In this document: one piece after another, positions 1 to 64,000 of the stretch
Position numbering within the stretch: position 1 is the first letter of the stretch
How the letters are laid out: the number at the start of each line of letters is the position of its first letter
DNA from: Amphiscolops sp. MND2022
Taxonomy: Eukaryota
Direction: 5' to 3'
Length of the DNA stretch: 64,000 nucleotides
NCBI GenBank assembly: GCA_964187785.1
Contig: OZ076421.1
Span: forward strand, 27,962,001 to 28,026,000
Notes under the pieces: model-generated
Told to the model about the DNA's origin: nothing
Seen by the model: only the letters and a program-made list of their open reading frames with translations
Databases searched by the model: none
Position numbers and translations under genes: made by a program

Positions 1-3000
1 CCCAGGCTTTCTGGATCAACTGCGTAAGCTCTTTCAAATAAAATGTCATCTAATTGTGAAAGGCGACGCAAACCCTGAATGTTCGAATACAGACCAAAAA
101 AAAAGAATTTTGCGCTTGGTTGTTCTCGGGGAATTATTTTGGAACACCGCGTCAATCTTACGAAGTATCGTTTTTCAGATCCCTTCGAATACCTAGAAGA
201 GTAACTTTCCATTCACTAAACGGTTCAGCAAAGTCACGTCTTTTTCCGACAACTCGTAGACTTCCGAATTATTAGTGACGAGCTAATTGAAGCCATTCTT
301 AGTAATTATTTTTATCAATTGACTGACTAGGCCAACTGCATCACTTTCACATGGAACCGGTTTTAGAAAATCACCAACACAAGCGGAAGTGAAAACAGCT
401 TTCGAAGCAACTGGAAATCTTTTGACATTATCACAAGCTGTCTGATGAACTAGAAAATTGCACAAGTTGACGACGGCTTTGCTCCAAAAATATGCCTTGT
501 GTATTGGAATGTTCCAATTTCGGACGACGAACCCTACCGCCACACTGAGGAAGCGTTGTTCATGCACTGGGACCTCAATATACATAAACATTGCCTAAAG
601 ACAGGAGAGTGACCAATTTTGAACAACCGAAAACAAATTAGTAACCCTATCAAGTCGGAAAGCAAACCCAGAACAACGGCTTTGATCAAAGAATTGCTAG
701 CGAAACGTGCGGCAGCATTGCTGACAGTCAAGTTTGAAGGGTGGTGTGGCAAGTACCATAGATGCAAGCTATGAGTTGTCTTTACTTCGTTGAAAGGAAC
801 CTTACGTACATAAATTTTGGTAACGTCATCTTCGATAGGTTTGACATACCAACTTGCAGCTCATGGTTCTTACAAAGACGACGTTCGAGTGATAAACGTT
901 GACTCTCTGCCAAGGAAAAATTGTTGGAAAAATTGATGGTTTGCATCGGGATCCCATAATAAGCCACCACAATAGCGCTTTCCAGTAAAGTAACATGTTT
1001 TGTTTCTAAAGTTCTAAGCGCATTTTTGTCACTTTGAACGAAAATCCACGCTCACAAATGATGCATAAGATTGGACAGAAACGATGCATAAAGCCTTGAC
1101 TTGGAAACCTGTGTTGCTAACTCAAGTTCAAACTCGTCAACGGTTGCGCCAGAAGATGCGAAACGAACGCTAGTTTTTAGAGATGTCCTTTCAAGACCCA
1201 ACCGATTGGAAGTTTTACGGCCCAAGGCAAATGATTGTCAGAAGTATGATATCCAAGCGGTCAAAAGGTCAAATAAACATTTTGTCTAAAAATCACGCCT
1301 GTTTTTGAAAAGTCTATGACATCAGCTTTGGTAACTTTCAATTGTGGACATGATTTCACATTTTTCAAATCAAGTTTTTCATCTCCAAGTGACAGACCAG
1401 CTCTAACTAGAGCAATAAATTTCAGAGCGGTGCAAGACGCGACTTCCGAAGTGAAAAGATCAAGATTGACCCACGATGTGTCACCTTCCAAGGATCATGT
1501 GACCGCTGGGTCCAACGAGACCTAAACAAGATTCTACATCTTCGGAAACTCAGGAATGGGTGCTACTGATGTCGCTAAAAGCAAAGCCCTGGTATTCGAA
1601 GGGCCACTCATCAATCCTATCTCAAAAACCTTCGAAGCCCCTTTGCTGGCACGAGATAGTAGCAAACTGTGCCTCGACAATAGAAGACATCAAAATTTCA
1701 TTACTCTCGCTTACTTTCATTCAGATCAACACAATCATCGACAAGTCTCGAATTTTTTCATCGCTTTACTTACTTTTTCAGAAGTTCCTCCAATTGCTCA
1801 AGGCGTTCGAACAGCTAACCAGCGAGTTTGTCGCTACCAGCAGCAGTTTTTCCCATCACGGAAATTTTCGAACACATGAAATACTCTAGTGTCCTAATGA
1901 ACGAACAAATCCAAACAAACCCGGAAAGTTGTTACAAAGGAAACCAAATGAAGAAAGACGACCGTTGAAAGAACCTAGCTTTGAGTTTGCATATAGGCTT
2001 CAATTAGGTACTATGGTTTTTATTTTCGAATCAAGAGTCAAAATGGTGGAGCTTTCAAGTAAAAAGAGTGAAGATCGAACAAGCATAGAACAAAAATGAA
2101 TGCAAAGGACAAAAGACCTACGCCGACACTAAAAGATGAAACAAATTCCCCAAAGGTTTACTGTCTAAGGCCTAAGGTTGCGCTTGTTGAAGTGAAAAGT
2201 ACGGAAGAAATAGGTCCAGCCAAGAGGGTGAAGGTAACGAGACAAAATTGCTGCTCCTGAAGTCTTTCTCTGTCTGGAATGATTGAATACCTTTTGGGCT
2301 GAAGCAGCCAAGAAAACTTTTGACAAAGACTCAGTCGACAGAGCGGCTTATGCTTCAGCCGACGACCTGCCAACGAAACCAACTTAGCCTGACCTTTCGA
2401 TCAACGGAGTTGATTATCGAGGCTCTGCGTCCTTTGAGTAAGAGTTTCCGATTGATCGAAGTCGAACCCATCTTTCTTTTTCAACAAATATTGAGTTTCG
2501 AAGTACCTCTTCAGTCCAAACCGCTTTTAAACAAGCATCATAGGGGCGGGAAAGGGACAAATCAAAGGTGGGTCTTTAGAGGCACCAGCATAAACAAAAA
2601 GTTATAAGATGAAGCTGATAGGCGGCAGTGTAAATGAAAAACATCAAAAAGAAACAAGAAAAAAAGACTGCCATAATGGCAAAACTGCAAAATCTAAACT
2701 CAAAAAAGCGCAAGCGAAAGTTTTTTTTTCAAAATGTGAACAAGCTGAAGAAATGTTTTCAGAAATCAAACTTTACAACAATGGAGTATGGTTAGAAACA
2801 GCAAAGAAAATCAGCACCCAGCAAAAAAAATTCAAAATTTTAAATCTGAACAATTTCAAATATGGCAGAGAAAAACTTTCGAGTGTTTTTTCGCAAAACA
2901 AGCCACACTACACAGTTTCAGTATCAACTTATAGTTTGTGAACTATCAAACTTCGAACTCTCGAGAAACCACTGCCGGTGACGAAGAACCCAGTTCGTCC

Positions 3001-3270
3001 ACTGCCCACAGGAACCCAAAGACCAAAGGCTATAACTTGCAAAGACCTCACTGCATCTGAAGCACGAACCGAACAACCCTGAGATCAGACCAGCATCACA
3101 TCGACTCACACTGAGAGCAGACCAACATCAGACAGGTCGTGAAGAGATAGAAAGTCATCGGGCCAAAACTTTTCCTGGGTGTCCTGCCTGGAGCCCTGGT
3201 AGATGGCGAAGTTCTGGTAATGAGTTGCGGTCGAATGAGAATTGTAAAATGAATAAATTTTTGACAACAC
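1..3270 (-). mobile_element. Decayed BEL/Pao LTR retrotransposon (gag/protease/RT remnants), continues past window start
   Basis: Minus-strand translation across stops and frameshifts gives Pao-type pol motifs: PWAVKLPIGWVLKG (~1230-1190), WYLPHHP..NAAARF..SL (767-700), AMFMYIEVP..EQRFL and ..GDFLKPV..KNGFN (591-283, degenerate YxDD region). The upper boundary (possible LTR/PBS near 3160-3270) is approximate. Confidence 0.75.
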
Positions 3271-3760
3271 TGATCACTTAACAGAGTGATATGAAGGAAT
3301 TACAGCAGCCATGAGTGTATTGTACAACAAAGGCATTCTCTTTGATAAAGTCTGTTCTAACTTTTTCATATTTCCGAATGGACCTGTGGCGTTTCATTTT
3401 TCTTGAACTATAATTTGCACTCTGAAGACGCAAAGGATCATTCAATAACTTATGGGAAAAGACGTAAATTATCATTCAAGTCTAAGTTCTTTAGATGCTC
3501 TTTAGATGCCTTGAAGAAATCAGGCAGAAGTTGTGATAAGTCTTGAGCTAATGGATAAATATCACTTGAAGCTGTGATTTTTTGAGTGAAATTCATTAAA
3601 ATGTCAGTTCACGGATCCTATTGACTTTTTAGATAATTCTCCCCGTCTTATCCGTAAATGTCACATTAATTTCTCCATTAGCCACTCTCCTCTGGCTGGT
3701 GGCACTAATAGTTGAATGGCACATTTTAAAATTAATTTACAGACATTCGTGTTCTGTTAG

Positions 3761-4687
3761 CTAAAAGGAAACGTTGGAACAGGGTCACCGAGAAGGAAAG
3801 CAGGTTCTTCTAATTGGAGCTTTGATGAATCACATTCTGTGTATATTTCATTACAGCGTTTAACAGTTCCGGATTCGTCATATGCCCCTATTCTGGAGCC
3901 ACAAAAGTGTAAGGCCTTAACGCATATCTGGTTGGACTTTGTCAAAGAATCGGACTTAGTATTTCTCTCATGCCTTCCATGCCTTTCTCATCTGGGTTGC
4001 AATTCTTTTGGATTTATTAAGTATGGTCGGTATGCGAAACATCGTGCTTTGAGTCGAGTTACAACTTTAGTTATTGAGTCAATCAACTTCTCTGACGGCA
4101 ATTTTTGGTTCTTCACTAAAATCTTCCCCAACTTAGAATCTTTCGAAGCAATTTTCATGCTTCCTCATTACCGTCCCAGTTTCTCTACTCTATCGGGTAT
4201 CTGGCGCAGATTCCATCACCTTACTTCAATTTTAATTTTTAAGCACCGAACAGATCGGTCGCGTTTTATACCTACACTGCGAGATCTCAGTAGCTTGAAG
4301 AATCTTTGTATTGAATTCGAACAACTTGAAATGCAGGATTTATTGGTAATTGATCAGCTTCTTGTCGGGTCAGACTACTCGATGCCTTCCTTCAACTTGG
4401 ACTTTTTCCGATTGGAATCTCGAGTATCGGATGTCATGTTTGATCACTTGTACAATTCCGAGTATTTCCACGATATATTATTCAGCCATAGCTTCGAAGC
4501 TTTCATTTTATCCAGCTACCATGACCGCAAATGTATTTCACCATATATGGCAAGTGTCGTGAATCGGCACCCTACGTTGAAGTGTTTTAAATTTGGCAAC
4601 CACATCATGAACAAATCCGAAGTTAGGTGTGAAATGACTGTGGATCCGAAGTGGTGCGAAAAAAAGTTATATTTTTCAAAGTTTTAA
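3761..4687 (+). CDS. Terminal exon of an LRR-like protein, paralogue of the F-box/LRR gene at 12.9-24.4 kb (5' exons not identified; possibly a pseudogene)
   Basis: Open frame from the acceptor ttctgttag|(3760) to TAA 4687. It shares ordered blocks with ORF 23244-24443: FPNLxxxExxF, WxxFHxLTSxxIF, LRxLxxLKNLCxxF, FxLxxFRLE, RHxxLxxF, WCxxxLYxS. Confidence 0.65.
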   Translation, partial: LKGNVGTGSPRRKAGSSNWSFDESHSVYISLQRLTVPDSSYAPILEPQKCKALTHIWLDFVKESDLVFLSCLPCLSHLGCNSFGFIKYGRYAKHRALSRVTTLVIESINFSDGNFWFFTKIFPNLESFEAIFMLPHYRPSFSTLSGIWRRFHHLTSILIFKHRTDRSRFIPTLRDLSSLKNLCIEFEQLEMQDLLVIDQLLVGSDYSMPSFNLDFFRLESRVSDVMFDHLYNSEYFHDILFSHSFEAFILSSYHDRKCISPYMASVVNRHPTLKCFKFGNHIMNKSEVRCEMTVDPKWCEKKLYFSKF

Positions 4688-5039
4688 TCAGAGTTGAATT
4701 GTGTAAGTGTGTTAAAATTGTTTTACAGAATTTGTTGTTTGAAAATCTGTTCATTGTTTGAAACTTATTGTTGTTTATGAAGATTATTGTTCTGTGTATG
4801 AATGCTGAAGAATTTTATCAAAATTAAGTTTTTCCGATGAGTTTTTTGCAGGACTTTGAATTGTAAGAAACTGCTCTCTTAGCTTTAATGTAGTTTTTAT
4901 CACAAACAGAAATGATGGATTTTTTCAAAATGTGGAAACTACTTTTGCGGTGCTTCAGAGAAATGATCAAAGAAAATATCATGGAATAGTCATAACTATT
5001 GAAAAGCTCTGGTTAGTAAAAGTAAACAAGCCAGAAGCT

Positions 5040-5510
5040 TCATAGTATCCGAATTTCAGTCATTGTCACACCCCGCTGAGTGTAAGATAATTCAGCATTG
5101 AAATATTCCCATGAGACTTGTTTGGCTACAGAAGAAACTACTAACCTGTTGATGAAAAAAAAGATTATGGGAACATACATATTACTTCCTTGAGAACCCC
5201 AAAAGATACTTTTCTGTGTCCATGTCATATCCAACATAGCTGAAATTTCATTCAGTATGAAAATGTCTGAAAGTTTTATGGTTTTCCTGTTTTTTTTTGT
5301 GCCTGATGTACGATTCTTGTTATATGAGACAATATGAAACTTGACATTGCAATTATTTTTTTTCGGCCAAATGCTTTACATGGATGATATATCATGTTAG
5401 CGTTGTATGAAGTATTTGAGACGTCGCGTACTGGCAGATCCCACTATTTTTAACTTCATCTGGTTTCAACGCTATCTCGACATCCAAAAATTCTCAAAAT
5501 TTGAACAAAA
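5040..5510 (-). mobile_element. Possible highly decayed Penelope-like RT fragment
   Basis: The minus strand reads NFLDVEIAL...ILHTTLT*YIIHVKH, loosely resembling the FLDV..YLHxxSxHP block of PLE reverse transcriptases. Weak and fragmentary. Confidence 0.25.
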
Positions 5511-6545
5511 TTTGTTTTTAATTAACATTTGAAAGAGGTTGCAGTTGAATTACTTGGGATAGATCTCTTGTCAACTCAAGTGTATGATATTTTCTCAATT
5601 TCTCCTGACGATTCCGCATTTGTTTGAGAAATAAACTTTTTAAGGCTAATTCTAACTGCGGAATAGGAGAAACTCAAATAATACTCTTCCATGTCGTTTA
5701 CAGCTTTCATTCGCACATTACATAGCTTTTTTCACGCTCTTGTTAAGGGGCTGTGAAGTGTCTTGGGGTTTTACGAATAAGTTTTAAGTCTCAGTTTGAA
5801 TCTTGTTAATTCTTCCCTAATTTTGTTTCCTAAGTATTACAATTCCGATGAGTGAAACCTTTCGGTTCCGATTTCGATGTTCACATAGCACGCATCGTTT
5901 GCTTATCTAATTTATTGGTAATTAGATTTCAAGACGCTTTTCTGTTAGCGCTAAGATTGAAATTGGGTGGCAATAGTCATTAATGAAACTAATTCCTTCA
6001 TGGAATGATACTAAACCTACAGTGATACAACGACACAATCCACAAAATAATATAGAATGCGGAATGAAATACTAAATAATGAAGAGAATTTTAGTTACCA
6101 AGTTCTATTTTTTCACCAGATGAAAAGCCTCTTAAGTACACGATAGTTTTACTCTTGTTTATAGTAATCTTGTTACGGACTGGGGCAGAGAGCGATTCGC
6201 TACTCACCTAATTCAATTTTTCAAACTCGCACAAATCTCGGCTATGAATTTTATTTCTTTTTAATCAGCTAGTATTTTTGCGGGAGTGTAAACGGAACAC
6301 TACTTCGTCTCGTTCATTTCTCTGAAATTTAAGCTTGAAATTCAAACGTAATATTCGAATGCAAAATTATACCCTTTCATAAAAAGTAGTAGAACGACCG
6401 GTACTATATTGTTATGATTAGAATTTATATTGTAATGGTTAGAATTTTTATATGAAGAGCTTAAATTTTGAGCAAACAAAAGTAGTGAAAATTGTTTTCA
6501 ACTTCCAGCGGTTTTGTTCCGGCGATTCAAATTTATCAGCACAAT

Positions 6546-6951
6546 TAGAGTTGTACCGAACATCAAGTCCGGTCCGGTATCCGGCCGGATTTCAGGAAAA
6601 TGTCCTGTCCGGTACCCGGCCGGACTTTTTACAACGTCCGGACGGATATTATCTTGAAATCATAATATTAAATTATCGGAATATCTAACTTAGAAAAAGT
6701 GTATGTGCATGGAAAAATTGAATTTGTGACTGTGAATCAAAATTCATTAAATTATGGCGGAGGAAAAAAAGTTTTTCACCGGTCTGTGGTAAAAGCCTGC
6801 TTCGTTTTTCGTAATCCTCATTGCCCAATCGTGAATACAGCCCTTCATCGCTTCAGTGGAAGATAATGTCCGGTCCGGCCGGTATCTGGCTTCAATCAGT
6901 CCTGTCCCGTTGTCCGACCGCACGGAAATTTTCCTGTCCGGTGCACCTCTA
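6546..6951. mobile_element. hAT-type MITE (406 bp)
   Basis: TIRs TAGAGTTGTACCGAACA and revcomp TAGAGGTGCACCGGACA; perfect 8-bp TSD AGCACAAT (6538-6545, 6952-6959); internal CCGG-rich subterminal repeats. Confidence 0.85.
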
Positions 6952-7011
6952 AGCACAATAAAAGAATACAAGTCCATAACCGATTGGAGCATTAACTTTC
7001 AGAATCTTCGA

Positions 7012-10000
7012 ATGGCAACTAGGCGGCAGCCTTTGCAACATTTGGATACCAATAGGGAAAACATTGATGCTGCCGAAGCTCCACGAGGACGGTCAAAACA
7101 AAAGAGTACCCTTGCCATTCGACATAGAAAAGCACTCAGAACTTTGATGCAAAATGACTTTGAAAGAGGATTATCTCCACATGCAAATTCTTCAATATCC
7201 GAAGACCAAGAAAATTATCATGCACAGAAGCATCGATCAGTGAAACAAAAAAAGACAAAGTTGACTACTCGCCGTCGACCTGAATTGGGTCTAGAATATG
7301 TTGATGATACTATGTCTTATTTTCTTTCGATCGAAGGCAACTTTTTGGTTCCTCGGGACTTTCTAGACAACCGAAAAATTAATATTTACCTTCGATGCGA
7401 TTTGGTTGACAAAATGATTTCGCTCCATCGAACATTGTATTACTGTGATGACGTGTTGCATTTGTGGATCAACATTGTAGATAGATTTCTGTATCGTCGA
7501 CCTGATTTGAAACCGGAGTGTTTAAACCTCGTTGGTACGGCTGCTTTAGATCTTAGTACCAGAGTTGAAGGAATAGGTTGCATCATGTTTCTTACTTCCC
7601 ATAATGCTTTGAATTTTTATTTTCCGTCTCCTTATTTCCACATGGGAAAGGAAAATTGCTAACCGAGCCGCGTTTTTCCCCAAAATTTGCCGGATTCCAA
7701 TGTCGTGTTTTTTCGAAAATTGTCCAGCTTTCGAATTTTTTCATTTGTTAGGCTTTTTATGCATTTTTGTACAGTTTTCATGGGTTTTCGTGCGTTTTTG
7801 TGGGGTAGAAAATCCAAAATGTTTCAAGGCGAAGGGAACAGCTTTTCAGGATGCTTTTTTGAAGAGAAAACCGAGAAGTTTGGTCTCAAAACAATCTTGA
7901 AATACCAAAAAATTAAAAACATTCAGATTTTAACTTGCTATTTTTGTAAAGTTTTCGAGAATTTTCGTCGGTTAGAATATTCTAGAACGGAAGAACCAGC
8001 AATTCAAAACGCTTTTTTGAAGGGAAGTCTGAAAAGTTTTCTTATTATGAGGTGCTCCCTTCTCACTCATCTTAAACTTGATGAAAATGAAATTACAAGT
8101 TAGAAAATAGTGTGAGCTCCAGGTAGCTTTTGTTTCATTTTGAGACTAACCGTTGCCTATTTTCCTTGTCACAAAGAATGAGAGACAGCATTGTAGCAGC
8201 TTATTGTTGCCTCGTGGAAGAAGAAATTTAACACATCTACTTTTCCCGTTCCCAGTAAGCGTGTCGAGAACTGATTTTTTTCACTTCGAAACTTTACAGA
8301 TATTGGAGCTGTATTTTAAAAATTTAAAAGTTCTGGAAGGCTACTTATGAGATACATGTTGGTGAAAAACGTTTTCATTGATTTTGATGTTTCCGGTCAG
8401 GTCTCTAAACTGAGGATAGATGTTGACAGTGAGTTTCATGCCTCGTGGAACCATGCTTAACATGCTTGACCAAAATCAAAACTTCCCATTTTTCATTTCT
8501 ATCAGTGTGGAACGTCTTTAAACCCCGGATCGTAATAACATTCCGAAAAACTATGTAGTTAATTGAGGCTATAGAATGCTCTTGAGAAAGAAACATGATT
8601 TGATAGACATATTTCGCTCTGACAGAGAAGACATTGAGGAATCATTCGGTGAGTTTAGCAAAGCTGACCGTATTCAAATGGAGAATGTCATCCTGTCAAC
8701 TTTGGACTTCCAGATTCTGACACCCCAAAGTCTCTGGTTTTTACTGAGGCTCTTGGAATTTGGACAAGCTCCATCCGAGGCTCAAATGATTGCGAGATAC
8801 ATCCATGAGTTGGTTATTGCCCAAAAACCATTGAATGTTACCGAAAGGTAGTGATATCCAGATAATTGAAAAATATCATCGTGTTGCTATTTTCTACCCC
8901 CACAAATTTATTTGTGATTGGGGGAGGAGAATCATAATCTGTGTTGCGTTTTTTAGCAATTCTGCCAAATCTGCACGATCTTCCATCCACTTCAGTTAGT
9001 ACCTAATTTAGTTTGGCTCAGTTGGTAGTGCATTAGAGTGCATTGGCAAGCTAAATTTGCTCAAAGCACAATTTTGTGCTTTCAATACCTCGGATTCCAC
9101 GACCATACCTTTAACCGTGCGAAATTGGCAAATTACGTCATGAATCCCGGATTCCACGGATTTTGTCGTGGATCCCAGTAACAAATGCTTTGCTGTACGC
9201 ACTGTCGGCATGCCGCTTTGTCCCGGACTCCACAAAAACGCAAGTTTTGCAAAACGAACCAATCAGATTGCAGAAATCATAAATTTCCTGGATTCCACGA
9301 CTTTATGCTTGACGCGATACGCGGCATCTCTTCTTGAATTAAATTCAAGTGGAAGACTGAACACTTATAAAATTATGCACTACTTTTCGTATATTAATTC
9401 AAAATGATTCAGACTAACACAAAAATATTACACAAATATTCGTATTTTGTCAAAGTGTCACGTTTCTAATTAGTTAGCGTTCTTGGAGGCCTGCATTTTG
9501 TCCTCACGAAAGATATTTCGGGCATATTTTGTCTATCTGACTTCTAATAGCAACGAAATTCGGCTAAAAAGGTAACATCAAAGGGAAATTTTGTCCTGGA
9601 TTCCACGACTTTTCTCAATTTCGTGTCCTGGATTCCACGACAAGCAGCAAACTAGCTTGCCTATGCACTGTAATGTGCGTCTGCCTGGCAGACACGAGGT
9701 TGTGGGTTCGAACCCGTGCTGATGCGTTTTATTTTTAGCGGAAATATCCCGGTACTTAGCGAGCGTCTTGTTACCATTTAAATCCTAAACATCAAACCGG
9801 CTGTCCATTTTTGGAATACCTTTGCAAGTTTCTCCGATTGTGTGAAAAAGAGCCCTCTCAGAAACATGATTTCTTAAAGTGAACTGAATAAAAACAGACT
9901 TCGTGAAAGTGTTCAAATTAGTTATGTCATGAAAACTGTTTTGTTGTGAATTATATTTTACGAGAAGAATTTGTGAAAAACCTTACAGTAAATTTGACGA

Positions 10001-10290
10001 AAAGTTTTTAAATGGACATCACTGCCGAAAGGCCTTCGAAATTTGCGGCTTCTGTGCTTTTTCTTGCTTTGAAAATCACGGATGCTAGTTGGCCTTGGGA
10101 TAACACTTTGCAACAATATTCAACGTATAGCAGAGACTCCTTGCTTGACCTCTGCGTTGAATTGAAGAACCTAGTAGCTCTTCGCAGATCTCAGAAAGCA
10201 ACGTATTCCAAGTTTTGCAGCTTGAAGTTCAACAGAATTGCGAGATCGCCGAAGTTCAAGGATTTCGATATTGTAGTACTAAGATGGTAA
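7012..10290 (+). CDS. Divergent B-type (mitotic) cyclin, 3 exons: 7012-7576, 8607-8847, 10032-10290 (354 aa)
   Basis: N-terminal D-box RQPLQHLDTN; cyclin-box N (EYVDD..YFLSIE, LRCDLVDK, NIVDRFL, LNLVGTAAL, QMENVILSTLDF); cyclin C-terminal fold (ARYIHEL, PSKFAASVLFLAL, LQQYSTYSRDSL, YSKF). Splice phases are 1/1 and 2/2 and the total of 1065 nt is divisible by 3. The intron 1 boundaries are less certain. Confidence 0.85.
9011..9725 (+). mobile_element. tRNA-derived SINE-like sequence split by a Tc1-type MITE
   Basis: A-box-like TGGCTCAGTTGGTAG (9014-9028) lies left of the MITE; an anticodon-arm-like GTCTGCCTGGCAGAC and B-box GGTTCGAACCC (9705-9715) lie to its right. Confidence 0.6.
9036..9670. 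mobile_element. Tc1/mariner-type MITE
   Basis: TIRs GAGTGCATTGGCAAGCTA and revcomp CAGTGCATAGGCAAGCTA; TA at both flanks (9034-35, 9671-72); the internal motif GGATTCCACG occurs five times. Confidence 0.8.
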
Positions 10291-11174
10291 TTGCATGTTG
10301 TCTGAACGGTGATTTATCAGTGCAAATATTTGGATTTTGTTTTTTTTTTAAATCCAATGCTTTGAATTTACATGTGAATCAATATTTTGGGTAGTGCTGT
10401 TTTTAATGATTATTGTTTATAAAGTTGTTTCTTGTTTCTATTCTTTTGTAAATTTTATAAATTGATAAACGTACAAATAGTTTTATTTTCAGAAGGGACA
10501 TTATTAGGCCTGATTGAATTTGAGATTTTATTCAATACTTCCATGCATTGTAGTTTTTGAAATATTTGACGAGTTCAAAATACATTTTCCGTCAGTTACA
10601 TTTTCCAATTTTTTTGAAATTTTCATTGTGGCGGAAATAACTCAGGGTGTGCTTCTGAAAATGGCGAGAAAATCAAATATGTTTGTGTTTTAAATAAATT
10701 TGTAATGTATAAAAAATCTTAAGTTGAAATAAAGCTATAATCCTTGATGAATACCGATCAGTTATTTCTGACTTTTTATCTGTCACATCTATAATAACTT
10801 TTCCGTTTTGAAAAATTAGATTGATTTTCGTTATAACTGGAAATGCTTGTCGACTAGTTCGAAAAATAATGTAAGTTTTGTTGACTGTACATAGATAAAC
10901 ATGGCAGCATCTTCATTTTAGCTTTGTAATTCTCTAATTGTAAATTCAGATGTTGAATCTTGTGTGTTTATTATTCGCTAATTTGTTGAATAATTTCTGA
11001 ATTATTGAAACGTGTAAATCAACTTTACATGTAGATAAGTTTTCGTATAGATAAGTTTTGTCACTTTATACAAAGAGGTTGAAATTTTTTGTATCGCATG
11101 TTGAAAAAATTCTCTCAATTTGGTTTAAGACACAATTATTTTGAGGAAAAAATTCAGAATGCAATTATTAAACC

Positions 11175-11625
11175 TAGGGGTGTTCAATATTTTTATCGAA
11201 TAGTATTATTGCTTAAAATAAATTATTTTATTTTCACGGTGGAAACAAATATTTTATTTTTCGCTAAAATAATTATTTTTATTCTCAGCGAAAAACGGAT
11301 ATCAACAAAAACTTAAATTAGCCATCCATAATCAGGCCAAAACGCGACGACAGGGCTTTTTTATGGACTCTTCGACCTTTTGAGTCAGTAGCCCAAGGTA
11401 CTTGACAAAGTTATTTCTAGAAATTAGCTCAATTTGTTTGTTTTTCGAATTTATTTGGCTGACGATTTGTTGAATTAAACGCTCTTAGTTTTAGTTATCT
11501 CAAGAATAATTACTTTTATTTTAACACGTCCAAAAATAATTATTTTTATTCATTTAGTGTAAAAAAATATTTAATTTTGCTTATTATAATTATTCTTACC
11601 CATAATTATTTATTGAACACCCCTG
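11175..11625. mobile_element. hAT-type MITE (451 bp)
   Basis: TIRs TAGGGGTGTTCAATA and revcomp CAGGGGTGTTCAATA; 8-bp TSD ATTAAACC/ATTAAATC (7/8); AT-rich subterminal repeats. Confidence 0.8.
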
Positions 11626-11689
11626 ATTAAATCCAAAATGATATCAAAATATAAATTAAAGCGTGTAAAAGGGCTATTTGGGAGTAGGG

Positions 11690-11900
11690 GAACAAACCGG
11701 GAATGGCATAAGCCGACGCCCCGCTTGAAGCTCTAAAAGAGCGGAAGTACTTCAAAGCGCCAAAAAATCTCTTTTGAAAAACTATATTCAATCTCATTGT
11801 GCCGAAAAAACTCACAGAATGGACCTTTTTGGAAAAATGAAAATATTTCGAAAAGTTGCACAGTGCCGAAAATAGCAGTCAAATTCATTTCCAATCCAAA
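11690..11900 (-). mobile_element. Degenerate HINE-family 3' fragment
   Basis: AACAAACCGGGAATGGCATAAGCCGACGCC..AAGCTCTAAAAG resembles the family end seen at 13570 and 54575. Confidence 0.45.
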
Positions 11901-11992
11901 TATGTGAAGATATGATCGTGAGAACCCTTTCAATCATTTTGGCATTTTGTGGAATTTTCATGGTCCGTTCATTTCACAAAGCGCCGACAAGA

Positions 11993-12296
11993 AATTTGGG
12001 TGTCGGGAAATTACGCCCAAGGAAATTACGATAATGTAATCAGCTATGCTCACATACTTCTAGTGCCCTAAATGCAGGAGCGAAGCGAAGCGAAGCGGAG
12101 CGACGTGGCATATGGCCATGCCTCAATGTTGCTACTTGGCGAAAGGAGCGAAGCGACCGAGCCATACAACAAACATGCTAACCTCTTTAAATAAGAACCT
12201 GAAAGTAAACGCTGCTATTCGCTTTGAAATCTTAATTTCCATGGGCGTAATTTCCGTTTGGGCGGAATTTCCTAGAACCGAAATTTGAAACTGAAG
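11993..12296. repeat. MITE-like remnant with GAAATTACGCCC inverted repeats and a (GCGAA)n core
   Basis: GGAAATTACGCCCAAGGAAATTA (~12006) is inverted relative to TAATTTCCATGGGCGTAATTTCC (~12233); GAGCGAAGCGAAGCGAAGCGGAGCG at 12078-12102. No TSD found. Confidence 0.4.
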
Positions 12297-12900
12297 TCGT
12301 GAACCTAATATCTGCTCGGCTCTCCGTTTAGGGTCCAAAACGCGATGAGTATGCTAAAAGTATGCTTTTCATGGGAAATTTGGAGCACCGACAAAACAAA
12401 GACTACGGGCTTCAGAACTACTTTTCAATGATGGAAGATTTTGATCTGACATTCAGTTGAGCCTTTCTAAATGCAACTAATTTGAAGTAGTTCTCATCGG
12501 CGCGTCTGAAATGTTCATAGATATTTTAAAAAAATCTCACGTAAAACTTTCTCAAACTATTGAATCATTTGCATTGAACGGTTGGCGCCATCTGAAATAT
12601 TCATAAATACCCCAAAAAAACGAAATTCTCTTTCCGAAACTCGAATCATTTGCATCGAACGCGAAGAGGAAAAATAGGAAGTACTTTTCAGATACGAAGG
12701 GAATTAAAGTCATAAATAGATAATAATTTTATTGATGTACGTACTGAAAGTTATACTTAATTGGAGCATCGTCTGCTTTTTTTCGACGTCCATATTATAT
12801 ATTTTCAAATGTATGTAATTCAGCTTTGTTTTCAGAATCTGTGTGTTTAACTTTGGTGACACTAGAAAGAAAGTACATTGAAAGACAGACGAAGGTCACC

Positions 12901-15900
12901 ATGAAGCCAACAACCAATGATTCAATTGATGACATTTCTCACGACGATGGCGATACACCTCCTCGCGACATACGCGGTCGACGACTTTCATTGCCAATAC
13001 CTAAACAAATCCAGTTTTCCACAGTTCCTCGTCCATTTAAAGATCGCAGAAGACTCAGCGAGTACCCGGTTGTGAAGAACCTGGGCCAACGACGACCTAG
13101 CTATCATTTAGAAATCAATGGATCCAATGAATTCAGGTGGCCTTCTAACTTCTACGAACAATCAGACCCAGATCCTCTGGACTATGATGGGGTTTTGGCT
13201 GGAAATTTCATCGACTTGGATTTAGGGGACGTTTCGGACGAAGAGCGCGACTTTGATACATTTTCAGAGGATTGGAAAGTGGAACATTGTAGTGAAAAGG
13301 TTTGTGTTCCCTGTTAATAGTATCGAAATGGGTTATAGTTTATACAATGTTTTTGTTTTGATGAACTATTACGGGGATGAAGTATAAGATAGCACGTCAG
13401 TAGAGTTTCTCCGCAGTGGGTTAGTGTTCAGAGACACGCGAACAGGCTAACCACTGGCAACATGTCAGATTTATCTGATCAGATAATGTCCGATTTTTGT
13501 TGCAAGTCAGATTTTTTGAATTAATTCTTTTACCTTTGGGATTTATTAGCATACATTCAGTTGCAAAACAAAACAAGCCGGGAACGGCCCAAGTCGGCGC
13601 CATGTCTAAGGCTCAAAAATAACAAAAGGACTTCAAAGTGTCAAGTATTCTCTTCTACAGTACCCGTTTGAGGAAAAATTGAAAAAAAAATCAGATTTTT
13701 TTTGAAATTTTTAAAAATTTTTTGGTCTCCCGTAAGTCGCATAGTGCCGAAACATGTAAAATGGGGCCCTTTGGAAGTTTTTTTAACATCCATTCTTTTG
13801 CAAAATAGACAAAAAAAATGAAGGGTGGACCCTTTGAAGATATTTGCGAAAAAAGTCTCACAAAGCCGAAAAAAATTTGCACAAAAAAATTTTGGTCATG
13901 GCGGGACTCGAACCCATGTCATTCTGCTTGTCAGACCTCGAAAAAGCCGTAGTGGCCAAGTGGCAGTGAAGTAGTGTGACACAGTTTAGTGTTAGTGCCG
14001 GTTTAGTGCCAACTTATAAAATTTATAAAATCTGTCAGTTCGTTGGTCTTAAAAAAAAAGAAGTCACTACTATAGTCTGCGTTTTTCTTCGAGAAGCGCC
14101 GACTAAAAACTCAAAGAAGGGAATTTTTGAGACCTTAAAAAAATTTTGAAAAAAGTCGCACAGTGCCGCACCCTTTGCACTAACTTTGCATTGGCCTGAC
14201 TTGGCCTGAGTAGTTTTAGTAGTTTCTGTAAAAAGTGGACCGATCAGTGTGAGGTCTGTGGTCTGAAGAAAAAAGTCACTGTAAGAGTTGGGCATTTTCA
14301 CTTTAAAGGAAAATGCGCCGACTAAAAACGTGGGTAGTGTTCAAATTCTTAGCGTATTTTTCAGAAGTCAGATTTATGTTGGTTAGCTGTTGGTCATCCT
14401 GATCGCGAGAAACTTTTGTTCCATCTAAACATCTTCAAAAAGTCATCACAACTGATTTTGGTCTCAGTGCGGCTTTATTGGCCCGTGTTGAAATAGGCCA
14501 TCACATTTCCAGCGCATATCACCCAAATTGATGTTTCGCCCAGTTGCTTTCGATAATAGAAGTTGGCGGCTCGTGCCGCAGATAGCGCAAGATTTAATGT
14601 TTTTGGGAGGGAGTGTTTTAGAACGGGGTATGTGGTATGTTCTCCTTGACGACTAAGGAACTAATGCAGTTGAAAGAAAATAGCTTACAAAACTGTATTT
14701 GTAACTGTATCGTAGGTTTTGGCAGTTTGTTATGTTCTCATTACTTTAAATTCGCAGGTTGTGAATAAATACTAATTTCATGTTTTTCACACAATCAACC
14801 TTCTCACCCTACTTCAAGTTTATGCTATAGGATTACATCAACTCTACCAGACTTCCCTCTCTGATAATGGAGGTAAAGGCGGTATGACTATTTACAACAG
14901 AATAGGCACAGGTGTACATAACTAGCCACATAAATAATTGCTAGGATACCTGAATACTAAATAAATACATACTGCTCAATCAACTTTTCAGAAATTGGCA
15001 TCGAACTCAAGTGTTACTACAACACATGAAACAAATTTCAAAACGTTTAATAATAGCAGGGGTTGAATAACTTAATTGTTGTAGCCTTCTGATCTTCATA
15101 AACGCTCGGCAAGCTCTGTTCATCCAGGGTTGACGGCGCTTTGATCTTCATTGCCATCACATTGTGACCCAGCCAATGAGGGTTCTTGTTAACTCTTGTC
15201 GAACTTTGATCCGGGGGTACTTAGCTCGGTTCAGCTGGCTCTGTCGTCTTCTGATTGTTAAACTGCTTTTTTCTTCAATTTCATCTGGTGCTTGGGGAAC
15301 TGGTTTACCAATGAGGGCCAAGAAAATTTCCTCCTCACTCTCTTCTCAGTGGACTAAGTTTGAGTAGCTTTCCAATTTCTCCATTATAACTTGGCCATGC
15401 TTGTATTGTTACAGGTTTTGTCAGTTTATCTTGGTTGCCATTTATTGGCGATTGGTTTTTCTTTCCATATTTTATTTTCTGTTCTTTGCTGCATTATGGC
15501 GCCTCTTCCCTTCCTCTTTTTGACAGTAACATGTTTCTCTTTCCCCGTCTTTAGCAGAATGGTGATAGTGTGTTCAGACGCATGTACCAACTTCCTTTTG
15601 ACCATTTTAAACTCGCCGTTCAATTTTGTTTCCCGCTTTCTTGCTCGCACGAAGATAGTACAGTCAACTTCGGCACTGAAATCTTCCGGCTGGATTTCTA
15701 TAAGCAGGTCTCTTTCGCAAATTCAGTTCTCATTCATTGCAGACTTTGAAGTACTTGATTTTCTGCCCGTTTATCTTCTAAATGCTGATCCACCATCTGC
15801 CTTTTCCGTTCTTTTTCCGAATAAAACGTTTGAAATCCCACTTGTCATGTTCTACGATTATATTTTCTTTTGTTGTAAGTCTCATTCTTTTTTCCATTTT

Positions 15901-18900
15901 CTCAGTGATCTCAGATGGGCTCTCACTGGGCATATTACATTTTTTTCTGAATCGCTCATTGCCGAATTGTTTGAACTTTGTACTTTTAAACAATGTACCA
16001 CGTCCTGTTCTTATTCACTGTAAAAACTCCGTCTACAGCTATGTATTCTATCAGGAATTCTATTTCTTCTGCCGTTTGGTTCGGTAACAATAGAGCCTCT
16101 GGCCATCCAGAGTTATTATCTACTGACACTAACAAATACTTTTTGATTTTTTGCATCCGAAATGGACCTGCGAATTCTAGGTTCACCTCTGGCAGGTTTC
16201 CAGATTCTTTTTTATGCATTTTAGGTTTTCTGCTGTTTGGCGTTCCACATAACGATGAGGCTTTCCGACGATTTCACGATGTACTTTTTGCCATTATACG
16301 TCTGATGCGTCTCGTAGCCTTGGTGTCTCGCGTCCTGTGCGCCCAAAGTGAATTGTTCAAAGTACATTTCCTCGCATCTTCAAAAAACTAATCTTTGTTC
16401 CCCAAACCAAAGTCCCTCTAATCTACACAAAAATCAACTTTTTTCCTTCAATTTGATAGAAGACGGGCAATAACGGTCGTCTTTTTATATTTGACAAGGT
16501 TAATAATTCTCTGAACGAATCGTCTGCATCATAGTTCTCTTGATTGTATACTTGAATAATTTTAGAATTTGACAAATCACGTTCAGTTGCCATTTATCTA
16601 TTTCTTCAATTATGCTCACTTTTTTACTCTCATTAATTATATGCACTTGAGCGCGAACGTTTCTTACTTTCTCACTTCTTTCATTCCCCTGAAACTTTTC
16701 CGCGATCTGATTGCTTTATTCTCAGTAGCCAATGTTGCTTCATGGATTGTTGGTGTGACTTCTTTCACTACGTTTATTGTGGACCGAATATTAAAAATTT
16801 CGTGCGCTTTTACGATTGAGCCTGCGTAATGTGACGTGTGACGCGATAAATCAACCATACTGAGTGTTCTACCAGGTGTATGTACTACTGTAAAATCGGA
16901 AGGTTTTGTGATCTGAAACTACGTCGAAGTTTCTCCATAAACATAGTCTGAAATGTTCGACGGACGAGGCCATTGCCTACAGCTCTAGTTCGTTTATGGA
17001 GTATTTTGCTTCTCAATCCGTTAAAGTATCTCGACGCATATGAAATTGCTTTCCACTCTCTTTCCTCGTCTTGATGCCTCCTGATCCTTGTTTACTTGAA
17101 TCGCATAATATTTGTAAGGGCCTAATCCAGTTGAAATATTTCCGCTACCTTTTTCAGGGTCAATTACGTTTCCTTTTCCACTTTCATTTACTCTTTTGAA
17201 GGTTTTTATGCTGGGCCGGTCAATTCACGCGGCCTCTTTGTAGTGTTGATCTGAGTGGGAAACATCGATGCTACGTCTGGAGCGAATTTATTGCATTGGT
17301 GTACTGCGCCTAGCCGATACTTTTTGAAATAACGTCGGCATAATCGTCAGACCGTAAAACCCTGGAACAATTCTGTACTTTTTAGACGATTCTCTGCCAA
17401 TAAGTTGAAAACAATAATTTTTCGCTGTTAATAGTTTCATGGGAACTTTTCCATACGCGTTCGCCATGCCTACTGATGAGCACCATGCCTCACCGTTTTC
17501 ACTATCCAGTTTTTCTGTCCATCTTCCGGTAACTGTTCGAATTCTAAATCTACTGCATTTTGAAATGGAATTGGAATTCGTCACCTCTTCTGTTGTGTTA
17601 TTCTCGCATCCTCTTTTTTAGCTTTGTTTGTGATGGTCCTTGATTTTTCCGTTTATTTTGAACAGTTTTGGTGACTCATTCACCAATTGCTTAGTTTCTG
17701 CACTTGGTTCTTCGTTTTTTAGTCGAAGCTTTTTCTAAAGAAAAGAGTAGACTATAGTCATGGCTTTTCGTCATTAGTCAGCTCTTTTCTAGAGAAAAAA
17801 GTTGACTATAGTCATTGCTTCTAGTTAGATTTTTTTTTCATTTTTAATTTTTTTTCGATACACCTGGAAGTCACTAGAATAGTTCTACCAAAAATTATAC
17901 AAAATTTTAAATTGCCCCTGTTGACCCGGGAAACTGGACCAATAAAGTTTCCCACGTAACATACAAATCCAGACGAGACCAAAGTTTTTTTTGGCATTGC
18001 GAGACTTTTTTTAAAAAATTTCGGGAGCTGTAGAAGAGAATACTTTGACACTTTGAGGTCCTTTTACTATTTTTGAGCCTTAGATTCAGCGCCGACTTGG
18101 GCTGGTCCCGGCTTGTTCGCCATAGAATTAACTTCGAACTCACCTTGATTCTGTGTACCGCAATTTGGACGGCCATTCTCTCCCCATTATGGCATTCGTT
18201 CTTTTTCTTGCGACTAATACTCTCGCCTTTTGATATAGCTTTCGCCCCTTGAAGTTCTCGAAACACATCCGAATGAAGTTAGTGGCTGTCAGTTACGCCT
18301 GGTGTTTAGTCCTTTGCAGAATTTCAGGTGATGTAAAGTGAAATTTCCTGCGCCGAATCTCCTGCATTCTTTCAATTTTTGTTCCTGATTTATGTAGCCG
18401 TACGTTTTCTATCTTCTTAGTCCATCTTCGAACGCTACTGCAAATTGGAGAGCTTTACCCGTGTTGTCTTCTGACTCCGAGCACAATTTCTCCTGATCTT
18501 GCTTGATCGCCATGTTTAGCACGAAGATCTAAGTTACAGCAAACCCGTTTGTTTTCCAAAGTCACATTTTCCTAGTCTATTTGACATTCCAGAAATGGTG
18601 GAGTGATTCTGTGGGTTTTTGCTTTCTCGATAAAAACGTGGTGATCCAGCGTTCTATTTCGGCATGTTTGGAAGCATTCAGCGCAGTGTTGTAAATTGTG
18701 TTAGTTGGATTAGTAAAATGTTTATCTGGGGGAACTTGTCCATGAGCATCAATTGTCCTGGTTTCCCTATTGAAGTATACAGTGATCTGGTTCCCTTTCT
18801 TTTTGCTGGCTTTTCTTCAAGATTTCCCATCAATGCTAGAATTCGTGGATCTGGTCGGTTAGCTTGTCGGGTTACCTCGGATATTGAAATTGAGTAACAT

Positions 18901-21900
18901 GCTAACACAGCATCTTCGAACAATTGTATCCGTTGCTCCCACTCATAAGGTAGGGGTTTTCTGCTTCTTGCCTGGAGGCCAGGCACAGGCGAATTGAACT
19001 CTAGTTGTTTTCAGTTGCTCGCAGCCTCATGTTGACGACTAACGAAGCAGTTGACACAAGTGGACAGTTAGCAAAACTGTATTTTTAAATGAATCGTAGA
19101 TTATGGCAGATTATGTTCTGTCTCTTTAGCTCAATTTGGCAGGTTGTGACTTTGTACTAATTTAATCTTTTGCGCACAATCATTTTTTCACGCTACTCTA
19201 AGTTTTGGTATAGGATTACATCAACTCTGCCACATTTCAACCGGGGTTTTCTTGGTTCTTTTAATGGTTGGTTTTTGCTGGATTATTCATCAAAATACGA
19301 TGGCATGTTCTCCAAATATCCTTCCCTGCCGTACCTTGTTTTTAGTCAGCGCTTTTCTTAAGAAAAGAGCCCGACTATTACAGTCACTCGTTTTATTTCT
19401 TTTTTTTTATTTAAGAGAGACTCGAAGCGACGAACGTTAAAATTAACGTTCAACTACTAAATAAGTACTAAACTACTGGACCGCTAAAGGCAAACGGGGA
19501 GCGCATTCATTTACTTTTTAAACGTTACATACAAGCCCGGACGGGACTAAAGTTCCCCCCCCCCCTTCGATTTTTTTTTCGGCACTGTGAGACTTTTTTC
19601 GAAATTTTTTTAATGTCCCCAAAGGGTCCCCCCTTTGAGTTTTTTGTTATTTTGCTACAGAATGCGTGTTTATAAATCAAAAAGGGTCCCCCTTTTACAT
19701 TTTTCGGCACTGTGCGACATTTTCCGAAAGAAATTTTTTTTCGAAAATTTCAAGTTTTTTTCCAAAAATGTTTTGCGCTTTTTGAGCCTTAGATATAGGA
19801 CACGTGCTTTCATGTCTTCCGTGGTTACGCTAGGTAAACAAACTCGTCTGGGATGCACTGCGATTTCGTTATCTCTGTCTTTATTCCTATGCCTGAATGA
19901 CAAGTCTGTTGTTCACGAAAGTGCAGTATGCCTTCTTCACGAGTGCCAATAACTCGTGTCCAGAGAGTGACCTGCCTCTTAAGGTTTTTCTTTAGGAACT
20001 CAAAGTTATTTGTTGTCTCCTTTACGTGGCTGCTTTTCCCTGCTGTCCATACTAGATAGGACAAGTTTCCTCAGTTTTTTGGTCGTCACCGGATGTGTCA
20101 ACTTACTTGACCTCTGGTAAGGTCTCTCGCAGAGTACTAACTTCGTCGTTATTCCAGCTTTCTATCTTAGCTGAAGTCCTGAAGCTGCAATCATAGGAAG
20201 CCTCCGATTCGCAGCATGCTTCAACTACTTCGGCTTGTTTCCTTGTTCTTGAACTTTTAGGCCGTTTTTCGATGACGAAAGACAATTTTCTCATCTTTCT
20301 AGTCTGTGCGTTGTCTAATTTGCGGCCAAATTATAAGCCCAGACAATGAGCTTGGTTACCATCGTGTGACACTATAATCGGGGTGATTTACTGCTGTAAA
20401 TATTCATGACGGGACGAAAGAGTGCAAAAGAAGGTTGTCGTGCAAAACGGGTTGAATTAAGAATAGTTTCTGAAATTAGATCTGAACCCTGGACAATGGT
20501 GATGTGAAGTTGATTCAACAGTGATATTTATTCTCTGAAATCGGGGCAATTTTAATTTTGAAATTATGGAAATCTAACTCAATTTTTTTTGGAAAAAACC
20601 TGCCTATCCAGCTAGTTCAGAAAAGGTGGTGCCGAAAAGTCCCAAATGCTACCTGGTTCAATAAGGTAACTCTCAGAGTCCAAAACTAATCCATTGAAAA
20701 CGTGCCTATTTTAACCTGCAAGAGAAAAAATATCTAGAAAATCCTAGAAGTGAAGTATGTCCGAAATACGTTTAGAATTTTTCTAAAAATTGTTCATCGG
20801 TGGAGATGGAATTAAATGCCTAAAATTGCCTCGATTGGTGGTTAGCGATGGAATGCCAGCCTGTGATAGTTTTTTTTGTTTCAGTATAAATTCACTTTAC
20901 TGGATCTACCCAATCATATTTTGGAAAACATTTTGAAGTACCTGTGTTGTGACGAGCCCTCCAATCGAAGAAACAGAAATGTGAGAAACTTTATGGCTGC
21001 ATATCCTCAATTGAAAAACCTGGTCTGTCACAGCTGTGTCCCTGATTATTTGGAGTTGGGCATCAATATTCTGGAGCCATCAAATGAAGTGATATACGCT
21101 AAATTTTTGCAGCAAGTCAATTGGAGAATCAAAACGCTGAGACTTGTTGTAATTATGCGGCTTGATCATTTCAATCGTTCCAAGAAGAACCCCCTTTATG
21201 ATTTATATATACGGCCAGCTGTCATGTCGAGCATGGGAAGTGCTTTGATCGACCTGAAGAAACTTATTCTGGACTTTTCTGATTTCAACAGTAAGAAAAA
21301 TCTCCGTTTTGAATAAGTTCCAGTTAAAAAAAGTTGTAAATGTTACCAAATAAGACTTGAAATGTTTGAACGTTAGGTTGGTCAAAATATACCGAATTTG
21401 ATGCTAAGTCCAGGTTCCCATGGAAAATGATGAGCATCCCAGGAAGGTATCATCAATAAGAAGCTCTCCAATTTGATAAGATGCTAAATGGTATTATCAC
21501 TTCCTAATTACTCTGAGCAATATAACGTGATTAATTCGGAATGACGTATAAAATTTGTATATAATGCATAAATTTTGATATAACGTGTTCGTTACGGTCG
21601 AATTTCGGTACTATATTTTTCGGAACTTACGACATTTTGTCGTTTTCAATTTCCTTTCCCAGTTGAAGTCACTTTTTCTGAATTTCATTCACAAAAGTGT
21701 CCCACTTTTTTGTTACTTTCAGTTAAGAAAGTTTGCATATTTTTTGTATCTATTCGTTTTTTGGCCCGTTCTTGATTTTTTCATTCCACACGAAGGGTTA
21801 TTGTTTGGTGTTTTGATATTCTCAGAAATTTGGATTTTTGGTATCCAAATGATCCTCCCTTCAATTTTTCAGCATTGTAAAAATACCCCCCCAGGCCAGC

Positions 21901-24443
21901 AGTTTAAAAATTGATTTGAAAGCCCCGATTCTCCTCTTTCGAACGCTGTATAAATCGTTTGTCGGACTTGAATATTTCAGGAGATATTGCGGTTTAAAGT
22001 TGAAGCACCCGATTTTTGGATGGAACAAGAATTTTCCTGGCCAACTTAAGGTTAACTGTTTAAAATAATTTGCACTTTTGGAGCCTGGTGGGACTTTTGC
22101 CGTTGCCGACTTGTTTTGTTTGTTTCCGAAACTATGAGAAATTGAAGGATCCCCTCTTGTGCGACCAACTTGTCTTGTACCTTGGGCTCTGTGCGACTAC
22201 CCAAAATTTGAGTAGTTCGAATTTTGCAATCATAAGGTATATGAAAGCCCAAAACGATCATAAGGTATATGAAAGCCCAAAACGATCAAAGTTCCATTTT
22301 TTTATTTGAAAAGTAAGTGTTTCAAATATACGGACGGGAGCTATTTGTAAATAGAAGTTTGTGAAAAATCTCTCGAAAATATCCAAAGATCTAGATTCGC
22401 GCAAGCATGAAATAATCAAAAAGATACGCTTTAGATTTGTTGTTGCACACCAGTGCACCGGTAAACTCACAAAAAAGAGACCAATTAATGACCTGAAAAA
22501 ACTAGTCATTCAAACTCTAATGTAGTTTTTACGCAAAACGAGCTAGCTATATCTTAACATTTTTCCTTTGCTCGACAAAACAATTGAATTATAACCTCGA
22601 CAGTAGTATACCGAGAAGTTGAAAAAGTGACAAAAATAGGGAAAATTATTTCAAAGCCTAATTACTCCACGAATAATAGTCAGAGGTCGAATCGGTTTTC
22701 TGCTCCTGAAAGCCCTTTGCCTAAGCTTTCAAATGCACACTAGTTAGGCTGGTAGTTGGCGTCACTTTTCGCTGGAGCTTCATTGAAATGCGGTTTCAAT
22801 GGTGGCAAACTGTGTTACTAGAGTGCGACAGTAACTTAGCAAACAGTTGCTGTGTTATTGAGAAAAAGTTAATTTTCTGAAAAGTATTTTTTTGCAAATT
22901 TTCACTTTTCTTGTTACCTTTTTGCCGGTGGTTCGGAAAACAAACTATATTGACACAAATAACAATTCGCCCCAGGTAGTCCAATTGATTGTTGGTAAGA
23001 AAAACAAATTTTCGTTTTCCTCTATGCTTTTTGCGTTTCGTAATATTATATTGATTGTGAAAAAAATCGCTGTCCTCATTTGAGGACGAAATCACTGTCG
23101 AGGATAATGATAATGAGTTACGAATCAAAACGTGAAGCAAAATGTAAGCAACAAAACAACGCGACCAATCTTTTATTACTGGTGATTATCATATGTAAAA
23201 ATATGACGTGTTCAGTTTTACATTTGAGGTTTTGTAATAAAGTTTGAACAGACAACTTGGAGATTGTTCCGTAGCTGAATGGGAGTTTGAAGATCTCAAC
23301 GAATTCATTACCATCAAATTTAGTTTGGAACACTTTTATGAGAAGCTACCGAAGCTTGAGACCTTCCAATTTGCCCCTCTACTGGATGCGGAACAGAGTT
23401 ATAGTGTTTGTATATTTTTTGATGGCAAAGCAATTAGTGATGGCCTTTCTTATCAATACCGGTACGACATCGAAGTAGGGGAAAGCAAGAATCCCTGGTA
23501 TAATCCCCTTTCATTGCGGAATTTGCATCTTGCTGCTCGTATGGATGGATATAAATATGAGAGTTATTTTTTGAGCTGTTCTGATATAGAGCATTTGGAA
23601 AAGTTCGAATGTTTGACACATCTCTCTCTTGGTGTGATTTTTTGTGAAAAACTATCTACATTGTCTTCACTGCGTCATCTTTCAACAATTACCTGTTTTC
23701 GTATCGACTTCAGCAACGTCGATTTCACGAATCTTAATTCTGTAAGTTACAATAAATTGGTCAGTGTGACCCACTTAATCATCAGAGATGCCTTTCATTT
23801 CCGGGTCCAGTCCTTGACCTTGTGGTGTCTTTTTCCTAATCTGCGCACCTATGAAACATTATTTCGTCCAATGGAAGCGAACTATTTTGAAAGTTTACGT
23901 GTTGAGGGAAGCGAGGCGTACCAAAGTTTACATGCAGTTGTAGAAAGAATGAAATGGTGGAATTTCCACAACCTCACCTCCGTTTCAATATTTATCCGCG
24001 ATAGCAAGTTCTCGGAACATTTGGTCTCCCTGCGAAACCTTTGTTGTCTCAAAAACCTGTGCCTCAAGTTTTGGCGAATGTTTAGCGAACAACGAACTGA
24101 GGTCGTGAAAATGCTGTCGCCAAAGACAGGTGGAGCATCCAAGTTTTTCCTGGAATTATTTCGCCTCGAGACCGAACGACCTTATGACGACTACGAGGAT
24201 ATATTTGTTCACGAATTGGTCTTCGGTCTTCTCGACATTGCGACTCTTCAGGTCTGTATGATTGCCACTTACCATGAGAACAATAATATGCCCACAAGAG
24301 TAGCCCATGCTGTTATGCGTCATGCCAGTCTAGTGTTATTCCAATACCAGAAAGAGTTTTTGAGGATGCCGGACAAGTCTTGTGTCTTGGGTGACGAGAA
24401 ACTTAGATGGTGTCGACCTCGTTTGTACATTAGTGAATTATAA
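12901..24443 (+). CDS. F-box/LRR-like protein, 3 predicted exons: 12901-13299, 20885-21290, 23275-24443 (657 aa)
   Basis: F-box motif TLLDLPNHILENILKYL at the start of exon 2, followed by degenerate LxxLxL repeats. Donor AAG|GTTTGT joins acceptor TTTCAG| (phase 0); donor ACA|GTAAGA joins acceptor TTCCGTAG| (phase 1); the total of 1974 nt is divisible by 3. Joining exon 1 to this gene is inferred from phase compatibility only. Confidence 0.7.
13570..14328 (-). mobile_element. HINE/DINE-1-like (Helentron-associated) non-autonomous element with duplicated 5' end and tRNA-like internal segment
   Basis: SubTIRs AGTCGGCGC (13592-13600) and GCGCCGACT (14096-14104, 14315-14323); terminal hairpin GCCG-GGAA-CGGC (13577-13588) plus AAAACAA; partial IR AGAGTTGGGCA (14284-14294); B-box revcomp GGGACTCGAACCC (13903-13915). 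Confidence 0.7.
14564..19232 (-). mobile_element. Decayed Gypsy LTR retrotransposon
   Basis: Minus strand: gag (18986-18480, PYEWEQRIQLFEDAVLA), RT (17584-17288, GFYGLTIMPTLFQK), integrase core (16219-15986, EFAGPF..LLVSVDNNSGWPEA). The 3' LTR 14564-14849 (TG..CA) is preceded by a purine tract; a related, divergent, partial 5' LTR lies at ~19020-19232. Confidence 0.8.
17715..18117 (+). mobile_element. HINE-family element inserted in the Gypsy pol
   Basis: Degenerate 5' subTIR TTTTTAGTCGAAGC; 3' GCGCCGACT (18089-97), hairpin and TTGTT. Confidence 0.65.
19339..19799 (+). mobile_element. HINE-family element, 3' truncated
   Basis: 5' TTTTTAGTCAGCGC plus IR GAGCCCGACT; internal GGGTCCCCC blocks; stops at TTTTGAGCCTTAGATATAG before the 3' subTIR. 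Confidence 0.65.
19800..20320 (-). mobile_element. Gypsy-like 3' pol fragments
   Basis: EIAVHPRRVCLP and low-complexity S/K/R-rich frames resemble the post-integrase region of the neighbouring Gypsy; no catalytic motif. Confidence 0.3.
22229..22288. repeat. Perfect 28-bp tandem duplication
   Basis: ATCATAAGGTATATGAAAGCCCAAAACG twice, plus ATCA. Confidence 0.9.
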
Positions 24444-25249
24444 CATTAGTTTTGACTTTTTGCGTGGATTCTTTGTGTTTTGTTTTTTTTTTGTATTTTG
24501 TTGTTGTTTTTTAAATCCTTGATCATGTCTTTTCCAACACACGAACAATGAAAATACTATTTGTGGGTCGTTCAGCGTGCAATTTATTTATGAACTTTTT
24601 TCATTTCAGTATTTCTTTTCACTGGTTTCTTTTCTCGGTTTTATTTGTAAGCTTAGAATTGAATCCGCCGATTATGCTCTTTTTTGATGAAGAAATCTGA
24701 CGCTTTGAACATTTGATGCGTCTACATGAAAATTCAGTTAGAAGTAATTTGTTGAAACCCGGTTTTTCTTGTTCGTGTTTGTTGTATACGAGAGATTTTG
24801 AAAGAAAATGACCAATCGTGTAATTGTTGATGGAATTGGAAAGTTCAAATTGCTTTTTATTGATTTATGAATTTTATAAATGGACACTTACATTAGTTTG
24901 ATTGTAACTAATGAATTTTTATAAATTTGTAAATGTTGTTAATGAATATTTTATTACGTTGGTTTTCAATAGAAAGTTTGAAAGCAATATAGAATATAGG
25001 TTCCGGTAGAAGGTGCAAATCATTGCTTCGGTCAGTTTGGAACATTTTGGAGAGAAATTTGACCCCAATTTTGCCCAAAAGAACATTATATCAAATTTGT
25101 GTGGAAATTGAATGAAATTTCTGATGTCGGGTCAAGTTTCCGTGTGCATAAAAATCTAGTTGACCAATCAAAATTTCTGGTTTATACGAAACATCAGCCA
25201 ATAGGAATCAAGCGTGAAATTCCAATTCACTTGCTTTTGATATACCAGG

Positions 25250-25838
25250 ACCAGGGTACGTCTAAAGTCGGCGCTATATCTAAGGCTCAAAAAGCGCAAA
25301 AGATATTATTTTTTTCTTTCAGAAAATGCCTCATAGTGCCAAAAAATGTAAAAGTGGGACCCTTTGGGCTTTATATATTCTGTTGCAAAATATCAAAAAA
25401 CTCGAAAAGGGGACTCTTTTGAGACATTAAAAAATTTTCGAAAAAAGTCGCACAATGCCTCATAGTGCCAAAAAATGTAAAAGTGGGACCCTTTGGGCTT
25501 TGTTATATATTCTGTTGCAAAATATCAAAAAACTCGAAAAGGGGACTCTTTTGAGACATTAAAAAATTTTCGAAAAAATTCGCACAATGCCGAAAAAAAT
25601 CGAAAGGGGGACCCTTTAGTCTCGTCCGGTTTTGTAGGTTACGTTTAAAAAGTAAAAAATGAAAGGGGGGACCCTTTTGCACTAATTTCCGCTGACCTGA
25701 CTTGGCCTTATGGTAGTAGTTTTAGTAGTTTCGATTGTAAGAAAAGTGGCCCAATCAGAATGAGGTTGTAGTCTGACGAAAAAAAACTAGCCACTGTAAG
25801 AGTCGGGCACTTTTCACTAGAAAAGCGCCGACTAAAAA
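25250..25838 (-). mobile_element. HINE-family element with internal ~130-bp tandem duplication
   Basis: AGTCGGCGC (25266-74) and GCGCCGACT (25825-33) plus AAAAA; IR AGAGTCGGGCAC (25799-810); duplicated unit starting TGCCTCATAGTGCC at 25327 and 25456. Confidence 0.75.
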
Positions 25839-26018
25839 CAAGATATTAAAAAAATGTGTCTGAAGCGTTCAAAACAAAGCGTTCTCCAGAATCATTTCTC
25901 ATTTTATTTGGAAATCGCTGATTTTTTGGTACTTTTCATCAAGCAGGCAGATGATAGATGTTTGAATTATAACGCCACTGCATTTTTGGTCAAGTTTTCA
26001 AATCAATTTCAGAGTGTT

Positions 26019-29000
26019 ATGGACCGCGGGGGACTTGGAGGTGGCGATTATCATTCTGAATTCGACAGTGATGCAGAGAGTCTCTCTGGGAAAGCGAAGC
26101 GAAAGAGGTTGGTTCGTTGATTTATTGGATTTACGGGTTGATAGTTTTACCGGAGCTTAGATTAGGGACAAAGATGTTTTCAATTGAAATCATTACGAAA
26201 AGACTCATTCGCGTATGCTTCAGGAGAGACGAAGACTTCTCAAAGAATCCAGACGTACCTCATTTGAATTCCGGGCACATTTCAATTTACAGGCCATATA
26301 AAGCACACCACAGTCGGGCATTTCAAGAGTACGATGCCTACGAACGTCAAAAACAACGCAGTCAGTTCTTGTCGCTTAGTGCCGTTAGTAGTATTAGCCC
26401 ATCCCTGCGACCGAGGACATGATACGCTTGCCAAGAACCATGGTAAGTCGCTAGCTAGCCTTGCCAAGATCTTACCAAGGATACCATGATTCTGCAAGAT
26501 CGTGCCAAGCGTACCATCTTTTACCATGATCTTGGTAAGGATGCCATGATTGATCATGTTCTTGACAAGCGTTCCATGGTAGCAATTGCTTTTTTTTAAA
26601 AGAAAAGTTTGCACTTAATCCTCAACTATTTATCCAGATTCTTCACTTAGATCAAATTTTTCACTCGGTTCAATGATAGAAAGGGCTGTTTTTGGGAATT
26701 CTGTACTCAAGCTTCAGCTATGTATCTAGAAATCTCACTCAGATCAAAAACGTTTCAGTACACTGTCAATCAGAAGAGAAACCTCTCCCATTTACAATTA
26801 TTGTGAGGCTAAATTCTCTAAAATCAAAAACAAAATACAGTAATTCTAACACCCAACTCGACGAAAACCACACAAAAGAACAATATTCTGCATTCAACTT
26901 TGAGGTGCAGTAGAAATCGTCTAATTGAAATTGTTCTAATTCTATGGATTTTCTATGGACGAACCTTATCCTTCACATGTTTCACAAACTTCCCCCAACT
27001 GCGCTTTTGTCAAATTGCAATGACTTTGTGTGGATGCAGTGACTTGCAATTGGACGAATTTTACTGTATTCATCTAGAAAGGCCACTCAGATCAAAAACT
27101 ATTCGTTGAACAGTATATTAGGATGGGAACTAATGATTTTCTCAAACATTCCTTTCTCAAACAAAATTTTGATCTTTTTCAAGCATAATACAAAATCCAA
27201 AGTTAAATATAAAGCCGTCCCAATCGAAGTATCGCTGGAAAAGGACAACCGATTTCTATACAGACTCTCAAATTATCACAGAACAACTGTAAAGCAGCAA
27301 AACAATAGAATTCTAATTGAAACGTCACCGTGAGATCTGCTAAACTTCATTTATTGTATTTTCCTACATTTCGCCAAGACGCGGCGGCCATAAAGATTGG
27401 CTGATTCAAAGTTTAATAAAATTGTTAAATTTGGTGCGATATACTCGTATGCTCGCAAAACTCAGACTGAAAAATGAGCTCTCGCTTTCATTATTTCAGC
27501 TTCGCAAAAATAATAGAAAATCGACGTTGGATGTAAGTTCTTGTCCTATCAAAAGAGACATCACTACTTCGAAAAGAGCAGTTTTATAATCCTATAGGAA
27601 AAAAGTCACACCACTGGGGAAGCTACCAAGGAGCCCTAGTGGGAAAGCGAATGATTCAAGTCGCCACAACTTTTAGATGTGAAGATCAAGTAACACATAC
27701 AATGAGTTGCAGAACACACAGCTCAACTGTTCTAGACGTGATTTTGGTTAGATCAATGTTCTAGAGTGTTAACGCTGAACAAGATTATCTGTCAAGACGA
27801 GAAGATGTTTCTTAATGAGCCTCAGCGATTGACTTGCTATCTTGATAACAGCTTGAATGGTTGAAGTCTACTGCTCGGAAAAACGCACATGAATAACAGG
27901 ATGACCTCCATAACCAACACATGTTTCATTTCAGTCATGTTTGAAATCGGCTATGAGTCTCCTAATGGTCCAATCTTTTTCATCTTTGAAAACGATGCAA
28001 GGGAACTAAATCTTGTCCCACCTGATAAAATCTTTTCTTAGAGCAGCTGGGCTGATGAGGCGGTATGAAGAACCGAGATATGGATGAGCCGTTCTGGAAG
28101 CAGCAGCAGAGATTTCTGAATCTCTCGAAGAATCAGCCATGCAGGCTACCAGTGTCATCAGTACTGGAAACACACTAACGTAGAAAAGCGGGACCACTAT
28201 TTTCTCAGACAAGTTGCTAGACAACAGCTGAACAGCAATATTGTTTCCTTGTTCATCAACGCCAATAGCGAAGAGGCAGCACCCTGAATCGGGAAAGTTG
28301 CATTTGTTGTGAATGTAATAATGTACGCGTTTACTAGAAAAGATAGAAGACTTGAAAAGAGGACTTTTTCCCTAAGGTTGAGTTGTTGCTTGCAGTTCTT
28401 CAAACTCACCTAAACACGCTTGCAATAGAGTGAAAAACTTGATCACAACTTTATTGCTGAAGCACTTGGGTTTGTTGGAATACAACTGCCTCAAAAATCT
28501 TTTCACAATTCTGGGACATATGACGCAGTAGTGGTACTGACAGCACATCTTGTCAGCTGGTAATTGGCACTTTCAAACGCAATAGTTTAGATTCTGCTCA
28601 ATGTTCCTCATTTGAACACCTATGAGACATTGATTGCGTGGATATCAATTTGAAGGTAAAATTGGAAACAATCTTCTAAATTTTCACCTAAACGTTAACC
28701 TTACTGAAATTTCTTGAGGTACTTGCTTTGTCAGTTACTGAATTGAAGTCAACAGAACAATTCATGTTATAGCCTGTTGCAAATCCTACGTAGAAAAGGG
28801 ACAACCGACAAACGTGCCTGATTAGGTATGTGAAGCAAAGAATGAACATTGAAGACCTAAGATGATTCTCCCAGTACTTCGGGAATCTTTGAACGATAAA
28901 GAAAACATTTTCTGCACTGCTCTCGCTTCTCAATCTGCTCTAGGGAATAGAATAGAAACTCCTTGACACAGAAGAAAATTCCAAGAGTTTTGGATGAAGT

Positions 29001-32000
29001 CTCACGTTGAAGCGTGGAAAGCCATATAAAACAATAAGTTTGAATTCGGCAGCTTTCCACAGAGTCACAGGATTCAATGAACGCAACCGTCTATTGGAAA
29101 CTGGGGGAATACACATGTTTTGGAAGTCCGAACTAATGGCACTTTCTTCTATCGTGCTGAGTTTTTTAGAGCAGACATTAATATTGAATATTCTCATTAT
29201 TTCAAGGAGCATTGGATGCATATAATCAATGACGACATCCCCGAGTAGAGACAGGAAGTCATCTAGATCAGAAGGACCTCTCCAACCTAACACAGGTCTA
29301 TTCGTAGCATGGATGTCCAGGAGAGCCTGTCGACGCATTTAGCTGCTAGTTCTCATTTTGAATTGCATGTCGTATGGGTAGATCCACGTTTGTTTCTACT
29401 GAGCGGTTCGATCAATCATCGTACAATCAGGGCATCCGAAGCGACCGTTGAGAATAAAACATTTAGCCACCATATCAAAAACAGCAACGTGGAGTTCCAC
29501 TTTAACGTGGAGCAAAAAAATTCAGTACAATCCTGTTCTAAGTGTTTCCCCGCACTCAGGCATACTCGGAAATGGCTTCAAAGTTTACTGACGTCTTCAC
29601 CAACCCCGTTTTCTCTGAAAACTTGTCTCTAAGGTCGACATACTACCAAAGTGCATGGTTCCATTAACTGGAACTGACAGGTCTTCCCATTCACCGAGAT
29701 CTAGTTTGACGCTGTCGAATAGCTCTTGCCAGTTTGGTTTACCACTACCGCCAAACAAGGCAGCCATTATCAAGTTGGAATATCGCGATCTGTCCACTCT
29801 GTGTAAGTTCAAACTTTGGAACCATACCGGATAAATATCCGGTTTGACTGATTTCAAAGGACATACACCATCACTTCGTTCGAGGGCCGAGGGAGCTTAA
29901 CATCAGTCTTTAATTGCCATGACTCAGTTCGGGCAGCTTTTGCGCCATGTCTGGGAAGTAGATTTTTGAGCTGCTTTGTCGTATCTAATCCTAAACAACC
30001 CTTTTTAGCCGATGTTTTTCTTGAAACCTGGAAATTTTGAGTCTGAAATGCAAACAATTTATTGCATTGCATGTTGTGGATGCGCGGCAAACAAGTCCGT
30101 ATTAGGTTCAATGTGAGCTTCTGAGCCCGATCAGAAACCAGGCCTGTGATTTGATCTGCAAACGTAGGGACACTGATGTTAGATCCCTCAAAAAGTTTAA
30201 CGTACTTTCGTCATCGGAACTCTCCATAAATCTGGAAGAATCTGTTGGTGAGGAGTATAACCTCTCGTCAAACCTAAACTCACCGCAATTTTCGTGATCT
30301 GACGAAAAGTGTGAAAATGATTCATATAGTCAAATGATTCTAACGCTTCTTGAAAAAAAACTACGTATAATCTTTTTTGTAACAATTTGTGTTTGCATAG
30401 TGACAAAACAGTTTTGGGCTATTGATATAAAATTAACTAATTGAACTGAAATGAAAAGAAAACAGTTCGAAGCTTCGTTAAAACATTGACACCTAAAAGA
30501 AAAAAACTTGGTCAATTTGAAACCTATGTCAGCTGCGTGAATTGGTGTGGAAGTTCTAATGTCTTCAGGTTGCAAGACGAAGCAGGGTTTTTCGATAATG
30601 GATGGTGGGTTTCGTGGTTCGAGATCAATGTGGTTTTTACTTTCATCAGTTTTATCAGCAGTGTCGTGATCTTGTATTCTGATTTTTCGTGCAGAGGTTC
30701 TGAATCTATGGCATCTTTTGGGTCGTATTCGGCGGAAATTTTCAAAGCTTGTTTTACTGGAACTCGCACCCTCGGTCGGAGAAAGCTGATCAACAGAACA
30801 TTGAGTATTTGATGCAACGGGACAAGATTCTACTGTTAGTCCATTCCCTGGTACACGAGAGCTGTATTGGACTCTTAGTCTCGACTACTTGCATTGATAA
30901 AACTGTTTTTTATATTGGTTTTTCCTCGCTGTTCTACTAGATTTTGTTCATGTTTCGATCACGTGAACTCCTCCACCATGAAATTCTTTATGCGGACACT
31001 CACAGCTGCTACGATCGGCTCCGAAGTAGGAACCCCCATATTTAACCAAAAGGTCGTCTCCTTTGTTAATACCTTCTTCAGATATGACTCGATTTGCTTG
31101 GATTCCATCTTTCAAGGACAGAACATACATGCAGTTCGGCTTGCATGATGATTTCGATGATTGAAGCTGGTCCTAACATCAACATTGGACCTATCCTGCT
31201 CCTGAATACAGAGAAGTCATTGACACCCTCCAAATTCTCATTCTTTGGGAAAAGAGAGAAAACCAATCAATCCTGGAACAATTGCTTCTGATGGCACTTT
31301 CTCAGAAGCGAATACGCCAAAACTGGTGAGCCCATAATTGACAAAATTGGACCTCAAATGAAGGAAACGAATTCTTTCTAGTGCCTTCTCTTACCTCAAA
31401 GAGGCTTGTGTGGTCATACCTTCATTCTGCCTTCCTACTCACATTTCTTAAATTGTTACAAATCACTTTTATGTCGATCAACTCAAGTGGTAATGAGAGA
31501 GTCAACTTTCGCTAAGACCCGCCAGTTTGTACGGGCTATGATGAAACATCTTGAAACAGAAATTTCGTCAAGGCGAAAATTTCCGACTGATGTCTCTACA
31601 AATTGGGCAGAATGGAAACGGAGGTGTTTGGAACCAACTATCAGACCTCTTAAGTGTATAAGTCACATTCCACGTATTCAATGGCACAGCAGCTCAATCC
31701 AAACAGCGCATCGTTTGTTCCAGACGATATTTTTGCTTGATCATGTATCCAAATTTGTTTTGCTTTTTGACAGAGTGGACAAAAGCGGTCCTTCGAAGAG
31801 GCCACACCCTTAATATGCGAATATCAAACAACTTTTTCAATTAGTGACAGAAGCATGCAACAGCGCAGCTCCTGTTCTTGACCTTTTTTTCAATGGTCCA
31901 TTTCCTAGATTCTCAATGATCAGTGAAACTATCTTTCACAGAACAAAATAATGGATAAAGTACCTAATTGCAGAATTCATGGAAATAAAAGCTGTTTACT

Positions 32001-35000
32001 TGATAAAGAATGATTCAAATAGCTCGACGAAGTAATCACTTGGATGAATAAAACAAAAATGATATTACAAATATCAAAGATTTTTAAACCAAAAATTGCG
32101 GATATGAAAAAAACCAAAACTTCAAAATTCGAATAAAGAACCAAACATATAATAATGACACTTTAGCAGGCCAGTGTAAACTGTCTACACCAATGCTCAA
32201 TTACTGTCTTTCGTTGGGGAAAAAGAACTGAAACTTCAAATGCTTGCCTTCCTCCGTAACTTTCAGACCACGGAGTCGTGAGGACAAAGACATTTAAGAC
32301 TTATGTTTACGAGCGTAAGTTAAACAAAACTGAAAAATAAAACCCGGTGGTCATCAATTTTAAATTTTTTCCACTCTTGGAAACTTTTTGACGTTGACAA
32401 CCAACAAAAAGCGGCCTTTCGAATCGACAGACCATTTAATATACGAAGATCAATCAACCCAATCATTTAGTAAGAGCAGCTCGCAACAAACAGAGCATTT
32501 TCTGTCAATGGCGTTTCCTTGATTGATCAAATTTCTACAGTCTTAATGGCCAGTGAAAGTATCTTGCAAAACAGAAAAAAGGTATGACGTGGCCAATTTC
32601 ATAACACAAAATATTAAAAGCCATTTTGACTTGATAATGAATGCTTCAAATAACTAGAACTAACCACTTGGATGAGTAAATACAAAAGTGGAATTACAAA
32701 CATGAACTTATTGGTACCAAAGTTTCAGTGATTGAGAAAAAACAAAACTTCAAAAGTTCAAATAACGAATCTAATATATAACAAAGAAACTCTCATGAAA
32801 GCAGCGTTCATCAGTATATTATAGCTATGTTCAAAACATCTTGATGAGAGCAAAATCTTTTGGAAGCAGAATGCTTCAAAAACTAGGAGTTAACACTTGG
32901 ATGAAATAAATTTTACAAATGGAAAGGAAGCACTCGAGCACCCAAGCATTCTAAACCGATTGAAAGCTGCATTCAAAAAGTGAATTATCAGACACAGTTA
33001 AGAACATGTACAGCAGAGAAACTGTAATGTAAGCAGAAAGCTTCCGTATAACGGCTAAAATCAAAACCCTAACTGATGAAAAGGAATGCTTTAGATAGCT
33101 AGAATTAACCACTAGGGTTAATAATTACAAAACTGAAAGCACAAACAATGATTGTTTTGTGACAGTTTTACAACTACAAGGAAACAATGCTCCTCCAGTA
33201 ATCCGGCAAGATTGGGGCGATGAAGTTTTTTACGTTGGATGATACACCTTTGCAGGATCAGGAACCCTCAACTTTTAACAGATTGACCCCCTTACATAAA
33301 ATGGGTGTCGTGACGCTAGCTGCTGATTCTGTGGCATTCTTTGGAGTACGCAGACAGGATGATGGTGAGTCATTGGGTGAAGTCCTTGTTATCGACAGGA
33401 TCATCTTGTTGATTGTTTGCCCCAAGGGTGCCTTTCTCTCCGATATTGGTCCAACGAGGCCTTGATTTCCTTGAACAGCCAATGTCTAGCCACATCTGCC
33501 ACTGTATCAGTTGGCGTTTCTGTTGATACCTGATGTTGGCGAGCTTTTGGCGAGCCAAGTCAATGGCAGGTAAATCGCTGTGAGACAATCTAAGTCGCTT
33601 GTCTCAAAAGCATCGGGCAACGTTCGTGATAGAGATCTACTGCTGTTCGATTGCCTTTTTCTGTTCTTGTCGTTGGCTAAATTAGCGGGATAACTATTAC
33701 TGGCCCGACATAGATTCTTCGTGCCGAAACAGTTTTCCCGGACGGCATCGGATTGAGTAAATGGTTCGTGCAGCTCTTCTCTGTCACCTGGTTGCGGGCT
33801 TCGATTTTGGAACGAGAGATTACTTCAAGAAATATTTTCTTCCGAATCTATGTAAAATCCCAAGTCTCTTTTTTTAAATCTCGTCAAGGCGTTCTTTGGC
33901 CAAAAGAAGAGCAGGGCAGAACTTTCCTTCGAACGTGAGGTTCAGTGTTTCACCGACGCTCGAATACACCTTCTCTGTCAGTGACACTTTAGGAGACCAG
34001 TATAAACTGTCTGCACCGATGCTCAATTACTGTCTTTCGTTGGGGAAAAAGAACAGAAACTTCAAATGATTGTCTTGCTCCGCAACTTTTAGACTACGGA
34101 GTCGTGAGGGCAAGGACACTTGAGACATATATTTACGAGCGTAAGTTAAACAAAACTGAAAAATAAAACCCGGTGGTCATCAATTTTGAATTTTTCTACT
34201 CTTGAAAACTTTTTGACGTTGACAACCAACAAAAAGCGGCCTTTCGAATCGACAGACCACTTAATATACGAAAATCAAACAACCCAATCATTTAGTAAGA
34301 GCAGCTCGCAACAAACAGCGCAACTCCTCTCAATAGCGTTTCCTTGTTTGATCGAATTTCTATATTCTTAATGGCCAGTGAAAGTATCTTCCAAAACAAA
34401 AAAAAGGTATGACGTGGCCAATTTCATAACACAAAATATTAAAAGCCTGTTTGACTTGATAATGAAATGCTTCAAATAACTAGAACTAACCACTTGGATG
34501 AGTAAATACAAAAGTGGAATTACAAACATGAACTTATTGGTACCAAAGTTTCAGTGATTGAGAAAAAAAACAACACTTCGAAAGTTCAAATAACGAATCT
34601 AATATATAACAAAGAAACTGTTATGAAAGCAGCATTCATTAGTATCTTCGAGCGAAATTCAGAACATGTTGAGAGCAAAGTTTTTTTCGAGAGAAAATGC
34701 TTCAAAAACTAGAAGCTTACAATTGAAAGAAATAAATTGAAAAATGGAAAGAAAGCACTCGAGCACCAAATCATATTAAACCGATTGAACGCCGCATTGA
34801 AAATCTAAAATGTCAGGCATTATCAAGTGTCAGACAAGTTCTTGTTCGTGATTAATAAGTACGGCTGGAAGGGTTTCAATCATCTGCAATCAATTACCTT
34901 TGAAAACGTTTCCCAATTGTATTTCCGTCGGTTTGGGCGGGGTCCCATGCCGCCTAGAAAAAAAAACGTATCAAAGAATTCCTGATTACCTTTGTATCCT

Positions 35001-38000
35001 TCTTTATCGTAATGGATCCGTCACCGCGCAGGAATTTAGTTCTGAGCTTCTTTTGGACGCCTATGAAACTGTTTTCAAAGAGATTTTGCAAGGATTCATT
35101 ACATCGTGGAATCTTCTGGAGACAGTTGTGCTCTTGTTCGGCACAAAAGTCAAGTCCCTGCATAAGAATGCTGCATACAAATAGCTCTTGTTTTTTGCCT
35201 TGTATGCTTTCTTCAATTTGCCAAAAAATGAGACAACATCTTCAACAGTGAAGGTACTTTTTGCTTTGAAGGGATGACAACAAAGGTCATTCCCACCGAG
35301 AAGGACCGTTGGCTTGGAGACAAAAATGTGACAATATATAATGTTTGTGTTTCTAGTTGTAATGTCCGGTGGGGTTTTTAATATAGTCTGTTGAAGTATT
35401 ACAGTTTTTCATTGGTAGCAGGATGACCGCATCGTATAAAGTTCCACCGCGATGGGAGGATGATCAAAGTTTCGAGTCCTGGAAAGCTGAAATGGAACTG
35501 TGGACGAGTTTGATGTATTTGAAACCTGAGCAGATTGGACCTGCGGTTGCATTGTCCTTATCTGGATATAGACGTTCTGTTGTTATGAAGTTGGACCAAG
35601 CTGAATTCAAAGGTGCAGGCGGCTTTACAAAAGTTTTACAGGAGCTCGAGTCTGTTTGGCCGAGATAAAAGTGACCAGATGTACGAAGCATATGAGAGGT
35701 TCGAGAAAATACGAAGAGAAACCTTAAGTATGGTCGATTACACTTGGCCTGGTCGATAATATCTTGGTCTGCAAACTTCTTTACTGTGCAGACTTGGAAA
35801 CAAAGGAACAGCAGCTGGTGCTTGCAACGACAACCAAGATGGCATATGCCGAAATGAAAACAGCCCTACGACGAATCTATTCTGCAAAAGGAGAGGATCG
35901 CACAGAGCAAGCTGGGACAAGCGACGTGAAATGCGAGACAGCATTCGCAGCTCTTGATCAGAAACATGAAGGTGCAGATGCTGTTTTCTTGGCATCCAGG
36001 TATCGAGGAACATGGGTACCTCGAAGTGGTCGCGGAAATAGACGAGGAAGTGATGTTAGAGGAACCAATCCAACCGATAGACATAGCAGAGTGTCAACTC
36101 GTCGGAATTGCGGTTCCAGGTTCCATAATGCTCGAGATTGTCCAGATGGGAATTCTGAACCTGGAAGAAAATATCAGCGCACCTTGCGAGTCTGCGGAGT
36201 TCTGTGAGTATTCATGTACAGATTCATCAGGACCTGCAACAGACAGCATTTATCTGACGTTTGCAAGTACATGTGCTGGATTGTCTGCTGAATCCAGAGG
36301 AATGTGCATATTCGACTGCGCATGCACACGTACAGTCGCTGGAAGTCGGTGGTTTTATGAAAATCTAAAAATGATGCCCGTTGCGAGACGGAAAAACGTG
36401 CAGGAGAGATTGAGTAGCGCAACTATCCTCTTTGGCGATGGAAAGGTGATCAAGTGCCTGTTTACAGTGTCACTGCCTGTTTCAATTAGGAGATCTAGAT
36501 TGCTATTTGGAGTGCGAAATTGTGGACGGATGTCTCCCTCTTTTATTAAGCGTTAAAAGCATGGCAAGAGCAAAAATGTGTGTGGATTTTGACCAGAAAT
36601 CATTTGTTTTGGGAACACGAGAAAATTGGCATAAACTGACTGTTTTGAGTACTGGTCACCTGGCATATCAAATTATTCCTAATGCCGTTCCAAACAATCG
36701 AATCGAGTACGCAATGTCCAGTCTGACTACTGAGAATATAGCCAAATTACACAAGCAGTTTGGACATTGCAAGACTGAAAAGATGATTGGTCTTCTTAAA
36801 ACTGCAGGTCATGATGAGAGAAGTCTGCGAAAATGCGTAGAGATAGTTACAGATTCGAGTGAAGTGTGTATTCGTTACGGGCGTGTGAAGTGTAAACCCA
36901 AGGTGTCGGTCCCAATGAGCAGTGACTTCAATCGAACAGTATGTGTCGATTTACACTGTCCAAAGCGACTGCACCATCGTGGTATATCCATATTATTGAC
37001 TCATTCACGCGCTTTAGTGTCTGTCGTACAATATATGACAAGAAACCCGAAACCCTCATTAGATTTCTGTTAGAGTATTGGATCTTCGTTTTTGGGGTGC
37101 CCGAACAGCTTCTGACGGACAACGGAGGTGAATTCGTCAATAACTCAGTAATCTTGTTGTGATATGTTCGGGATTTTGCATATTACAACCGCTGCCGAGT
37201 CACCGTTCTCCAATGGAATTTGCGAGAGACATAACGGCATTATAACGGAAATGTTCAAAAAGTTGTCAGAAGGTAGTTCTGACATCGATTCCCAGATTGT
37301 CCTCCAACAAGCAGTATTCGCGAAGAACGTGTTACACAATAACGAAGGGTTTTCGCCTTACCAACTCGTGTATGGTGGAAGTCCATCTTTGCCGTCAGTC
37401 ATGAATGCATCACCGGCAGCCCTGGAGAATGTCACTGTTTCGAAATACGTGGCAAACCATCTGACAATGTTGTCAAAAGCTAGATCGAGATATGCCGAAT
37501 TGGAATTTTCCACGAGGATTAAAAAGGCGTTGTCAAACCGGGTTTATCTCGAATGAGGGTCCTTTTCATCCAGGACAGACAGTTTATTACAAGCGACAAA
37601 ATAAAGACAAGTGGTTTGATCCAGCTCGTGTACTTGCTCTGAAAATAATCATTGTCAGACATGGAGGGCAACTTTACAGAGCACATTCTATTCATGTTCG
37701 CCGATCACCAACAGAAGATCCTTTCTTACGATTGGAGCATGACGATCGCAGTGAAAAACCTTCCAGAGACCGTCCCGGAGTGCCAATTAATCCGGGTGAA
37801 AAGTTCCTTGATGCACACGAAACCTCTAATCCAGATGGGAGTTCTAGCGAGATTACCAATGGGAGTACGAACGTGGATTCGTTGGTCTGCCAAAACAATC
37901 AAGCGTGTCTTGAGGATGGCGCCGAGTCTGATTCCCGAGACAAACCTGCGACACAGACTGTACTAGAAGTTGTGAAAACAGTGAGTACGTCAAATGCAAG

Positions 38001-41000
38001 TGATATCAAACCTGGTAAGGTGATTCGTTATTATCACGGAGATGCTGAAGAGACAGCTGAAGCTCGGGTCTTGAGTCGTGCTGGAAAAGCAAATGAAAAA
38101 CACTGTCATTGGTTCAATATTGAGTACTTGAAACCGGAGGATTTATTGGGCACGAGGGGATCGTTTGATGTATCGAAAAGCGTTGAAAATGTGAGTGAAT
38201 CAGAGATTGCGTTGATCACGGATAACACATTTGTCACAAATGAATCGGATGAATTCATTGCTGAGAAGCTGAGTGAGTTGCAGAATTGGCTGCGTTTTGA
38301 TGTGTATGAAGTTGTCGAAAATACCGGTCAGAAGGTTATAACGGCGCGCTGGGTATGTACGTCAAAAGATGGCTTGAAAAAGGCCAGACTGGTGGCTAAA
38401 GGATACCAGGATGCTGATATCGAAACACTGGTATAGGATTCACCAACATGTTCTAGAGACTCAGTACGAACTCTAATGCCAATTCCCAATGCCAACAAGA
38501 TCTGGTTTACTGGAGTTTCGGACATCAAAACTGCATTTCTACAAGATTTTGTCAATCGCGATGTCTTTCTGAAGCCTCCAAAAGAATCCGGAACCGACTA
38601 TATATGGAAATTGAAGAAGGCCGTAGATGGTCTATCAGATGCTCCACGGAAATGGTTTGAGAGATCAAATCCGAACTGATCAAGTCAGGATGTACTCAAA
38701 CCGATGGCGACGAATGCGTTTTTGTACATCATGAAGATCAAGTTTTAAGCGGTTTTTTGACTATTCACGTTGGCGATATTTGGTGGGCTGGTAGTCAGAA
38801 ATTCAAGGAATCTGTTATAAAGCACATTCATAATGTGTTTTTGGTCAAGGAAACCGCTGATCTTCCTTGCAAATACCTTGGAGTAACGATGGGAACACTC
38901 AAGGAAAACTGGACGGTTATCGAATTGCCGGATTACTTGGACTGCTTATCAGAAATACCCGTCGCTGACCTATTATCGCACCCCAAAGACGAACTGGTGC
39001 CGTCTGAGTACATTGGTTATGCTAGGGCTCTCATAGGACAGCTAATGTGGGTAGCTGTTCGAACAAGGCCGCTCCTTGCTTACAGTGTGGCAGAAGTATC
39101 GTTAAAACTATCCTCCCTTACGGTATCTGAGTTTCTAATTCTGAAAGTTGTACGACAGCTCAGAAGTCAGTCTGGATGTAGGCTACGATCTGGGAATTTG
39201 ACTGGTGATTTTGCAAATTGGAAGCTTGTATGCTTTGCGGATGCTTCACTGGGGGATAATGCGGATGGAACAACGCAGGCTGGATATTTAGTGTTTCTTG
39301 TGGATTCTTCACCGAGACAATTTTCGGGCAACACTAGTATCTTGGCGATCCCAGAAATTGAAGCGTGTCGCAAGAAGCACTCTATGCACCAAAACCCTTG
39401 CGGCAACTGAAGCAATTGATGCCGCACTTTCTATTCAAAAGACGACTGAATTCATTTTACAGAGGAAATTATCCATTATTTGTTTATCTGAATCGAAATC
39501 ATTAGTGGCCGCTGCTTTCTCTAACAACAAAATCAATGAAAAAACGCTGCGGGTGGAAATAAGTTATTTGAAGTCCTTGATTACGTCTGGTATTTGATCT
39601 CTGAGGTTCCAACTGATTACCAGTTGGCGGATTGTTTGACAAAACGGGCCACAAAAATGTCAAATTACCTAGAAGTTGTCCTGCAGACCTGCGCATTCAA
39701 AAGTCATTTTCCTGGTATTCTGCGAGATGTATTTGGTGCCTCTGTATAGTATTTCAACATTTAGAAGTGTCTATCTTCTGCGTGAATTAATGTGGTGATG
39801 ACGTAATTCATTCATATTTCACACCTACGACCACGTAGATGATTGCCGTATCACGTGACAGGTATTACATGTACGCCTGCAATTCAATTGCTCTCAATCG
39901 CTACCTCTGCAACTCGCGCCATTATAGATGACCTATCTACTGCCAATTTGTTTGTTCACTATACATGTGTTTGTACATGTGTTGTCTGACGCCATAGATT
40001 CATCTATAGCTAAACAAATGATTTAGAGTGTTATTGTGACGATATATGATGTTTATGTGTTTCTAGATGTAATGTCCGGTGGGGTTTTTAGTATAGTCTG
40101 TTGAAGTATTAGAGTTTTTCAAAAAAGATGTAGTATTTTTTCCCAGAAACATTGAAGCCTCACTCCAGTCCTGCCAACCATTTCACAGCCAGGAACGCTT
40201 AGATCCAAGTCCACCATGCGCCGGACGTGACTGGAGCCGACAACATTGACCTTACGCATTGAGACCTTTCGAATTTTCGATATGAAACCCTTGATAAGAA
40301 TCTCGATAAACCATGGCTATCTTGTCAAGATCTTGCCATGATCTTGACAAGTTTTCCATGTATCATGATTAGCCATGATCTTGACAAGGGTACCTTGGTT
40401 AACCATACCATTATTTAGCAAGATTAACCATTATCTTGGCAAGCGTAGCGTGTCTTCTATCGCTGCGATATCAGTCTAGATATAAAGTGAAGACAATTTG
40501 ATTATACCACTTGTATAATTTGCTTCACTTGGCATATAAAAGTGTTGTTGACTTTTCATACCCCTGTTTTTGAATAAAGTCCCGGATGATGGTTGTTCTG
40601 AATGGAATTTTATTTGAAATCGATGAATCATTCCTTCAAATAATTGACTTCAAATTCTAGTTCAAAATTGTAAAGCATACATGTATCTTGGATGAATATT
40701 TCCCTCGGCATTTTGTAAATACTTTCACATGTGTTTTTTGTTTTCCCGCATCCTGTGTGTTTTTAATTGCTAGACACAAATCTTCCGGAAATAATAATTT
40801 TTCCTTTTTTAATCATTTTTTAGCTGATGAAGCGGCCTGGTCCGCCATTAGAAAAGTAGGGCTATCGGTGAGACACATTTTGGTCCGCCATAGACCCCGG
40901 ACTTACGAACCTTGAACTTTCGAAAAGAAACTACTTTTTTTGGAACTTTGTACCAAAAGTTGTCCTTACAAAAGTAACACTCGATTGTCAAGTAACTAAT

Positions 41001-44000
41001 TACCAAGTAACTAACTTGCAAACCCTTCAACCTGCTAGTCTCAGCTTGATCCACGATTGATCGTCATTCCCCGGTTAGCTCTTTCCATTTTACAACTTAA
41101 AGGCATTTCGTTTTTTCGAAGGTGAAAAAACTGTGGATCCCCCTGATAGTTTGTCCTTTATTATTACTTCCTAAAATTTTGGATACCGATAGTCACATTT
41201 TTACGAAGTCTCTGATCGACCTTCAGCTTACCCCTAGCAAACCGAAAACTTCACTCATGATAATTGTTACCGGTGCAAGTTCACTAAAACGAGCTTTACA
41301 AAACTTGGATTTTGATAACCGAAATCCCCTTGGGAACTCTATCACAGCCATTCCTTCTTTGAGCTTGAACCCCTATGTTCAAAGTGATACGCTCAAATTG
41401 TCTTTACTACTGGATCATGGTATTCCTAAAAATACGAATCAATTAGTTATTTGGCATGACATTCTGAACAACTCCTTGACTCCCCATAAATCAAATAACA
41501 ATACAGCTCTTACCCCTAAAGAATTAGCAACTGAATTATTAAAATATAAATCACGTATAACAGCCTTAGTCTATTGTGAACGTATTGGTGCACCCCATGC
41601 ATTTGATGATCTTCGTGATCAAGATTTCATTGTTATTCGAGTCACAGAAAATCTTCTTTCTCGTAGAAAACAATGATATTCCTCTTTTGAATGAATATTC
41701 CCGACTTCATCCAGTAGCGGATATTGAATTAAAGTCTTTGTTCATTGTTTTGGAGCACCGAAACAATCTTAAAGCTTTATCCCAAAATACAAGAAGTCCC
41801 AGCAAGAAACCTTCTCAAAGGAAAAGAAGATTGAAGAAGCTTTTAGCAGAGTTTGAAGTCAACTTAACGTTAGAAGTTTTTTATTTCATCCTGTGAGTTG
41901 AGTTCGGTGTGGTCACTGGACGATTAGCTCATCGGTGGCCTATCCGACTCGACTTTGAGGATTATTTACTTTGTTTATTGTTCGTGATAGTGTTGTATTG
42001 TAATCTGAAAAATGTCTGTAACTGAAAGTAGTGCTTCCGTACAACCAGCCACTGAAGATAGAAAACTTACTCGCATCCGAGGTGGTCACAAAGGTGCTTT
42101 CACTAGATTGGAACAGAAAGTTGATGAATTTACGGTCACTGCTATTGACTCTTCAACTAAATTGTTTCAAGTTGAAGCTTTGCTGAAGACATTACAAGAT
42201 AGAATTGCAATGATTCACAAGTTTGATGCGGAAATTGAATTATTGATAGAAGATGAAGATGATTTAGCCAATGAACTAGAACAGCAAACGGAGTTTCATG
42301 TTTCTGCTAGTGTTACCATCGCTAGATTGTCTGCATTGATTGAGAATTACAAAAAAGAACGCGATAGACCTCCCCGTGAGTTTTCAACAGACTCTTCTCC
42401 ATCAAGCTCTGCCGCATCGAGTAGATTGAAGTTGCCTAAACTTCAGTTACCAACATTCACTGGATCATACACTGACTGGATGAGTTTCTTTGACCTATTC
42501 AAGGCCTCCGTCGTTTCTAATACGCATCTCTCCAATTCAGAGAAACTGAACTATTTGAAAGCCTGTGTGAAGGGTGAAGCAGCGAGACTCATTAGTTCAA
42601 TCTCGATAACTGACGCAAACTATAATATTGCCTTTGCATTGTTGAAAGATCGATATGAAAATAAAAGGAGCATCATTCAAGCTCATTTGGAAGCAATTTG
42701 GTCGCAGCCGGTTTTGAAAACTGAATCCGCTCTTGGATTGAGGAAACTTCTGGAACTCACCAATGAGCATTTACGAGCACTCGTTGAATTTGGTCAACCA
42801 GTAGAACACTGGAATGCAATCTTAGTTTTTGTTCTGACGGACAAGATGGATCCAGAGTCACGTAAGCAGTGGCAGCTGGATAATCCTGGCACTGACGTTT
42901 TGTCTTGGGAATTATTGTCAAGATTCCTTGACACAAGAAGCCGTGCACTCGAATCGGGTGGCCCAAAGGTCACACCGCAACCAAGTGTGACTCCTCCCTG
43001 TAACCAAGGAAATCAAACTCTGACCAAAAGGGTTCAGAATTATGCTGTTCAAGGCTCATCGTGCGAATCTTGCCAGGAGGATCATCGCCTTTACGTTTGT
43101 TCACAAATCAAAGGAACGTGTCTTGCTGATAGACATAAGTTCATAAAAGACAAAAAGCTCTGTTTCAACTGCTTCTAATCAGGACACCGTCTAATGCGTG
43201 CCGATCTAATTCACTTGTCGTGAGTGCAAAATGAAACATCACACCTTGCTTCATCGACCTCAGAAACAGCTCCCTGATCAGCGCACCTCTACAAAGACTT
43301 ATTCAAGTATGAATTCAACTTCCAACAAAATGGGAGTCTACAAAACAATTCACCACAGGGCACTTTAGTGCTGACAATGAAATTAATACTGTTCTTCTTT
43401 CTACATCTCTTGTAACAGTTCGGAATTCATCGGGAGACGCGATCAAGCTGCGGGCTCTCTTAGATTCCGGTTCACAAGCCAGTTTCGTAACAGAAGATGT
43501 TGCAAAGGCGCTCATGCTGCCAACTCAGCGCAGCCAAATGTTTCTACAATGGGTTCTTCCCATTTCCAAAAAACTCGAGGCTTATTGCCTGTGAAGTTGA
43601 ATGATACCATCGGAGTTAATCTTCATCTCATACCAAAAATCTCCAATACCATTCCTGATAAAGAAATTGACGTTTCGACCATGCGCCATGTGAACAATCT
43701 TAACTTAGCTGATCCCACTTTTAACGTTCCCAATAAGGTTGATCTCTTGCTAGGTGCAGATGTTATAGAAGACATTATGCTTGATAATAAAATAAAGGAC
43801 AACGGCTTGTGCATTCGGGATTCCGTATTCGGTTGGGTTGTGTCTGGTCCTGTGTATTCGTCTGGCAGCAACAACGTTGTGTCCCACATGACTACCACTC
43901 CGAATTGTGACTCTGACCAACTCCTTTCGAAATTTTGGGAAATAGAAAGTGTCCCCGAAACTAGACACTTAACTTTGGATGAGCGTCGTTGTGAAGAGCA

Positions 44001-47000
44001 CTTCGATAGCACTACAAAACGCAATGGAGACGGCTGTTTCGTAGTACAGATGCCATTTAAAGATGGACCCCACAATTTAGGTCTTTCAAAAGCGAACGCA
44101 ATGAAGCGTTTCATTCGTCTCGAATACACTTTGCGCCATAATGTCGACCTTTTTCGAAAGTATTCAGCTTTCATTCAAGAATTCATTGACCTTGGACACT
44201 TGGACACTTGGAGAAGGTCCAACCCGGGGAGATTAATAATTCTCCAAACTTCTACTTGCCTCATCATTGCGTGCTGAAAGAAGATAGTACAACCACCAAG
44301 TTGCGTGTTGTATTTGACGCTAGTGCTAAAACGACAACTGGTTTTTCACTTGATGATTGTTTGCTAGTTGGTCCCAAACTTCAAGATGATTTGTTCAATA
44401 TTCTCGTACGATTCCGTTTCTTCAAGATTGCTTTATCAGCTGATGTAGCGAAGATGTATCGGCAAGTTGAGCTGGATAAAGCCGATCGAGACTTTCATCG
44501 GATCCTCTGGAGATTTACAGCTGATGGTCCGGTTGAAACCTTACGCATGACCCGAGTTACATATGGCGTAGCTTCCTCATCGTATCAATCAATCCGATCT
44601 TTGCGAGAATGTGCCAATTTGTCAGAAGTATCCACTGAGGTTCAAAGAGCTATATTGAGAGATTTTTATGTTGATGACATTCTCACTGGCGCCAATTCGA
44701 TCGATGAAGCTCGAATACTCCAAAAGCAATTAGTAGAAACTCTTAAACGAGGAAGATTCGATCTCCGCAAGTGGACTTCGAACGAATCAAGCATTATCTT
44801 AGACCTTCCGCCCGAGTATCGCGAAGCAAATGATAACTTGGAGTTTTTAGACAAAGACCATACAATAAAAACGCTCGGTATTGTTTGGCAACACAGCGAA
44901 GATCGCTTCGTTTTTAAGGTTTCCCACATCGAAAAGGAAAACTTTAAAGCAAAGGTTTTGACCAAAAGACAAATGCTCAGTGACATTTCAAAGACTTTCG
45001 ACCCATTGGGTTGGTTGTCACCAGTTACCATTTTCTTGAAACAGTTAATGCAAAGGGCTTGGGAAGCAAAAATTTCATGGGATGATCACCTCCCTTCCGA
45101 ACTTGCCGACCGATATTTGAAGTGGAGAACGAAATTGATCTCTTTAAAGGATGTGGAATTGCAACGATTCGTATTACTTGATGGATTTTCGAACAAGATT
45201 GAGTTGCATCTCTTCTGTGATGCATCAGAAAGGGCTTTTGCCGCTTGTATTCATATTGTTGCCACAGATTCCCATGGCAGGCGGAAGTCATCCCTGCTTG
45301 TTGCCAACACCAAGGTAGCCCCCGTGAAAACACAATCTGTTCCGAGATTAGAATTATGTGCTGCTTTGCTAGGCACTAGGTTATATCAATCTGTCATCAA
45401 GTCTATTGGTCAAACGCCAGTTGTTACTGAAGAAACCTTCGCGTGGACTGATTCAACAATAGTTTTGTGTTGGTTGTCAAAAGAACCATCTTGCTGGTCA
45501 ACTTTTATTTCAAACAGAATTAGTGAAAATCAAAGTGAAAACAAATTGAATTGGAATCATGTGTGTTCAGAGGAGAACCCTGCGGATCCTGCATCTCGAG
45601 GAATTAACCCTGACGAAATAAACCAACATGACCTATGGTGGAATGGTCCGAAGTGGTTACTAACAGGTGAATTTCCGAAAACATTGTCAATTGTTGAAAC
45701 ATCTGAAGAGTTGATAAAGTCGACTCTAACAACAGGAATTACCAGTCTTCAAACCTCTGTGGCTCACAGGGATACCAAAAAGGATGTTATTGATTTGTCG
45801 AGGTTTAACTCCTTATACAAAGTCCTCCGAATTCTTGCTTACGCTAGACGTTTTATTGACAAACTGAAGAAGAACGTGGTTGTTTTACCAAATTAGATTA
45901 CTGCCCCAGAGTTAACAGAGTCAATCATAATTTTGATTCGCCAAGAACAAAAGAAACGATATTCGGAAGGAATCCGAACTTCTAGAAATTGCACAACAAG
46001 TTAAGCCCAAGAGTCAAATCTGCAAATTATACCCGTTTCTCGATAATGGCATTCTTTGTGTCGGAGGAAGATTAGTACATGCAAAGTTGCCCGAAGAAAG
46101 CAAGTTTCAAAGACTAATTCCTCAAGACAGTCACCTCGCACGTCTAATTGTATTGAATTCTCACCAGCTGACACTCCATGGTGGGACTAGTCAAACAATT
46201 GCTCACAATAGAACTCGTTTCTGAGTTCCCAGTTGTAGAAATTTGGTTCGAAAAATGATAATGAATTGTGTCAATTGTAATCGCTTCAACTCGAAGCCAG
46301 TTTTCCCCTTGATGGGAGATCTTCCAAAGACAAGAGTTGACCCTCCTATAAAAGCCTTTGAGGACGTGGGCCTAGACTTTGCTGGTCCTTTCCTTTGTAG
46401 GAAATCTCCGAATTCTCTTGAGAAATCCTACCTAGCACTTTTTGTGTGCTTTGCCAGTAAAGCAGTTCACCTGGAACTAGTCTCCGATCTTAGTACAGCA
46501 GCATGTATTGCAGCCATTAGAAGATTCGTTTCTCGCAGAGGTTGTCCTAAAAATCTTCATAGTGACAATGGGAAAAATTTAGTTGGTTCGGAGAAAGAAA
46601 TAGCAGACCTGCAAAAGATATTAAGGAATGAACACTGTGACTCCTTGCAGGCTGAAGCAGCAGGCTTGCACATCAAGTGGTTCTTCATCCCTCCAAGAGC
46701 TCCTCACTTTGGTGGCCTATGGGAATCAGCAATCAAGTGTGCAAAGATACATCTCCGAAAAGTTATGGGAAACAAAGTTCTGTCCTTTGAAGAATTATGT
46801 ACTCTACTCTGTCAAATCGAAATGATTTTGAATTCAAGACCAATCTGCCCATTATCAGAAGATCCAAATGATTAGTTTTTCTTAACTCCTGCTCATTTCT
46901 GCTTGGGTGGAAAGTTGGAGAATCTACCCTTGAGCCAAACTACCAATGATTTGAAAAACCCTGACAGTACACATTCACCCACAAGAAGATGGATACAAAT

Positions 47001-50000
47001 ACAAAAAATGGTCTCTCATTTTTGGAAAAGATGGGTCAAAGAATATGTACTCTCCCTGCAAGAAAGAAATAAATGGAGACTAGAAACTTCTAATTTGAAA
47101 GTTGGTGATATTGTTTTTGTAATTGATGACAATGTTCCCCCACTACAGTGGCCATTGGCTAAAATCCAACATGTCTACACCGGCCCAGACAAGTTTGTGA
47201 GAATCGTAAAAATAAAAACCGCTACAGGAATCTACAATCGACCGGTGCATAAATTGAAGAAAATGTTTGATGCTATTTTCAATGATGATTTCAAATGATT
47301 TTGTTCCCTAACCTTATATTTCTTTTACTGTGCCTTATTTTATTGCGCTTGCGTGTTCAACGCTCTTGTTAATTTCTTCCCTGCGAAATCAAGGCAGGCG
47401 GTGTTATGTTCTGAATGGAATTTTATTTGAAATCGATGAATCATTCCTTCAAATAATTGACTTCAAATTCTAGTTCAAAATTGTAAAGCATACATGTATC
47501 TTGGATGAATATTTCCCTCGGCATTTTGTAAATACTTTCACATGTGTTTTTTGTTTTCCCGCATCCTGTGTGTTTTTAATTGCTAGACACAAATCTTCCG
47601 GAAATAATAATTTTTCCTTTTTTAATCATTTTTTGACTGATGGAGCGGCCTGGTCCGCCATTAGAAAAGTAGGGCTATCGGTGAGACACAATGGTTATTT
47701 CAAACGAATTTTTTTCATGAAATGTACAAATTCTAGTAAATAATCAAGTTGAAAGAGTTTGAAAGCGTTGTTTTGTTTTTTTTTAAAGATTTTTATGGAG
47801 AATATTACAGCAAATTTTGAATATTATCTCTATGTGTTTGGATGGGAGATAATCTCGACATGAGAGCTTTCTGTTTTCAAACTCCAAGAGCGTATTTTGA
47901 TTTTCATTAGTTTTTTGTTCTTTCAAACCAAACCATCAGGCTTCAGAAATAATTCTATGGTTCATCTTAATACATGTAAAGAAACAAATTTTGATTTTGT
48001 TGAACGTATAATTGTTTGATTGCTTGAAAGAAAGAAAACACAAAGCTGTAAATTTGCTTTTTTCTAAATGATTGTTTTGGGAGCAATAGAAGCAACAGAA
48101 GCTAGTCAATCTTGATGAAATTAAAAATAATGAATCGAAAACATGAAAAGTTGAAAATTTCGTCAGTGAAACGTGCTCAGATTTGATTCGTTCACGTTGA
48201 ATGGAATGCATTCAGAAAGCGTATCGGAATTTATCTATAGCAACAATATATTCCCCGGTCTTCAAAATCAGATTGTGATGTCTCGCACATTTTATGGAGA
48301 TGATGAGGGCAGAGCTGCGACTGTGCGCGCTCCACGAAAGGGGGTGTTAAAGCAAGAGCACCATCGCGAGCGAAGAGGAGGAAGGGTTCAAGGTAGCAGA
48401 ATTCCTTCATTTGAGGAATTTTTCCAATGGTCACAGGGGGTCACAATTGAGAAGTAAAGCACAAGACAGTAGATGAGGTATTAGCAGGAAGAACAGAGCC
48501 GACAATTACAGATAAGGTGGAGTTTTGCTTGTCGCAGAGTGTCCTTGTTGAATGCTTGCTTAGTGTGAAGGTTCTGTGGCCTTGAGTCTCTGTGCGCAAT
48601 CGCTTGATGAATTCTAGTACATGTTATAGAATGCGAAGTACACGGACGAAGTTACTGAATTTGTGAATAACTATCAGATCAATTGGATTTGAAGTCACAA
48701 CAAGCGATTGTGTAGTGGCTGCTTTCTTGTTATGTCGAGTAGCCCTTTCTTCGAGAGGCTCTAATGTGGGAACTGAAAGGTTTGGCCACTGGTTTTCTTC
48801 GCGTTTGAGCCAATGTGGACCCTTTGGCCCACCATAGCTTCGATTCCTTTAAATACGCCGTACTTCCTCTTGATCCGAGGTCTTGAGACAAGGTGAGCAC
48901 CTCAAGGCTCCACCCGGGGCATTGAAATGGTTTTCACTGGTGCAACTTTCGACTTAGCTGTGGGCAAAGTGACTGTCACGTTTTTCGTGACGTCGGTCAC
49001 TCGCACATATATGACAGCGGCGTAAGCCTTCTTAGAAGCATCTGAGAATGCATGCAATTGAATGGACTGTACAGCATTTGTGACCAATGCGCGAGGTATT
49101 TCGAGATTTTGAAGGTTCGAAAAGTCTTGATGGAGCATCTGCCAACTCGATTGTATCTCTTCTGAGAGAGGTTCGTCCCACTTGAATCCAAATTTGTTGC
49201 TTAAGGCATTTAAAATTGACTATTGCCGGACAGTCTGCCCATCGGGTCAAAAAGTTTGGATACTGTTGACAGAAAGGTTCTCTTCGTGGTTGTTTTTATA
49301 TCGTCTAGCGTTATCGTTAAGCAAAAACTGTCCTGATTAGGTTTCCAGACGACGCCCGAAGTTTTGATTTTGTAATCATTGGAAAAGAGTTCCAATTCAT
49401 TGGGAGATTCTCGAAGTTTCGTCGAGTTGTGTTATGAGGGTTGCATCATTTGAAGTCCATTTCCTGAGATGGAATCCGTAATTCATCAGTTCACTACAAA
49501 GATGAGTAATCAATTTGACTAGCATCATCGTGTGTGTTGGCACCATCCGGAAAATCATCAACATGAAACGAGTGTCTGATGTGATAACTAATGGGATTGT
49601 CGGAACGTTCAGCCACTTCAACAAGAGCTTGAGTGGACTGAAATGCAGAAGAAGCGATACCATAGGTGACTCTGTTCATGCGAAAATGCTTGATTGTATC
49701 TCTGTCATTTTCTCGCCACAGAATACGATGGAAGTCTCTGTCGTTCTCTGAAAGCTCAATTTGACGATACCTTTTCGCAATGTCCGCCGACAAGGCAATT
49801 GGAAAGAGTCTGAATCTGGTGATAATGGAAAACAGGTCATCTTGAGTTTTCGGGCCGACAAGCAATATATCATTGAGCGAAACTCCGTTTTAGGTCTTTG
49901 CCGAGCCATCAAAGACTACGCGTTATTTTGTTGTAGTTGACTCATCTTTGAAAACACAGTGGTGAGGAAGATATTACACCTGATCAACTGGTTTCTGAAT

Positions 50001-53000
50001 TTGTTGTGTAGGGGCTACTTCCAAGCGACCCTTGTGTAGAAGTTCGTTTATGGAAGCTTTATAGTGTTTTTCGAGTCAGAATTGTTTTTAGACGGTTTTC
50101 GAGATACTGGAATCTCCTCGCTGCTTGAGAAATCTCCCAAGGTAACATCGTCCTTAAATGAAGCTTCACATTGAACCAGTTACTTGAATAGACTGTGGTG
50201 ACTACGAAGTGTGACTCACATTTAGATTCTTCAAGAGTGAGGTCTTTTGCCTTAGGAATTTCCTCTATATCCTAGAATTTCCGAATATCTTTCAATTGAA
50301 GCATGCAGACAATGTGAAGCAGTGAGACTTGGCTGCGTACTATCTTGCTCACTAGTACCAGATATGTTCCACCCAAAGCTGGTGTTACGCGCAAAGAGTC
50401 CTTGAGAAAGTTTTTAAGTGCCAACTACTTGCTCGTAAACATCTGCACCCAGTATCATATCAATTTTCCTTGAAGTGTTAAATTGAGGGTCTGATAGTTT
50501 GATCTTACCCACGTCTTTCAAAGCCAGAACTACCTAAGGAATGCTTGGCAGCATGCCAGTGAGTCGCTTCATCACAAAGGCAGTTGTGTTGAGTTTATCG
50601 TCTCTGTTCAGTCTTGAGGTAATTTCCACCAGTTGATTGATGGTTTGTGAGAAGGCCCCGCCGATCCCACCGAGTTTCAAGTCTGTCTTTTTCGGATGTC
50701 AACCCAATCGTTGAGTGCATTCGTGTGTGATAAAAGTTGCTTGCGAACCGGTATCTAGTAACGCTCTACGGTAGATAACTTCTTCACCTTTACCCTCGAC
50801 TGGTACCATAGCTCTACGTAAGACTGTTGTCTCACAAAATGCCCTGGTTGGACCGAAACATCATTTGGTGGTCGGAATTGTGCTAGTAGCATTGGTTTCC
50901 AAGTGAAGCAAGGTATGATGTTCTCTTTGACATGTTTTACAGCGAGAAGGAGACTTACATGACTTTGTACTGTGTCCATGGCGTAAACAGTTAAAGCAGA
51001 GACCTTTCTCCTTAACAAGTTTTCTCTCCTTGACATCGAGTCGACAGAAGGTATCGTCTCGGTTTGGCTGCTGCGAGCGCTCGAGACCTACTCGCCAAGA
51101 ACTTGCAGAGATCTTTCATGCTTTGGGTTTCATCCCTGGAGCAATGGAGTTCCCATTGACGCCTTGTTTCGGGATCCAATTCCTTTGTAATGGTATAAAT
51201 CCAAATAGGATCGCATTCGTCAACCTTCAGCCTCAGTGTGGAGTGGGCCATATAATTTTCCAGAAAGCAGGCCGTCAGTTTATTCAATTGTTCAGTTGAT
51301 TCCTGACGAATCTCAGGAAATTCCATGATTGCTTGCAAATGTGCGTGTTTAATGAAACGCTCATCATAGCGATCCTTGAGAAGTTTCATTGCCACAGTAG
51401 TTGAGTCCGCTTGTTGGTAAATGAGCCAAAAGTTTAGCGGCCTCACCCTTCACTGACATTTTTAAATGATGGAGCTTCTGAATATCTACCAATAAGGTAT
51501 TTCATTCCCCTGTTCCAGTGAATAGATCAATAAAGGGAGTCCACTCTTCATATTTGCCATCAAAAATAGAAAGCTTCAATTGAGGTAATTCAATTCCTGT
51601 CGTGACGCGAATTGATTGGTGACTACGGTCACTTGATGAATCACTACTGAGCTGTTGAGCAGTCGCTTGAGTCCTGCACTCGTGTTCACGCTCGATTGCT
51701 TCTGTAATCAGCGCAATTGGGTGAGATATCTTATTGTCAATATCATCCATTTCGTTCATCTCAGCCTCGAATTGTTCGTCTGGATCGTCAAGCAATTGAA
51801 AGATCTCATCATTTTTCGCTTGGATAAGGCTTTTTTTGTCTAAGAATTTATTCAATGCAGCCTTGAGACGGGCGAGGTCGTCCAACGTAAGCGTTGAAAT
51901 ATCCCGTTCCAGAATGTCTTGAATGAAATTGTAGGTTTTAGTAACAATTCCGACGTGACTCGATGTAGATCTTCTTTGCTTCTGTAATTGTAAATCCTTG
52001 TCTTCTGCCATTGGTTCCCGGGTCGCGGCACCAAAATGTTGAATATATAATTGCTTGATTGCTTGAAAGAAAACACAAAGCTATGAATTTACTTTTCTTG
52101 TAAATGATTGTTTTGGCAGCAATAGCGGCAACAGAAGCTAGTTAATTTCAATGTAACCAAAAATAATGAATCAGGAACATGAACAAAAGTTGTAAATTTC
52201 GTATCTGAAACGTGCTCAGATTTGATTCGTTCACGTTGAATGAAATGCATTCAGAAAGCATCCTATTTCTCAAAAACTGTCCATACGATTTTCAGAAAAT
52301 TTTCCACAGTCAGTCTACACCCAAAGGGGTCCCTTCTTGTGCAAAGGCATCGAAATAGTATGATTGGAATGTAAGAAACATAGCCAAAATTAGCCCAAAA
52401 AAACAGCCATTTTTCGACTTTTTTCGATTTTCTCAAAAACTGTCCATATGGTTCGAACGAAATTTTTTACAGTCATTCTACACCATAGTATGGTCATATG
52501 TGTGCAATTTCAACAAATTCGTATGGTTGAGATTGGAGCGAGTCAGAAGGAAAATGACCTAAGCTGAATCCTTTACCGCATATGCGGCTCTGGTTTACAG
52601 TACCCTTCAACTGTATGGATGCCATGTATTATTCAACCGATACGTTTCCCTTGGCGAAGGTTGTTCAAGAAAGCAAAGCTCGACCTAAAAAAAACTAAGT
52701 ACGGTCCAAGTCGGCGCACCACTTCAAGGCTCAAAAAGAACAAAGTGTTTGAAGTATGCTCGGGACATTTTTCAAAAAATTCTCAAAGCTCTGCCAAAAA
52801 GTTACAGGTTCAAAAAATGCGTTTTCCTAAAATTGTTGTAAAAAACCTATTGATCTGAAAGGGTCTTCCTTTTTAGCGTGTTAGTTCGATTCAACATTTG
52901 CGTTCTTCGGAGACTGTAGAAGAGATTACTTGGCACTTTGAAGTCCTTTTGCTATTTTTGAGCCTTAGATATGGCGCCGACTTATGCCGTTCCCGACTTG

Positions 53001-56000
53001 TTTTTTCAAGCAATGAAGCGCACAAGATTTCCATACTTTCATAAAACTTTTTAGGTTTGAAGTACTATATACTTGCAATTATCTAAAATGGCACTCTGCA
53101 GAGAATCCATCTGGAATTAATATCTTCCAATAACAAACAATTTTTCTCAAAAACAAGGGTCGCACTGTTCGGGAAAACCCAAATGGGGACCTTTTAGGTT
53201 TGAAAACCACCTCTTTTCTTAATTGGAAACATCAAAAACCCAAGAGGATACCCTTTGGGTACATATGAAAATTTTCCAAGTCGCATAGTACTTTAAAAAT
53301 TCAATGGTTTGACCCTTTAGTCTCGTATATCTCCGTAATTATAAAACACTTTCAGTTCTGCGCGGGATTCGAATCCATATTCTCCTGCCACCGAACCTTG
53401 TACGTAATCCACTGACCAAGTGGCTACAAAACGTAGTGAATATGAAGTTACCATTCAAACTGTTCAAACAAACAAAGTTACCGTTTTAAATATACGAACT
53501 AGTTCAAATTCACCGAACGTTTCAAATTCATGAGTCCGAAATTTCTATTGTCCCTTGTTTTCGAGAGTGAAGAGCCTTTTCGGATGAGTTCGCACTGAGA
53601 TTCTGCGGAACTTTTACAAACCACTCCTGAGCATGGCATATTTAGGATATGTCTTAGCGCTCGAACTTGTAATTCTGATGTTTTATCTTGAAGCTTTGGT
53701 GCACACGAGCGACTAAGTAGCTTTTTCATTGAGCTTCAATCAATCTGCAAAAACGACACTTCAAATGAAGATCCGAGCAAATTTAATGCCTTTCCTTCTG
53801 CGCCAAGGTTTTGAAAGTGATAGTCACTTTATTTTTGAAAAAGTATTTTAATTGTTTGTGACCGCTGAAATTGGCACCGTGTTTTTGCCATCATTTTGAA
53901 ATTTTGCTGTCACTTTGAAAGTAAAATACAGCGTCACGTGTTGCCTTTTTTAGTTTGATAGACATAAGAAGTTGGTGAATGACTACTTGCTTTACTATGG
54001 GGGTAGCAAGAAGGAATTGACGAGAGACAGTCGCTTTGACAAGACAGACTTGGATGTGGTCAGAGAGAACATACAGTTCATATACGACGAAGAGGATGGT
54101 GACAAAGCAGAGGATGGAACTACGGCTGAGCCCTCTGATTGGTCAGTTATAGTCACAGTAAAAAATAGAAAAAAATTGTTTAATTACAATAGGAAATTGG
54201 ATAACTCTTACGTCTAATTTACGTCTCAAATTGGCGCCCCGCTGACATCTCTAAAAGTGCAAAGTCATTCGAATATGCTGAAAGGCTGTTTTTATTTTAA
54301 AAAAATTCTGCAAAATCTTTGTGCAGAAAAACATTTTTCTGGCTTGAAAAGGTTTTTTCTCACCCTAAATGTCAAAAAAGGGGACCCTTTTGGGATATTT
54401 AAAGAAAAAGTCGCACAGTGCCGAAATACCTCAGATGAGGTTTGCTATTTTCTAATCCTGTAATATGGTCCTAGATACATTTTAGACTTGCTTCACGACG
54501 ATATGAAATCACTTACGAAGTTTAAAAAAATGAACAGAAAAATGGATCATTCAGTATGAGAGTTGACAATAAAGCAACAAGACGGGAACGTCTCAAGTCT
54601 GCGCCCGCTCAGACTCAAAAAGTGTTTAAACTAGGCTCGAAAATTTCCGAAGTTGAAATGGAAAAACCCAAAAAACGGATCCTATGAAGTGAAAATAAGT
54701 TTCTAAAAAAACGTCGGACTGCGCCGAAAAAAACCCTTAGGCGGGACCCTTTGTACCTTTTTTCCGTTTCGTAGGTGGTGAAAAAGTGAGGAAAATTAAA
54801 GGGATGTCCCTTTAGCATATGTTAGCACACTTTAGTTCTTAGGCTAGAAGATTGAAAGAGTGGACGTTTTCATTTGACAAAATAAATAAACTTGCCGCTG
54901 CAAGGGTCATGGACTTTTTCTTACAAAAAGCGCCGACTAGAAACATATGATCAATGAAAACGAACAAGGCTGCATAATAACCGCCGGAGTTGGACCAGTT
55001 GCGCCTTGCCAAATTCATCTGATTTCAGCATTTTCGATTTTTCCGAGCTTCTTTTTGCGAGAATACATGATTTGACAAAATGTTCCAAACAGTTCGAACA
55101 CTAAAAGCACAACTAGAGGAACTAAAAGCACTATGAAGCGTTGGAACGCACCAATGTGGTTGAAGCTTTTGTAGAGTCTTTTGCGCCACGGGCGCCTATG
55201 TTTTTGTTACACACCATTTTTATTCGGAGAAAATTCAAGATCAACTGTGAATTATGGGCTTTGATGTTAAGTATGTCCGTGATCTCAGCTTCCGAGATGT
55301 GGTGTCTGTTTAGGGGTCAGCGTATCGCGAAGCGGTATTGGGACAAGTTGTTCAAGGAGTACGCGATCGCTGATCTCACCTACTTCAAGACTGGACAGAT
55401 CGGAATGAGGTGGAGAACCCAAACAGAAGTAGTCAATGGAAAAGGTACACACTCATCAGTCATGTAGTTCCCCTTTCCATTTCTCCTCCGTAGAGTGGAA
55501 TTCTTCAAAAGTTCTGCATATTTTGTAGGTTGTCAAAAATGTTCAAAATGTTTTGACAAAATCCTTACGTGCACTATGGGGTGTGGTATGGTTGCTACAA
55601 TGCTCTTGTTTTTGTGCGAAAAATCGGCATCTTCGGATAGGGCGCAGATGCCAATTGAGTCATTTTGGAACTTAACTTTCTCTTTTTTAGTCAGTTTGAT
55701 TTTTTGGACTATAAGTTGGACTATGTTTGACCACAAAAAGCATTCAACTGATTCTTTCAACCAATAAGAAATTATATTCTAGATTTGAATCCATCAAACT
55801 TTCAGACACAACGTTAGAAAGTACGTGTTTAAAAAGGGGAATTTTACATAACATAATCCGTGCAATTTCACTCCCTCTCAGTTCACAGCGACCAATGACG
55901 GTAGAAACGAAATTGTTTAGTTGATCTGATGATTCCAAGTGGTGGCATTTTTAAGTGGTTAACTATCAGTTATATTGGTTTAAAAACTGGACATTGGTGG

Positions 56001-57558
56001 ACTGGGGTCGGGATTGGTTTTTAGAAGTTGTTTAATTTTTGCAACTAATGAAGGAAAATGTTCCTTCGATGTGTCGAAATATTTCCTGTTTGCTTCAGTT
56101 TTTTAATGCTTCAGCGAATCTCGGTTCAAGTGCTTCATTGCTCACTTCCTTTACCATAAGATGCTCTGTTTTGATTCGCAGCATGTTTTTGGTTATTTTG
56201 AAGAGATATTGACGAAAACTGTTTATGAACATAATACATAGTTCTCTTCCAAGTTTAACACAGTTAGTATTTTTAAGGACAGTTCCAGTGTGCCAATAAA
56301 TATTGCCAAGAAAAGGACGATCTTCAATCCTGGGAAGTAAACTTCGCCTACAAAGAAAAGGACACCAAGAAAAATGCTCTAGTTAAATTAAGTTAGTGTT
56401 CTAACATTTTTTGAGACTAAAAATAATTTATTCATTTGAAGTTATATAAATCAACCAAGTTATGTCTGAGTAAGTTGTATATGAACATCAAATAGGAATT
56501 TTGATTATTAATAGCTTTTTGAGCAATGAGCGGGGCGCATACTTATGCAGTTCCCACATTGTGTGTCTGCAGAGTTGCATTTTCAAGATTTCAAATTTCA
56601 TTTACATCAGCGAGAGTAAATAAATCATGTTGTCCTCGATTTAGACTAGTTCAGTATTTTCACGAATTGAAGCTTGTGTCTTTTTCAGGACTCTGCCCCG
56701 AGTGTTCAATGAAACTCAACTATAAAAAGCAGTGAGTTGCGTTTTTTTTCACTAATAAAATTTTCATATCGAAGCTAGCCAGGTGCTGAAATTCGTCTTT
56801 ATTTAATCTAAACATATGACTCTGTATGAACCTGTGTTAGATCCTATTTTGCAGAAGTTTATCTATAAACATTCTGTTGGGTCAGCTGACAATGCAATTT
56901 GTTTGCTTTTGTAGGCACAAACCAAGTAAACCAGTGAGGAAATTGAAAGACATGAAAAAGAAGAAAAAGAAATCTTCGAAAGACCACAAAAAGCACAGTT
57001 CTAAGAAAGAGAGGAAAAAGAAAAAAGCTGGGAAGCGAAGTAGAAGCAGCAGTAACAGTGGTAGTGAAGACTCACAATCAGAAAGTGAAGAGTCTTCGAA
57101 AGATGCCCGGAGGTCTGACGTCATCAAAGACAATGCCCAGGAAAGTGCCAGCAGTGTCTGGAAAGAACCAGTTCAAGTTCAAAACAACGATGAAGATAAA
57201 GCCATGTTAGCTCTTTTTCCCCAGAATTAGTCATTCAAACAATTGGCTCTTGATGAAACGACGAAATAAGGCTTTTATCAAGGACTCCGTCGTTTTTTTT
57301 TTGTCAATCATCTAACTGCTTTGTTTTTTTTTCAAAGAAATGTCAATCTTGTTTGCTGAGAACTTGAATTTCCCATGTAAAAGTTTGTGGAAAAAAAACA
57401 AGAATCAATTGTAAGTCTTCGAAGGGTTTCGTTTGATGGAATGAAAATAAATTAACCCCGTAAATTTTGATGGATTTTGGCGTATGTAGCATAGGAGCTC
57501 TTGACATTGTTTTAGCGAGGTGGAAATCGATGACTATTTTGCGGATATGCTGGCCTGA
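26019..57558 (+). CDS. FRA10AC1: FRA10AC1 orthologue (spliceosome-associated protein), 8 exons: 26019-26107, 26224-26383, 53954-54141, 55314-55444, 56278-56391, 56689-56731, 56915-57205, 57516-57558 (352 aa)
   Basis: Recognised family blocks in order: GGGDYHSEFDSD, LVNDYLLYYGG..DKTDLDVVREN, AKRYWDKLFKEYAIADL..RWR..EVVNGKGQFQCANKYC, LQSWEVNFAY..KNALVKLRLCPECSMKLN, K/S-rich tract, SVWKEP, EIDDYFADML*. All seven introns are GT-AG with matching phases; the total is 1059 nt. Confidence 0.93.
26415..26585 (+). repeat. ACCATGATCTTGNCAAG minisatellite-like block of a dispersed repeat family
   Basis: Degenerate CCATGAT/CTTGCCAAG units; the end GACATGATACGCTTGCCAAG matches the reverse complement of the block at 40.4 kb. 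Confidence 0.6.
27605..31300 (-). mobile_element. Decayed CACTA/EnSpm(CMC)-like transposase
   Basis: Minus-strand motifs in order: IYPVWFQSLNL..NLIMAALFGGSGKP (29857-29700), DMVAKCFILNGRFGCPDC (~29480-29420), VVIDYMHPMLL (~29220), LRSL..WKAAEFKLIVLY (~29070-29020), FESANYQL (~28575). Several stops and frameshifts; boundaries approximate. Confidence 0.75.
31350..31650 (+). pseudogene. Possible DUF4806-like accessory-ORF remnant beside the EnSpm-like transposase
   Basis: SGNERVNFR*..FVRAMMKHL..DVSTNWAEWKRRC resembles, by memory only, the DUF4806 C-terminus found near animal EnSpm transposases. Confidence 0.3.
32156..32993. repeat. ~835-bp direct repeat, copy 1
   Basis: Starts TGACACTTTAG and is collinear with 33982-34819, roughly 85-90% identical by eye; contains an internal ~230-bp subrepeat (GAATGCTTCAAA..CACTTGGATGA). 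Confidence 0.85.
33982..34819. repeat. ~835-bp direct repeat, copy 2
   Basis: Collinear with 32156-32993. Confidence 0.85.
35327..40121 (+). mobile_element. Decayed Copia (GalEa-like) LTR retrotransposon
   Basis: Terminal direct repeats 35327-35411 and 40035-40121 (TG..CA) with AAAAA on both flanks; iMet-type PBS TGGTAGCAG (35413). Domain order: gag (PPRWEDDQSFESWK, NCGSRFHNARDC), protease (FDCACTRTVAG), integrase (HKQFGH..C..C; LTDNGGEF; SPFSNGICERHN), RT (KARLVAKGYQ, DIKTAFLQ, IHVGD), RNase H (FADAS, ADCLTK). Many frameshifts. Confidence 0.9.
40305..40460 (-). repeat. ACCATGATCTTGNCAAG minisatellite-like block (same family as 26.4 kb, opposite orientation)
   Basis: CCATGATCTTGACAAG units ending in CTTGGCAAGCGTAGCGTGTCTTC. 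Confidence 0.6.
40594..47690 (+). mobile_element. Full-length BEL/Pao LTR retrotransposon (recent insertion, ORFs disabled) with extra 5' ORF
   Basis: LTRs 40594-40877 and 47407-47690 (284 bp, TG..CA, 3 substitutions seen); TSD ATGGT; PBS TGGTCCGCCATAG (40881). Gag 42012-43178 (KLPKLQLPTF, CFNC); protease ALLDSGSQASF (~43450); RT FYVDD (~44665); RNase H FCDASE (~45215); integrase GLDFAGP/SDNG/APHFGGLWE to stop 47298. Confidence 0.95.
41257..41896 (+). CDS. Extra ORF ('ORF0') upstream of BEL/Pao gag, SGNH-hydrolase-like motif layout; one frameshift at ~41670
   Basis: MIIVTGASSLKR..ITAIPSLSLNPY..LVIWHDILNNSL..ITALVYCERIGAP..LLSRRK / NDIPLLNEYSRLHP..basic tail. Homologous to ORF 59590-60192. 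The fold assignment is inference. Confidence 0.7.
47998..52260 (-). mobile_element. Decayed, internally deleted BEL/Pao LTR retrotransposon
   Basis: Related LTRs 47998-48245 and 52037-52260 (5' copy lacks ~24 nt); PBS TGGTGCCGCGACCCGGG directly followed by gag ATG (52011); ELPQLKLSIFDG, LLSHTNA (protease-like), LVGPKTQDDLF..SADIAK..FHVDD (RT), LHAFSDASKKAY (RNase H). Most of the integrase is missing. Confidence 0.85.
52688..53007. mobile_element. Two HINE-family 3' halves joined back to back
   Basis: AAGTCGGCGC..AAGGCTCAAAAA (52708-52737) at the left end; TTTTGAGCCTTAGATATGGCGCCGACT plus GCCGTTCCCGAC plus TTGTTTTTT (52956-53006) at the right end. Confidence 0.6.
53357..53427 (-). mobile_element. 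tRNA-derived SINE-like segment
   Basis: Minus strand: TAGCCACTTGGTCAGTGG (A-box-like) and GGATTCGAATCCC (B-box); no complete cloverleaf. Confidence 0.45.
54573..54943 (-). mobile_element. HINE-family element in FRA10AC1 intron 3
   Basis: AACAA plus hairpin GACG-GGAA-CGTC plus AAGTCTGCGCC at the left end; GCGCCGACT (54930-38) at the right end. Confidence 0.65.
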
Positions 57559-57828
57559 AGATGAACACGATGGGTGACCCTAAAGAAGAGGAGTTGAAAA
57601 GTGTTGACCCTGTGCAGAACCAGTCAATGACCGGTCAAAGGAGCCGTTGGATGAGATGAGATACTGGCAACTGTTGCTAATATTCAGACGTGTCCTCCCA
57701 ATGTTCGCTTGCTCATGGAAACGTGGAAATTGAAAAGGAAAATATCTCAAGAATTTGCTATGGTGCAGTTGAATGATGAAACCCCAAGAACTTGAGTTTT
57801 CTGTGATGTAATCGATTCGCTTTGCGTG

Positions 57829-57834
57829 AATAAA
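57829..57834 (+). promoter_or_regulatory. Candidate polyadenylation signal of FRA10AC1
   Basis: AATAAA about 270 nt after the stop codon. Confidence 0.4.
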
Positions 57835-58924
57835 ATATAATATCTCCAAATTATTTTCTTCGAGAAGCTAATAGTTTTTTGAGATTGATGCTCCTAAGTT
57901 CGATGAAAGATAGTTTCTTGAAAAACCAGCGGAAAAGGGTTTTTCGCTATTTTCACAATCATTAGCCAGAAACATCCATCTGAAAGGCTTTTTAGAGCAA
58001 TTTTTGAGGACAAATAATAGGTTTTCTCTTTGTGTCGAGTATTTGAGGAATATTGTTTCATACTTTATGAAAAAACTCGTGATATACTACTGAAGTTCGT
58101 CATCGATTTCTTTTTTGTCTTAGTGTAAAACATCGTAGATGGGACATTTGACAGATTTGATTAGCTCAGAAGCCATAAAGGAGAAATGAAATAATTAAAC
58201 ATGAAAAAACCTGGAGTATTCTGAAAATATTTTTGTGAGTACCGCAAAACCAGAAAATGCCAGAGGCGTCAACGTTGGTTTGAGCTTGACTATGCTGTCA
58301 TGAAAACTGCGCTTTAGTTCGTTTCATGTAAGTTTGTAGTAAGTCATCTACCTCATTTATCTATTTTCTATCGGGGGTCTCCCAAAATCTAATCTCAAAT
58401 CTGAGAAAACAGCAATTGGGTCATAAAATTTTGTTTCATTCGAGTTGAATAGGGACAGAACAGGACCTGAGAATTGAATACAAAATTGTGGCTCTTCGAT
58501 GGTTCCTAGGCATCGAAGCCATTGAATATATTTGGAATTGCATTCGCAAGTTTTACCAGTATTTTCTCAGTTGAAGATACCAATTGCCAAAATAAAAAGA
58601 AAATTAACGGAAGGAAGTTCGTTAACAGGATATTTTCAGAACTTGAGTTTCTGAGGAACAATTTCTCGCTTGGAGTAATGGAAGTTATCAACATTCAAAA
58701 AGTTTGAAACAACACTTATTGCAAAATCGTTGATGAAACCAATAGACCTCAATTTATTCAAAAATGTTGTTCTGAATATAATTTAAAATAAGAAGCACAG
58801 GCTTCCAACTTTTTTATATTGTCTCGCCTTTTTATCTTGTCCTATAGCAGTTTATTTTTACTTTCAGGTATATTTCATTTTCACTTTATTTAGCGAAATT
58901 TTTTATATAAAAAAAGTTTAAAAT

Positions 58925-58994
58925 TCGCGATGACGGGAATCGAACCTACAGCTACTGCTCAAGAGCTCATGCGACTGAATCTCATCCCTTGCGT
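58925..58994 (-). mobile_element. tRNA-derived SINE-like fragment abutting a BEL LTR
   Basis: Minus-strand B-box GGTTCGATTCCC (58946-58935) followed by a T-rich tail; the 5' part is missing. Confidence 0.4.
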
Positions 58995-61900
58995 TGTATT
59001 ACCAACATGAGGCGACATTTGTTATCAAGCGACATTTGTTATTATTTGGTAGAAAGTGACATTTGTTATCAGATTGAAAAAGCGACATTTATCAAATCTT
59101 AAAAGGCGACATTTGTCAACTAAATTAGGTTGATAACTAGAAATGAGGCTTTACTAATTAATCCAACAAGTATCTGACAACTTTTTTTATAAATTGACTC
59201 AGCTATCATTCCGTTTGCATTATACATACAATGAATTGACTTCAGCAACCATTCCGTTTGCATTATACATACAATTTGGTACTATCAAACATGACTCTTT
59301 CCTTTTCTACTTTGACTTTATTTTGATTTCATTGACAAATATTATTGTTAATGCATGAATACTTTAAACTACCCGTGAATCATACTTTTTGTTTTGAATT
59401 GAATTTGACTGATCATCAAATTGCTTTCACCGCAATTCCCAACTTCAAAAAGACAATCAAAGTGATTGTATAAACATATTTTGGTGCCGCGCAATTTTCG
59501 AACCGAGGATCACCCACCCTCCATCGCCGAGGAAGACGTCTCCCCTGTCGAGACACCAAATACTTCTCATCTAAGTTTTCCTTCTTACTATGATTCAAGT
59601 TGTCGGAGCGAGTTCTCTGAAAAGACTTTTTGAATTTTGTCAGTCCAATAAAGTCGACTTGAGAAAGCACATCACTGCAATTTCCGGATTGTCTGTAAAC
59701 CCTTACGCAAAAAGCAATCTGAAAAACATGAAATTTCAGTCCACGCAAGGATACTCACACCACAAAAAACTTCTGATTTGGCACGATATTATTAATAACT
59801 CGCTGAACGCTCACAGAAGCAATAATTTTCGAGCGAACACTGTTTCTAATCTCTGTACAACTCTCTTACAATTGAAAGATCATATAACAGCAATTGTCTA
59901 CTGTCAGCGAGGGGGATTGCCTAATATTTACGAGGAACTTACAAATACTGGAATTTTAGTTTTGCACGTACATAAACATCTCTTATCTCCACGGAAAAAG
60001 AAAAATTGTTCAGTACTGAAGGAATTTGCAAGCCTTCATCCTAGTCGAAGCGTTGAGTTGAACATTCTCATAACACTCTGGCGTTATCAATATCAATTAT
60101 CAGCTCTTTTGAAAACTAGAAGATCTCAAAAGAAAATACCTTCAAAGAAAAATTGCAGAAGTCAGCAAAAGAAAATATATGCAGTTCTCTGACAAGTGAC
60201 AATTGTTTTCCTTTGTGATTGTCTTTCATCTCCTGAGCGTTCTAATGTTCGGAGTTGTTGGGCATATCACATTTACATATATTTGTCTCCATCTTTCTCA
60301 ATGTCTATGAATGTTGATAGTTTGAAGCGCTCGAGGAGGGCTGGTTTTCGTGGCATCTGCACGAAGTATAAGAATGAAGCTGAAAAACTCCTGAGCCAAA
60401 ATGTATTGACGTCTGATCAATTAGTCCGACTTGAACAACTAGCCACACTCCTCGAAAGTAAATTGAATCAGATTACCCCACTTGACCTTCAAATACAAGG
60501 ACACACGGAAATAAACGAGTTAGAAGAAACAATAACGGAAGCTAGCGATGCCAATGACATTTTTTTCTAAACATTGATACTACCCGTCGACGCGTTCGTT
60601 CTGAAAACGCATATGAAAATGTTGGTGGAGGAGAGCCGTCTGCCAGTTCTAGTGGCTCAATGGCAATATCACGTCAAGTAGCCAGTGCCAAATTACCAAA
60701 GTTAAACTTGCCCACTTTCAAGGGTGACTATGAGAACTGGCTTTCGTTTCATGACATGTTCAAAAGCTCTGTTCACGATAACCGCTCGTTAACGGACTCG
60801 CAGCGTCTTCAGTATTTGAAAGCTTCTCTGCAAGGTGATGCAGTCAAACTATCGACCTCTCTTGCAATAACTGATGCTAATTTTTGAACTGCTCTGCAAA
60901 CACTTGAAGAACGCTATGCGAATCCTCGGAGGATAGCCCGAATGCATTTGACGAGTATTTTCGAATATCCGAATGTGAAGTCGGAGAGCTCAAAAGATCT
61001 GCGAAAGTTAATAGAGACAACTGAGCAACATCGCCTTGGTCTGGAGAATCTTGGCCAACCTGTTAATCAATTTGACCTTGTCTTCGTGTATATTGTAAGC
61101 AACAAATTGGACTCTGAAACCAGGAAACAATGGGAATTATCCACTCCTGGCACTGACTTCCAGACTTACCAGCAACTTAAAACCTTCGTTGAGAGCAGGT
61201 GTCAAGCACTTGAAACGGCGGTTGTTAATGTTACTAAACATAAGGACTTCGAAGTAAAGGTTAATCAACGGGATCCGAGATCTTTTACACAGTCTTATGC
61301 TACTCATTGGAAGAAGGATTTATGTTTAGCATTTGATGCCAACGATCACAAGCTATATGGTTTACCAAAGTTTGAAAAAATGTCCCGACAAGAAAAGGTG
61401 AGTTTCATAAAACGAAATAACTTATGTTTCAATTGTTTGCGGGTGGAACATCGACTCGATGCATGTCCCAGTCAGTCAAGCTGCCGTGAGTGCCAAAAAA
61501 GGCATCATACCTTATTGCATCCTCAACTGCGATTGAATCCTAGAGGAAATGAAGTGAACTGTCACTCAGACAAGGCAGCCATGCATTCAAATGTAACAGA
61601 TACACAAACTGTCCTTCCCACAGCTCTTATTCCTGTTCAAGGCAAACTTGGAATCACTCATCTTCGAGCCTTACTAGATTCTGGCTCGCAGACGTCTTTC
61701 ATAACTGAAAGTGCTCATCAATTACTGCAGTTGCCGAAGCAATCATCAAATCTTCTTGTTAATGACCTTGGTGGTCATTCAACAAGCCTCTCTAGGGCGT
61801 TCAGTGACTTCATGATCTTACCCAAACAATTCGACCCCATAAATGTTAAAGGCTTCATACTACCAAAACTTACTCAGAAACTGCCCAGTAGAAAGGTTCA

Positions 61901-64000
61901 GAACTTCAACTGGAGCAAACTTAAAAACATGCAACTGGCCGACCCTTACTTCTCTGAACCCGCACCAGTCGATTTGATCCTAGGAGCAGATGTTTTGGAA
62001 GAACTACTGCTATCTAGCAAAATCAAACTTGGTACAGGTTTGGCTCTCACAGAAACTAAACTTGGATGGGTTGTAAGGGGCGCAGTGCAGGCAAAACATA
62101 GTATTAGCATACAAAGCCTCCACACACTGGACTCCCAACTCCAAAACTTCTGGCGACTCGAAGAAGTCCCTGATATAGCTAATCAGACTGAAGAGGAAAT
62201 GGAATGCGAGAACTTTTTTGACCAAACTACATACCGCGATGAAACTGGTCGCTTCGCTGTAAAACTACCTTTCAAACAGTCCATCGGTTTTCTCGGAAAT
62301 TTTTTCCAAAGTGCTCTTCGTCGCTTTTATGCCTTGGAACTCAAACTAAACATGAATCCGGATCTGAAACAGAGTTACTCTGCTTTTATTAAGGAGTTTC
62401 TTTCACCAGGACATATGGAGGTTATTCCGGACAAGGAAATTGCTATTAGCAACAGAGATTCCTATTGTTTGCCACATCACTGCGTGTTGTCTTTGATGCA
62501 TCTGCTAAAACCTCTTCTGGTGTCTCTTTGAATAAACGACTAATGATCGGGCCAAAGCTACAAAGTGACCTTTTCCATATTGTTTTGAGATTGCGCTTAC
62601 ACGCTGTTGCGTTTAGCGCCGATATAGCGAAAATGTACCGACAAGTGGCTCTTGACAAATCAGACCGGGATTACCACAGACTGTTATGGCGTGAAGAGAC
62701 CAATGAACCGGTGCAGCACTTGCGCATGACTCGAGTCACTGATGGGGTTGCGTCCTCTTCTCATCATTCGATCAAATGTCTCATAGTTCTAGCTAAAACA
62801 GCTTCGCCCGAAGTTCGGAGAATCATAGAAAGAGACATGTATGTGGATGATCTACTGTCAGGGGCAGATTCGATTGAAAGGGCACTCGTAATACATACCG
62901 AGTTGATCGAATTGTTGCAATCCGCAGGCTTCCAGTTGCGAAAGTGGACTTCAAATAACTTAGACCTCATTAAAGCACTTCCCCCAGACTACCGTGAAAG
63001 TAAAGACGAATTAGTCTTTGCGGCCGAATCATATCAAATCAAAGCTTTGGGCATCTCGTGGCAACCTGTCCCTGATACCTTTCACTTCAAAATTGATATC
63101 AACAAAACATCCGAGGCAAAAACGAAACGCAAGTTCTGTCAGAAATAACTCGGTTATTTGACCCCCTTGGTTGGCTTTCTCCTATTGTTGTTAAATCCAA
63201 GTGTTTCGTTCAAGAAATGTGGAAACGTCATTTAACGTGGGACAAAAAATTTCCCGACACTCTCCTAGTTCAATGGGAACTTCTACAAAAGGATTTGCGA
63301 ACGCTTACGACCTGCCGTATACCGCGAAGACTGGTAACTAAGAATGAACTGGGGCATTCTTTGGAGCTTCATGTCTTCTGTGACGCCTCTGAAAATGCCT
63401 ACGCAGCTGCAGTCTACAGTCGTGTCTTAGTTGACAATGTTTTCCAAACAGCTCTGCTCGCTTCCAAAAGTAGGGTAGCACCGCTGAAACCTTTAACTGT
63501 TCCCCGTCTAGAGCTTTGTGGGGCTCTTTTGGGAGCTGAACTTATCACTTCAGATCAGTGCGCTTTTGCTGACATGCCATATGAAATTTCAATATTCGCT
63601 TGGACTGATTCCACAGTCTTCCTATCTTGGATCTCGCAACCACCGAATACTTGGAAAACATTTGTTCGCAATCGAGTTGCAAAAATAGAAACATTAGTTC
63701 CCAGTGACCGCTGGGGACATGTCAAGGGTGAAAATAACCCTGCCGATTTGCCATCAAGAGGCGTTACTGCTGATGTTCTCTTGGACTCTTCCTTGTGGTG
63801 GAAGGGACCTGAATGGCTGAGAGACGGGTCCTGTGATTTGAATGCACACATTGGCCTTCAATGCTTTCCAAAGGCCCAAAAGATCGAAGAACATCGAACG
63901 CCTGTACTTTCGTTACCCTTAGCTGCGACTGTGCAAAATTCTTCAGTTATTGAAATAATAAATCATTCTCGTTTCCGTAGCTCTAAAAAATTGGTACGCG
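58995..64000 (+). mobile_element. BEL/Pao LTR retrotransposon (disabled gag-pol, runs off window end) with extra 5' ORF
   Basis: Putative LTR ~58995-59476 (TG..CA; start uncertain); PBS TGGTGCCGCG (59482); gag from 60301 (KLPKLNLPTFKGD, CFNCLRVEHRLDAC); protease ALLDSGSQTSF; RT MYVDD (~62838); RNase H FCDASENAY (~63377). Confidence 0.9.
59590..60192 (+). CDS. Intact 200-aa extra ORF ('ORF0') upstream of BEL/Pao gag, SGNH-hydrolase-like motif layout
   Basis: MIQVVGASSLKR..ITAISGLSVNPY..LLIWHDIINNSL..ITAIVYCQRGGLP..LLSPRK..EFASLHP..basic tail; uninterrupted ATG to TGA; homologous to 41257-41896. Confidence 0.75.
   Translation: MIQVVGASSLKRLFEFCQSNKVDLRKHITAISGLSVNPYAKSNLKNMKFQSTQGYSHHKKLLIWHDIINNSLNAHRSNNFRANTVSNLCTTLLQLKDHITAIVYCQRGGLPNIYEELTNTGILVLHVHKHLLSPRKKKNCSVLKEFASLHPSRSVELNILITLWRYQYQLSALLKTRRSQKKIPSKKNCRSQQKKIYAVL

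What the first reader, a model, noticed from the sequence alone, without database searches (positions are those of the whole stretch)
8841..10032. Cyclin intron 2 is a hAT transposon plus one TSD copy: an introner-like intron gain
Seen: CCGAAAGG is duplicated exactly at both junctions (8841-48, 10025-32), and the enclosed 1176 bp has TIRs TAGTGATATCCA/CAGTGATGTCCA. The donor AG|GT is formed by the last G of the left TSD plus the T that starts the left TIR (the right TIR has C there, which would give GC). The acceptor AG comes from the right TSD. Splicing 8848-10031 removes exactly the element plus one TSD and restores ..NVTERPSKFAAS.., collinear with cyclin box C. The acceptor has no polypyrimidine tract. 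Established: 8-bp TSDs and (C/T)AG-starting TIRs typify hAT elements, and TSD-supplied splice sites are the known introner mechanism. Inference: a recent, traceable intron gain by a hAT MITE.
Basis: partly seen in the sequence, partly recalled or inferred. Interest (0 to 1): 0.8.

Follow-up and report, generated by a model that had tools for sequence, protein, structure and literature searches.

The report
Transposon insertion turned cyclin intron
A small cut-and-paste transposon landed inside the coding sequence of a fast-evolving cyclin gene of an aquatic animal, at a spot where its 8-letter target duplication creates GT and AG splice signals, so it is probably removed as an intron, but it is old rather than recent and no RNA data exist to prove splicing.

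Summary
CCGAAAGG stands at 8841-8848 and 10025-10032. It flanks 12-nt inverted ends, TAGTGATATCCA and CAGTGATGTCCA, which match at 10 of 12. Removing 8848-10031 (GT..AG, 1184 nt) joins ..NVTER|PSKFAAS.. in frame, and the join is collinear with intronless relatives.

Three parts of the interpretation need correcting.
- The 1176 bp is a nest, not one MITE. An outer unit of about 290 bp holds a ~240-bp tRNA-like repeat, which is itself split by a 645-bp TIR element.
- The insertion is not recent. It predates both nested insertions and is present in two individuals and in a haplotype about 2.3% divergent overall.
- It is not an introner family. The outer unit's 252-bp right part has no other copy in the 1.07-Gb genome. 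Only its first 29 nt have a relative, at the end of an old, low-copy MITE on another chromosome. The hAT assignment rests on TSD length and YAGTG ends alone.

Splicing is unproven, because no RNA run was found. Unspliced RNA stops at TAG at 8849. Haplotype differences show purifying selection on the gene overall (P about 0.01), but this comes from exon 1. Verdict: a new member of a known kind, a single transposon-derived intron gain. The scan holds other unchecked "introner-like" notes on this genome.

The parts
7012..7576 (+). Cyclin exon 1 (ATG at 7012). It holds the N-terminal cyclin box. The 3' end is uncertain: 7576 or 7586.
   Evidence: Open frame. Pfam Cyclin_N, E 1.4e-8, residues 100-186.
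7577..8606 (+). Intron 1, boundaries inferred. The alternative is 7587-8625. It carries a 15-nt inverted repeat at 7582-7596 / 8585-8599.
   Evidence: In-frame GT..AG options. Inverted repeat 14/15. Old repeats in the interior only. Absent from the paralogs.
8607..8847 (+). Cyclin exon 2: the end of the first cyclin fold and the start of Cyclin_C.
   Evidence: Open frame. Collinear with P0003, P0004 and P0007.
8841..8848 (+). Left copy of the 8-bp target-site duplication CCGAAAGG. Its last G is the first base of the donor GT.
   Evidence: Identical in haplotype L093.
8848..10031 (+). Putative intron 2, GT..AG, 1184 nt, equal to the element plus one TSD copy. The unspliced reading hits TAG at 8849-8851.
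   Evidence: No RNA evidence.
8849..8884 (+). Left part of the outer TIR element, with the left TIR TAGTGATATCCA at 8849-8860.
   Evidence: Its first 29 nt match the end of a 402-bp MITE on C3 at 26/29.
8885..9030 (+). Left part of a nested ~240-bp tRNA-like (box A / box B-like) repeat. The start is good to about +/-3 nt.
   Evidence: 1530 candidates genome-wide; uninterrupted copies are 84-91% identical. The tRNA model scores 18.6 bits, below the cut-off.
9031..9675 (+). Innermost nested element. It has 23-nt TIRs (CATTAGAGTGCATTGGCAAGCTA) and 7 copies of an 18-nt motif, and it splits the tRNA-like repeat.
   Evidence: 5606 candidates; copies are mostly 92-94% identical (one at 89%). TIR pair I1 and repeat family D1. 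Intact host repeats lack it.
9677..9772 (+). Right part of the nested tRNA-like repeat.
   Evidence: 1945 candidates, 86-95% identical. The boundary comes from the alignment.
9773..10024 (+). Right part of the outer TIR element, with the right TIR at 10013-10024 (reverse complement CAGTGATGTCCA).
   Evidence: No other copy in the 1.07-Gb genome. TIR.
10025..10032 (+). Right copy of the TSD CCGAAAGG. Its AG at 10030-10031 is the acceptor and its last G is the first base of exon 3.
10032..10290 (+). Cyclin exon 3, up to the stop codon at 10288-10290.
   Evidence: Pfam Cyclin_C, E 2.6e-11, profile positions 44-117 of 119. Aligns to the paralogs from PSK onward.

Best explanation
A non-autonomous cut-and-paste element of about 290 bp inserted into the then continuous coding sequence of a lineage-specific cyclin. 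It has hAT-like ends (YAGTGATRTCCA) and made an 8-bp target duplication. The insertion lies between the codons for ..TER and PSK.. in the C-terminal cyclin fold. The duplicated target CCGAAAGG ends in AGG and the element starts with T. The left junction therefore reads AG|GT and the right one AG|G. The spliceosome can then remove exactly the element plus one target copy and restore the reading frame.

Later a tRNA-like repeat inserted into the element, and a 645-bp TIR element inserted into that repeat. This enlarged the intron to 1184 nt.

Shown: the anatomy, the nesting order, the uninterrupted site in relatives, and presence in all haplotypes seen. Inferred: that the segment is actually spliced, and that the element belongs to the hAT superfamily.
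For: - The exact TSD and 10/12 TIR directly abut the frame-restoring GT..AG. Chance expectation is 0.31 such TSD+TIR structures per 64 kb at any position.
- Exon 3 starts at Cyclin_C profile position 44. The spliced product aligns without a gap at the junction to P0003, P0004, P0007 and P0006 (..MK|PSKL....VL|PSKV..).
- The same-genome paralog on C4 is one 351-aa open frame across both intron positions. P0007 is one ORF on a 423-kb genomic contig of another assembly. The DNA is continuous at the site in both.
- Our protein groups with P0003, P0004 and P0007 at 100/100 support.
- The first 29 nt of the element match, at 26/29, the terminus of a 402-bp MITE on C3 with TIRs TAGTGATGTCCAGAT / CATTGATGTCCAGAT. 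The reversed-pattern control gave 0 hits.
- The 15-mer YAKTGATRTCCAGAT occurs 33 times, against 5 for the reversed control.
- hAT-type MITEs with perfect 8-bp TSDs are common here: 8 in 376 kb sampled. PF05699 gives 2215 candidates.
- TSDs, TIRs and both splice junctions are identical in a haplotype 97.7% identical overall.
- Haplotype differences in the coding sequence are 8 synonymous to 7 non-synonymous, plus one in-frame 3-nt deletion. P = 0.012 against the share of synonymous changes assumed under neutrality (0.235; the coding sequence itself gives 0.218).
- All three exons are open.
- The mechanism, with one splice site from the element and the 3' AG from the TSD, is described for introners (PMC11282704).
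Against: - No RNA run of this organism was found, so no junction read exists.
- No spliced full-length product is in the protein collection.
- The unspliced reading stops at once, at TAG 8849.
- The acceptor is AAG with no pyrimidine tract, and the donor GTAGTG lacks +5 G.
- The selection signal comes from exon 1 (5 synonymous, 2 non-synonymous). Exons 2+3 show 3 synonymous to 5 non-synonymous, including W>L, which is indistinguishable from neutral.
- The protein sits on a very long branch, 2.69 against 0.8-1.3 for its relatives.
- The 252-bp right part of the outer unit has no second copy.
- No hAT transposase lies within 10 kb of any TIR 15-mer hit.
- The intronless relatives could be retrocopies, and the protein collection favours intronless genes.
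Confidence: 0.6

Rival explanations
1. The insertion is real but is not spliced, or only poorly. The gene would then be a truncated cyclin ending ..NVTER*, or a decaying pseudogene. The GT and AG at the junctions would be a coincidence of a target that happened to end in AGG.
For: - TAG stands at 8849-8851 directly in frame.
- The splice signals are weak.
- Exons 2+3 show 3 synonymous to 5 non-synonymous differences between haplotypes, P = 0.28 against neutral.
- The branch is very long.
- There is no RNA evidence.
Against: - Exon 3 is still an open 86-codon frame and is as similar to the paralog (37%) as exons 1 and 2 are (40% and 36%). This holds although the insertion is older than two nested repeat insertions whose copies differ by 6-16% from their relatives.
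- Overall the coding sequence is under purifying selection.
- Among 8 hAT-like TSDs sampled, only this exonic one ends in AGG. That is what a filter for spliceable insertions would produce.
Confidence: 0.27
2. New intron by repair of a staggered double-strand break with filler DNA. This is the model proposed for Daphnia intron gains, cited here from my own knowledge. The 8-bp direct repeat would come from repair, not transposition.
For: The interior of the outer unit is unique in the genome, as filler DNA would be. Short direct repeats flank the insert.
Against: - The 10/12 terminal inverted repeat starts with YAGTG.
- 26 of its first 29 nt are shared with the terminus of an independent TIR element.
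- The TIR 15-mer is enriched 33 to 5.
- 8 bp is exactly the TSD length of the many hAT-like MITEs in this genome.
Confidence: 0.06
3. An old, inherited cyclin intron that merely collected transposons. The 8-bp repeat and the inverted ends would be chance.
For: AGG of the repeat is favoured by splice consensus. Most of the intron is younger nested repeats.
Against: - Five further identical letters plus a 10/12 TIR sit exactly at the borders.
- The three nearest relatives with known sequence have no intron here, two of them on genomic contigs.
- The terminus is homologous to another TIR element.
Confidence: 0.03

Closest known systems
Introners / introner elements (Micromonas, Aureococcus, dinoflagellates, fungi, some aquatic animals; PMC9860276, PMC12130899, review PMC11282704)
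   Same: A DNA transposon with TIRs and a TSD forms the whole intron. One splice site comes from the element end (GT) and the 3' AG is co-opted from the TSD, so element plus one TSD is removed and the frame is restored. The host is an aquatic animal.
   Different: Introners are families of near-identical copies that create introns in many genes. Here the outer unit has no second copy and only a distant, old, low-copy relative. The TSD is 8 bp rather than the 3 bp of Micromonas. Splicing is not shown.
Splicing of maize Ac/Ds (hAT) insertions out of exons of wx and adh1 (Wessler and colleagues, late 1980s; cited from my own knowledge, not checked here)
   Same: A hAT-type element with an 8-bp TSD and imperfect C/T-starting TIRs (Ac has CAGGGATGAAA / TAGGGATGAAA) lies in an exon and is removed from the RNA by the spliceosome.
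   Different: Ds splicing mostly uses donor sites inside the element and is imprecise and leaky. Here the geometry allows exact restoration. The insertion is also fixed in all haplotypes seen.
MITE-derived introns of the tunicate Fritillaria borealis (as summarised in PMC11282704)
   Same: An animal lineage in which species-specific introns carry TIRs and TSDs at their borders.
   Different: Those introns are mostly non-canonical (AG-AC, AG-AT) and need an altered spliceosome. This one is GT-AG. Whether this genome tolerates non-GT donors is only suggested by unchecked scan notes.
Intron gains flanked by short direct repeats in Daphnia (double-strand-break repair model; cited from my own knowledge)
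   Same: A new intron of otherwise unique sequence, flanked by a short direct repeat.
   Different: Here hAT-like inverted termini and homology to another TIR element point to transposition.

Membership tests
hAT superfamily, non-autonomous element | 8-bp target-site duplication | tested here: met
   CCGAAAGG is exact on both sides.
hAT superfamily, non-autonomous element | Short TIRs beginning (C/T)A(A/G)NG | tested here: met
   TAGTGATATCCA / CAGTGATGTCCA, 10/12. The motif rule itself comes from general knowledge.
hAT superfamily, non-autonomous element | An autonomous partner with the same termini that encodes a hAT transposase | tested here: inconclusive
   PF05699 is abundant (2215 candidates, 150 scored). 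None of those listed lies within 10 kb of the 33 TIR 15-mer hits. Only a fraction was scored, and no more genome letters could be fetched.
MITE | Small, non-coding, with TIRs and a TSD | tested here: met
   The outer unit is about 290 bp once the two nested repeats are removed.
MITE | Many similar copies in the genome | tested here: not met
   The 252-bp right part has 1 candidate, which is itself. The left 29 nt have one relative. That relative's family has 10 matches at 67-79% identity.
Introner family | Near-identical copies forming introns in multiple unrelated genes | tested here: not met
   There is no second copy of the outer unit.
Introner family | Splice sites supplied by the element end and/or the TSD, so that element plus one TSD is removed | tested here: met
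   G (TSD) + T (TIR) form the donor, AG (TSD) forms the acceptor, and 1184 = 1176 + 8. This is shown at sequence level only.
Spliceosomal intron (functional) | Junction seen in RNA | not testable with these tools
   No RNA run holds the gene. All 5 runs are DNA contigs.
Spliceosomal intron (functional) | GT-AG borders, frame and protein fold restored | tested here: met
Cyclin (A/B-like, two cyclin folds) | Cyclin_N and Cyclin_C domains in order | tested here: met
   Cyclin_N is in exon 1. Cyclin_C positions 44-117 are in exon 3. The protein is collinear with full-length cyclins.

The most novel reading that the evidence does not exclude
This cyclin intron may be one instance of a genome-wide, family-independent route to new introns in an animal. 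Under this reading, any hAT-type insertion into an exon whose 8-bp target ends in AGG is spliceable and can be fixed, so many unrelated hAT MITEs, not one introner family, are creating introns. Both introns of this gene would be transposon-derived. Intron 1 also has a 14/15 inverted repeat a few nt inside both splice sites, and the gene's relatives are intronless. The scan holds about 18 further unchecked 'introner-like' notes for this genome, including GC-AG and GG-AG variants of the same geometry.
Probability: 0.3. Interest if true: 0.75.

Novelty: new member of a known kind. Interest (0 to 1): 0.45.

Why it matters
Traceable intron gains in animals are rare. Systematic surveys found introners in only two animal groups in 2022 (PMC9860276), and in a few more in 2025 (PMC12130899). 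A case where the donor, the acceptor, the TSD, the TIRs and uninterrupted relatives can all still be read gives a concrete example of how a cut-and-paste transposon becomes an intron without a specialised introner family. If the many similar unchecked notes from this genome hold up, this species would be a good animal system for studying ongoing transposon-driven intron gain. As it stands, this is a single old event with unproven splicing, in a fast-evolving orphan cyclin.

Tried and rejected
- RNA evidence: two searches for sequencing runs found only DNA runs. Laying 4 runs showed continuous genomic contigs. Among the joints listed (81 more were not shown) none was an empty site and none the 8847^10032 joint.
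- Empty site in another individual or haplotype: rejected. X5 (second sample) and L093 (ENA assembly, 97.7% identical) both carry the whole nest.
- Other copies of the element: the full 1176 bp returned only the nested repeats. The outer 252 bp returned nothing but itself.
- Link to a hAT transposase by coordinates: none within 10 kb. Some PF05699 hits may be the retrotransposon-borne hAT-like genes noted elsewhere in the scan.
The paralog was recovered through the protein collection instead.
- Orthologues: the word-index search found only the same species. The exhaustive search gave nothing closer than 40% identity. Intron state in true orthologues therefore could not be tested.
- Canonical cyclin B intron positions: P0006 is itself intronless in metagenome contigs and P0008 is not on record. 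The collection is biased toward intronless genes.
- tRNA status of the middle repeat: ARAGORN found none, and Rfam tRNA scored 18.6 bits against a cut-off of 29.
- An 8-bp TSD for the C3 MITE: not recognisable (TCGCCAGG against GCACCGAA).
- Intron 1 as 'element plus TSD': no TSD length gives both a repeat and the right frame, so this is left as an observation.
Full report
**Observation.** The 8-mer CCGAAAGG is present exactly at 8841-8848 and 10025-10032. Directly inside it lie TAGTGATATCCA (8849-8860) and, on the other strand, CAGTGATGTCCA (10013-10024), which match at 10 of 12 positions. The G at 8848 and the T at 8849 make a GT. The AG at 10030-10031 lies in the right repeat copy. Removing 8848-10031 takes out 1184 nt, which equals the 1176-nt insert plus 8, and joins gaa-ag|g-cct to give ..PLNVTER PSKFAAS... 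Read without splicing, the frame stops at once at TAG 8849-8851.

I scanned the window for an exact 8-bp repeat directly flanking a >=10/12 inverted pair at 100-3000 bp. This gave two hits, against a mean of 0.31 in 100 simulated windows. The second hit is another hAT-like MITE just upstream of the same gene. AGG of the repeat is favoured by splice consensus, so about five letters are free.

**The gene.**
- An ATG at 7012 opens a frame with a Cyclin_N match.
- Exon 3 (10032-10290) matches Cyclin_C profile positions 44-117 of 119.
- Exon 2 ends with the residues that would fill positions 1-43.
- Intron 1 has two in-frame GT..AG options, 7577-8606 or 7587-8625. Without RNA I cannot choose between them.
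- The spliced product is 352-355 aa. It aligns across the exon 2 / exon 3 junction without a gap to full-length cyclins, and ER|PSKFAAS lies on the conserved ..K|PSKLAAA.. motif.

**What the insert is.** It is a nest of three elements, not one.
- Window 9031-9675 belongs to a very abundant family with 23-nt TIRs (5606 first-look candidates, copies mostly 92-94% identical, one at 89%).
- That element splits a ~240-bp repeat at 8885-9030 plus 9677-9772. This repeat has box-A/box-B-like, tRNA-resembling sequence (1530-1945 candidates). Intact copies run straight across the split. ARAGORN calls no tRNA, and Rfam's tRNA model scores below its cut-off.
- What remains, 8849-8884 plus 9773-10024 (about 290 bp), is the unit that owns the TIRs and the TSD.

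**Relatives of the outer unit.**
- Its 252-bp right part has no other copy in the 1.07-Gb genome.
- Its first 29 nt match one other place at 26/29. That place is the terminus of a 402-bp element on C3 with its own TIRs, TAGTGATGTCCAGAT / CATTGATGTCCAGAT.
- That element has only 10 matches, at 67-79% identity.
- The 15-mer YAKTGATRTCCAGAT occurs 33 times, against 5 for the reversed control.

The outer unit is therefore a real TIR element of an old, low-copy family. The hAT assignment rests on three things: the 8-bp TSD, the YAGTG ends, and the fact that hAT-like MITEs with perfect 8-bp TSDs are common here (8 in 376 kb sampled; PF05699 candidates 2215). No transposase could be tied to these termini.

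**Was the site once uninterrupted?**
- The nearest relative in the same genome (C4:11759859-11760656, protein P0003, 348 aa) is a single open frame. It is collinear with exons 1, 2 and 3 and has exactly matching spacing at both intron positions.
- P0007, from a different assembly, is a single ORF on a 423-kb genomic contig.
- In a tree of 46 cyclins, our protein, P0003, P0004 and P0007 form a clade with 100/100 support.

Gain of the intron in our gene is therefore the simpler reading. Two caveats apply. The relatives could be retrocopies, and the protein collection recovers mainly intronless genes (P0006 is also intronless).

**Age.** The whole nest, with identical TSDs, TIRs and junctions, is present in the contigs of a second sample (X5). 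It is also present in an independent ENA assembly haplotype (L093) that is 97.7% identical overall and 2.5-3.5% different in the intronic parts. The outer insertion must predate the tRNA-like repeat insertion, whose copies differ by 9-16% from one another. It must also predate the inner element, whose copies mostly differ by 6-8%. 'Recent' is therefore not supported. No empty site was seen.

**Is it spliced?** There is no direct evidence. Both run searches returned DNA only, and no spliced full-length product exists in the protein collection.

Indirect evidence for splicing:
- All three exons are open.
- Exon 3 is as similar to the paralog (37%) as exons 1 and 2 are (40% and 36%).
- Haplotype differences in the coding sequence are 8 synonymous to 7 non-synonymous, plus an in-frame 3-nt deletion. 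P = 0.012 against neutrality, tested with a synonymous share of 0.235 (the coding sequence itself gives 0.218).

Indirect evidence against:
- That signal comes from exon 1 (5 to 2). Exons 2+3 give 3 to 5, including W>L.
- The splice signals are weak: GTAGTG, and AAG without a pyrimidine tract.
- The protein lies on a very long branch.

I put the transposon-into-coding-sequence origin at about 0.9. I put the full statement, including actual splicing, at about 0.6.

**Comparison with the known.** The geometry is that described for introners, where the element end gives the 5' site and the TSD gives the 3' AG (review PMC11282704). Single transposon-derived introns are reported in many eukaryotes (same review). 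Introner families, by contrast, are multi-copy and are rare in animals (PMC9860276; PMC12130899). This element fails the multi-copy criterion, so it works like an introner but is not a member of an introner family. Splicing of the maize hAT element Ds from exons is an older parallel, which I cite from my own knowledge.

**Context from the scan.** All of the following is unchecked. Other notes on this genome list about 18 'introner-like' cases, one of them followed up with the same conclusion and the same lack of RNA. They also list introns with non-GT donors after exonic AG. In this gene, intron 1 too carries a 14/15 inverted repeat 5 and 7 nt inside its putative splice sites, but without a recognisable TSD. 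These points raise the chance that the event is part of a wider process. I did not test that here.

**Verdict.** This is a new member of a known kind and is of moderate interest.

Noticed in passing
window 6538-6959: A separate hAT-like MITE of 406 bp at 6546-6951. Its TSD is AGCACAAT and its TIRs are TAGAGTTGTACC / TAGAGGTGCACC. It ends about 60 nt upstream of the cyclin ATG, so it may form part of the promoter. The same TIR family is seen in L039.
   Followed up: partly
window 7577-8606: Intron 1 of the same gene has a 15-nt inverted repeat (14/15) at 7582-7596 / 8585-8599. This lies 5 nt inside the putative donor and 7 nt inside the putative acceptor. ATAG stands at both exon/intron edges. 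There is no clean TSD. Its ends have no other genomic copy, and its interior (7609-8043) holds old repeats at 67-87% identity. The paralogs lack this intron too.
   Followed up: partly
window 9031-9675: Very abundant TIR element (5606 first-look candidates) with 23-nt TIRs and seven copies of an 18-nt motif, TGTCCTGGATTCCACGAC. Here it is shortened between 9456 and 9573 compared with most copies. It is inserted at a TG inside the box-A-like part of the host repeat.
   Followed up: partly
window 8885-9030 + 9677-9772; L032-L090: A repeat of about 240 bp (1500-1900 candidates). Its tRNA-like segment, with GGCTCAGTTGGTAG and GGTTCGAACCC, lies about 125 nt from the 5' end of the unit rather than at the head as in a classical SINE. 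No TSDs were evident in 15 copies.
   Followed up: partly
L094 3001-4047 (G000 C4:11759859-11760656): An intronless 348-aa cyclin paralog with Cyclin_N and Cyclin_C. Beside it is a 378-aa single-ORF B56 (PP2A regulatory subunit) gene and reverse-transcriptase fragments. The cyclin clade (ours, P0003, P0004, P0007) is well separated from the canonical cyclin B-like sequences.
   Followed up: partly
window 42012-45896 and 60942-63148: BEL/Pao-type retrotransposon reading frames (DUF1759, Peptidase_A17, RVT_1).
   Followed up: no
L092 1628-2029 (G000 C3:64211457-64211858): The 402-bp relative of the outer element also sits behind ..CCAGG|TAGTG. Its left junction therefore reads AG|GT as well. Its flanks do not look coding, and no 8-bp TSD is recognisable.
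   Followed up: partly
window 6900-10800 versus L093 and runs X1-X5: Heterozygosity is high. Haplotypes differ by 2.5-3.5% in introns and 1.1-1.7% in exons, with several indels.
   Followed up: partly

Follow-up and report, generated by a model that had tools for sequence, protein, structure and literature searches.

An extra gene ahead of gag in a BEL element

The 3' end of the window, by which we mean the whole 64,000-nucleotide stretch of Amphiscolops DNA analysed here, carries a BEL retrotransposon with an extra ORF ahead of gag. Such a gene raises the questions of what protein it encodes, how widely it is carried, how it is translated and what it could do for a transposon.

The element is preceded by a 5-bp target-site duplication (59272..59276), the second copy of which stands behind the 3' LTR, past the end of the window, and begins with a 200-bp 5' LTR (59277..59476) whose partner, ~97 % identical, lies outside the window. 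A PBS-like site with TGG as its first letters (59482..59499) was placed by its position relative to the LTR. The ORF, which we call ORF0, encodes 200 aa (59590..60192) and is followed by a 108-nt spacer from its stop to the gag start (60193..60300) and by a BEL gag-pol that is split over several frames and continues past the window (60301..64000). All features of this element and of the second one described below are on the + strand. Matches to Pao peptidase, DUF1759 and RT domains identify the focal element as BEL, and the host elements have the LTRs, the DUF1759 gag and the PR-RT-RH(Pao A17)-IN order of BEL/Pao. Our ORF check recovered the intact 200-aa ORF that a preliminary description of this DNA had placed between the PBS and gag. 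Because the focal gag-pol is in pieces, an intact ORF0 in the window copy does not by itself show that this copy is under selection.

A second BEL element in the window (40594-47690) has Pao peptidase, DUF1759 and rve domains, a 5' LTR (40594..40877) and a 3' LTR (47407..47690) that are 99 % identical, and a broken gag-pol (42012..47298). The preliminary description reported a homologue of ORF0 in the same slot of this element. The homologue is indeed present and starts at 41257 (41257..41896), but a frameshift near 41673 interrupts it, which had gone unstated. The two elements have no LTR repeat family in common and their PBS-like sites differ, in agreement with that description, and the sequence blocks listed there are present. 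An intact sister copy of the second-element ORF0 shares 41 % identity with the focal protein over 192 aa (E 3e-47). Elsewhere in the window we noted a degenerate direct repeat with a period of ~1,825 bp (32156-34819).

ORF0 is predicted to have an SGNH fold that lacks the block V Asp

The AlphaFold model of the ORF0 protein, made with a 29-row alignment, has a pLDDT of 86 and a pTM of 0.79. Foldseek found seven PDB matches at E<=0.001 (best E 1e-4), each of them a chain of a GDSL lipase or a PAF acetylhydrolase, and the best match in a VIA structure search is a GDSL lipase (Z 11.6, rmsd 3.1, 145 aligned). SGNH proteins fill the VIA match list, the OSK domain of Oskar among them (5a4a, Z 8.4), and the ZfL2-1 esterase is absent among the best 50 VIA matches listed. 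A flavodoxin-like alpha/beta SGNH fold, as first suggested from the sequence motifs, is thereby predicted for ORF0 by the model and by both structure searches.

Searches with the ORF0 sequence against Pfam, NCBIfam and the PDB matched no family, and 29 members of the ORF0 family gave no match to PF13472. The ORF0 profile aligned to canonical GDSL domains of the same genome with a probability of <=3 %, which is not significant and comes from thin templates; its alignment to a second SGNH family described below was not significant either. The best ESM Atlas score was 0.88, with two clusters carrying GDSL on 21-23 % of their members, which we take as leads only, and none of 46 pattern matches in IMG/VR is a relative of ORF0.

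We examined residue conservation across 148 ORF0 proteins with a median identity of 31 %. Ser8 (codon 59611..59613) is kept in 92 % of 137 aligned rows and His150 (codon 60037..60039) in 93 % of 142 rows, including all 88 intact ORFs of this genome. In the 148-protein alignment G33 (88 %), N69 (83 %) and N70 (92 %) are kept at places fitting blocks II/III, and W64, H65, D66, H75, Y104, R107 and E156 are likewise kept at 85-96 %. From motif position and secondary-structure order we infer that Ser8 belongs to block I, where G-A-S replaces G-D-S, tentatively G33 and N69/N70 to blocks II and III, and His150 to block V; in the model His150 lies in a loop ahead of helix 153-165, as would fit this block. 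Given the fold, Ser8 is the likely nucleophile and His150 the likely catalytic base. Position 147, three residues before His150 and the place of the block V Asp, is variable and mostly K/R/S, a departure from the canonical D-x-x-H. The combination first noticed in the window, Ser, Asn and His kept with the block V Asp absent, is borne out by the alignment, in which the Gly is kept as well.

One explanation for the missing Asp is that ORF0 is a non-catalytic SGNH fold which binds RNA or membranes and coats or routes its own RNA, much as the OSK domain does. Like ORF0, OSK has an SGNH fold without the full triad; it binds RNA and is not an enzyme, according to the accessible part of the source (PDB 5a4a, PMC10792757). 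ORF0 proteins have a median pI of 10.3 (~10.3 for the focal protein) and a tail rich in K/R, OSK is among the fold matches, and we also count for this reading that liposome binding by the ZfL2-1 esterase is independent of its active site (PMC3905857, accessible text). However, OSK is a host domain without the catalytic set (PMC10792757, same portion), whereas ORF0 keeps Ser, Gly, Asn and His. Ser8 and His150 are among its best-kept residues, of which a dead enzyme would need neither, and a canonical DxxH family occupies the same slot in other BEL families. We consider an OSK-like role unlikely, and because Ser8 and His150 are so well conserved among proteins only ~31 % identical, the inactive accessory protein that the preliminary description had left as an option is the less likely of its two proposals.

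The family in question is a second free-standing SGNH family (GGN, DxxH) with 925 candidates, found between the PBS and gag of other BEL families. A canonical DxxH family in this position suggests that the slot is one for hydrolase activity. In some SGNH enzymes, moreover, a main-chain oxygen replaces the Asp (PMC10792757, in the portion available). Catalysis by Ser8 and His150 without the Asp is supported by their conservation, by this precedent and by the replacement of ORF0 with a canonical SGNH family, and on balance we favour it. A single-sequence structure model of the second family had a pLDDT of 40 and was set aside. Some matches to this family are paired ~8 kb apart, as if inside LTRs.

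ORF0 is carried by five transposon superfamilies

A search of the same genome gave 2,903 ORF0 candidate sites, 150 of which were scored. We chose 100 loci by hand for variety, so that the following proportions are not genome frequencies: 63 lie ahead of a BEL gag, 27 ahead of LINE ORF1 and APE-RT ORF2, 6 ahead of a Gypsy gag-pol, 2 lie 3' of a Copia pol and 2 ahead of the Transposase_21 gene of a CACTA-like DNA transposon. In 88 of the 100, ORF0 is an intact, separate ORF that has a start and a stop codon of its own, and at 70 % identity these 88 form 32 families, none of which mixes element types. A free-standing ORF between PBS and gag is seen in many BEL families, but ORF0 does not mark a single BEL subfamily as had been proposed, since 37 of these hand-picked loci belong to LINE, Gypsy, Copia or DNA transposons and BEL monophyly is rejected (see below). 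ORF0 is an accessory gene common to BEL, Gypsy, LINE, Copia and a CACTA-like DNA transposon in this genome.

The LINE carriers hold ORF0 as a separate gene ahead of a complete ORF1, which in several families is of the PHD or CCHC type. The Copia carrier is a 5.4-kb element, found in five regions (L163-L167), with 88-bp LTRs enclosing the 3' ORF0, a variant that has lost the WHD motif. DNA-transposon carriers are few. Three diverged CACTA-like subfamilies have ORF0 and the same accessory frames in common, and their two intact ORF0 copies are 60 % identical in protein with almost no DNA match over ORF0. Long internal tandem repeats occur in the CACTA-like element (L126:7364-7774, L127:7189-7911, L170), and the frame ahead of its Transposase_21 gene, which has no Pfam match, resembles by eye what we take to be the end of a SET domain. 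None of 7,997 candidates is a longer relative in which ORF0 is fused into a larger protein, which is weak evidence for a free-standing gene.

Beyond this genome, other assemblies yielded 960 ORF0-family representatives at E<=0.001, of which three lack a close counterpart in the genome analysed (best 41-48 %). The ORF0 profile matched 18 of 19 metagenome loci, and the non-matching one (L242) was dropped. Four metagenome loci have tblastn matches to LINE ORF1/ORF2 downstream; by eye, four more look LINE-like downstream and one resembles a BEL gag.

ORF0 is probably exchanged between elements and is under purifying selection

In a tree of 56 ORF0 rows the BEL and LINE copies are interleaved, and the copies from DNA transposons form the sister group of one LINE lineage (support 100/95). 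A single clade of BEL copies is rejected (AU p 1.9e-5), and the starred branches force at least four changes for BEL and at least five for LINE. The RT tree of BEL, in which family L089 is missing for want of a usable RT piece, gives the same answer to the question of one subfamily: ORF0 presence is patchy, close BEL relatives are without the gene, and so is the nearest relative of the focal family. Exchange of ORF0 as a cassette among elements, by recombination or template switching, is likely. We also sampled BEL from the gag side by taking every seventh gag match. Among the resulting 20 rows (the extra picks L161 and L162 are not counted), the ORF0 family is present in 4, the second SGNH family in 3 and neither in 13, 11 of which represent one successful BEL family.

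Of 22 multi-copy ORF0 families, 11 have a most diverged pair with dS>0.1, and in these pairs dN/dS is 0.04-0.36, four of the 11 having a dS >1.7, near saturation. The protein-level selection suspected from the two window copies is borne out, and ORF0 is under purifying selection between diverged lineages. Young copies are near neutral (pooled dN/dS 0.2-1.2, focal family 0.60).

This decay of young copies, together with the patchy RT-tree distribution and the 13 of 20 gag-centred rows without such a gene, would be expected if ORF0 were a selfish passenger or a neutrally captured host gene of no benefit to its carrier. The low dN/dS between active lineages largely refutes such a reading. The length and position of ORF0 are fixed, its start contexts are tuned, and a host-gene context was found for none of the loci examined, all of which leaves a passenger very improbable.

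A weak start and an AUG-free body point to leaky scanning

In the 32 families, ATG is the most depleted of the 64 triplets in ORF0 (73 vs 254 expected). The AUG counts that follow are for the 29 retroelement families, three families of then-unclear context having been left out. Only 2 internal in-frame ATGs are present in ORF0, against 104 in downstream ORF controls of equal length. Frame +2 holds 3, compared with 16-34 by shuffling, and frame +1 shows a modest deficit (52 vs 69-85 by shuffling), the ORFs opened by these frame +1 ATGs having a median of 3 codons vs 9. The start contexts differ as well: a purine is present at -3 in 4 of 29 ORF0 starts but in 21 of 28 downstream gag/ORF1 starts (p 3.5e-6), the downstream start being chosen by rule in the best member of each family and probably wrong in a few families.

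Library relatives of ORF0 have 0.2 % internal Met, and members of the second SGNH family (L147, L150, L151, L244-L267) likewise have a single Met. In five of seven copies of the focal family the 711 nt up to gag are free of ATG in every frame, and the window copy has three. The Copia family, where ORF0 is the last ORF, has a strong ORF0 start, with a purine at -3 and an acceptor-like AG just upstream. Among 18 homologues found in other assemblies, five contain 4-12 internal ATGs and are not AUG-poor.

An AUG desert with a weak ORF0 start, placed before a strong gag/ORF1 start, points to leaky scanning. As judged from these sequence features, one bicistronic RNA probably yields both proteins by leaky scanning. 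Polycistronic RNAs read in this way are used by plant pararetroviruses, of which rice tungro bacilliform virus is an example. As in the ORF0 elements, a weak upstream start and an AUG-poor ORF come before the main polyprotein there, but the system is a plant virus and has no SGNH gene. A weak start and an AUG-free body suggest a simple route by which a 5' gene could be added to an element. We found no report of the ORF0 scanning signature in the papers searched.

LINE copies carry a spliced leader ahead of ORF0

The 5' end of many LINE copies (noted in L048-L070, L091, L125-L142 and L175-L182, also L079) carries a leader that is identical to the published spliced leader of the acoel Symsagittifera roscoffensis (PMC9911081, accessible part), which by itself makes an acoel host likely. 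It stands ahead of ORF0 in 27 of 35 LINE loci (<=2 mismatches) and at the 5' end of none of 63 BEL, 6 Gypsy or, overall, 73 non-LINE loci. A LINE copy preserves the sequence of its RNA in DNA form, and the RNA that was mobilised therefore likely read leader-ORF0-ORF1-ORF2.

Gag or ORF1 could instead be translated from a separate RNA, formed by a second trans-splice or a cis-splice after ORF0, and no scanning would then be needed. Spliced-leader genes form arrays in the genome (1,270 matches), the acoel in which the same leader was described trans-splices 30 % of its genes (PMC9911081, same part of the source), and several families have pyrimidine-rich tracts ending in AG 3' of ORF0. Such splicing would leave the loss of internal Met and the weak ORF0 start unexplained. 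In the one LINE family covered by this test, with 18 close ORF1 matches, the leader precedes ORF0 in 13 and lies between ORF0 and ORF1 in none. We judge a separate RNA distinctly unlikely.

Three further observations concern the leader. Full-length sister copies of a LINE have it joined at different acceptor-like AG sites (L058 vs L125), and an inverted leader copy follows the leader in some LINE copies; together with the leader at the LINE 5' ends, this suggests that LINEs of this genome pass through trans-splicing in their life cycle. A tandem array of spliced-leader gene-like units, many 904 bp apart, lies at G000:C1:16229106-16424069 (L183-L194).

Possible functions of ORF0

The account that we favour, if only slightly, is that ORF0 is a Ser-His acyl hydrolase made from a leaky first ORF and acting for its own RNA at a membrane-associated step. 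The product would be translated from the first, weak AUG of the element RNA, with most ribosomes scanning past it to gag or ORF1. Ser8 and His150 would catalyse acyl hydrolysis without the usual Asp, the basic protein would stay with the RNA that encoded it, and by deacylating a lipid or lipid-linked target it would ease a membrane-associated step of the element ribonucleoprotein. This last part, an own-RNA-bound deacylation by analogy with the role proposed for the ZfL2-1 esterase, is tentative and somewhat more doubtful than the rest. DNA-transposon carriers, having no retro-RNP, fit a membrane step poorly, and the invariant W64, H65, D66, H75 and R107 are more than a plain acyl hydrolase would account for.

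Alternatively ORF0 may be a counter-silencing or counter-defence enzyme that acts on a host factor or small molecule instead of on membranes and helps any transposon carrying it. Its carriers are LTR, non-LTR and DNA transposons, for all of which host silencing is a common problem, and the DNA-transposon pair keeps its protein identity despite almost no DNA match. The conserved H65-D66-H75-R107 cluster could bind metal or phosphate, and the basic tail might act as a nuclear signal. A diffusible suppressor, however, would also aid non-carriers, so that selection on each carrier would be weaker; sequence searches gave no homology to a known suppressor, and the small number of DNA-transposon carriers also speaks against it. 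We hold a counter-defence role to be rather unlikely. Just as doubtful is its widest form, a cassette traded as a leaky first ORF by every major acoel transposon class, whose rebuilt Ser-His and His-Asp-His-Arg site attacks a host defence or signalling substrate. If true, it would amount to a general transposon counter-defence gene pool, like the anti-defence genes exchanged by phages and plasmids.

The range of options is smaller for a function from which LTR, non-LTR and DNA transposons all profit. Within one genome, dozens of lineages from five superfamilies maintain this single small, stand-alone family under selection. Sister families with and without ORF0 offer natural comparisons, as does the second SGNH family that occupies its slot, and with 200 aa and a single domain the ORF0 protein lends itself to expression and assay.

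ORF0 compared with other SGNH genes of transposons

SGNH genes in transposons, and their sharing between retroelement classes, are already known. They recur in LINE ORF1p, Vesta, Penelope, Ngaro and Helitron elements. The comparisons below follow the accessible parts of the papers cited.

The closest parallel is the GDSL/SGNH ORF3 of the bdelloid LTR retrotransposon Vesta, like ORF0 a free-standing SGNH gene in an LTR element (PMC5408684). It is common to Athena Penelope-like elements, a sharing between classes like that of ORF0, for which template switching was proposed. Vesta ORF3 lies 3' of pol with its catalytic residues intact, whereas ORF0 is mostly the first ORF and lacks the Asp. Its authors saw no clear departure from neutrality, in contrast to the low dN/dS of ORF0, and unlike the Vesta/Athena gene ORF0 reaches five superfamilies including a DNA transposon (PMC5408684 throughout). 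The ORF1p esterase of CR1/L2, RTEX and Penelope elements resembles ORF0 in placing an SGNH fold ahead of the RT gene, and the ZfL2-1 esterase also in its basic surface and proposed membrane role; it forms part of ORF1p and has a complete Asp-His-Ser triad, whereas ORF0 is a separate gene before a complete ORF1 (PMC3905857). SGNH genes of unproven function are present in another transposon order, as the Ngaro-like SGNH ORF (PMC9210276), and in a DNA transposon, as texim in fish Helitrons (PMC4021074). These are separate captures in other animals, and the accessible text of the two papers reports no first-ORF position or AUG depletion.

We found no report of the ORF0 family or of a 5' SGNH ORF in BEL/Pao in the papers searched. 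The Asp-less, first-position form of SGNH gene in five superfamilies likewise had no match there. Canonical domains of this class also occur in transposons of the same genome: a GDSL domain behind the integrase, as the last part of a Gypsy pol (L071-L078, L082), and an SGNH esterase domain within a LINE ORF1, in the known CR1/L2-like arrangement (L079, L080).
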